Shown one piece after another: positions 1 through 45,394 of a stretch of DNA of 45,394 nucleotides. Position 1 is the first letter of the stretch. Each line of letters starts with the position of its first letter. The translations under genes and the position numbers were made by a program. Source of the DNA: Craspedostauros australis (taxonomy: Eukaryota). The notes under the pieces were generated by a model. The model was not told the DNA's origin. It ran no database searches and was given only the letters and a program-made list of their open reading frames with translations. The stretch covers positions 1 through 45,394 of the forward strand of contig JALAGF010002121.1 of NCBI GenBank assembly GCA_030167865.1, written 5' to 3'.

Positions 1-123
1 GGCCGCATTGGCGTTGAGGACTACATTGAGTTCTGCGATGGACTCGTATGTGGGTACCCCGACGATGGGTTCGACGATTGCCTGCGGAAAGGTGGCGAGG
101 ATCTTCTCGTGGCTGTTGGCCAT
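1..123 (-). CDS. Gag/ORF1 N-terminus of a copia-like retrotransposon (partial, runs off the window)
   Basis: My translation is MANSHEKILATFPQAIVEPIVGVPTYESIAELNVVLNANAA. The FP..+.PI.G.PTYESI..L...LNANAA pattern is one I recognise from diatom LTR-retrotransposon ORF1 proteins. It is missing from the ORF track because it is truncated. Confidence 0.7.
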   Translation of the reverse strand, partial: MANSHEKILATFPQAIVEPIVGVPTYESIAELNVVLNANAA

Positions 124-177
124 GGTGATGATTTTTGGTGATGCTGGTCTTGGTGACCGAGATTTTCAAACGTTGGC

Positions 178-236
178 TATTAGCGAACAACTGTCAATAA
201 GACGAGTAGTGTGTGAATCAATGTTGTTCGCTAATA
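178..236 (-). promoter_or_regulatory. PBS-position sequence plus its perfect 14-bp complement inside the LTR (candidate self-primer hairpin)
   Basis: Plus strand 178-191 TATTAGCGAACAAC and 223-236 GTTGTTCGCTAATA form a perfect inverted repeat with a 31-nt loop. One arm directly abuts the LTR terminus at 192. Confidence 0.75.
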
Positions 237-382
237 TTATGAGATATTACATTGCTGAGCTGAGGAGTTGCGGTCTTGGCTCCTGCTAGTGTCTTGATCT
301 GCTCTAGGAGGAAAGTGGGCGCGAGGTGCGCACTTTGCGTACGGCGGTCAGTCGGGTCACGTGCGGGACTGGAATCAATACA
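192..382 (-). repeat. Putative 5' LTR (about 191 bp)
   Basis: Reads TGTATTGATT...CTTATTGACA on the minus strand, with canonical TG...CA ends. It lies 68 nt upstream of the gag ATG. Confidence 0.62.
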
Positions 383-651
383 GATCCCTTCTTCTGCGTC
401 GCGTCTGTCGCAGGCGTGGTCGACACTTGGTGGGCTGCCACTTCGTGTTCGTCGCCGCCATCATCACGATCATCGTCATTACCCAGGGTCTGCTCTTTGC
501 GCTTGTCGTTGACTTCAACGGACGATGATTCTGCTGCTGTCAATGTTGATGAACAACCGAGCGTCATTTTCCCAAGTATTCTACTTCTGTTGCCGTTGCC
601 GTTGTTCTTTTGTGATGGTCCTTTGTTTGTGTTTGCTGAGTGGATCGGCAT
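383..651 (-). pseudogene. Possible host ORF fragment interrupted by the retrotransposon
   Basis: An acidic, low-complexity ORF (…NDDDRDDGGDEHE…ATQKKGS) runs straight into the LTR start. No recognisable domain. Confidence 0.25.
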
Positions 652-989
652 CAATACAATCGTTCCTCCCTCACATTGGTGGCTTCACATTGGTTCGGAG
701 CAGAATATTTTCTTTTCTCAGGTGTCATTCTGTGGGTCATTCGTTTCCATGCTTGTTCATCGTTGTTGGTTCGTTGTGGCTGTTCCTCTTCGTAGCCGTG
801 CACGCCATCATGCGTCTCAGCCCACGCAATCTCTCCAATGAGATGCGAGTCCCATACGATCAACAGATACAAAGAGAGAGGCAGGACTGATGACATACAG
901 GTAAGTTGCTATGTTGTACTATCGCGGGTAGGATATTATCCTGTGCTCCTACTCGACACCCATCGAACTCGGTTACCTGAAGAAGAGCT

Positions 990-3900
990 TCAAGCATGGA
1001 ATTCATCACTCTCGCTGCTTTTTTCGCTCTTTCCGATGTTGCCGGTCTGACCAGATTCATCTTGGCCGCTCTTCGTTGAACAAACGGCCTCCGACAGCTT
1101 GTCAGCCAGATACGTCGGCTCATTCGGACCCACGCAATCTGCCATAGTCAAAAAGACGATGAACGAGCCCACCGATGCCTGGATGACTGTCAGGAACAGA
1201 ATCAAGGCGAACTTTTGGAAGAAGATGACGATGGTGAAGAGCATGATGGTGGCAGAAGAGATGGTGGTCACCGCCGCCGCCAAGATGGATGGCCCCATGT
1301 GAATCAGAGCGTACTTGGTCCTGATCGAACGATTCGTGTCTCCTGGCAGCAGCGCGTAGGCATGCGTGAAGTGAACCACGAAATCGACGGAAACTCCGAT
1401 GAGGATGGCGAAGCAGATGGATTCGAGGAATCCCAACGTCCACCCAAGGCCGACCAAGCTCGCCGTCACGGAAGTCAGGACGTATGCGATTGCCACGATG
1501 CAGAAGAATGTCAAGACTAGCGATCTGGACGAGAGCAGGATGACGATGGCGGCGGCTGACAGCGCAATAGCTGCCGAACCGTACGCCGTGGAAAGCATGG
1601 AGGTGTTGGTGTCGTACCACCAAAAGTCAGCAGACGAGAAAAACGCTCCATTGACGGTGCTCGGGGCGCCGGCGTTCTGCTTGCTGAACCAGTTATCGAC
1701 GGTGTTCCATTCGCCTTCCAGGACGTCGAATGGATCGTCGAAACTGGCACGGCTGGTGAAGGGAATAGTCACGACCTCCACCTTGCTGCCCTTGGCGAGG
1801 ATGTTCATTTCGTTTGTCGCCTGGGACCAAGCGATGATGCAGGCATCGAAGTTGTTCTCGTCAACAGGCATGGCCGTCGCGCCACCACAGTTGTCGGTGT
1901 AGATTGCTTCTGGATTATCTGACGATGATTGCTCCGTCAGCCACGTATCGAATGCGACGAAAGGACACACGAAAGACGAGTCTGGAAACTTCGCGAATTC
2001 CTGCTCGAAGAAGGTGCCGCAAAAGTCTTTCAGGTAGTTCTGGGCCTCCTCTGGTGCGGCGTCAAACGAGTTGTCCAAAACCAGCTGTGACCAAGACGTT
2101 GGATCGTCTGTTGTTGTTGTTGTTGTTGTTAGAAATCAGCAGGCATTTTACCGGGCAAGGAGTTGAAATGGAGGGAAATTGTGAGAACGCGCGTTTCATG
2201 TCGGCAGAGTATCAATGCTATTGCTATCGTACTGGATGTGCAGCCACCCCACAATCGCATTGCCAACTTAGGTAGCCAAACAGAATAGAGTAGAGCAGCG
2301 CCTTCTCTCAACAGTATTCGTAGAATCCTCACCATGATCACCAGTATCGGCCGGCGTCGTTCCCCACACGACCCACGCCAAACTGCCGCCGCTGCGTGCC
2401 AGCGCATCATCGAGCAGATTCTGTCGCCACAGGTAATTGCGTTCAAATTGGTGCTTGTCGCTGATGAGACGCACGTCGGCGGAGGTTGGGAGATCCAGGG
2501 TGCTGGCGATGTAGGCGGACACGGCCAGGCCGGCCATGCAGACCACCAGCAAGGGCCAGCGGATCAGATGGAGAATGTTGAAGTAGGAAGTGAGGATGCG
2601 TCGGATCAGACTGGGCCGTTCTTCTTCGCCATCGCTGTCAAGTCCGGACGGCTCCGCAACAGCGGCCTCGGCCTCGTCGTCGTCGTCTCCGCCTTTCCCG
2701 GCGCAGCACGCGATGCAACAGTTGGCTTGGTTGGCCATGACGCGACGATCGTAAATGCAAAGGGCCGGGAAGACGAGGAGGATGTTCATGAGGTAGTCGA
2801 ACATGATGAGCAGCCCGCAGAAGATGGCGAACATCTTGATGGGTGCCACGGGGCAGATGGCCGTTCCGAAGAAGGCGATTGCCGTGGTGATAGTCGTGAG
2901 GAACATGGCCTCGGCCGCGTTTGGGAATGCGATGGCGGCAATATCTTCCGTGGGGGCATCGGGGAACTCCAGTCTCGCGTTCTTCCATTTGTCGACCGCG
3001 ACGAAGATGTCGTCGGCTCCGAGCGCAAAGACGACGAAGACACCGATGAAGTTGAGGAAGGGGAAGAAGTTGAGGCCGATGGGGAAGACGTAGACGAAGT
3101 AGGCCAGCGGGAAGGAAAGGATGATCTGCAGCAAACCCAGACCCGTGAGGAAGGGGCTTCGCGTGTGGACCAAGATGGCGACGGTCGTGATGAAGGCTGA
3201 ACCGACGGCCAGGGTCATGTCGCGACCGACCGCCTCATCGCTGTACTTGTTGTTAAAGTGCTCCTCCTGCGTATCGTAGGCACCTTCGACTGTGCCGCCG
3301 CCCTGATCGAACTTGTCCACAATGCCGTAGAGCGTATCAAGGGCAGATTCCGGAGTCGCGAAGACCGACGATGTGTACGAGACGCGGCGGGTTTTGTGAA
3401 AGTCTCCGTTGACCAGGAGGGGACCAAACTCCAACGGGCACGATGATGGATAGACGTAGTCATCATCCGATGTGTAGGTATCGAGGACGTCGGCAACGCA
3501 GGTCGCCCACGTGTCTTCGGTCGTTTTCTGAAAATCTGCATCCCCCCATCCTTGGCTGAGTTCCTCGCACGTCATGTCCATGCCATTCTTGAAATGCATG
3601 CGGACGTAGAGCACCAGTCCATATGGTTGGTAGCACTCATTCTCGGTGGTGGCACACGGATTGATTTTGCAAAGGCCCCTGTCATGCAGAATTTTCTGCG
3701 TGTTGGTCTCCGCGTCGCAAATATCGCGAATGACGTCTGGACTGAGCGCGGTGTTGGAGCTGCTCTTGACCTTCCACACGGGTGATAGCCGGTACGGTTT
3801 GGCGGCGCGGCCCCAATACCAGTCCTGCTCCTCCTGGCACAATTCTTTGGTGCCCTCGCCGACGATGGGGCGGGACGTGTTGGTGTAGTCCACCTGCAGA

Positions 3901-4916
3901 TGACGATTCGGCAGAACTCGAGGAGATGATGATGATGATGACGATCGCGTCGCATCCGAAGCTGGCACGAGAAGACCGTTGCTGAATCTGCTGCGATCAT
4001 TGCTGGCAGACGAGGACGCAAAGTCTGACGTTGGCTTCCACAGCCGATTCCACGAGATTGGAGACGACTGCTCTTCACCGTCGACATTCGCGTCAGAGGC
4101 AGAAGCGGAATCATCAGCAACAGCCGAGAACAGCATGGACATGACATCGATCTCTCGATGATGCTGATCAAAGTCCTCCCGCATTTGCAGGACGTGCGAC
4201 TCGGCCTCCAACCGGCGTTCCGAGATGGAGTCGTCAGTCTCCCAACCCTCCTGCACGTTGCGCTGCAAGTCTTCCCAGAACGCGGCATCCGTCGTGAAGA
4301 GATCCGCTCGGAACGTGTCGACCATGCGCGATTGCGTCTCGCGATCGGAGATGACGGTGCCGCGGCTTTGCCATCCTGCGTTGTCGGCAGCGATGGAGAA
4401 ATCCCCCACCGTGAAGGCGATGACGGAGAGGCCGATGCTGATGATGAGCGAACCGATCAGGTGGATGCAGGGGCTGCGCGCCATGCGACGCGACGAGCTG
4501 TCAGTGATGGCATGGAACCAACCAGTGTGAGCCGCCGCTGTGCTGTTGCTCGTGGTGTTTGCGTCGGTGTGGTCTCCGGGCGACGACGATGTTGTCATTG
4601 CCGCTGACTTGCTCTTGTCGACGCCGTTTCCATTCCCTGTGCTGGCGTCGTCGCTGCTGCTGTCAATGAGCTTCGATGTGGATTCCGTGGAGTTGCCGTT
4701 GTTGCCATCAGCACCGTCCTTCTTCTCGTATGCGTTGTCATCCATGTTGTCATCCATGTTGTCATCCATGTTGTCATCCATGTTGTCATCCATGTTGTCA
4801 TCCATGTTGTCATCCATGTTGTCATCCATACGACTATTGGTGTTGGCATCCATCGCATCCTCCGCAGTTGCTGCGGTCGCTGACTTATCCGTCATCTCTT
4901 CGTGGTTGTCAGTCAT
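990..4916 (-). CDS. Dispatched/Patched-family (RND, sterol-sensing domain) multi-pass membrane protein, 2 exons
   Basis: Exon 1 is 4916-2333 and exon 2 is 2107-990. Intron 2332-2108 (GTGAG...CTAAC...CAG) joins in frame as ..DTGDH-D-DPTSWSQLVLDNSFD. Shows SSD motifs LGADDIFV, MFLTTITTAIAF and IGVSVDFVVHFTHAY, and two TM clusters. Confidence 0.9.
4734..4829 (-). repeat. Coding 12-bp tandem repeat, 8 copies, encoding (MDDN)8
   Basis: GTTGTCATCCAT repeated on the plus strand, in the N-terminal tail of the Dispatched-like protein. Confidence 0.95.
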
Positions 4917-5402
4917 GGTCACAACCTGTTGCTGGGGCTGTCACTGCTGCCGCTCTGTGGTCGCAATGAGGAGAATCGGAAGGCGATGGATGGATGTGCT
5001 GTGAGTCAACTGCGAGGAACGATAGTCGTATTAGTAGTCGTACTGTAGCTTGTATTGGTACCATGCGCTGTGCTCTCGGTCGTATCACTTTCTCTATCCT
5101 TTGCTCCAGATCGTATTTTGTGCTCAACCCAACGTCCTCCTCTGCTTCTTCGCTTCTGATCGTTGTCTTCCCACGAACGAGAGCGAGCGCAAAGAGTAGG
5201 TCGTCCTCGTGCTCACGGTTGGGAACAAGTCAGGCAAGAACCGTTTCCACCTGTTTCCGTCTCTTGGATGTGGGAGGGATGGTGATAGCGTCAACCAACA
5301 GGGGAGTCGCAGTGGAGATGGCCGATGCAGCGTGAGCGTGAGTTTGAGTGTGGGTGTGAGCGTGGGTGTTTGGTGGTGCGGAAAGAGACAGGTGATCGCG
5401 TC

Positions 5403-5444
5403 TGTGGTTGTGGTTGTGGTTGTGGTTGTGGTTGTGGTTGTGGT
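5403..5444. repeat. (TGTGGT)7 microsatellite
   Basis: Read directly; lies in the intergenic region between divergent genes. Confidence 0.9.
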
Positions 5445-6146
5445 TTTGTCAACGCGGATTATTGCTTGGGCAGAAAGACCGTATGAATCTTCTGCCCTTG
5501 TCCGGGAAGTTTCGTCTAGTTTCGCTGTGTGTTGCGATGGACTGTCGCGCCCACCAAAGTGGAATGACATCACCTGCGCTGTGTTGAGTCAGCCCTCTCC
5601 TTGGTGCGGACTCTCTTCCCGCTTGTTCTGTCAATCTTATTGCGATTAAATGTGGCGCTTCAACTTGCGTAACCCCATTCGGGCTCATCGACTTGTTTGA
5701 TGCATTGAGATTGCCTTGTTTGTACTTCCCAGAACCTCTCGGAAGTATTTTGCTTGCCGACATACGGAATCGACGGTCACCTCCAAACACATGAAATTAT
5801 CAATAGCGAACATCCAGCCGCCAAATCAGTGTGACGATAAGTGATGAGACAAAGGAGAAGGCAGAAAATGACCGGAACTCCCTCCTTGCCGCGGTCACAT
5901 CCCATCCAACAACGCCTCTTCGTTGCTACCGCTTTGCAGTGCTACCGCGGTGTCGATACGTTGTACACAGTATTGCAGCGAATGTCGTCCCTACCGACGA
6001 ATGACAGGCGTCCACAACTAGAAAGATACCAAATCGACCCAATTCGCAGCCTCGGACCGCCGAGCATCCAACAACCACACCGACACCACTGACAACCACG
6101 CTGTCGTCATGAACGCAACACCCCTTCCACTTCCACTTCCACTTGA

Positions 6147-7607
6147 ATGCCTCCCTGCCGTTTCGCTGTCTTGGCTCGTATCCAAACACTTGCCCACTCA
6201 TACGAGCTATCATACTATATTCGCAAGAAGTACGAATGCAACATGAAGGTCGAGGTCAAGGTCAAGGACGGCACAGGAGAGGGAGCTCGCCCTCACAAGA
6301 AGTCACGTTCGTTGAACGGCGATGATGGAGACGGGGATGATCATGAGGATGCTCACCATCATGTCGGTGATGGTGGTGGTGATGCGAAGCAACAGACCGA
6401 ACAGGGGAAGGAACAGGTGCAACCCCAGTCATTGCCATCACCACCGCCATCATCATCATTGCCATCATCATCACCCAACATCCCGACATTCGATGTCGCT
6501 TCGCCAGATTTCAACGATGACGTCTTTCGAGAAGCGTACGAGCATTTCCAGGTCGTACATCTCACGGGCGCGCTGCAAGGACGTGACAGAGCGGACAAGG
6601 ATCTGGCACAAGATCAGCGTGTGTTATCGGCCGATGACGTCGGGCACATATACGCACAGCTCAACGAGGAGGATCAGCAATCATGGTGCATCGAGACGCA
6701 GATCAAAGACAAGACCGGCAAGCACAAGGAATCGCGGACACCCAGCACGCCCACGACGCCCCGTGACTTCCTCAGCAACGACGTCAACCACGACAAGACA
6801 GTGGCGTACTGCAGCTTCCTGATCCAGAAAGATGCCGATGCGTACGCTTCCCTCCTGCCGAGGCTGCCCGTGTCAACCTTGCCGTTCGCGCCGCAACTGA
6901 CGTACGAACCGTGCATATGGATGTTCTTTGGCAGAAATTGTTCCATCCATCAACAAGAGCCCATGCAAGGGCGTCCCGAACACACGGACAGCGTCTCACA
7001 TGATGGAACGTGGCACTACCAGCTGGCCGGCACGAAGCGATGGCTCATCCGTCCCACGCCCAACTTGTTGCAACGTATGACCGACAGCTGTCAGACCATG
7101 GCGCAGCCATCTGCCTTGCGCGCCAGCGTCGAACTGTGGAGTCAAAGCAAGGACTGCCGCACCGTCATCGAGTGCGAACACGGTGACATCATCGTCATCA
7201 ACACCAAACTGTGGTACCATCAGACGGTCATTCCGCATCCCACCGCACGCTCCATTTCTTACGCGCGTGACTTCTGGCTGGGCACTCCGCAAATGGGAAC
7301 GAGCATGTCCAACGTGGATGGCATGTACGCAACAGAAGATGTCGTGGCCGGCACGGTCATCTTCACGGAGCACGACATGCCGGATGGGGAACTGCATCGT
7401 TCCAAGTCTGCCGCCAACTGCCAAGTCGTGGAACTGGACGATGGCACCAGCGCCGTTGTGTCATCGCGTGACATCGTTGCGGGGGATTTCTTCTGCATAC
7501 CGGAATCGTCATCGGAAGAAGATGACGACGATGGTGATGGAGACGGGGAAGAATTTGGGACGGACGACGATGGAGGCGGACAAGATGATGATGATGAAGA
7601 AGAATAG
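6147..7607 (+). CDS. JmjC/cupin-type Fe(II)/2-oxoglutarate oxygenase with a short C-terminal SET-like module and acidic tail (start may be ATG 6243)
   Basis: GRPEHTDS (HxD), WHYQLAGTKRWLI and GDIIVINTKLWYHQT (distal His) are JmjC hallmarks. The C-terminal GMYATEDVVAGT...LHRS...ANC...VVSSRDIVAGD resembles SET motifs. Confidence 0.82.
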   Translation: MPPCRFAVLARIQTLAHSYELSYYIRKKYECNMKVEVKVKDGTGEGARPHKKSRSLNGDDGDGDDHEDAHHHVGDGGGDAKQQTEQGKEQVQPQSLPSPPPSSSLPSSSPNIPTFDVASPDFNDDVFREAYEHFQVVHLTGALQGRDRADKDLAQDQRVLSADDVGHIYAQLNEEDQQSWCIETQIKDKTGKHKESRTPSTPTTPRDFLSNDVNHDKTVAYCSFLIQKDADAYASLLPRLPVSTLPFAPQLTYEPCIWMFFGRNCSIHQQEPMQGRPEHTDSVSHDGTWHYQLAGTKRWLIRPTPNLLQRMTDSCQTMAQPSALRASVELWSQSKDCRTVIECEHGDIIVINTKLWYHQTVIPHPTARSISYARDFWLGTPQMGTSMSNVDGMYATEDVVAGTVIFTEHDMPDGELHRSKSAANCQVVELDDGTSAVVSSRDIVAGDFFCIPESSSEEDDDDGDGDGEEFGTDDDGGGQDDDDEEE

Positions 7608-8061
7608 ACCACCCAGCAACCACCTTCACGAGACAGAAATCGAAGCAGGACCACCCGGATGTGCGAGTCGTGCAACACAACGTGGGAGCCTCGACGAAAG
7701 CAAAGGTTTTAGTGAACTTGCAGCACAGCGTCGTTTATCACTACTATGCTCCTTTCTCTAGCTTCTATTTCTGTATCTATGGGTTTTTTGTATGTAGCTG
7801 TTTTGGGGAGAGTAATGAAGTTTGGAATTGCATCACAAATCGACGGCCCTGTTGCGAAAGATGTGTGGAGGTTATGGTGTCGTCTTGGTTGTGCGAGATG
7901 CTCGAAGTCGGATAGACTGCGACATGGTTCATTCTCCAGGATGTTTGCGGCTGCAGTCACACCACGAGAGCCATGCTGCGAGATACGCCCCATACGTTCA
8001 CCTGTGAATACTCCTACGATCGACTCGTGAGCAGGAACACAGACGTTTTAGCGCGATGCCA

Positions 8062-11000
8062 TTAATCGTCACCGAGGGTGGCCAGTGGCTTGAATCCAGG
8101 AACTGTCTTGTCGCCACACTGGAAGACCGTGTTCGATGCGCAAGTGGTCTTGCAGTCATCGCCCTTGGACATGATACCGCCAGCATTGCAGACGAGTTTG
8201 CACTTGGACACTTCGGCATGGGCGCTGGATTCCAGGACGATTGCGCAACCGTCATTCGATTCGATCTTGCATCGAGTCATCTTGATGTTTGAATCGTTGC
8301 AGCGGATTGCATCTTGCTTGCAACCTTTTACGGTGCACTGTGATGGTAATAAGCAGCGGAGGCGGGAAGCAGGAAACAGAAGGTTGTTGAATTGAGCAAG
8401 GCGTATCCGCGATGAAGTGGTGCATCCATATCAGCAAAGCGAGAACTTCGCACACAGAATGAAGTGGTCCAGCTGCTGCGACTCTGACTGTGCTCGTCAC
8501 AAGCAACAACGCAATAGTCCATACCTCAGCGATTACACATGCCCGTACTTTTGCCATACATACCTGGGAGAGTTCAAGGGAAGAGCCGCCGTTCATGACG
8601 ATTCCGCCATTCGATCCATTGCGAAGCACGACGTTGTGCCATCTGCCCTTGCGACCGGCCCCGGCTGCGCTCATCACGGCCCCGTCGCAACCGTTGTTGT
8701 CCAAGACACTGTGCACCATATCGATGCTACCATTCTCGCCAATTGATATAACTTCATGTGACGATGCCGGCTTGGATGACAGCTTGGGTCGTCGGAACGT
8801 GATGCCCTCAATCCAACCGCCCTTGGCATTCCAAGTCAGTGACCCACCGAGCTCGATCACCACATTGGCCGGATTGTTCTCATCACCGATCAACCGCAGC
8901 GGGAAATTGACGACGAGGCCAGGCTCCTGTACCCAATAGTGCCCATCGCTGAGCTCGATTGTATCTCCAGCGGAAGACACGGCAAATGCTTCCTGGATCG
9001 TCTTGTGATGATTAAATTCCCTCCTCTCCTTCCCGGCCAGTGCGCTCATCTCCACTGGATACACGTGGCGGACGAATTTGATATCCAGCGCTGCTCGCCT
9101 CCAATGGTGGCATACAGTGGAGCAGGATGTTCGTTCGGGAAATGGCAGGAGGTACGACATTATGCAGTACAGTGGCTTTGGTGGTATCGCCGCCCATCCT
9201 TCTGCCATGGCCACCTCGCTGGCCTCCAAATCAACGATGACCAGTGGCTTGTCCCAGGTCGCTTCGCCTGTGTCGGCGTTGTACCAGAATGGCTTCTTGG
9301 TATTCCCATCTTGCTTCTGCGACCAGTGCTCTCCGGTGAGCCTCATCCGCTTCTTGTTGGCTCGCAGCCGCGAACGCTCACGAAGGTACAGGTTGCGCTG
9401 ACGGAACAGCTGGTCAGGTGTGGGGCGTGTCGCCAGAAGGTCTCCGTAGTCAATCGCCAGACGTTCTTCGGCCGCCTTTTTGCGCTCAATTTCGTCGATG
9501 TCAATCTGATCTTCCGTTTCCATCTCCTCCAGGCGCCGGTTGTACTCTTGGATGGAATGGATCGAGTAGAATGGATCAATCTGTTCTCGGAATTTCAATC
9601 CATACTGCTCCATCCGCGACAGGGACGAATTGATGGCGTCCGTATCGATCCCCACCTTGTTCTGCCACTCGGCAAATTCTTGCTCCATGACGTTGCCATT
9701 TTCGTGCGCGCTGTCCTCGGTTTGGCTCGCGCTGCCGTTGCCTGCATCCTTTCCGGGCTTTCCAGAACCAGCCGATTGTTTTTGGCCGCCTTTCCCATTT
9801 TCTTCCTCAGTTGCCTGCTTCCCGTTGCTGTTCTTTCCGTTCTTGCCATCCGTAGGTATTGCTGTGGCTGCGCCAGTATCGCTTCTGATGTCGTCATCTT
9901 CGTTTTCAGTCTCTGCCTTGATCTCGGCATTCTCATCGAACTCTTTCAGCTCTTCCGCAGCTTCTTTCCGTGCTCCATGCAACGCCTTCACGTCGTCGTC
10001 ATCTTCAAGGGCCGCCATGGCCTTTTCCATCTGCTCCTTGCTCATATCGGTCGCGTCCATGCCCGGAACATCGGCGCCATCCTCACCATTCGCATCCACC
10101 TCCATTGCATCTGCTTGCTGGTTCTGAACCCCAAGGATGGCTTGCAGGTTGCTTTTGCTGTACACATCCGAATTGCTGTTGGTCGCATTTTCCTTTGCAG
10201 CCTCCTCCTCCTCCTCCTTCTGCTGCTGCTGCGGCTGCCCCTGTTGTTGCGCATCCTTCGTCGTTGCATCGAACTTGCCCTCATCCATCACAACAATGTC
10301 CAAGTTCTTCTTCTGCTTGGCTTTCAGAAGGATATTCTCTTCGATGGAATTCTCTGTGATGAGGCGGTAGATGTGAACGTCTCTCGTTTGGCCGATCCGA
10401 TGGGCTCTGTCCTGTGCCTGCGCATCCATGGCAGGGTTCCAGTCGCTGTCGTAGAAGATCACAGTGTCGGCGCCCGTGAGATTGATCCCCATTCCACCGC
10501 TCCGCGTGCTCAGGATGAAGCAGAAAACCTTCGTGTCATTGTTGAATCGATCCATGTAGCGCTGGCGCCGATCCACACCGGTCGCTCCATCCAGTCGCAA
10601 GTACGTGTGGCCGTGCAGATTCAGAAATGCCTCCAAAATGTCCAACATCTTGCTCATCTGCGTGAAGATCAATGCACGGTGCCCACCTCGTTTCAGCGTG
10701 CGCAGCAGTTCGGAAAGCGTTTGAAGTTTGCCGGCATCGTACTGCACCAGCTTCTTGTCGGGAAAGAATGACGAGAGCTTTGCATGCACTCGTCGGTACG
10801 GACGAAAGTGCTCCTCGAGCGGTTCCAACAGCATGCTCTCCAAGTCTTTGACCGGAATGCTCGTGCCTGCATTTCGCAGATTCTGCGACTTGAGCTGGAC
10901 CCTGCCAACGCCGACCGGAGGCACGCACATCACGAACTTGTCGATCATGCCGGTTAGATCAGATGCTCGTTCCGTGACCGATTGGCGCATCTGCAGCAAA

Positions 11001-14000
11001 GGTGCTGGCGTTAGCACGATGCTCGTTCCGTGACATTCCACTCCCTCTGAGCGCTTCAACGGTTGCTCCAAGAATGACGACACCTTGCGGCGGAGAATTT
11101 CGGGATACGGGAATGCTGGAGCGTTGCATCGCCAGAAATTGGTGGCATTGTGAAACTCCAACTTCTCTCGTCGGTGTCGGTCAGTTGCATCGTTGAGGCT
11201 TTGCAAGAGCGAATGGAATTCTTTGGGAGTGTCCTCATCGATGGTGTACTTGGTCGTCTGGTCCCGGCCGCCTTCGGCGCGATCATCGTCATCATTCTCC
11301 GATGTTGTGATCCGAAGCTTGCGCAATTGGGCAGCTACCGCTGCATCGTGGGCATGGCAATACTCCAGCGACATCAAACCGCAGCTGCCGCTCCACAAAG
11401 GATGCAAGAGGAAGTCGCTGATCTTCTCCAACGGACTTGTGTCAAGGGCCGCGTCTACCGCACATCCAGGAACACGATACTCAATTGCAGGGATTACGAA
11501 CGGGGTGACAACGGACCGTGGTTCGAACAGATCAGGGTGGTTGCATACCTTCCGAAGCTGCATGAGGACGTTCATCATCCCCATGAAGTTGCCGCCTTTC
11601 GTCAATGCCTGCCGCGTCGAGGATCGCGCCATGAATTCTTCGTACAGAGTCATTTGACGCCGAGACAGCTGGCACTTCACGACATGTTCGTATTTGCCCG
11701 GCATTTGCTTCTCGACGTCCTTCTTCAGTCGTCGAAGTACGAAGGGACGGATGATGCCGTGCAGGCGATTGATGACGTCGTCGTTGCGGCTGGCATTACC
11801 TTCGATGATGTTGTTCATGGGGTTTGAGAACCAGTACGAGAACTCCTTTCTCGATCGGAAGATGTACGGCATCAGAAAGTGAAGCAACGACCACAGCTCC
11901 ATGAGGTTGTTCTGTGACGAATGTCAAAAAGAAATAAAGTTAAATAAAGGAATGTGGGATGCTCGGTCGTCAGCAGAGTTGTTGGATTGGGAGTTTGTAG
12001 ACGTGGATATGGATCAACACAACAACAACAATAGCACAAGACAAGACATGACAAGCAAAAGTCTGCATTCGCACATGCATCCTCCAACTTACCTGGAGGG
12101 GCGTTCCAGTCAACAGCAGGCGCCGCTGTGTATTGAAATTGATGAGAGTCTGCCATCGCTGACTTTGAAAGTTCTTAATATTCTGCGCCTCATCCAAGAC
12201 CAGGTAGTACCACCGTTTGCGTTTAAATGCGAAAGCATCTTGGACCGCTAACTGGTACGACGTGATCACGACGTGGTACCAGTTGGTCTTCGTCCATCCA
12301 GTGCGAAGTTCCTTTCGTCTCTTGGCGGAACCGTGGTAACACAGAACCTTCAGGCTTGGGCAAAATCTCTTCAATTCGGTTTCCCAATTGATGATGACGG
12401 ATGTCGGGACGACGACCAGGTGCGGGCCCCAGATTCCTTTGTACGATGCCAAATACGAAAACAGAGTGATCGTTTGCAATGTCTTGCCCAAACCCATTTC
12501 TGTGCCATCGTTTGAAGAAATTGAATTGTGAGGGCGAATGTAGGAGCACAGCACAGCACAGCACAGCATAGTATAATAGTATGGGATGGAATGGTGGGCG
12601 TGAGAACGAGGACAAATGTTGCAATGGTTGCGCCTTCATCAGAAACCTCTCCTTGCTCAGCCGCTTACTCTACGTCACTCTGAGATATGCCTGCAGGAGC
12701 GAACACGTATACATTCCTTGACACAGCTGCTCGTACGTACCATCTGCAAGAATCCCATTGAGACGTCTTGATTGGAGCGAGACCAACCAATTCAACCCGA
12801 CTTGCTGGTACTTTCGTAGCTTGACCCAACCGGCCAACAGGTACGGCCGGCTGGCAAGCGTTTGTCGCGCTCTCTCCGCTGAGGCCTCAAGCGCGCTCAA
12901 CGCTTTCAAACCATCATCTGATTGCTCGCTTTGGCTGTGATCTTCCTTCGGGTTGGCCGTGCTGGATGCATTCCCAACGGTGTCGCAATCCATCTGATCC
13001 TGGCGTTGGGGGGGCTTGTTGCCATCGGTCTTTTCATACTTGATCTCGGTCTTTGTTTCACCATTTCGATTCTGCCCTTCCATCTTTCCTTTCTTGATTT
13101 CACCAGAGTTTTCAAGATCAACTTCGGTGTGTTTCCGCTTGCGCCGAGATCTTCGCCTTGTGCCGATCGGCGATTCAGCCATCGCATCCGGATCTGGATC
13201 GGTGTCATGAGGGCCATTATCTTCGTGTGATGTACGCTGCTGTTCTATTGCAGGTTCGTCACTGTCGCCGTTCATTCGATTGTAAAGTGACAGAAGTTGT
13301 TCGATTGGTACTTCGCTCTCCGCCTTCAACATCTTCATCTCATCCTCGTGGCTCATTTCACGGCCAAGGCGCTCCTCTGCGGCGATGGTAGTCTCATCGT
13401 CCACCAAATCCTTGGCGTCTATTTCGAACTCATCGTTGTCGGTGCTTATGGCTTGGCTGCTTGCATCACCTTCCGTCACGATGGAATCGTCATTGTCGTC
13501 TTCAGGAGGTGCATCGGTGCTTTCCACACCATCGTCGTCGTCGTCGTCGTTGGCGTTGGAGGCTTCTTGCGATGAATACAACCCCTTGTACATTGCTCGC
13601 AGCTGTTCGATCGGAATCTCGTTCTCCTGTTGGAGCATCGCCATTTCCTCCTCATGGGACATCTCACGTCCAAGACGCTCCTCGATCTCCATCGTGGTTT
13701 CATCGTCCATGGCCTGCGCATCCGGCTCGAATTCTTCGTTGCCGTCATCGGATGGTGCTCCGTCATTCGTGTAATTGCTTGGGCCTTGGTCATTGCCGTT
13801 GCCCTTTTCCTTGTCGCTATTATCTTCCTTTGCCTCTTCTTTCTCATTGTCGTCGCTGTTGTCATCACTATCATCGTCAGCAGGACCATCGCCATTTGTC
13901 ATCCCTGCGTACATCGCGCGAAGCTGCTCAATGGGTATTTCGTTCTCTTGCTTGAGCAGATTCATTTCCGCTTCGTATGACATGTCCCTCCCAAGCTTTT

Positions 14001-15250
14001 CTTCTGCTGCGATGGTAGTCTCATCATCTACCTGCTCCACATCCATCGGAACGTATTCTTCTGTGTCGTTGTTGCTGGCCGCTTGTTGATCGAATTGCAA
14101 ATCGCTAAGAGATGCCGCAACGGACGCTTCATTTCTGTTCGTGCTGCTCTCAGCCCCATCGTTTTGTGTTGAACCAGAATCGACGTTGCGTTTACTCCGT
14201 CGCAAGGACCTTGTCTCTCGTAGTGCGGCGTCATTATTGTCATTCTCACACATTGCCGTTGCTGTTGTCGTTGTCGTTGCCATTGCCGTTGTCGTTGCCG
14301 TTGTCGTTGCCGTTGTCGTTGCCGTTGTCGTTGCCGTTGCCGATGGTTGCTGTGTCTCTGCATCATGTGCAAGCTGAGCATACATTTTGCGAAGGTCTTC
14401 GACGGACATTTCGTTATCCTTCCGTAGCAAATCCAGCTCCTGCGTCGGAGTGTATTGCTGCGGTAGATTCTCTTCCTGCTCCATTGTGGTTTCGTCATCG
14501 GCAACCATGCCAACATCTTCGAATTCGTCATCGTCGTCTCCGTTTGCCTTGCCACCGCTACCCCTGTCGAATGCGGCAACGAAATCCTCAACGTCGCTTG
14601 CGTCGCCGTCATCGTCCGCGACGTTGCCATCATCATGATCGTTGTGGCCAGCGATACTTCCGGAGCCCTTGGTCCTCCGCGAGCTTCGAGCACTTCGAGG
14701 TGGTTGGGATTCGGTGTTTACGTCGTTAGAAACGTCGCCCGTGTGTCTCGCAAATGAAACTCGTTTGTTTTTGGCTGCGGCGGTCGCATGCTGACCCCAA
14801 GCACCGGTGGTTCCGCCGTCATCATCGCCGTTGCTATGGACGTTACTATCGCCGTTGGCAGATGGTTGCTGACCTTCTGCAATCAGCCGATGGACCACGT
14901 CATTGATATCCATCTCGGCTTCCTCGTGCAATTTCTGCAATTCCTGCGCATCTGCCACGAAGGCACCTGACATGTGTCGTTGCTGCAATTCATCGTGCTC
15001 CGCTTGACGGATCGTCGTCTCATCGTCATCGGAATCGCTGCTCTCAGGATCGAAGGACGCATCTGATCCGGAATCGGACGCCGTGGATTCGCCGTACAGC
15101 TCCGTGTCGTCCTTGCCCAAACGAAGTCGCGAATAATCAGTGACGCGAGTTTTGGATCTCCGCTTGCGTTCGGCGGCCAGAGCTTCCTCGATGGTCATTT
15201 TGTATCGTCGGTGCTTTCGTTTCTTCTTGCCACCGCGCTTCTGTTGCTGT

Positions 15251-15281
<31 letters not shown>

Positions 15282-16194
15282 TATGTTCGTGTTTAGCGCC
15301 ATCATCGTCTCCCATGCGGCCATTGGCCTCCGGCGGTGAAGAATTCGGCTCGAATGCTGCAGCTGCAGCTGCCGTGGTCGTAGATGATTGACCGTGGGCA
15401 TGATCATTCCCAGCCGCATGGGAATATGCGTCGTTTTCATCAGTATCATCGACATCATCGACATCAGCATCATCACTTTCGTCGTCGTCGTCGTCGTCAT
15501 CGTCATCCTGATCGACAAGCCACTTGCTGTATCGCTCTGTCTGCTTGACCAACGACACCAGCTGCTTGTTCATGGCCTTCTTGCGCTCTTCATCTGCATG
15601 CAACTTTTGCTTGTACGACACGATGCGTTCAATCTTCGTCCACCAGCCTTTCAACTCGCGTGATATCTTGCCTGCCAACCGCCGGCGCTTGAGCTCGGCT
15701 TCGGCCAATTCGCGGATGCGGCGCGATTCCTTCGTCTTGTGGAATTGACGCACGGCCGCGGCCATCTTCTTGGCGGATGATACCTGTCGCTTGCGCTCCC
15801 CCGCGAAATCGGCGCCGAGCCACATCATCTCCTTCATGAGGAAATCCCAGTGCGTGTCGCGTTTGGGTTCGAATTGGATCAAGGGACTGCGTCGCTCGTC
15901 CTTGCTGTCGACATCCGATGCCGTGGCGCTGGCCGTCGTCGCATCAGTATCGGAGACGGCGCTCTGCTTTCGTTTGGTCGACCGACGCTTCGTGTTGCGA
16001 GAGTTGGCGGTCGCCGCAGCCTTTTTCGCGGCGGCCGTCTGTTTGAGTGGATGTGGCGGAGCCGCCACTTGCGCGAGCCTCGCGGACGCACGCTCCTTGC
16101 GCTCCTCAAGCTCCTCCAGGGTCGCCAGGCCGATCTCCAGAGACATCCGGGTGGTGTCCACGGTGGACGACGACAGGGATGCTGACACCGGCAT
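8062..16194 (-). CDS. SWR1: SWR1/SRCAP/PIE1-family SNF2 chromatin-remodelling ATPase, 4 exons, with C-terminal WW, F-box and beta-helix domains
   Basis: Exons are 16194-12741, 12499-12093, 11911-8564 and 8337-8062, with three GT-AG introns. Junctions rebuild GILAD-EMGLGKT, LLTGTPLQ-NNLMELWSLL and LELSQ-CTVKGC. Also present: HSA domain (THWDFLMKEMMWL), LDEAQNIKN, QLRKVCNHPDLF and DSDWNPAMDAQAQDRAHRIGQ, with a split ATPase. Confidence 0.95.
14256..14342 (-). repeat. Coding 12-bp repeat giving a Thr/Ala tract in SWR1
   Basis: GCCGTTGTCGTT-type units encode ATATTTATTTATTTATTTAMATTTTTATA. Confidence 0.85.
15241..15279 (-). repeat. CAG/CAA polyglutamine tract in SWR1
   Basis: (CTG/TTG)n on the plus strand; Q run in the translation. 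Confidence 0.9.
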
Positions 16195-17134
16195 TTTCGC
16201 TATTGGCACAAATGGTGTATCCGCGCAGCAGTCTCCATTCAGTTAAAACACCACTTCCTCCGACAACAGTTCCACCCACAGCGCCACCTCTGAAGATCAG
16301 CATCTAACTGCAGGTCGGATGATGTCAATCGATGAAGGAACGGATGATTGAGTGATTGAGTGGTTCAAGGGACGGATGAAGCCAGGGTCGCTCAGTCTGA
16401 AGAGTTTGGTCCTGGTCTCTCTGTTGGTGGAGGGAGGGAGAGAGAGAGGTGTCGCTCTTGTTTGCTCGATTCGCCAAGCGCTACTCTGGACTATGACTAC
16501 TGTTCTTCCCCTCGATGTGAGATCTTGTGAACCGTCTGTGTTACGACTACTTGTCAAGTGAGGCACTCCCCCCTTGTCCAATTCTTCAAGAGAGAGACGA
16601 GGATCGCTGACAATGCCACTCAAAGCAACACGTACGACTGATTGTGCCCGCAGTCACCGGATACAAACAAAGAGAGAGAGAGGAGAATTGGATGGTGTCG
16701 ACAACCAGGAACACCACAACAACGAGTTTCTGCCATGTCTGCAGATCTGTGGTTCTGCGTGTTGTGTTTGGGCGGATTTTTGTTGGGCGAAACAGGACTT
16801 CGATTCGATGGACTCGAACGCCGCATCTGAGTAGTCGTATTTGTGACGTTGTCACGACGAAGCCTTCGATCGATGGCCAGACAAAGTCTAAACTTTGTTT
16901 ATCTAGGTCGAACCAAACAGAACACAGAAGAGTGAAGTGTGCAACTAGATGAAGTACCTATGCTGCAACATATTGTATAATACATACTCGGAGCATAGAG
17001 CAGAGCATGTAAATAGAGTATACCTACAATCTTTATGCATGTTCATCCAACTAATGTTTTCAGAGAAGCACTCCTTTCTCTCCATTGCCTTGCTGCAGAG
17101 CACGACCTATCAAAAACGTTAACGCAATGGCAAC

Positions 17135-20100
17135 TCATGCCTTGAACCAGCTCCTCCATTCTGGAATGTCGTCCTCGCTGTTTTCTTCGAAGGCTCGGGG
17201 TTCCGCGCCATCTCCGGAGGGGAGGTCGTTCACGTTGACCTTGGACAGGAAGAGGCATCGTGTCACCTTCATGCCATGCAGCCTGTCGATGATGGAGGAT
17301 GGACTGGTGTCCGGATCCTCGTCGACCAGATTGGGCTGCATCTGCGGATTGTTCTTGGCAATGCGCTCATGCACCGCAAACTGCGCCAATCGCAGCGCGA
17401 AGGAAACGACGGCGGAGTTCAGCAGCACTCCCACCACCAGGTACCAGCAATTGGAGGCCACCGATGCCTGCACCGAGAAGCACACCGGGTCTTCTGTGGA
17501 GTCGGCAGGCGCAAATTCGGCCAGGATACTGTTCAAGATGTCGCATTTGTCACCGATCATGAAGTCGGCGAATGTGGAGATTTGCAGCAACGCCGCGATG
17601 ATGGACAGCGCGAACACTTCCACCGCGCTCCACGCGTTGGCAATCTCGGCCATCACCAGCACCTTCTTCTGCTGTCGGATTTGCAGCGGGTAGAACATCA
17701 GCGTCGTCAGCAGCGTCAGGCACGCGATGGGCGTGATGACCGCGTAGAAAAAGAAGGCAGCCTGGATCGCCAGGATGCCGATGCTGTGTGGATTCGCAGC
17801 GCTGTCCGACAGGAAGGTGCCGATGGACAGCAGCGAGTAGCTCGAGCTGCTGCGGTCACCCAGGGCTGCACCTCCCACACCGCCGAACTCGAATATGAAA
17901 CTCTTCTTCGTGAAGCCGATGCACATGAGGCCGGCTGCACCACCCAGCGTTGCGAGGAGCACGAACTTCAGGAACAGCGATATCCTGAACTTGGTGCCAT
18001 GCGGATTGACGCCGAAGGACTGACCCAGCACGCTCACCCTCCTTGCTGACACCAAACTGAGACCTTCGTCTTGGCACTTGCGATGGTAGTACAGCATCAG
18101 ATGACCCAGCAACAACGACACCGATGTCGCCAGCAGGAAGCCGTAAAATCCGCGGTGTGGTGACACGTACAGGTCCAGCACGACGGTGTCGGAAAGCTCC
18201 AGATGGTACCGGAATGCCACCATGAAGAGCACAAGGACGTACGTGTCCACCAGCGAGAACTTGCCCAGTGCATCCAACATGAGGAGCACGCGTTCGCGTC
18301 GAGGCAGATTGACGGTGGGCACAATCCACGCCCGCAGCATGAGCAAGAGTTTTCCGTACGGCCACATCCCACTGAACCCAACGACGAGGAAGAGCAGCGG
18401 GTAGATGCCCGCGGCGTAGAGCTGCCGGATGGTGTGACCCAAACTGAAACCAAAGACCTCGGGCAGGCTGATGTTGTTGCCGTTGCCGAGCGCGATGTTG
18501 ACATCGACGGAGGCGCCCACGCTGAGGTTGCCAGTGAGGAGCATGATAATCGTGCACACGATGAGGATTGGGACCAGATGCCGCACAATCGCTGGCACCT
18601 GCTCCGCCTTGAACAACGAGTGCGGTTTCTGTTGATCAATGATGTGTTCCTCCATCAACCTTTCGTTGATGCCTTCGTTGATGCCCGCGACGATGTCGTC
18701 GTCTAATGCTGATGGTGATAGACAGCCCTCCAAAACCTGATCTGTCGTGGCTGCTTCGTTGGGGAGCAATGGGCGGTGCAGCTCGTCCACGCCCTGTCTG
18801 TTCAATCTGCTCATTCGTTTCGCTCTCATCACGGAGAAGAAGACGAGCTGTCCCAAAACGAAGAAGAAGCCCACAAAACCGAGGAATGGCAGATGGTCTG
18901 GTTGGTCTTCGGTAGAGGGAACGGGCGCATTCGGATTGACGTCACCGTGGCAGATGTTGGGTGACTTCACCACCAGCTTCTCAGCCGCCTTGTTCACAAC
19001 ATCGAACGTGGTGTGCCACACCCATTGCATGACGGATGACAGCATCTCCGTGACGACAGGATACTCCCTCGTGCCCAGTTTGTACTGCACGGGTTGGTGC
19101 TGTCCCTGGACGATCAAGATGGAGGTGTTGGATTCGAATTGGCCGATGGACAACGATGCTGGCGCAACCAATCGGAGCTCGGACAGTGGCACGGCTGCAC
19201 ATTGTGCAAATTGGAAGATGTTCGCGAGCGATCTGGTCGCCAGCTGGTTGAGGTCGTAATCAATCCGGCTCCCTAAGTTCATCACCAGGTCGCCGACGAG
19301 CAGGGTGGAGTTGAGCGAGATGTCCAGATCGAATGCCGGCATGTTGACATCCATGCCGAACACAACCTCCGGTGACCATTTTGTATCTTGCGCGTAGATG
19401 GCGGACGAATGCAGCAAGTTGATTTCCTTCGTTAATTTCGTTGGCATCAGCACTTGCAGCTGTTCCAACGTGTCGAAGTTGTTCAACGACAGCTCGCGGA
19501 TGTTGACCAGAGATCCGAAGATGCGGGATGCCAGCTTGCCCACTGCCGATGTGGAAGGATCTGATGGTTCCAGAGACTGTGGCGGTGCGTGGGTTGCCGC
19601 TGCGCCAGAATGAACACCAGCAATATTATCAGCCATATTGTTTGCAATAGTGTCAGCATTAGCATCACCAGTGTCAACTTCATCAGAAAGATGTCGGTGA
19701 TGAATGAGAACACGCGAAAGACATCCGAGATAGTCGTTGAACGATTGCATGGTCGCTCTGTCCCTGAGGAAACCGTTGATTTCGTCCAGCAGTTTCACTT
19801 GCGTAAAGTTGACAAACTGCGGATGGTCGAGGATTTCGGATGCGGGACATTCTGCTACCTTTCCGGAATGAGGATCCAGGCTCCAGGTCGAAAGAATATG
19901 CTGGAGGTAGGTATTCAGATTCCCGATGCCGTGATCGTGCGTGTACTTTCCAATGATGGTGTTGATGAGTTCGGAGTACTCGACCGAGGCCACCTGAGCG
20001 ACAGCGTTGAAGAGGTTGTCCAGGTCAAGTTCCAACGACGACTGCGCCGTCTCGTTGCCATTGCGTGGAACCATGCGGAAGGTATCGAGGACGAAACCCA

Positions 20101-22060
20101 CCATCGCGTCTGGATGGACGACGACACTTTTGACCAGAGAGACCAAGCAACCGAGGTTCTTGAGTCTGTTGTTGCCGTTGGCAACGTTCCTCACCGCCTC
20201 CACTATCTGGAGCACGGACACGTCGTTCCAGTCGGTGGTCTCCGCCAGAGTTTCGAATGCCACGTGGATGTCGCGCAGAGAAAGGCTCATTTCAAAGTCT
20301 TCCTCGAGCGGCTCGCCATAGAACATGGTCCCGGGGCGTGTGTAAAGCTCCAACTTGATTTTGGTGGTGACGGTCCAGTTCGACGATTGGATGTCAGTCA
20401 TCAAGGTGCCATTCTGCAGGTTGGGCTGCATCAACTGCACATTGTCCATGTTGTCGATCCCGCTCCAATGGACGTGCGCGATGCTGATGGTCATGTTGGC
20501 ACCGTACGCCAGCTGATACGTGAACTTCTGCAGTTCCGGTGGCAATCTAATCGCTATCCTTCCGCCGGTGAAGTGATTGATGGTGCCGGAAACGCCGCGG
20601 AAGAAGTAGCCGCACTCCTCTTCGTCGCACGGCTCTGGTATCCAGTCACTGAGAAAGCCCTTGTTGAGGTGAGCAAGAACGAATCCGTTGATCCACTCCA
20701 TGATGTTCCGCACGACTGGTGACATGAAGCCGTTGTAGGGTGAGTTGCGCAGTGATTGCAGCTGATGTGTCGATGATGATTGTGCGAGTGATCGGCGTGA
20801 ATGTCTTCTCATGTTGAATGCTGGCATATCCAACGCATCGACGTCAGCTTCTACTTCTGCTGTTGCTACGGCCGTTGCCATTGCCGAGCCGTGCGGTGAC
20901 AGCATCCGATGAGATTCAGACGATGATGTCGCTGCAGTTGCCGAAGTTGAAGGTGATTCAATGACACCATCCGTACCTTCGCCTGCGGACGGCCTCAATT
21001 GCGAATAATCGGTGACTTCACCTCCATTTTGATGACCAACCTGACTACCATGATCAAAATGTCCTTCGACATCATCGTCTCTCGGCAAGTGGGCCTCAAA
21101 CCACGGCAAGGCCTGCGACAGCAAGTCGTTGCCCTTCTCTTGGACCGTATCGTTGATGAGCGGGCAGAGCTGCGTACCGAGCGCAGACGTGATCCATCTG
21201 GAAATCGGACCCACGAACCAGTCGATAACGTGCGCAGAGATGGATCCTGTGAACTTGATGCTGTGCTTCGGCGCGCTGAGCTTGGTGCCGCATTTCGTGC
21301 ATTCGGTGTGCATTGGGATTTTGACGGTGCCATAATGCGGTATTGCCTGACCCTGCACAATGATGTTCAACTCTACGGCATGGTCGTCGCCACGGATCGA
21401 GGCCTGGACGTTTCCGGAGAGGCCACCGGATGATTTGTACTTGCCGCTGCAGGTGGCGGAGAGTCCGGAGAGGACGATGCCCAGGAGCGGGTCCTTCACA
21501 CTGTCGCTCGATGGCGTGAAGGATGATGTGATGTTGGTCAGCACGAACTGAGAGCATGTCATGTCGTGGATCCTTATCATCATGTAGTCCTTGTGGAAGA
21601 TCTGCTGCGGGATGGCAACCTTCAGGCGCCACAGCCAGCATGCCAACCGGTTGCTTCCCTTTGAGACATCCGTGCAGTTTGGTTCGAGATGGTCACGGAT
21701 ATCTGTATCGTCGCCATCGTTGAATGCATCGTAATTGATGACATCAATGGATGGCATGCCTTGAAAGGGGTCGAACGAATTGGTGGGTGGAGAGTCCAAA
21801 TGAGTCACCTGAGTCATCTCAGCGTGCTTCAAATCTTCGTTCTGGCGATCAACATTGTCGTCATCAACAATACTGCCATCAATGGTGGTATCAACGGCAC
21901 TGTCGAGGGTACTATCGCGAGTGCTATCGTCTCTTGCTTGCTCCTGTGGCACAATCAAGCCAACATCCCGCGAGGGATGCAATACTTCGCTCCTGGCAAA
22001 TTGCACCTTGAGGTGGAGGCACAGCACCAGCAATGCGGGGATGCTCACCATGACTCTCAT
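17135..22060 (-). CDS. Large membrane protein: signal peptide, about 1000-aa luminal region, TM helix, then two PqiA (paraquat-inducible protein A/LetA)-like domains
   Basis: Single 1641-aa ORF with a hydrophobic N-terminus. PqiA-type motifs FSGMWPYGKLL...LGKFSLVDTYVL and VITPI...NAWSAVEVFALSI echo the WSMxDVF signature. Confidence 0.82.
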   Translation of the reverse strand: MRVMVSIPALLVLCLHLKVQFARSEVLHPSRDVGLIVPQEQARDDSTRDSTLDSAVDTTIDGSIVDDDNVDRQNEDLKHAEMTQVTHLDSPPTNSFDPFQGMPSIDVINYDAFNDGDDTDIRDHLEPNCTDVSKGSNRLACWLWRLKVAIPQQIFHKDYMMIRIHDMTCSQFVLTNITSSFTPSSDSVKDPLLGIVLSGLSATCSGKYKSSGGLSGNVQASIRGDDHAVELNIIVQGQAIPHYGTVKIPMHTECTKCGTKLSAPKHSIKFTGSISAHVIDWFVGPISRWITSALGTQLCPLINDTVQEKGNDLLSQALPWFEAHLPRDDDVEGHFDHGSQVGHQNGGEVTDYSQLRPSAGEGTDGVIESPSTSATAATSSSESHRMLSPHGSAMATAVATAEVEADVDALDMPAFNMRRHSRRSLAQSSSTHQLQSLRNSPYNGFMSPVVRNIMEWINGFVLAHLNKGFLSDWIPEPCDEEECGYFFRGVSGTINHFTGGRIAIRLPPELQKFTYQLAYGANMTISIAHVHWSGIDNMDNVQLMQPNLQNGTLMTDIQSSNWTVTTKIKLELYTRPGTMFYGEPLEEDFEMSLSLRDIHVAFETLAETTDWNDVSVLQIVEAVRNVANGNNRLKNLGCLVSLVKSVVVHPDAMVGFVLDTFRMVPRNGNETAQSSLELDLDNLFNAVAQVASVEYSELINTIIGKYTHDHGIGNLNTYLQHILSTWSLDPHSGKVAECPASEILDHPQFVNFTQVKLLDEINGFLRDRATMQSFNDYLGCLSRVLIHHRHLSDEVDTGDANADTIANNMADNIAGVHSGAAATHAPPQSLEPSDPSTSAVGKLASRIFGSLVNIRELSLNNFDTLEQLQVLMPTKLTKEINLLHSSAIYAQDTKWSPEVVFGMDVNMPAFDLDISLNSTLLVGDLVMNLGSRIDYDLNQLATRSLANIFQFAQCAAVPLSELRLVAPASLSIGQFESNTSILIVQGQHQPVQYKLGTREYPVVTEMLSSVMQWVWHTTFDVVNKAAEKLVVKSPNICHGDVNPNAPVPSTEDQPDHLPFLGFVGFFFVLGQLVFFSVMRAKRMSRLNRQGVDELHRPLLPNEAATTDQVLEGCLSPSALDDDIVAGINEGINERLMEEHIIDQQKPHSLFKAEQVPAIVRHLVPILIVCTIIMLLTGNLSVGASVDVNIALGNGNNISLPEVFGFSLGHTIRQLYAAGIYPLLFLVVGFSGMWPYGKLLLMLRAWIVPTVNLPRRERVLLMLDALGKFSLVDTYVLVLFMVAFRYHLELSDTVVLDLYVSPHRGFYGFLLATSVSLLLGHLMLYYHRKCQDEGLSLVSARRVSVLGQSFGVNPHGTKFRISLFLKFVLLATLGGAAGLMCIGFTKKSFIFEFGGVGGAALGDRSSSSYSLLSIGTFLSDSAANPHSIGILAIQAAFFFYAVITPIACLTLLTTLMFYPLQIRQQKKVLVMAEIANAWSAVEVFALSIIAALLQISTFADFMIGDKCDILNSILAEFAPADSTEDPVCFSVQASVASNCWYLVVGVLLNSAVVSFALRLAQFAVHERIAKNNPQMQPNLVDEDPDTSPSSIIDRLHGMKVTRCLFLSKVNVNDLPSGDGAEPRAFEENSEDDIPEWRSWFKA

Positions 22061-22713
22061 GGTTGGTGGCCTTCGCTTCCTCGCTTGTTTCTGCCTGCGT
22101 CTCTTGGCAGCCCAGCTCTTCTGCCTCCCTTCCGCGAATGAATGAACGAATAAATGAATGTTGTGGAGGAATGTGGGTGAGTGGAGTATTGCAGAATAGT
22201 CGTTTGTGCGACTTCTGGACCAACGATGGCAGATTTGGTTTTGACAGCTGCAACGTTGCTGATTGTGGTGTCAACGATGAGGGGAGAGGCTGCGCGGATC
22301 ATTCGCCTCTTCGTTTGTGCACAAAAGGACGAAGGAAGCGCCAGGAAATGAAAATGCCAAGTGTCACAAGAGAACATTTCACTCCGAGCTGTCGGTCGTG
22401 CGTGGTTGGAGTGCGTCTTCTTTTCTGTTCCGCAAGGAACCGTTGGAAGATTGACATCGCTCCACTTTTGAATCAGTGGACTGGAAACAACAAGCGTTAG
22501 ACCATAGACTGCCAGACGTACGACTATGCAATCGAATAATACACTCCAAATCGAAGACATTACGAGTGGAGAGTAACATGTGAAATGCTATACGTATGTA
22601 CATAGATATACATTACGATGTCGATTATGTGTACTCGCACGCGTGCCTAGTCGAATCTGCGCCTGCGCACACGCAAGATACTATTCTATTACACTCAACA
22701 GGACACCACGACA

Positions 22714-24986
22714 TCACTCATCTTCTCCGTCCAACAGAGCATCCCCGCCACCATCTCTGCCGCGCATCTGCTCGCGATGGACGAACAGCTTGTTTTCGAT
22801 GAGTCCCGATCGTAGATCGCCCAGGAAGGCCGCCTTGTCGACCTTGCGGGCCTTGTCCAGATGGGATCGGATACGATCGCGGTGGCTGTCGAGGGCTTCC
22901 ATGGCGGTGGCGCCACCCAATCCCCAAACCTCCAGACCTTCCAATTCCAACCACCGGCCATTGGCGCATCCTGGTTCGGGTGTGAATGGCAACCATCGCG
23001 TGCTGTCCTCGAAGGAGGTGTCGGCTTTTCCGATGTAGGATGTGTCCAAGGCTGCGGAGACGAAGAACCGCGGTTGCTTTGCGGATCCACCAAAGCCAAT
23101 GCCCTGCGCGGTGCCAGATTTCGCATTTGTCTTCATCATGCCGTTGCCGCCATTGCCATTCCCCGTGTTGGAGTGAAAGTACTGGTAGTTGCCACCACCG
23201 CGGCGAGTTGTAGGAGTTGCATGGTACACCTCCACCTGCGGTCGCAGCATGAAGGCAAAGCAATCGCGCTTTCCAAAGAAATCGGCGCTTTTCTTCCATG
23301 CGCTCGTCGCCAACCCGCCCCACATGACGACGGTGGAGGTTTTCGTGTCGTACCCCTGCACCAGCATTAACGTCTCTCCTTTGTATCCTTGCACCGCGTG
23401 TTCCAGGCGGTTGGAGGACCAGCCATCTTTGCCGGAGTCGTAGAGGCAGTTCCACGGACTCGGTTGAAACTTGGAGTCGCTCTGCATCAGCGACCGCGGC
23501 ATCATCGATGCAATGGTGAAGAGCGTCGATTCTGTCTTGAGCATCGAATCCTTGTTGCAGTTCTGCAGTGTGGGGAACACGTTGGTACGCGATTGGATTG
23601 GGCTTGTTCCAAATACGATGCGTTCCATGAAGATCGAAAGCGTCTGCGGCAACGAAGGAAACTGCTGGCTCGCCCAACTTTGGAAGTCTCCGATTGTTAC
23701 GATGTCTGGAGTCTCGGCATGAGTTTTGACGAATTCCTCCAAACTCCCCACCAGCCTTGCTGATGCTTTGGTTGAGTTCTTGAGCGCTTCTGTGCGAACA
23801 ACGTTACCACTGCCATCTGCCTGATCCGGCCCATCGAATGTTCCTTGGACGATTGCATCGATCGACCGTGTTGTGATGGCCAGTTGGTAAAACAAGGCGA
23901 TCAGTGCGGGGGCATCTCGAATCGGCAGACAGTTGCTGTGAGGCGGTGTTTGTGTTGGTGCATTCCCGCCACCAGCATTCGCTGCTGCCAGATGGAACAG
24001 AAGCTGAATGTAACCATCCTTGCGTGATGCAGGAGTGCGAGTACCCCTATCCATCCACGTCGATATGACGTCCGTAAATGTCTGCAATGATGATTCGGCA
24101 TCGAGGTTGTCGCCGTTGAAATTCAGGTCCAAATGACCAACCATGTTGAAGGGATCTGCAGTTGTCTCACTGCCATCGCTCCCCGGCTGCACTGGATTGA
24201 TACTGTCACCCAACATCGATTCCAATGCGACCAAGTAAGCTTCATCCAGTTGATCCATACTCGTTTGCAGTTTGGCATGTGCCAGCATTCTGCGAACCGC
24301 AACCTCGGGGTCATCGTCATCGCCGTCGCCGTCCTCTGCGTTTGCGTCTGTGTCACCATTCTGAGATGACCCATGTGGGTTGAAGGATGCTCCAACCACT
24401 TGGTTCTGATTCTTCTGATCCTGCTGTCCGGCCTTGATGGATGCCTTTGCCAGCCGAAGCAGGGAACCGGCGGATGCTCCGTCATGCTTCTTGACGACAT
24501 CGTCTTTCCAACACTTGTATACGGATTCCAACCAACCCAATTCCGTCCTCGTCCAACTATTCTGAACATTGATATCTCCACTGCTCCCTGACTCTTGTTG
24601 GCCCGTGCCTGCTGCAGCAACGGTGGTGGCTGCTCCGCCCGGTGCTGGCGTCTTCACGGACTCAGCATCATTTGTGCCATCGAAGAAGGCAACTATGGAA
24701 TTCCACATGCCTCCGCTTGAACAGTCTGCAAGGCAACCACTGCTCTTTAGCATTCCAGCAACGCTGCTGAAGTAGGCTGCAAATGCGCTTCCGTCGTGTT
24801 GTATTCTGTAATTCTACTATGTAATGGTGATCGTATTATCACACACTATGCGTGCGAGTTGATGTGTGGTCGAGTTCTTTGCCCTTGGTTGAATTCCATT
24901 GTGGTAGGTGCAACGCAATACTCGCACGTGCGACGGTGCCTGCCTCCAACAACAAGCGTCCGTTTGCGTTGTTCTTGTCCGGCCAT
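22714..24986 (-). CDS. TLDc-domain protein (MEAK7/Rtc5-like); probable short first exon
   Basis: C-terminal TLDc motifs WNCLYDSGKDGWSSNRL...GYKGETLMLV...WGG...FFGKRDCFAF...LEVWGLGG. Inferred exon 1 is 24986-24928 and intron 24927-24806 (GTGCGA...TACAG), joining in frame to the 24805-22714 exon. The start is less certain than the body. Confidence 0.85.
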
Positions 24987-25438
24987 TCCGTTTCGGGTCG
25001 TTTTTTCTTTTTGAATTGTCGAGATTCGAATCCGTGGCGAATCTGCATTTCTGATTGGTTGATTATGCACGAATAGAAAACACATGAAATTGGTCGAATG
25101 GATCGTAGACTTGTTCAGTCGTGTTTTCGAACCGAAGTCATGGTGATTCTCCTTTGTTCGTTCGTGTGACCGTGAGACGAAGATTGGGAAGGCGAGAAAC
25201 AAGCACTTCACGAAGATTCACACGATGACCCACACACAAACGATCTGCATCCAGTTCAGGGGCGGAGTCCCACAGAGCCGCAGCACCACTGGTCGCACTC
25301 ACAACACTGATCAGTGCCAGAAGAACTCGCATTTGCGTCAACACCTTCGATTCCATCGCATTGCTGTGGTTCCGGCGACATCATCAATCACGCAAGCACA
25401 GACATATAATACCTCTCCGAACGAAGACAACGCGTGCG

Positions 25439-26338
25439 ATGCAATTCCGCCGGAAACCTCGCAAACTGAAGGACCGCCCGCTACTGCCCGTGATCATCGT
25501 CTCCACACCGATCCTCCTGATCTTCGCGATCGCCCATTTCGTGCGGGATCCTTCGTTGAATGCTGCCGCCGTCGCAGCGGATATTCAGATGAAGAAAGAA
25601 GCAGGCGTCATACCGCGAGGCCAGCTGCAGCCAGATGTCATCGTGTACAATAGCGTGGAAAGCGGTCGCAAGGATGCCGTGCGGTTCGAGGCCATGGGAG
25701 TGGAGCAGGATGGCACGAGACGCGTGCTGACCGTGACGGAGTGGGCCGAGCTGATGTCGCAGAATGACACGAAGGTTGCAACTGCCCTGGCGATGAACTT
25801 CACGCAGACGCTGAGAGACCTGCCGTTCCACGGGATGCGATGGGAGACCAAGGGTGTCACATCCGAGACGGCCCCAAGTACGAAGATGGAGTTTGCCGTG
25901 GTCAATGACGAGAGCTTGTACGAGTTCGCAGACAAGAATCCAGATGAGCAAGCGTTTGCGAAGCATTTGCAATGCGATGGTGCTTCGCAAGATTGGAGCA
26001 CGGGGGCTGTGGGCACAATGGTTCCTGGATGCGTGTTTACGAACCTCGGTAAAAATGCTATCTTGGTATCACCGAAGAAGCTTGGAGAGAAGAAGGCGTA
26101 CGGTCACCTGGCGGCGTTTGTCAGATCAGCACCAGACAATCAGATCGCGGCATTCTGGTCACTGGTCGCCACGACGTATTTGGAAACGCTGGAGGACCGC
26201 GATGCACAAAATCCGCTTTGGCTGTCAACCGCGGGAGGTGGAGTGGCATGGTTGCACGTGCGGTTGGATGACCGACCCAAGTACTATCACTACCAGCCAT
26301 TCAAGAAGGCGGCCGGCAGAGCACTGAGATGGTTCTGA
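25439..26338 (+). CDS. DUF6940-like protein with N-terminal membrane anchor
   Basis: Motifs RWET, EFAVV, FTNLGKNAILVSP, YGHLAAFVRSAP and LWLSTAGGGVAWLHVRLDDRPKYYHY match the family as I recall it. First ATG is at 25439, followed by a basic stretch and hydrophobic LLPVIIVSTPILLIFAIAHFV. Confidence 0.75.
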   Translation: MQFRRKPRKLKDRPLLPVIIVSTPILLIFAIAHFVRDPSLNAAAVAADIQMKKEAGVIPRGQLQPDVIVYNSVESGRKDAVRFEAMGVEQDGTRRVLTVTEWAELMSQNDTKVATALAMNFTQTLRDLPFHGMRWETKGVTSETAPSTKMEFAVVNDESLYEFADKNPDEQAFAKHLQCDGASQDWSTGAVGTMVPGCVFTNLGKNAILVSPKKLGEKKAYGHLAAFVRSAPDNQIAAFWSLVATTYLETLEDRDAQNPLWLSTAGGGVAWLHVRLDDRPKYYHYQPFKKAAGRALRWF

Positions 26339-26731
26339 CAATTATGCTGATCATGACAATGAAAACGGTAGTCGTGATGCGAAGTTCCTTCAACTTCTCT
26401 GCTCAATTTGCATATTTGAGGAGTGAGAGTGGCGATCGTTGAATACGATGACTGCGAGGGCGCCGAGAAAGAGACAGATAGGGCACTCTGCTTGCAAACT
26501 CCACAATTACATTCTTGGATGGGATGGTATGGTAAGAGATACCAATGTTTTTGCAACAAGTTGTGCCGTAGATGCGCGGCATGAGATTGAAGCCAATTCA
26601 ATTAAGTTCAATGCTGTTCGAATCTGCAACAGACCTTTACTTCCATCCATTCCACGAATTCCATAGGTACTGCACTCATGAGGTGTCATCACCCAACTCA
26701 AGCCCACCCCTTCACATCATGTAACGTCCCA

Positions 26732-27514
26732 TCACGCCCTCGCAATCACGTAATACGTCGTCCCGAAATGCCACGTATCCACCTTGTCCACCACCAAGTT
26801 CGATTTCTCCAGCAGCCGATCCAAATCGCGATTCCAGACGCATCCCCAATTCTTGGCGTGGCGTTCCGCATGCTTATCCAAATACTGCGTGATGAAATCC
26901 CACGTCTTGGATCGCCCATGTTCCAACAGCAGCACCTTCCCGCCGGGTTTGCAGACGCGCTCCATCTCATTGAGGACCTGCACAGGATCGTCGTAGCTGC
27001 ACAGACCGAAGGTGTCCACGACGGTGTCGAAGGAATCGTTGGGAAAGGAGAGCTCCGAACTATCGGCTTGCAAACACGCGAATTTGGGTTTGGCTTGTGC
27101 TGCCGTCTCGGCCACCTTCTTGCGCGCCTGCAGCAGCATCTGATCGGAAGAATCGATGAGCACGACGCGATCGACGGTTGATTTGGGATAGTAGGACAGG
27201 TTGCGGCCCGTGCCAGCGCCGACCTCCAGCACCGTGCCTTTGGCATGGAAATACAGCAGGGAACGGCGCAGCAAGTTGATGCCCATGGCCAGTTCGTCGC
27301 GTCCGATCTGCGCATCGTAGAACTCGGCGACGTGCTGATACTGTTCGTTGCGCTTCGGGTTATCCACGAAGGAGGCGACGTCGCGCAGTCGGTGCTGCGT
27401 GTCATGCACGTCCTGCTGATTGGCCTTCATTGAGTTGTAGGCGTAGTAGCACGAGCCGATGTACACGATGCCGCCCGTCGCCAGGGCGCCGATCTTTTGG
27501 AAGTTGCTGGCCAT
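26732..27514 (-). CDS. OMS1: Class I SAM-dependent methyltransferase, OMS1/METTL7-like, with N-terminal TM anchor
   Basis: VLEVGAGTGRN (motif I), SFDTVVDTFGLCS, RVCKPGGKVLLLEHGRS, WGCVWNRD and HFGTTY. Likely ATG at 27514; the open frame extends to 27595. Confidence 0.85.
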   Translation of the reverse strand: MASNFQKIGALATGGIVYIGSCYYAYNSMKANQQDVHDTQHRLRDVASFVDNPKRNEQYQHVAEFYDAQIGRDELAMGINLLRRSLLYFHAKGTVLEVGAGTGRNLSYYPKSTVDRVVLIDSSDQMLLQARKKVAETAAQAKPKFACLQADSSELSFPNDSFDTVVDTFGLCSYDDPVQVLNEMERVCKPGGKVLLLEHGRSKTWDFITQYLDKHAERHAKNWGCVWNRDLDRLLEKSNLVVDKVDTWHFGTTYYVIARA

Positions 27515-28018
27515 GATTCCTGTCACCTTGCTCCTTGCACTTCTTCTTGCTCGTATGAGTAGTCGTATTTGTTGTGTTCGTTCGTTCCATTGCACTTGTC
27601 TGGCTTTCTGGTTGTGATGGGAGATCGAATGGATGAGCCAACCCCGTCAAGGCGAAGCGTGTGGTGCCGTCGGATGCGGAATCTTTCATTGGCTTCGCGA
27701 AGATGGGATAAGTTAGTCGTATTGGTCAATTGCCGCAATTGCCAGCTCAGCCGCGAGGACCGCCAAGATCCTTTCTCCTCTTGGTGAATGGATTCTTGGG
27801 CGAGGACGTGGTCGTACTCGACCAATACCCCAATCTCCGACTTGCTTGGCTCAGCACCATCGGCATATAGTGCGAGTATTGTATTACATAACACTGCACT
27901 ATTCCATTGATCTACCTTACGCTGCTCTCATTTGCCCACGATGGCAACAAATATCACCACGAACTCTCGACACCACAACACATACACAGACACTTGACAT
28001 GGTCACACGGTTGACCAG

Positions 28019-29560
28019 CTAGTAGCTCCTGGCGTAGCGGAAGCTGCAGAATGGACATCCGTTGGTGCGTCCGCCGCAGGAGTAATCGCCTTTCGCGAGC
28101 TGGTTGTTGTGACACATGAGATCGCGCAGCATGACTTCCTGCGGCGACTGGCCCAACGGCATGCTCTGGCCGCCGTACTCCGGCGGGATATTCTCGATGG
28201 GAATCTGCTCCAGCAGCTCGTTGAAGATCTCCTCCTTCCCGCGCAGGATGCGGATCTTCGCCAGAGTGACTTCATCGACCATCGGCTTGACGACGTTCCA
28301 GATCATCTTGAACCATCCAGGGACGTTGATAACGAGGACGCAACCGGCGCGTTCGGGATAGTGCTGCCCGGTGAAGGCGCTGCACTTCTTGACATATTCC
28401 ACGCAGTCGCCGACGAAGTCCATCATGCGCATGCCCTCCAAGTCGATGACGGTGATGGATCGAGCGAAGTCATCGCGCTCCACGTACTGCCACTGGAACT
28501 CGGTGACCATGGCGTAATGACGCAGCAGGCTGGGCAGGTCTACGCCGCCTCGTTTGAGTGCTGCCAAGTCTGTTTTGGGTGGTCGTTCGTAGAACACGGG
28601 CGCTCCGTTGCGCGCTCGCAGGTGGTAGTAGTGCGGGTAATGCTGCTTGATCCAGTCAAAGTTGGGATGTGCGACCTGCAGGATGCTGTTGATCCCCGTC
28701 TCTTTGCGCCACTGCACCGTCGCCTCGAACCGACTTTGCCCTTCGACGGGATCCCCCTTGCCGGCTCTCAGGAATCGCAGCGGCAGTTCTTTCGGAACTG
28801 GTGGTGCCGGCAAAGGCGTGAAAGGATCCTCCGGTGTATACAGCTGCGCGTGCATACCATACTCGCCCGATTGTGGCGATTGCGCAGCTCCTGCCAAGTT
28901 CGACGACGATGACGTCAACGAAGACGACGACGACGCCGGTGGGTATGGCGGAGGCGGTGGCGGAGATGACGAATGCACGACTGCATCCTTATCACACTGC
29001 TGGTGCTGCATGCCGCGCTGCGTCGGCGGGAAAGGGGGAGGCGGCGGCTGCTGCTGTTTACCATGATGCGGGTACTGTGGCGGGTGCGGCTGGTGCGGCT
29101 GATGAACGTTGTGAGCTTGCTGACCTGGTGGAACATCGCTGTAATCGAAGGTCTCGGCATCATGGAAGCCCGAGATAGAGACCGGACCAATATTGGAGCC
29201 CTCCAACGGCTGGTCTCCACCGCGGACGCCGAAGAGCACTCTGCTGAGACTTTGACTACCGCCCTCACTGGCACCGCTGGCGCAACTGGCACCACTGGCA
29301 TTGAACTTCTTCAGCAGCATGCGGCCATGCTCGTCGTGACCATCATGCTCATCCAGCGCATCGAAGAATTGGTCCTCTGTGGGTGATGACGCAAAGAAAA
29401 GAGAATGCCACGGATCATCTGCGTACTCCACTTGTGACGGTTCATCGTCGAATGCCAGCTGGGCCAGTATTTGGAACGCGTTGGCCTGCGTTGCAGCCTG
29501 CATCCCGTTGGCGCTGGGTTGCTGTCCTAGGAACGCGGCTCCCGAATCCATGCTCAACAT
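28019..29560 (-). CDS. CRAL-TRIO (Sec14-like) lipid-binding protein with a disordered Pro/Gln-rich N-terminus
   Basis: LRFLRA...WRKE, ITVIDLEG, QHYPERAGCVLVINVPGWFKMIWNVVKPMVDEVTLAKIRIL and IPPEYGG. First ATG is at 29560; the open frame extends to 29767. Confidence 0.9.
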   Translation of the reverse strand: MLSMDSGAAFLGQQPSANGMQAATQANAFQILAQLAFDDEPSQVEYADDPWHSLFFASSPTEDQFFDALDEHDGHDEHGRMLLKKFNASGASCASGASEGGSQSLSRVLFGVRGGDQPLEGSNIGPVSISGFHDAETFDYSDVPPGQQAHNVHQPHQPHPPQYPHHGKQQQPPPPPFPPTQRGMQHQQCDKDAVVHSSSPPPPPPYPPASSSSSLTSSSSNLAGAAQSPQSGEYGMHAQLYTPEDPFTPLPAPPVPKELPLRFLRAGKGDPVEGQSRFEATVQWRKETGINSILQVAHPNFDWIKQHYPHYYHLRARNGAPVFYERPPKTDLAALKRGGVDLPSLLRHYAMVTEFQWQYVERDDFARSITVIDLEGMRMMDFVGDCVEYVKKCSAFTGQHYPERAGCVLVINVPGWFKMIWNVVKPMVDEVTLAKIRILRGKEEIFNELLEQIPIENIPPEYGGQSMPLGQSPQEVMLRDLMCHNNQLAKGDYSCGGRTNGCPFCSFRYARSY

Positions 29561-30425
29561 GCTTGTATCGATCTCTGTCCAGAGATGTTGCTTCAGGTGT
29601 TGCTTCAGGTGTTGCTTCAGGTGTCGTGCTTCCCTCACTCCTGCTGCTTCTTGATCAGGCTTCGCGTTCTCAACGTTCTTCGCCTTTCTCTCGTTTCTCT
29701 GCCTCTTCGTGCAGGTGTGGATGGAGAGCTGCTCGCACGGATATATCCCTAATGCCAAGTCAACCACTGTCGCTGCTCTTGCAAGAAGCTCGAGAGATCG
29801 TACTTTGTGAATGAATGAGTTGTCTCTCCAGAGTGTTGGTCGTATGCATTAATAATAGTAAGGGAGACACCCTTTCCACTCGGTTGGGCACAACTCAGCG
29901 AACCCACGTGCTGGATGACAACAATGCGCTCTTGTGTTTTGTCGTTTCTCTCCTCTTCTGGCGACGACACCCCAAACAACACTTTCTCCACCAGGGAAGT
30001 GACGGAAGCTTTGGAAACCACGACGGGAAATGTGGCGCGTCACGCAAGTCACAAGCATCATCGCCCAACCACAACAGCTGCGCGAACAAAATGTCGAATC
30101 CATTCAAAAAGGTTCTTTTTTGAAATTGCGCACGGACGAAGCGTTTAGTATACTATATGCAGATGCATTCTAGTACACCATGCAACTGCATGATACCAAA
30201 TACGTGATACTTCTTGTTCTGTTTTGCATGTCTCGCCATTTTTCTCCGAAGCCTTGTTTGTCCGATTCGTCCTTAAGGAAATGGTACACAAACAATGGTT
30301 GTGTTGTCGACATGAACGTAGTACGGTTTTCGGGATATCTATCGTCTTCCTTGGAATCGTCCCAAGATTCATGGAGCAGCTCAACAATGTGCCAAGACGT
30401 TATGACGGTTATTGTGTGTTCCGTT

Positions 30426-30848
30426 TTAAAGGGTTTTCCGTTGTCGGAACACATCGGAGTCACATAATCGGAACACAACGGCTCTGTGGTGCAACTCGGT
30501 GAACGTTGTCATGTGGATGTTGTCGTTGTCGGATGCCGTTTGACTGTTGTCGTTGTTGGGGCCATCTTCGTCGTCGCTCTCTCCCAGAGTGGAAGCACTG
30601 GCGCTGATGGGAAAGACGAGCATCCATGAAAGGGGCTGCTTTCTCTCAAGTTGAAGGACTGGGAAGCAACCGCAAAGCCACATGAAGCAATCCATCAACA
30701 GTGATACCTCAGGGCAAGGAGCTTCGTGCGCTTCGTGAGCTTCGATTCGCATCTTTCTCATCTCAGCTCCTTTTGATGTCGCTGCGATTGGAACTGTACG
30801 AGACGAGCTCATCGGATCCACCTTGATCGCCTTTCCCATCACGTCCAT
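30426..30848 (-). CDS. Possible small hypothetical protein
   Basis: ATG-started part of ORF 30426..30959, with an acidic patch (ESDDEDGPNNDN). No domain recognised. Confidence 0.2.
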   Translation of the reverse strand: MDVMGKAIKVDPMSSSRTVPIAATSKGAEMRKMRIEAHEAHEAPCPEVSLLMDCFMWLCGCFPVLQLERKQPLSWMLVFPISASASTLGESDDEDGPNNDNSQTASDNDNIHMTTFTELHHRAVVFRLCDSDVFRQRKTL

Positions 30849-31325
30849 CAAGCAGCGCAATAGTAGAAACGGCAACAGAAGCAGCAGCAGCAACAACAAC
30901 CGACGCAATAGAGTGACGGAAGCGAAATTGGCACAGAATCCATTCACAGGTCTGCGCACTTGTGCTCGTATGGTGCTGATACATAGGCTTTAGTCAACGC
31001 AACACGGTATTGACGCAATCAACGGACATCATCAGAAGCGGACCGAAGCTGTAGAAGAAGACAGCGTCGCATCGTCTCTTGTTTTCCTGGGATTCTCCTC
31101 TATTCTGCTTCAAGACAGACAGATACATGCACACACACGGAGAGAGAGAGAGGGAAGGACAAAGACAGGCCTGGATAATCAGTGAAAACGGAAGCAAACA
31201 CAATTTTACTTCCGCAACCGACGTCAACGTCAAAGCAACAAGACTCATTGCACGGTGCACAAGTACCGCACTCGTACTCCCTACCATCACGCATCGCATC
31301 CTGCACTTTGCACGCGCTGCGCACG

Positions 31326-33080
31326 ATGTTCCTCGTTCGGTATTGTTCGAATTCAGCGGTCGACGAGGAGCACAAGCAGTACTGCCAGCTACTCAACAGC
31401 GGGGGCCGCAACTCCGACGAATGGAACAGATCGCTCACGGGAGATTTCCATGAGGAAGTCCAGATGCCGCACTCCAGGACACAGCGCAGACGGTTGCTGG
31501 AGCGGATTGCCATGAAGCACGCACCGCAGTTGCTCAAGAAGTTCGGCAAGAACCGCAACCACATCCCGACGCAAGACTACGACTTCGGCGACATCAATGG
31601 CAACGAGGAGCTTGACATAAATACCAGTCTGGAGTTTGGACGCTTCAACGGCGAGCACTACGTATTCGACGCCTATCAGGACATTGCTCCAGGCATCATG
31701 ATGCGGACCCCCTCCCCTCGTCGACGGCAATCCATGGGAGCGTCTGGACCAGCGGCATCATTGCCGCGATCGGCGACCAATCGACCGGCCAACATCATCA
31801 CGGGCGAAGCTCTGTTCACGGACAGGTTCCAAAAAGGGATGACGCTGTCACAAGTCCAGATGCAGTCTGGACGTCCGCTGAGGGAGATTCGGCTAGATCC
31901 GACCCAGATCTCCCCCTCCATGAGCTCACCATCGTGCTCCATCGCCCACCATGACGTCGACGAACAGTACTTGCACGATGTGTTCCCACCCTTCCAACTG
32001 CAGCTGGATCTATCGTCGCCAACGCCCAACGATGTTGCTGCCACCCCGAATAACGACAACGATGACAACATTGACGCGGCCGGCAACGATGCACGCAACC
32101 CGGACAACAGCGCCGGCTTGGACAGAAGAGGCCATGCAATGTCGAGGGTGTCACCTGCAGCGATAGCCGCGGCGGCTGTAGCGGAGCAAACCGTTTCACC
32201 AGCATTTTCAGATCCGCCCACCTTCCTTCAGTTGTCAGGTCAAACGCCGACGACCGCGACAACACCCTCACAAAGCCAATCTCGACGTCATCTGCACCTG
32301 CTGCAGCAACGACGATATCCACATCAGCAGCGACACGATGATTGTAGATTCTTCGGGAATCAACGCGGTTCGAGATCATCGCAAGCCAAGGAATTGGACG
32401 ATGGCGCCGTTTCGGGTTCAGAGGTTTGGGCAGAGGTGGTGCTTGCAGATGCCCCCGATAGCCCGTCCACGATCACAATGCCGGGATTCGAGACGACCAG
32501 CAGCGATGGTAGCAACCAGCGCTCCGCATCAGACGGGACAGCGCGCACAACGAGCAATAGAAACAGCACCAGCACCAGCAACACTTCAGTGGTACGTAGC
32601 AGCACCAGCGGCCAGGGAAACGAAGATAGCAACGACAGCGACAGCGCAGGTGCCGATAAGGAAATCGCCCGTCCAACGACGGGTTTCCCACGACGTCAGT
32701 TGTGGAGAGAAAGCTACGACTCTCGAACAAGCTCCTTTCAGCAGCACAGCACGACCGCAGATCGCAAAGGGCGAAAAGATTCGTCGAGCGCGTACACGCG
32801 TTCCTCGTCCCATGTGGGCATCGATCACGCCTTCGGCGATATGTCAGCACATTACGGTAAGAATCGACGCAGATCGTCCGCGTCTCGATTGGGTGAAGGT
32901 GGATCGCACGCCAAAGAAAACCGTAAGTCCGGCAACGCCCGATCCCAAGCATCGCCCGCGCACCGCCGATACGTCGATCCGTTCGACCACAAGAAAACGA
33001 CGAAGGATGCCATAGATTGGGACTATTCCTTCATCCCCCTGTCCAGCAACCGAGCAGCTTCCTCCACCAACAAGCTCTAG
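31326..33080 (+). CDS. Hypothetical, largely disordered Ser/Thr/Arg-rich protein
   Basis: 632-codon open frame from 31182 with coding-like composition; first ATG at 31326. No recognisable domain. Confidence 0.7.
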   Translation: MFLVRYCSNSAVDEEHKQYCQLLNSGGRNSDEWNRSLTGDFHEEVQMPHSRTQRRRLLERIAMKHAPQLLKKFGKNRNHIPTQDYDFGDINGNEELDINTSLEFGRFNGEHYVFDAYQDIAPGIMMRTPSPRRRQSMGASGPAASLPRSATNRPANIITGEALFTDRFQKGMTLSQVQMQSGRPLREIRLDPTQISPSMSSPSCSIAHHDVDEQYLHDVFPPFQLQLDLSSPTPNDVAATPNNDNDDNIDAAGNDARNPDNSAGLDRRGHAMSRVSPAAIAAAAVAEQTVSPAFSDPPTFLQLSGQTPTTATTPSQSQSRRHLHLLQQRRYPHQQRHDDCRFFGNQRGSRSSQAKELDDGAVSGSEVWAEVVLADAPDSPSTITMPGFETTSSDGSNQRSASDGTARTTSNRNSTSTSNTSVVRSSTSGQGNEDSNDSDSAGADKEIARPTTGFPRRQLWRESYDSRTSSFQQHSTTADRKGRKDSSSAYTRSSSHVGIDHAFGDMSAHYGKNRRRSSASRLGEGGSHAKENRKSGNARSQASPAHRRYVDPFDHKKTTKDAIDWDYSFIPLSSNRAASSTNKL

Positions 33081-33499
33081 CCTTTCAGCGCAAAGGCGGA
33101 ATTGGCAGACCACGTCGAGTAGGAAGGAATACTGAGACCGTTTCTCCAATCGAACGAGGAGAATTCTACTTTGACCACCCCGTTGACTGCTCAGTAAGAG
33201 GAATAGAGTTGCACTTGCAGCTCATACATGAGTAGAAGACATCTTCGTAGCCACTTGACAACAAGCACAAAACAAAGAGGAATGTTCAAGTTGTGGAGTG
33301 GCAGAGAATATGCGTCCGTGCTTATATCAGTGGATCAAAGCGCTGCTGTTATAAGTGTGTCAAGGATGCCAGAATATTGCACTCTTGTGACAGCCGAATG
33401 GACTGCTATATAACTCGCTATTCCACTCGTAGCTCAGTTCAGCCTGACTCGATTCGGCTCAGCTCAACTCAATAGTACTCTACTTGTTTGTGCAGCACT

Positions 33500-34579
33500 T
33501 TAGGCGTCATCCCACTGTCTTGGATTGACACGGATCGTCATTTCGCCCTCCTGGAAGCCGTATCCGACGATCGCCTTGCAGGCCATGCGGTACAGTGGGC
33601 GTCGCCTCAATATTTGCTCCTCCTGGGTCTTGGCTGGATTCAGCAGCCCCATGCCCGACGTGATGCTGACCACGCACGTGGCGCAGGTCCCTTCCGCACC
33701 GCAGTCGCCCATTCCGCCGCTGTCGAATCGCTCGCTGAGGGGATCGTTAAGCTTGACACCGCGCGTCAGCATGGCACGTCGCAAGTTCTCGCCAGCAAAC
33801 AGCTCCAATCGCATGTCGGGTTCCTCCATGGCCGGCGGGTACTGCAGATTGATGGTGACCTTGGGCTTGCGACGCAGTCGCTTGACGGTGACCACGACCG
33901 TTTCGTTTTCCGTTTCTTGTGCCGGCAGACTCAGGATGGCATCGACGGTCTTGTCGTAACCGTAGCATTCGGTGTAGACCGAGTCCATCTCTTCAACCTG
34001 CGTGATGCCTTGCGCATCGTCGGATGTGACCGTCTTGGCGGCCTTCTGGATGGCGATACCCGCGATGGAATCGCCCGGTAGCAAGTCGCTGCCGTCCGCC
34101 GGGCTGCCATCCACGACGCCGTTGACGACGGTGATGCCCAATCCATCCTCGCGGCCGCCAGCGATTTCCAGCAATTCAATACCCAAGCCTTGTCCCAGGA
34201 TGCGGGGGAATGCCACCGTCACGGTGTCGACCATGATCTCCTTTTCGGACTTTGCGGCGAGGTAGACACCTTCCTCGCGCAGGGAGGACTCCATCATGAG
34301 GACGGCAGTCCATTCTTGGGCAATGTCGTCCAGCGGCAGGTTGTACTGATTCATGTCGACGTTGACATCGCCGGCACCTTGGAATGTGCTGGCGGACGAC
34401 GACGACGACGACTGCTTCGTCGATGTGGCATGCTGGACCGTGCGGCTATGCCGTGGTTGCTGATGGAACGCAATGCCGCTGGTGAGTACGAAGGCATGCG
34501 ATGTCCAGACGAAAGACGACGACGACGACAGCACAAGAAGCGCCGACGGCAGCATGAAGCGTGGCGATGGAAGGATCAT
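33500..34579 (-). CDS. Plastid-targeted PDZ-domain plus [2Fe-2S] ferredoxin protein
   Basis: Signal peptide ending SHA-FVL (ASAFAP-like) followed by a Ser/Thr-rich transit peptide. PDZ-like GLGIEL...V.GVVDGSPA...LLPGDSI. Ferredoxin GENLRRAML...CGAEGTCATC...RMAC. Confidence 0.88.
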   Translation of the reverse strand: MILPSPRFMLPSALLVLSSSSSFVWTSHAFVLTSGIAFHQQPRHSRTVQHATSTKQSSSSSSASTFQGAGDVNVDMNQYNLPLDDIAQEWTAVLMMESSLREEGVYLAAKSEKEIMVDTVTVAFPRILGQGLGIELLEIAGGREDGLGITVVNGVVDGSPADGSDLLPGDSIAGIAIQKAAKTVTSDDAQGITQVEEMDSVYTECYGYDKTVDAILSLPAQETENETVVVTVKRLRRKPKVTINLQYPPAMEEPDMRLELFAGENLRRAMLTRGVKLNDPLSERFDSGGMGDCGAEGTCATCVVSITSGMGLLNPAKTQEEQILRRRPLYRMACKAIVGYGFQEGEMTIRVNPRQWDDA

Positions 34580-37500
34580 CGTGACAAGTTGTTGGGATTG
34601 GTGGGTGATTGGATTGCGGGAACGGAAAGTATGCAAATGCGAGGAGGAGTCCGAAACGGAGAGAGTACTCCAATGAATGACACCACCTCAATCACAAAAG
34701 CCAATTCGGATGGATGCGTTGGCCATCGACGATGGTGCGGTGAGCGAGACTGTTTCTGGCAGAACATGAACCCGCACTCACAACGCACACACAAACACGT
34801 GTTGTTGTGTGCGTGTGTCGGCAGAAAAGAAGAAAAATGTGTTGGCGCCTTGACAACTTTGTGACGTGTTGTCGATCACGTATCTCCGCCGAGTCAGTCG
34901 ACCGAGTCAAACATGTACAGATTACCTGATATCAAGTCTACACGAATGTATCAAGATGATGATGACGAAAGAAGCGAAGTGGTGAAACTCTTTTGATCGT
35001 TGCAGGGTATAATACGAGCTACGGGTTGCCTCCTTGGATGCATGCTGATCTGCAGCGATGCCAGAAGGAACGCCCCTCATCTGCGCCTATTTTCTATAAT
35101 AATTGCGTGTGCTCTATTCGAGTTCGTGTATTCTACTATCACTGCCCGTGCCATCCGTCTCCGCGCACTCTATCGCTGCATCGCCTCTATCTCTATTCCA
35201 GACCGCCCATGTTTTGCTGAAGCCCTCTTCTTCGCATCTCTCCCGGAATCCTCACTGTGCCCGCCATTGCAGGAGTATCATGCACCAGATAGACCATAAG
35301 CGAAGAAAGATGGAAGCAAGCATTCATGGTTGAGCACAAGGTAGTATGACAGGTCTGCACACGACCCAACACAAGCTGGCATCGTAGATGGCGCTGTTTG
35401 CTCCTTTCACTTTCGTCAAAGTTGCATCAGAGCTGTTGTTTGTGGATTTAATTGCAATCAGGTGGATTCCTCGTCCTGGTTACCTTAGTATCCACGTGAA
35501 CAACCGTGTGATACGATGTGCGACATCGGGATTCCAACATCCAAGGCGGCGACCGCGAGAAACGGCCCATGTCCCATCGATCGGAAAACGAGGTACGGAC
35601 GGCTTTGATCCGGCTCCCTTGAGCCAGTCCCAGACCTCTGTCTCTCATGCGAGAGAAGAGGAATGGGGCTAGTCGGTCTGTTCTCTCCTCTTCGAAAGAA
35701 GAAGAGATTCTCGATGGATGTGGAAAACGAAAGAAGAGCAAACCGGGGTTTGCAATTCTCTCTGTGGTTTGCACCAATCGCCACCGACTGATGGTAGGAT
35801 CGTTTCCATCGCGTAGGAAAGGCACCTGCCACCATGATTGGCGAGCAAGAATCTCTCCATGCAAAGGATCGGCCTTGGACTTCGCGCTGGATTCTCGATG
35901 TGTTCGCACAAATCAGGGACGGATGTGTCAATGTTGCATGGTAGTATCAATTGCTCGTGGTTGGGGCTTTCCCAGGCAACCTTTCGCACATGCGTGTTGG
36001 GGGGCGGAGTGCTCTACTCGAGTATGAGCACGTATGAGTACGTGTGTATGCCGCACTCCACTCTCTTTGAGGTTTCCCTCAGGATTTCAATGGAATGGGG
36101 TCCTCGAAATGGAACACTGTCAAAGACTTACTCGTTCCGAATGGTGTTGATGGCCGGCAACCTTCCTTCGTCATGAGGCTGGGAGCGTTTTCCTCTCCAT
36201 CCCACCATTGCGCTTTGCTCGGGCGTCACATCCCTAATCTTCTGTCGTTGCAAACGGAATACGTGAGTGCACAATCCGCAACGAGAAGCGCATGCATATG
36301 GCACAATCGCCAGAGGTGTCAAGCCACAGACAGTAAGGAAATGAAGGTGAAGAGAGGGTGTCAGCGGCTTGTTCCGTACACGGGGCTACTCGATTTGTCA
36401 TCTGATGGCCAACCTGATGATCGACGGTTCATCGAAACCAAGTGAAAATTGTGACGAATACACGCAAGACGTGAATCATGTTGCCCGTGACGGAAGCGTC
36501 ACCCATCCGATGCGATCGAATGCCAAATCCATTTGGTATTCTTCACAGGATCGGGCTCTACTAGGGCGTGTTCATCCATCCATTCATTCCATTCCACTCA
36601 ATGAAAGTGCTGATCTCATTGAATGAAAGGTGGAGTCGTGCAAAGTTGCTTGCTCACCTCATGTCGCTTGCCGCTTGGTGCTTTGTGCTTTGTGGCTTCA
36701 CCTGAAGACAACAATGATGGGAGTGTGCCTCTTCTCACGATGCTGGTGACGGATGTTCTGTCGAGATCGAGGTCTGTTCCTTTCAGCGTGCCACACACAC
36801 ACGAGACCAGTTTTGTCGCCGTTGCATTTCGTTGTTTTGGTGGAAGCGCCAGAATTTGTTGGTGGGAAAGATGTAATCCAATGAGTCGATAAGAAATGGT
36901 CTGAAGATACTTCGGATGGACGTACAGATCTTGGGTGTATTGGACTCTCCTTGTGATTTAATCAATGGGGGGCAATTTGTCGCCTTTGATGACGGGTTTG
37001 CGAGCCTGCGTCGCTCAGGAAGAGGCATTGGGAAAACAGGCAGGTATTTTACCGCAGCTTCCAATTGGCCCTTTACCGTTAAATACTGTCCCAGACGACG
37101 TCACACAGCAAACTCGATTGATCGGAGTAGTATAGTACAATGCACCACACAATCATTTACTGGAGAATCCTCGCAGATCCTACTCGACGGTTTCTTCTCA
37201 CCGGATGGATCCAAATCTTTTCACCGGCCACATCCAAACAAAGAAAATAGTTAAAAGGAAGTCATGTGCATCCGGCAATGTTGCACACAATGTCCAATCA
37301 TTACGCTCACGAGAGCAGGAGGCATACTTCTCCCTGTCTTGTTCAGAGATGTCTGAGACCGCAGTAACCGGTTAAGGACGAACATGCCTCGAGTACTCGC
37401 ACGGGTGTACAAGTATGTGGCGACAATGATTGGCTGTGTTTCTTCGTTGCCATTCGCGAAGTGGACACGATGAAGAATCACCCCAATCGGGGCAAGAAGA

Positions 37501-37624
37501 ATACGCAGTCTTAGAGTGTCCACTACGCGAGTACGAGTCAAGGATCCTGCGTTGATGGAACAGTCGTACAGCTTTCACGAGGAAACACCTGGCACCGCCT
37601 TCCACTGTTTGCCACTCCTATCGT

Positions 37625-37683
37625 TCTTGCTCTTGTTCTTGCTCTTGCTCTTGCTCTTGCTCGTGCTCGTGCTCGTGCTCGTG
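37625..37683. repeat. Compound hexamer microsatellite (TCTTGC)n(TCGTGC)n
   Basis: Read directly. Confidence 0.9.
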
Positions 37684-38259
37684 AGATACGAACAAAGGCA
37701 TTGCGGAAGAGAGTGAGTCCTGTGGTTCACCATGCGTGGTTGGATGCCTTGACTACGAGTATGAGTGTGATAGTTGTCCACCACGATTTGCGGAAGTGTT
37801 TCGTGGGAGAGATCCTTTTCGTTCTACTTCGGACTCTGTGGCGGTACCGAGCCGCATGAGTCTCTGCTCCTCCTTTCGTGTTATGTGAAGTGTGGGCGCC
37901 CGAACTGTGTATGGAGTGGAACACTGTTGAGTGGCCTTGAAGATCGTATGCGTTTTTTGTGGTCCCGAAAGGGAGAAGACGGTGGTCAGATTTATTGCTG
38001 TTGTTCCTGTTTTTGTTCTTTGCAGTCACACAACACGCAATGAACACACAGCCACCTTGTAGAACCCTCAAGGACCAACGAAGATTGCTACCTCTCAGCA
38101 ACCAACATGGAGGAGAGGCATGTCACCTATCAAGGACGTGTTGTGTAGAGCCATCGTCCTCTTCCCGTGCACCATAGCATACTTCTCTGCATGAAAGTAC
38201 CCATACTCACTTCGAATGATCTTGGATCCCTTTCCGTATCTCATAAAACAACTGTCTCA

Positions 38260-38299
<40 letters not shown>
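38260..38299. repeat. (CAACAG)n microsatellite
   Basis: Read directly; not within a supported CDS. Confidence 0.9.
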
Positions 38300-38940
38300 G
38301 ATACCATAGTACAGCATCTAACTCCAAGCAAAACAAAAGCACGGCCATCCCGAAACACACCACCAACTGATCGAAAACCGAAACGGGACGAAGTAAACGG
38401 TACGTTCATTTGTGTGCATCATGGCCGTGGCCATGACAACGCACCACGGCACAAGGCAGCAGGTGCCCACGCGCCGTCGTGTCTGGCGTGAAGAGCCATT
38501 GCCGGGTCCAGCTTGCCAGCCACCTACACACTCCCGGAATCGTCCTCTGCTCTACCTGGGAGCTGTTCTCATGGTGGCCCACCGATGTCGCAATGTGGCA
38601 AAGGCAGGCCATGCCGCTCCACATTACCACCACGTTCGGCAACCGCAGACTTTATTCTCGTTCTCCCTCATTCTCGCATACTCACTTATCACACGCTCAT
38701 CACATTGTCCACTTGTTCGCCCATCCAAAACCACGACGCTTCTTTCAACAAACAAATCGCTGGACGGATTGCATGTTGACTCCTGTCTGATCTGGTTACG
38801 GTCAATGATGTGGTTCGTTTCCACCTATTCTTCTCATTGTACAACACGTCTGCGACCCATCTGCATCTTCGTACGCACTGTTTCGTTCCATGCAGACAAC
38901 GAGGCACACTGACAAACCAAACAAACAACCGATAGCAACC

Positions 38941-40164
38941 ATGTTCAAGATCAAGGCATCTATTATCGGCGCTCTCGTCTTTGCCAACATGGCAATGACG
39001 TTGGCTTTGGATCCAGCTGAAGATTCCGTGGTCGCTCCGCGAAGAGAGTTGAAAGCGAGTGCGCAGTCGCCAACGTCCATGCCAACATCCATGCCAACGT
39101 CGATGCCAACACCGTACCCGTCTGAGACCCCTGTTCTACCTTCCATGCTCGTCGGCTGCCTCGAAACGCCAGGGGATGTCACCAGCAACTTCGACATGAG
39201 AAGCCCTGCGTCCGAAGTTTTTTGCGACGAGGCCGTTGGTACATGCGCCGACTTTGTGGCGGACATCGAGGCACTCCCAAACAATAAGGACAAACTCGTC
39301 AAGAGCATCTTCGCGTGCAACGCAAATAACCTGGCAAACACGCAAGGCAACTCCCAAAGACTCTTCGACCGTGTGAAGAATGATGACTACGCTACAACCC
39401 TCATCTTGATTGCTATCCAAAACGGCGGGATCATGACCGGAGGAGGCGACGCACTCACCACAGCATGCAGTGCCGAAGGATACCCTTGCTGTCCATCCGG
39501 AGGTTGCTCATCCAACGGTGAATCGTTCACCATCACCCCAGAGTCCTGCAGAGCAATTGGCTCTTGCACCAACGTTGCTCCCGAAGCCATGATCTTCCAT
39601 AGCTGCTTTGAGGAGAACTCCTGTGAGAGCTTCGGACAGTTCGACCCAGTTCGCCCGTTCAGCAGGGCTGTCCTCGGCAACAAGATTATGGGACCATTTG
39701 CGTGCACCGCTGCTTCGAGCTGCCAGAATCTTGGAAAGAACATCTACGGTTCAATTCATGTTCAGTTCGGAGCATGCAGCCAGTCGGGTAGCTGCATGGA
39801 TCTCGGACGTCGTTCCAACCAGGGAAGGCGTGTGCCCACGCCTGTCATTGCTGACATCATCATCGGAGAAGCTGCATGCCGAGGACCAAATGCGTGCAGG
39901 AATGCCCACAGAGGCGATTCCAAGATGGATGGAAGCCTTTTTATTGGGGACCTTGCGTGCGCGTTGACAAGTAGCTGCGATGGTGTCGCTTACAGTGACG
40001 CTGCCGTTGATGACCTTGTCATTGCTCCAGATACCTGCAGGTCGGCAAACAGCTGCCAAGACTGTGTCAAAATGGACATGTGTCCCAAACCCGCGTGGTC
40101 TACCTATACCATCACTGATGAAGGCACGGACTGCCCGGTGCGAAACACAGCTGCGTGCTCTTGA
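38941..40164 (+). CDS. Secreted cysteine-rich repeat protein
   Basis: Signal peptide MFKIKASIIGALVFANMAMTLA, RREL motif, (PTSM)3 linker and seven C-x5-C repeats. No TM segment. Confidence 0.85.
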   Translation: MFKIKASIIGALVFANMAMTLALDPAEDSVVAPRRELKASAQSPTSMPTSMPTSMPTPYPSETPVLPSMLVGCLETPGDVTSNFDMRSPASEVFCDEAVGTCADFVADIEALPNNKDKLVKSIFACNANNLANTQGNSQRLFDRVKNDDYATTLILIAIQNGGIMTGGGDALTTACSAEGYPCCPSGGCSSNGESFTITPESCRAIGSCTNVAPEAMIFHSCFEENSCESFGQFDPVRPFSRAVLGNKIMGPFACTAASSCQNLGKNIYGSIHVQFGACSQSGSCMDLGRRSNQGRRVPTPVIADIIIGEAACRGPNACRNAHRGDSKMDGSLFIGDLACALTSSCDGVAYSDAAVDDLVIAPDTCRSANSCQDCVKMDMCPKPAWSTYTITDEGTDCPVRNTAACS

Positions 40165-40933
40165 GGTGTTCATAGTTATGGCGTGTGCAGGAAGAGACGT
40201 CCAGCAACGGCTCAAATGGAACACTATCTCGAATGCTCAGTCATTGAGAGGATAGTGTTCTGATGGTTGATCACCCAGCTTGAGCTTGATGGTCTCCCCG
40301 ATCACTCTCATCGCACACTTGCTATTGATGAATGGATTGATAACCGAAACGAGTGGATGGTACATGGAGGTGCTGCTTACGCGTCTATCGCCATCACCAT
40401 CACCACCACCTGCCTCGGAAGGTCTCTATTCTTCGACCAGAACATAGCAAGCACTTTGCAACGCACAACACAAACATAAATGACATTACCACACTACTTA
40501 CTTGACGACACCAGAGCATGCGACACTAGTCTTACGTGTACCCTTTCGTTGTTGAGCTCCAACTATTTGTGCGATAAAGTGTTTGTGCCTGTCTATTGGA
40601 ATGCGAAGTAGAGGGCGAAGCATGAAGACTCATAGTAGTACGACTATCAAGGTTCACGCATCTCCAAAATCATTCATGTATTATACCTCTATTGTTTTTC
40701 CCAAGAACAATTTTCAGATCTGTTGGATTGATTGTTCCTATTGTACACGAGATCTCAGCACCAACGCTCTTTTACATAGGGAATCTTTGTGCGAGGAACC
40801 TTGTTCGCACGACCATAGTCCCCTGAAGATGCAAAGATCCAATTGACGTTGTTGGCGCTCACATTCGTGAAGCGCTCTGGTGATTGAAGGAGATCTGAAG
40901 ACTTCCTGATTATTGGTGCTTCTTTGGCAAACA

Positions 40934-40958
40934 TCTCTCTCTCTCTCTCTCTCTCTCT
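40934..40958. repeat. (TC)n microsatellite
   Basis: Read directly. Confidence 0.9.
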
Positions 40959-41327
40959 AGATTTAATTTCAGTGGTATGCTTCTGATGGACGAACAGACG
41001 AGAGGTTGTTTCGAATGACACATCGCCGATTTCTTTCACACTGACAATGTTGCTGACTTCACCACGAAAAAATATGGCCGTCCATCAACAACAACAGTGA
41101 TGACGGTGACGTTGATGATGTTGGATCTGCAGAAACCACCCAATTTCTCATTTTGGCTTTCCAAACCACAACCATTCGACAATCATCACTTGATCAGCAT
41201 TTGATCAGCAACCCAACTAAACTGCTGCGTTGATTGTTCGAAACCCACACAACAACCATATCATATCGCACAGCATTGCAGACTCACAACTATTGCACAA
41301 GCTGTTGGCACAAAGATAGAGAGGAAG

Positions 41328-42899
41328 ATGGGAGGTGGACAATCCAAGCCAGCGAGCGCAGCCAATGCCGCCAACCCGGCTGCAGCCATCGATGCCAACG
41401 TGAATGGCAATGACATGAAGAAAAGCGTCAACGTTGAGCAAACCGAGAGTGTGAGCAGCAACAGGATCGATGGCAACAAGGACGATAGCGAATCCAAGTG
41501 CCCGATGCACAACAGCGATGGAACGTACAGCTACAGCTGGCGATCGATATTCCAGGCTGCGAAGGTCCATGGTGTGGACGCCAGAAAGCCGCTGACCAAA
41601 GAACAATTGGATATCGCGGTTCCATCAGATGGCTCATCCAGGAATGCCCCTTCCGCAGCAGCAGCAGCAGCAGCAGCACCGGAAGGGTGTCCCGTCAAGC
41701 ATCAACCAGCATCAACGGATGGATGTCCTGTGAAGCACGGCGGATCGATGCAGGACCTGCAAAAGCATCCCATGTACAACGTGTACTCGCAACCCATCGA
41801 CAAATCCAACAACATGCCCACATCCAACGTCAATCAGTTGCCAGCATCGACCCAGAAGTCGGAACTCTCGACGCACCGCGTGTCGTCCAACATCCCCAAA
41901 GGCGGTGGCGGCGGCAACAGTGAGGATAGTTCTGCCTCCACATGGACCTACCCCAGCCCCCAGATGTTCTACAACGCTCTCGTGCGCAAGGGCAAGGCGG
42001 GCGACACGGGCGAAGAGGACATTGCCACGGTCGTGGCGTTGCACAACAACATGAACGAAAAGACGTGGCGGCAGGTCGTGGAATGGGAGCGCCAGATCTG
42101 CGGGCCCAACTCCAACCCCAAGCTCCTCAAGTTCACTGGCCGTCCGCACGATCTGTCGCCCAAGGGATATCTCAAGCATCACCTGCTGGGACATCCCCTG
42201 CCGTACGATCGTCACGATTGGACGATCGTGCGCACGGATGGCACGACCATGCGGTACGTCATTGATTACTACTACGACGAGACGTTGGCCAGCGAGGACG
42301 AGGCGTCGGCCATGCCCAAGTTGCAGGATCACAACGCGACGCCCAGTTTGCTCATCGATGTGCGTCCGGCGTTGGATTCACCGCAGGCGCTGTGGCATCG
42401 CGCTGTCACCATGCCGTCGGCGCATATGCAAGGCCAAACGACGTTCGATTACCTCCCGATGCAGGCCTCCAAGACCCTGAAGACGCAAGTCGATGAATCC
42501 ATTCAAGTGTGGCAGTCCATCCAGGGTTCGCGGAAGCAGCAGCAGCAGCAGCAGCAGCAAGAACGAGAGGAAGATATTCCGGAGATTTCTGATGCCGAAG
42601 CCATCAAGATTGCCACATCTTTCGCCAAGGCCTTGTCGCAATGCCAGCAGCTCCAGACTCGCGTCGACAATTGCACTACTGAAGAGGAATGCAGCCGTGC
42701 CAGCGTGGATCTGACCATTTGCATGGGCAACGAACTGTGTCCCGTCCAGCACACGGCGCTCATTCAATCGTTGCAATCGGACGACGACGACGATGTCAAG
42801 ATCGACGCCGCCTTGGAACGACTGACGGAATGCGTCATGACACAGACCGTTCAGCGACATCATGCGAGCATGCAGCATCCCGAGCGATTTGAAGCATAA
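41328..42899 (+). CDS. HCCS: Holocytochrome c synthase (cytochrome c/c1 heme lyase) with C-terminal Cys-containing extension
   Basis: CPM and two CPV heme-regulatory motifs. Core motifs HRVSSNIPK, WTYPSPQMFYNALVRKGK, LHNNMNEKTW, F.GRP.DLSPK, PYDRHDW, RYVIDYY and IDVRPALD. The MGGGQS start could be myristoylated. Confidence 0.95.
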   Translation: MGGGQSKPASAANAANPAAAIDANVNGNDMKKSVNVEQTESVSSNRIDGNKDDSESKCPMHNSDGTYSYSWRSIFQAAKVHGVDARKPLTKEQLDIAVPSDGSSRNAPSAAAAAAAAPEGCPVKHQPASTDGCPVKHGGSMQDLQKHPMYNVYSQPIDKSNNMPTSNVNQLPASTQKSELSTHRVSSNIPKGGGGGNSEDSSASTWTYPSPQMFYNALVRKGKAGDTGEEDIATVVALHNNMNEKTWRQVVEWERQICGPNSNPKLLKFTGRPHDLSPKGYLKHHLLGHPLPYDRHDWTIVRTDGTTMRYVIDYYYDETLASEDEASAMPKLQDHNATPSLLIDVRPALDSPQALWHRAVTMPSAHMQGQTTFDYLPMQASKTLKTQVDESIQVWQSIQGSRKQQQQQQQQEREEDIPEISDAEAIKIATSFAKALSQCQQLQTRVDNCTTEEECSRASVDLTICMGNELCPVQHTALIQSLQSDDDDDVKIDAALERLTECVMTQTVQRHHASMQHPERFEA

Positions 42900-43208
42900 T
42901 AACTGTCTGTGACATTTGAGTCGCAGGGCGATTGAATAGCGCATAGAGTGGCACGCATTTCTAACTATGGAAGTTGCGTGCGGAATACAGAATAATAGTA
43001 CGATTGCAATAGCTGATATTGTAGCCAATTTAGGAGTAAAATATTGCATTGTGGTATGGCATGACATAGCGTGGCTGTGCGAGCTTTATCGTGGGATGTT
43101 GATTGTTGTTCTTGTAGAGCCTGTGGAGAATTCAAGTGCGACAACATGTAGATGGACACCATTGCTTCGGACACATCACCGTTGCTCAATGCACACGCCT
43201 TCCCAGCC

Positions 43209-44485
43209 TCAATCCAAGAACAACGTCGTCACCAACATGTCGAGCGTCTTCGCCTCCTTCGTCGCCTCGATGACGGTGGTACTCTCGTGAAACGCAAAGC
43301 TGATGAGCTGGTCGGTCTGGCTGAGGAGGTAGGAATTGCAGATGCGCGATGCCACGTCGAGGGACATGCCGTCATTCTGCGGCATCTCGATGAGATCGTC
43401 GACCTTCTCGAGGAGCTCCTGCGATTCCTTGGGTTGCTTCTCCAGGGATTGGGGCAGCACGACGGTGAGCAGGTCCTCGCGTTCCGCGCGCAGGGCCCCG
43501 CGGATCGTGGCAGCGTGGGTTCCGCCCGCACCGGACGTGTAGACGTGGTTGCCGCTCAAGACGAGGGCGTAGGCGCTGTGATGTGATACGATACATTGCG
43601 ATAGTGTGGAGTGGAGTAGAGTATATCGCGTTGTTTGTTGACACGAGTTTGGAATGCAAAAGTGAGAGAGGGAAAGAGAGTGGAGTCAGTTGGGGGTGAA
43701 TGGAACAATGTGAAATGAAATGAGATTGGCATCAGTGGTTGCCCGCTTTCCGATGTGCGTGTGTTTGATGATGGTACTGTCTCACGCAACCGACAAGACC
43801 GACACAACACAACAGAAGCAACACACATCACGAATATGAATGATCCCAGAATACACCACAGTGCAATTCATCACCCGCCTTGAATGATTCGGCTTGATAT
43901 CAGCTTGCAAGAGTCCATGTTTGCATTGTATGGCATTGTGTGGCATGGCATGGTATGACATCGATAGAATACGTACAGCAACTCGATGATCTGCTGATGC
44001 AAGTAGCTGCAATGACGCGTCCCGAGTATGCAATACTTCTGAGGACCCTGCTGCTGGATGGCAGCGAGCTCCTTGAGGATATCCGTGACGCTCTGCTCCT
44101 TTTCCTTGACTCGAAGCTGCGGTTTGCCGACGTTGGCCGTTTCTCGTTGAAGTTCCAGACGTTCCGACGGATCGTACTCGCCCAATCCGTCGTACCCATC
44201 GTCGTTGCCTCCAAAGAGGGTGGAATTGCCATCCATTTCGCTGTTTGTGTCATCACTCTGGATTGCATGCAACGCACTGCCCGCTCGAGTCGGAAGGTGC
44301 CGGAACTGCGACCAAGCTGTTTGTGGTCGTGCAAGCGACCGCCGGCTGGAATGTGAGCTTTGCGTCGACGCCACAGAGAAGGAACGTGCGACTTCCCACT
44401 GCGCCGACAATGTTGCCAATACAATGACCACGATCGTGTGCATGCGTCGCATGGAAGATCGTCCGTGACTTAATCTCGTCGTCAT
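43209..44485 (-). CDS. Cyanobacterial-type DprA/Smf (SLOG Rossmann fold)-like protein, probably plastid-targeted, 2 exons
   Basis: Exon 1 is 44485-43977 and exon 2 is 43575-43209. Intron 43976-43576 (GTACGT...CACAG) joins as HQQIIELL-AYALVLSGNHVYTSGAGGTHAATIRGA. Other motifs: ELAAIQQQG, ILGTRH, FAFHES. Presequence is a signal peptide ending ARS-FSV. Confidence 0.85.
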
Positions 44486-45050
44486 CTTGCTGTGTCGCGA
44501 CTTGGCATGTGACTGTGCACGACAACACTGGATGGTACCAGCATGAATGCCACACTCGTGGTCCAGCATACTCCCCTCCATCGGTCGCTTGGGATCTTTC
44601 CGCCACAATCCTTGATCGATGCCCTGCTGAACGATCTGATCCACAAGTATGAGTATGAGTATGAGCCGACCAATCCACTCAAGAGTACCTCAAGCGTATC
44701 TTAACTCAACTCAATTCAAATGAACACAATTCAATAGTCCGATAAGATGTTATGCCGCAGCTCTCCTCTGGATCATTCCAAGAGCAGACGCGATCATCCC
44801 AGTCTTCTCTTCTCTTGTGCAACAGTCCAATCCAAGGGCCAACCCCCACAGCCAACGACAAGGAGGGGTGTCGATGATGCCATCGGAATTCTGGGGCTTC
44901 CGGTAAAACGGACTATCGGACTAACGAACAGCATCACTATTTGGTTAACGGACGATATTAGTCGTGAATGCGAAATTCTTAGTCATGATTGGAATGTCGT
45001 ACTTGGCGTTTATGGTTTATGCAATCCGTGATTGAATTGTCTCTAGCCTA

Positions 45051-45394
45051 CAGCGAAAAAAAAATGCCCTAAAATAAGGCACCTTTTGAAAAGATGCCCT
45101 ATTTAGGGCACGTTTTGAAAAGGTGCCCTATTTAAGGCACGTTTTGAAAAGGTGCCCTATTTAAGGCACGTTTTGAAAAGGTGCCCTATTTTAGGGCACG
45201 TTTTGTTTCACAATAGCCCAGCCACGATGGGCACATTCCACAAAGCCATCAACGGGGAACGATGTGGACGTCACTGAATGACGAATCAGAACACTAATAC
45301 TTATCGTCAACTTGGCGTGACATGCCTTTGATAATCCTCTGTCGTCGCGTTGTTGCGCGGGATTTGCTCTTGCTCTTTCTGTCGTCCAATCGGC
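45051..45394. mobile_element. Possible end of a DNA transposon or MITE continuing beyond the right edge
   Basis: TA at 45049-45050 is followed by CAGCG-A9 and then the palindromic array, resembling a TA-target terminal repeat with subterminal binding sites. No partner end or transposase is in the window. Confidence 0.35.
45059..45205. repeat. Tandem array of five 29-30 bp internally palindromic units
   Basis: Consensus AAAAGGTGCCCTATTTA(A/G)GGCACGTTTTG at about 45059, 45089, 45118, 45147 and 45176. No spacers between units. Confidence 0.92.

Follow-up and report, generated by a model that had tools for sequence, protein, structure and literature searches.

A copia-type LTR retrotransposon of probable diatom lineage with a conserved fold-back at the LTR end: a candidate for self-primed reverse transcription

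In Tf1 of Schizosaccharomyces pombe, minus-strand DNA is self-primed by a fold-back of the transcript, an RNase H cut and extension by reverse transcriptase (RT), the steps on which the mechanism proposed below is modeled, and to our knowledge the experimental proof of self-priming is confined to the Tf1/sushi group. The available portion of PMC6317226 describes self-priming for Tf1/sushi, refers to the earlier proposal of self-priming for Houba and Osr-1, and predicts this mode of priming for the plant Ty1/copia TAR lineage that includes these two elements. The initial annotation of the locus analyzed here states that copia elements are normally primed by a tRNA or half-tRNA; according to the same portion of PMC6317226, half-tRNA primers are employed by several Ty1/copia lineages, among them Osser, Bryco and Bianca. 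The fungal copia element GalEa represents yet another arrangement, with no classical primer-binding site (PBS) and a conserved hairpin at the PBS position, for which the available portion of PMC5445492 gives neither a U5 complement to the site nor a fitting model of priming.

In diatoms, the known elements most comparable to the one considered here are those of the CoDi type. As described in the available portion of PMC2806351 (Maumus et al. 2009), CoDi elements have the domain order PR-IN-RT-RH, LTRs that are 153-844 bp long and have TG/CA ends in 23 of the 26 families, and at most one stop codon or frameshift between gag and pol. The main text of that paper contains no mention of primer binding, tRNA, self-priming, PPT or polypurine (the abbreviation PBS denotes only a buffer), and the main text of Llorens et al. 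2009 (PMC2774666) contains no mention of a PBS, a tRNA primer or self-priming. A literature search, in which candidate papers were mostly judged by title, found no report of self-priming in diatom elements.

The first base of the window analyzed here, a stretch of 45,394 nucleotides, most likely falls within an LTR retrotransposon that is of Ty1/copia type, belongs to a diatom lineage and is encoded on the minus strand. The portion of the element present in the window consists of the 5' LTR, the leader and 41 gag codons only, with pol, the 3' LTR and the target-site duplication located outside. The parts of the element, all on the minus strand, are as follows.

1-123, minus strand: start of a gag-like open reading frame (ORF), identified by translation, with the ATG at 123-121, 41 codons long and running off the window start.
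124-177, minus strand: leader of 54 nt between the 3' arm and the gag ATG.
178-191, minus strand: 3' arm, the candidate PBS, GTTGTTCGCTAATA, beginning at base 1 after the LTR.
192-222, minus strand: hairpin loop of 31 nt ending in ...CTTATTGACA, formed by the final 31 nt of the LTR (presumably the remainder of R plus U5).
223-236, minus strand: 5' arm, TATTAGCGAACAAC, the candidate self-primer.
237-243, minus strand: CTCATAA motif abutting the 5' arm, which may act as an initiator, with A240 as the start, or instead be poly(A)-signal-like.
192-382, minus strand: probable 5' LTR of 191 nt, TGTATTGATTCC...CTTATTGACA, with a firm 3' end and a tentative 5' end.

The LTR end is separated from the gag ATG by 68 nt, the 14-nt 3' arm included, and the 3'-terminal C of the 5' arm (223-236) pairs with base 1 after the LTR. 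The loop would be the template for minus-strand strong-stop DNA.

This layout resembles that of Tf1, a self-priming member of the Tf1/sushi group of Ty3/gypsy elements (available portions of PMC5445492 and PMC6317226). In both, the PBS directly follows the LTR and can pair with a short segment of the element itself, located near the beginning of R/U5. The two are also alike in the lack of a tRNA-type TGG and in the position of the duplex, which abuts the LTR end such that a cut at the arm would start DNA synthesis at the boundary. Unlike Tf1, the diatom element belongs to Ty1/copia, with the integrase upstream of RT and an RVT_2 domain; its arms span 10-14 nt, and at least 4 unpaired bases would precede the arm if the transcript starts at the A of CTCA. 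The plant TAR elements Houba and Osr-1 are likewise copia-type, and for them self-priming is predicted from sequence alone (available portion of PMC6317226); the host of TAR is a land plant whereas the host of this element is a diatom. With CoDi-like elements it shares the diatom host, the PR-IN-RT-RH order, short LTRs with TG/CA ends, no more than one stop codon separating gag from pol, and an overall length of roughly 5.2-5.4 kb (available portions of PMC2806351 and PMC2774666). In contrast to GalEa, a complement to the site is present 19-39 nt upstream, inside the LTR.

A repeat search identifies the two 14-nt arms, 178-191 and 223-236, as 100% complementary and separated by a 31-nt loop, so that the exact complement of the post-LTR sequence lies 31 nt upstream, inside the LTR, as initially annotated. 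This is the sole perfect inverted repeat of at least 14 nt with a loop of at most 60 nt in the 45,394 bases, compared to a mean of 0.02 such repeats expected per window (100 first-order Markov shuffles), and a window-wide search for the 14-mer with up to two mismatches finds no site other than the two arms. When 150-260 is folded as RNA, the minimum-energy structure is the 14-bp hairpin, with a z-score against shuffles of only -1.84 in this 111-nt context.

A word-indexed protein search with the 41-residue start of gag yielded no matches. A phmmer search with the same 41 residues detects 19 matches with E<=1e-3, the best one with 66% identity and an E-value of 4.5e-6. At least one of these, the repeat protein P0013, appears unrelated; the other matches have the N-terminal pattern of the window ORF. 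A tblastn search of the window started with the gag-like protein P0004 (401 aa) gives a match of 66.7% over 36 aa. This protein appears to be an entire gag, with a Cys/His knuckle at its C-terminus; a Pfam search identified no family in the gag proteins, P0004 included, and a word-indexed search with the 401-aa P0004 sequence found no fused gag-pol. With a 6-row gag alignment as the query, 25 related loci were identified in metagenome contigs, and no relatives were found with this alignment in the viral and prokaryote collections. On the contigs of the relatives, tblastn locates a gag with a length of about 400 aa and a pol with a length of about 1,200-1,325 aa.

Several of these contigs are circularly permuted; in particular, L007 contains the gag C-terminus at both ends (6-122 and 5435-5551), with a unit of about 5.4 kb. 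Such a permutation is expected from the collapse of two LTRs in assembly; alternatively, the contig could represent a tandem or circular form. In three contigs, gag and pol are separated by a single in-frame TGA (L008, 2209-2211; L010, 2057-2059; L011, 4663-4665), and in L008 pol is open for 1183 codons past this TGA, an arrangement that suggests stop-codon readthrough rather than a frameshift.

The pol protein of L008 contains a DSG protease motif followed by a triad, D280/D344/E376, that is invariant in the 20-member alignment. An AlphaFold model of residues 260-520 (mean pLDDT 75) is similar to the integrases of PFV, RSV and MVV, with Foldseek E-values of about 1e-10 and a probability of 1.0. 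Among the 20 members of the pol family, SH3_retrovirus is detected in 8 and RVT_2 in 16, with a best E-value of 1.6e-12; in L008, RVT_2 maps to 791-942, downstream of the integrase, with a score of 21.8 bits, which is under the 31.6-bit cut-off. PDB sequence searches with pol or its profile retrieved nothing. The succession of protease motif, integrase and RVT_2 in L008 corresponds to the order PR-INT-RT-RH, that is, Ty1/copia. The copia domain order, with the integrase before RT, that the initial annotation had proposed to confirm was found in full-length relatives, with both the integrase fold and RVT_2 present in L008. The window element itself is assigned to copia by the homology of its 41 gag residues and of its LTR/PBS module to those of the pol-bearing relatives, given that its own pol lies outside the window. 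The pol family is large, with at least 725 proteins at E<=1e-5 among the 8000 scored. One homologue is named from the diatom Fragilaria crotonensis, and Atlas neighbours that bear rve and SH3_retrovirus are labelled Bacillariophyta; these neighbours are leads only.

The LTR end at 192 is supported by two lines of evidence. Three contigs from the public run X1, whose label as RNA is a guess and which contains 78% of the sampled words of window 1-2500, have 192-221 in common and branch exactly at 192, which identifies 192 as a repeat boundary: past this position, one contig continues into unrelated sequence and another matches base 191 only, whereas the third covers 192-307 and diverges from the window at 307/308. 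The X1 contigs provide no coverage of 1-190, 308-459 and 2302-2500, and the runs X2 and X3 contain nothing for the window. The second line of evidence comes from the relatives. In 20 of 20 related loci, a homologous LTR end, ...TTGTCA or ...TTGACA, directly precedes the 3' arm. Taken together, these findings uphold the original placement of the LTR end.

The LTRs of the relatives begin with TGT(C/T)AA(T/C)TC, and in 14 of the 18 loci that include the start, it directly follows a conserved polypurine-like tract, CTGCGAGGGTG. In the remaining 4 loci, the LTR start abuts an unrelated flank, with three distinct flanks represented (L002/L006, L021 and L022), and in each of these loci the resemblance to the full-length L007 breaks off exactly ahead of TGTCAA. 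The LTR lengths are 168, 184, 190-191, 223-224 and 297 nt; the LTRs of 190-191 nt are those of group B, which also has the same CTTATTGACA end as the window. From the likeness to the relatives' LTR starts and the group B length, the LTR of the window probably starts at 382 (TGTATTGATTCC) and spans 191 nt, an assignment that is tentative because of the divergence of the X1 contig at 307/308. A start at 307 was rejected despite this divergence, as there is no TG at this position and no likeness to the LTR starts of the relatives.

The hairpin was compared across 21 sequences, those of the window and of 20 related loci; the other five of the 25 (L005, L016, L018, L024 and L025) were left out on account of short upstream sequence or a missing motif. 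The order of the module is the same in 21 of 21: CTCATWAA, the 5' arm, a loop of 19-39 nt that ends with the terminal CA of the LTR, the 3' arm, and gag. The motif CTCAT[A/T]AA itself is kept in 20 of the 21 sequences, with CTCATCAA in L021. Irrespective of the loop length, the stem, which consists of 9-14 pairs, begins at base 1 after the LTR in all 21. The pair that joins the 3'-terminal base of the 5' arm to post-LTR base 1, which had been proposed for the window, is C-G in 20 sequences and U.G in one. The lack of a TGG after the LTR, another feature noted originally, extends from the window to 20 of 20 relatives. The arms themselves differ between groups, as follows.

Window: 5' arm TATTAGCGAACAAC; 3' arm GTTGTTCGCTAATA.
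Group A: 5' arm ACTTAGTAACGAC; 3' arm GTCGTTACTAAGT.
Group B: 5' arm (AAGT)TACTAACGAC; 3' arm GTCGT(T/C)AGT...
Group C: 5' arm (ATT)TAGTAACGAC; 3' arm GTCGTTACTA(ATT).

Pairing is perfect in three of the 21 sequences (14/14 in the window, 13/13 in L009 and 10/10 in L015), another 16 have one mismatch in 10-14 positions, and two (L014 and L022) are decayed copies. As pair 3, the window has A-T where the other sequences have G-C; at pair 8, group B has C-G, compared to G-C in groups A and C. Between the window and group A, further pairs are double-changed and one pair is inserted; these outer pairs of the window were compared with the relatives by eye, a covariance-model realignment having left the outer stem of the window out of register. 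In a 12-row MAFFT alignment (A4), 85.9% of the cells pair, compared to 15-47% after the partner has been displaced by 1-3 columns. The covariation score of A4 is 0.176 versus 0.108 for shuffled alignments and is reached by 2 of 500 shuffles; here, the outer 7 pairs of the window are out of register and scored as unpaired, that is, against the structure. Within A4, pair 13-71 is GC in 8 rows and CG in 3, and pair 19-66 is GC in 9 rows and AU in one. Of the 13 pairs, 8 are retrieved by RNAalifold, and the consensus energy is weak (-3.3 kcal/mol). When scanned with a covariance model of the module, each of the 20 loci yields exactly one match on its forward strand, and the 45-kb window has a sole match, at 174-243 on the minus strand, with a score of 45.7 bits. 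Close copies account for many of the 20 loci, which leaves about four independent lineages; across these four lineages, the arms differ and complementarity is maintained by compensatory changes, which is the outcome of the covariation test that the initial annotation had suggested.

The structure, its register at the LTR end, the compensatory conservation in four lineages and the copia order of the relatives are observed. The best explanation of the fold-back, and in our assessment a probable one, is Tf1-like self-priming of minus-strand DNA; the proposal that this copia-like family is a candidate for self-priming is thus strengthened by the copia order, the LTR end and the conserved fold-back. 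Under this scenario, transcription would begin at or near CTCATWAA (243-237), and the 14 nt at 236-223 would fold back onto the 14 post-LTR nt at 191-178. Cleavage by the element's RNase H, directly 3' of the 5' arm, would then free a 3'-OH, that of the last C paired with the first post-LTR base, from which RT would extend across the 31-nt loop. Minus-strand DNA would consequently start exactly at the LTR end. In the ensuing part of the cycle, in which strand transfers are likewise predicted, plus-strand strong-stop synthesis would copy the primer back into the PBS and, as a result, the arms would stay complementary while drifting, in a concerted change. The predicted strong-stop DNA is very short, 19-39 nt, so that R would have to reach into the loop.

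As to the transcript start, an Inr-like TCATAA had been noted immediately before the arm in the initial annotation. The motif stands as a conserved feature, being contained in the CTCATWAA that is kept in 20 of the 21 sequences, but only partly fits the published initiator consensus. The available portion of PMC3599244 gives the oomycete INR as YCAYTYY, with the A as the start, and reports that INR+FPR is absent from a diatom; CTCATWAA fits the YCAY of this oomycete consensus but not the pyrimidines that follow. The motif could equally be poly(A)-signal-like instead of an initiator. No poly(A) tails were seen at the contig ends.

Some of the mismatches in the stems are shared. An A.A mismatch at duplex position 5 (GTCGATACTAAGT versus the arm ACTTAGTAACGAC) is present in most group A copies (L001-L004, L006 and L020), and an A.C mismatch at position 6 is present in L007, L008, L010-L012 and L023 (groups A and B). 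Mid-stem mismatches common to several copies imply that the arm is not copied anew into the PBS every time. They show that the PBS is sometimes inherited from the template instead, which is compatible with a heteroduplex PBS after strand transfer.

That the PBS in groups A and B can be inherited without recopying from the arm is also the main point in favor of a different reading, in which a host RNA, such as an internal tRNA fragment or another small RNA, anneals to the 3' arm as the primer, while the 5' arm serves as a regulatory mimic and keeps the PBS hidden up to the time of packaging. The use of half-tRNA primers in several Ty1/copia lineages, including the three mentioned above (available portion of PMC6317226), lends this possibility some plausibility. 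However, a conserved host RNA would fix the PBS, whereas the four lineages have different PBS, each matching its own upstream arm, with double changes; furthermore, there is no TGG after the LTR, a search of Rfam with window 1-700 detects no family, and ARAGORN predicts no tRNA genes in the window or the 25 loci. On balance, priming by a host RNA appears unlikely.

Alternatively, the hairpin could be a signal of another kind, involved in packaging, dimerisation, control of gag translation, formation of the transcript 3' end or strand transfer, with priming achieved otherwise. The GalEa precedent, a conserved hairpin site that replaces the PBS in a fungal copia element with no fitting model of priming (available portion of PMC5445492), is in line with this possibility, as is the presence of further conserved repeats in the leader. 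In groups A and C, the leader contains two copies of the direct repeat CCTCTCGAACGC, located 25-70 nt past the 3' arm (L001-L009, L015, L017, L019 and L020); the repeat is absent from the window and from group B, in which the leader is only 13-32 nt long; this repeat may be a packaging or gag-binding signal. Nevertheless, the start of the stem at base 1 after the LTR in 21 of 21 sequences, despite loops of 19-39 nt, is a register that priming predicts and the other roles do not, and no alternative PBS is visible, so we regard this reading, too, as improbable. Finally, the possibility that the inverted repeat is a chance feature of the 5' UTR or a decayed repeat, with which the modest fold z-score would agree, is effectively refuted by the expectation of 0.02 such repeats per window and by the same architecture, with covariation, in 20 related loci, and can be given almost no weight.

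Self-priming thus being the preferred reading, its novelty is moderate: the mechanism and its prediction in copia elements are already known, whereas for its occurrence in diatoms no report was found. The choice of the primer is a defining step in the life cycle of LTR elements, and self-priming frees an element from the tRNAs of the host. A diatom copia architecture that is both conserved and co-varying extends the predicted range of self-priming to another supergroup and superfamily. Annotation tools that depend on a PBS would call such elements 'PBS-less', and the fold-back architecture explains why; the specificity of the covariance model, with one match in 45 kb and one per related locus, makes it usable for annotating diatom genomes and metagenomes. 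The idea of self-priming is directly testable in culturable diatoms. A broader and more tentative hypothesis, which we consider possible without favoring it, is that the compact initiator-primer-U5-PBS module is the standard start of reverse transcription in a large diatom Ty1/copia clade and arose independently of Tf1/sushi and plant TAR, with copying of the primer driving the concerted evolution of the arms. If so, tRNA-independent priming would be a recurrent, convergent solution in LTR elements, and transformable diatoms would offer a second experimentally tractable system.

Several further observations concern the LTR and its surroundings. In group A, the pol ORF continues for about 65-69 codons into the LTR (L007, 3940-4190; L003, 995-1195; and equivalents), and the junction of the polypurine-like tract and the LTR start, CTGCGAGGGTG followed by TGT(C/T)AA, encodes a conserved LRGCV sequence near the pol C-terminus, so that the cis element and the coding sequence overlap. 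A search of the window LTR for a remnant of the pol C-terminus gave weak matches only (E>=0.09), tblastn detected no pol remnant within the window, and no second copy of 1-1200 is present within the 45,394 bases. A purine-rich run, GCAGAAGAAGGGATC, at 383-397 on the minus strand, adjoins the putative LTR start on its upstream side and is similar to the polypurine tract of the relatives; with no pol remnant upstream, it may reflect chance, a target preference or the remnant of an older copy. The neighbouring 362-aa ORF (990-2078, minus strand) belongs to no Pfam family, and one X1 contig spans 460-2301 unbroken, stopping 78 nt from the putative LTR start. In the same run, the contig that continues past the LTR end has a word depth of 115, compared to 56 in the LTR interior, which suggests a solo or 3' LTR adjoining another locus. 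A fold-back is also found in L016, which is related more remotely through its gag, at about 36% identity to P0004: positions 1-45 of this contig form, from its second base, a 9-bp stem with one bulge (AATCTTACAT / ATGTAGATT).

Follow-up and report, generated by a model that had tools for sequence, protein, structure and literature searches.

An ancient SWR1-type remodeller ATPase fusion with a WW, F-box and beta-helix tail in stramenopiles, a candidate SCF receptor module

The window, a stretch of 45,394 nucleotides from Craspedostauros australis that was analysed at its full length, encodes a SWR1-type remodeller ATPase whose reading frame continues into a WW domain, an F-box and a right-handed beta-helix. 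The fusion is real and ancient, and it places an F-box receptor module on the SWR1 motor itself. The best explanation of this architecture, to which we assign a probability of about 0.5, is that the SWR1 ATPase would act as its own SCF receptor and would ubiquitylate proteins where it deposits H2A.Z.

The best PDB matches of the ATPase were SRCAP (459 bits) and Swr1 (387 bits), compared with 285 bits for INO80. The protein shares with yeast Swr1 and human SRCAP an HSA domain, acidic repeats and a SNF2 ATPase split by a long insertion, which here separates the two Pfam lobes by about 265 aa (Table 1). The acidic repeats are presumably H2A.Z-H2B binding sites, given their likeness to yeast Swr1-Z. 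A loose pattern for this SRCAP/Swr1-Z-like repeat recovered 0-6 copies across 15 long orthologues, which suggests that species differ in how many probable H2A.Z-H2B sites they have. Over lobe 2, the next SNF2 gene in the genome shared 54% identity with the gene, compared with about 87% for orthologues. A gene for YL1/Swc2 was present in the genome. Judged by these sequence comparisons, the gene is a SWR1 orthologue, a member of the SWR1/SRCAP/PIE1 family, and the only SWR1-type ATPase found in the genome. The encoded protein may be expected to perform ATP-dependent H2A.Z exchange.

Table 1. Features of the SWR1-type gene in the window (positions of the window; - denotes the minus strand).
Feature	Position	Strand	Observation
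Exon 1	12741..16194	-	HSA domain and acidic region; terminates within first ATPase motif
HSA domain	15673..15867	-	PF07529, 52.5 bits (cut-off 23); best PDB match SRCAP
Five acidic repeats, about 45 aa each	13260..15050	-	Between HSA and ATPase; resemble the repeats of SRCAP 283-480
Exon 2	12093..12499	-	ATPase lobe 1, Walker A and Walker B intact; SNF2-rel_dom 133 bits (Pfam)
Exon 3	8564..11911	-	1,116 stop-free codons: end of lobe 1, SWR1-type insertion, lobe 2, acidic linker, WW, F-box, start of beta-helix
Helicase_C (ATPase lobe 2)	10391..10729	-	PF00271, 89.7 bits
Conserved helical segment ahead of WW	9332..9676	-	Helices in models; last long helix continues into WW
WW domain	9245..9331	-	Nearest type Prp40/PRPF40A
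F-box, predicted SKP1-binding surface	9059..9196	-	Pfam, complex model, fold match
Cap and first coils of right-handed beta-helix	8564..9058	-	Model of homologue P0016, fold searches
Intron 3	8338..8563	-	226 nt, GT-AG, phase 0; skipped by spliced contig of run X1
Exon 4	8062..8337	-	Final beta-helix coils, 91 aa and stop; PF13229, 33.6 bits; X1 contigs
Probable 3' untranslated region	7741..8061	-	X1 contig 1 spans 7741-8168, no mismatch

The gene comprises four exons coding for 2,494 aa in a spliced frame without internal stop. Each of its three introns has GT-AG borders; the start of exon 1 was inferred as the first ATG of the frame. An earlier note on this DNA had placed WW, F-box-like and beta-helix motifs in the exon of the helicase C-terminal lobe, and the motifs that it quoted were recovered in exon 3. 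The clean intron across which it had the beta-helix continue was also confirmed: one contig of run X1 (presumed RNA) omits exactly the 226 bases of intron 3, with no mismatch, and a second X1 contig leads from 8168 through the stop codon to 7741. Since the X1 contigs span the 3' end of the gene only, their gap between helicase and WW is uninformative. For this stretch, transcriptome-derived proteins of other species were available. P0002, P0003, P0013 and P0110 hold helicase, WW and F-box in a single ORF, and in P0306 from Cantina, also transcriptome-derived, the fusion was recognized by its WW and beta-helix matches. These proteins support a single transcript that would reach from helicase to tail. 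Two adjacent genes might have been merged by an error of assembly or reading, as the helicase-to-WW stretch lies outside the RNA contig coverage of this strain, but the single stop-free exon and the occurrence of the same fusion across stramenopiles and in transcriptome-derived proteins reduce the probability of such an error to a negligible level.

The neighbouring genes were annotated as well. A convergent gene on the plus strand (6243-7607) gave no Pfam match, contains His motifs that by eye we take to be cupin/JmjC-like, and has its stop 134 bases from the 3' contig end of the SWR1 gene. Two further genes lie on the minus strand, one for a sterol-sensing membrane protein that resembles Patched/Dispatched and has a 12-nt tandem repeat close to its start (990-4940), and one ORF of 1,710 aa (17138-22270) with a C-terminal PqiA match (39.3 bits) as its sole match; the PqiA family is known mostly from bacteria. 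Between 22717 and 42896, the neighbours are ordinary (TLDc, DUF6940, methyltransferase, CRAL-TRIO, PDZ plus ferredoxin-like, and cytochrome c heme lyase).

The tail was characterized by profile matches, alignment and structure models. Its helical segment ahead of the WW domain was matched in 90 of 90 relatives, with a median identity of 57%. The WW domain scored 25.2 bits in Pfam (E 1.7e-5; piece 8564-9400), slightly below the cut-off of 26.9, and exceeded the cut-off in 3 of 22 orthologues scanned. In the 101 rows spanning WW to F-box (100 of 150 representatives and the window sequence), the first Trp was present in 100, the Asn and the Pro in all 101, and an aromatic residue at the second position in 95 (Trp in 60). 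A model of the helix-WW-F-box segment of the window (pLDDT 92) aligned with the Prp40 WW domain over 44 residues (Z 4.6, rmsd 1.6 A). The domain has retained its aromatic cluster and shows the three-stranded WW fold. WW domains of the Prp40/FBP11 type have proline-rich peptides as their ligand class, and by likeness to PRPF40A/Prp40 the tail WW may bind such peptides, too.

The F-box-like motif gave a Pfam match of 32.5 bits (cut-off 24.3, E 7.5e-8; piece 8564-9400), in line with the earlier note. Among the 22 orthologues scanned, eight scored above the Pfam cut-off for the F-box, nine scored below it and five, including Aureococcus and Cantina, were unmatched. In the window model, the F-box has a three-helix fold that matched the Skp2 F-box over 41 residues (rmsd 1.6 A) with a Z of 5.7, which is low taken alone and carries weight because the top rows were F-box chains. 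Foldseek gave no match for the WW/F-box model at E up to 0.001. The Beta_helix match in exon 4 exceeded its Pfam cut-off of 25.9 bits, and the AlphaFold2 model of the homologue P0016 (mean pLDDT 86.6) consists of a long helix, the WW domain, a helix, the three-helix F-box and, over about 220 residues, a beta-helix. This beta-helix matched pectate-lyase-type beta-helices with a Z of up to 24. Fold searches of the beta-helix also gave polysaccharide lyases and tailspikes at 8-16% identity, which we take to reflect a common fold and probably no common activity. The distance from the proline of the WW domain to that of the F-box is 21 residues in each of the 101 rows, and the F-box core is conserved in 82-100% of these rows (Pro 83, Ile-type 98, Leu-type 94, Arg 96, Cys/Ser 98, Trp/Phe 101). 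Thus, the invariant spacing and the conserved core indicate that the tail is a maintained rigid unit and no relic. The constant spacing would also suit an F-box fold that has lost SKP1 binding and merely connects the WW domain rigidly to the beta-helix, and a Pfam F-box score that is weak or absent in 14 of the 22 orthologues points the same way. However, the hydrophobic F-box positions are conserved, and a complex model that includes the adjoining WW and beta-helix still puts SKP1 on the F-box, so that we regard a mere joint as improbable.

The distribution of the fusion was examined by sequence searches. A search with the tail yielded 90 proteins of 490-2,000 aa, all of which matched WW and F-box; 73 of them also contained helicase-C, and the remaining 17 start in or just past the SWR1 linker. 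Named diatom carriers were Nitzschia, Cylindrotheca, Seminavis, Epithemia and Thalassiosira, several of them from transcriptomes. A profile search covered 1.84 billion representatives, and the best 150 of 1,912 matches were analysed. Helicase-C was present in 67 of these 150, and 58 of the 67 continue unbroken into WW-F-box, 54 of them as far as the beta-helix; the other nine end at most 90 residues from the pre-WW segment. Among the 100 representatives with WW and F-box in the same best 150 of 1,912, nine had no upstream SWR1 match. In all nine, the match starts no more than about 25 residues from the N-terminus, as would fit fragments. Of ten of the more distant representatives among the best 150 of 1,912, five could be named as carriers: Phytophthora citrophthora, Albugo laibachii, Aureococcus anophagefferens, Chrysoparadoxa australica and Cantina marsupialis. 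For picking the rows to name, and for this alone, a midpoint-rooted FastTree of 89 rows was used. Peronospora effusa was added as a further named carrier by a search with 7 matches among 7,998 scored.

Thus, the fusion extends beyond diatoms, and the named carriers span Ochrophyta (diatoms, a pelagophyte and Chrysoparadoxa), Oomycota (three oomycetes) and Bigyra (Cantina). A single fusion before the stramenopile radiation is the simplest reading of this range, and as judged from the matches named from the best 150 of 1,912, it was probably already present in the stramenopile ancestor. The outgroups compared with the tail profile, yeast Swr1 and human SRCAP, matched it over the first 142-150 positions only, i.e., ahead of the WW domain, and the statement of the earlier note that both lack the module was upheld.

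Several related observations were made in the course of these searches. A free-standing donor of the tail was sought in the genome, and the tail matched itself alone (one candidate). A free gene with F-box and beta-helix at G000:C5289 was considered as a relative of the SWR1 tail and rejected, as no kinship between the two could be detected; this gene (L041:1357-3355, minus strand) has an F-box-like match of E 0.0014, below the cut-off, and a Beta_helix match of 39.9 bits. Another locus, G000:C2287 (L040:880-2703, minus strand), encodes a protein with a beta-helix and a WWE domain (100.3 and 41.9 bits). The oomycete and Cantina orthologues P0254, P0322 and P0306 possess long low-complexity tails past the beta-helix, and in the Phytophthora orthologue the beta-helix is split by a long insertion.

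The genome contains four SKP1-like genes, at G000:C4821, C585 and C5615 (L001-L005), and cullins, one of which is CUL1-like by eye. The two SKP1-like genes at C5615 are divergent and stand in tandem. SKP1 homologues without introns (L006 and L007; 52% and 36% identity) were seen on two viral-collection contigs. When the tail (F-box, WW and part of the beta-helix) was modelled by ESMFold2 with one SKP1 of the genome (150 residues, without the last few), the pair scored 0.66 compared with 0.00 for the best of three controls, a score that may reflect memory of solved pairs, F-box and SKP1 being a textbook pair, and that denotes likeness rather than binding. Among microbial pairs, 51 of 78 solved and 2 of 108 mismatched ones attained the score mark; among eukaryotic pairs, 39 of 65 solved and 2 of 126 mismatched ones did so. 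The modelled interface lay on the F-box, the contacts agreed by at least 84% between runs, and the pLDDT of the partner was at least 68. The tail F-box is thus modelled as an SKP1-binding surface.

Two F-box positions are described as touching CUL1, position 2 with a proline and position 4 with an acidic residue; Skp2 and Fbxo4 bind CUL1 less strongly when the proline is lost, and beta-TrCP lacks the acidic residue at position 4 and binds CUL1 nonetheless (PMC3237615, in excerpt). The proline is present in the window and in 83 of the 101 rows. Position 4 is Lys in the window and acidic in only 11 of the 101 rows; of the 14 other F-box matches in the genome, 11 have an acidic residue there as read by eye. 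Since the proline is kept but the acidic residue is lost, a full SCF has roughly even odds, and a role of the SWR1 tail as a true SCF substrate receptor is about as probable as its opposite. The coupling to an SCF ligase that the earlier note proposed has model support as regards SKP1; as regards CUL1, one of the two contacting F-box positions is not conserved.

Cullin-free SKP1 complexes exist, e.g., CBF3 in yeast. Likewise, the F-box here might bind SKP1 and no cullin, in which case SKP1 would be a structural part of the SWR1 complex, the beta-helix and the WW domain would target the complex or hold subunits, and no ligase would form. The modelled SKP1 interface and the loss of the CUL1-contacting acidic position in 90 of the 101 rows are consistent with such a scaffold, as is the precedent of F-box chromatin proteins, KDM2B being described as needing F-box and LRR to bind Polycomb proteins (PMC7000146, in excerpt). 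Retention of the CUL1-binding proline, the binding of CUL1 by beta-TrCP without the acidic residue (PMC3237615) and the CUL1 binding reported for KDM2B itself (PMC7000146) argue against it, and we consider a cullin-free role rather unlikely, albeit worth keeping in view. Alternatively, an SCF may form but chiefly mark the remodeller or its own subunits, the F-box being a timer that clears SWR1 from chromatin. Substrate receptors are described as capable of self-ubiquitylation (PMC3237615), and no external substrate is known; however, a full beta-helix was retained behind the F-box group-wide, which suits substrate binding better than a bare timer, and the probability of this alternative is small.

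The nearest functional precedent is rice TED1, the PIE1 orthologue, as an analogous link between SWR1 and an SCF that would be made by different means. The C-terminal extension of TED1 is reported to help to assemble SCF(D3) and to promote ubiquitylation in the SCF(D3)-D14-D53 system (PMC13556982, main text). There, TED1 is a scaffold for the separate F-box protein D3, whereas here the F-box lies within the ATPase itself, and the domains given for TED1 are limited to HSA, DEXDc, HELICc and coiled coils (PMC13556982). Neither diatoms nor oomycetes nor a WW domain are mentioned in the main text of that paper; the nine algal proteins that it includes are listed in the supplement.

The earlier note had called the module FBXO11-like. 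The layout of an F-box followed by a right-handed beta-helix is indeed shared with the CASH beta-helix receptors FBXO11/FBXO10 (Atlas score 0.89). FBXO11, however, is described as a free-standing receptor that has a UBR box (PMC5606531, in excerpt), and none was found in the tail: at E up to 1, the last exon gave only Beta_helix and NosD, and it ends after 91 aa. Since the UBR box is absent, the SWR1 tail is not FBXO11; furthermore, its beta-helix is shorter, and a WW domain stands ahead of the F-box. In the Atlas, plant SKIP5 (At3g54480) ranked above FBXO11 as the nearest named cluster (0.93, with 154 of 256 features in common), and the Cantina tail scored below 0.9; these scores are leads only. 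SKIP5 is reported to bind ASK1 by two-hybrid and BiFC (PMC11906370, in excerpt). It is a free protein of 274 aa for which no WW domain or ATPase is described.

FBH1/FBXO18 belongs to another helicase family and works on DNA forks. It is a nucleic-acid motor with its own F-box, was solved in the SCF-bound state (9xzj), and its F-box superimposed on that of our model with an rmsd of 1.5 A over 38 residues; it has neither WW domain nor beta-helix and is no nucleosome remodeller. KDM2B/FBXL10 resembles the fusion as a chromatin enzyme with an F-box, and a KDM2B complex is described as influencing H2A.Z loading at DNA damage (PMC6037479, in excerpt), but it is a demethylase with LRRs and a protein separate from the remodeller.

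If the SWR1 ATPase is its own SCF receptor, the gene product would, by orthology, be the catalytic subunit of the stramenopile SWR1 complex and exchange H2A.Z-H2B into nucleosomes. The ancient fusion would have supplied it with a rigid tail of helix, WW, helix, F-box and beta-helix. The F-box would dock SKP1, as modelled, and SKP1 would bring the CUL1-RBX1 ligase. The beta-helix, located where F-box proteins usually have their substrate domain, might select a target near chromatin, and the WW domain might recruit a proline-rich partner, e.g., a transcription or splicing factor. In this manner, the remodeller would ubiquitylate proteins where H2A.Z is deposited. Extended to the whole group, this reading would make the stramenopile SWR1 ATPase an SCF receptor since the last common ancestor, uniting H2A.Z deposition and ubiquitylation on one polypeptide, with a Prp40-type WW domain as a tie to transcription or splicing factors and the fusion as a shared derived mark of the group; we hold this extended version to be tentative, its chances falling just short of even.

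No description of the fusion was found in the literature searched, with most subscription journals outside its scope. In the main text of a chromatin-evolution preprint (10.1101/2021.11.30.470311) the term 'F-box' is absent, and its supplements may list the architecture. The architecture is visible in the automatic annotation of public proteins, e.g., CAB9516050 and KAK1938963, and the fusion may therefore sit unremarked in tables.

SWR1 ranks with the most highly conserved chromatin machines, and what is known of it comes, to our knowledge, almost entirely from yeast, animals and plants. Here, a whole eukaryotic lineage that includes diatoms and oomycetes carries an F-box receptor module on the remodeller motor. 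If SKP1 alone is bound, this would give SKP1 a cullin-free role in chromatin. If the SCF forms, histone variant exchange would be linked directly to ubiquitylation, and other lineages may make the same link by separate proteins, as rice TED1 suggests. In addition, the fusion may be usable as a marker in stramenopile phylogeny.
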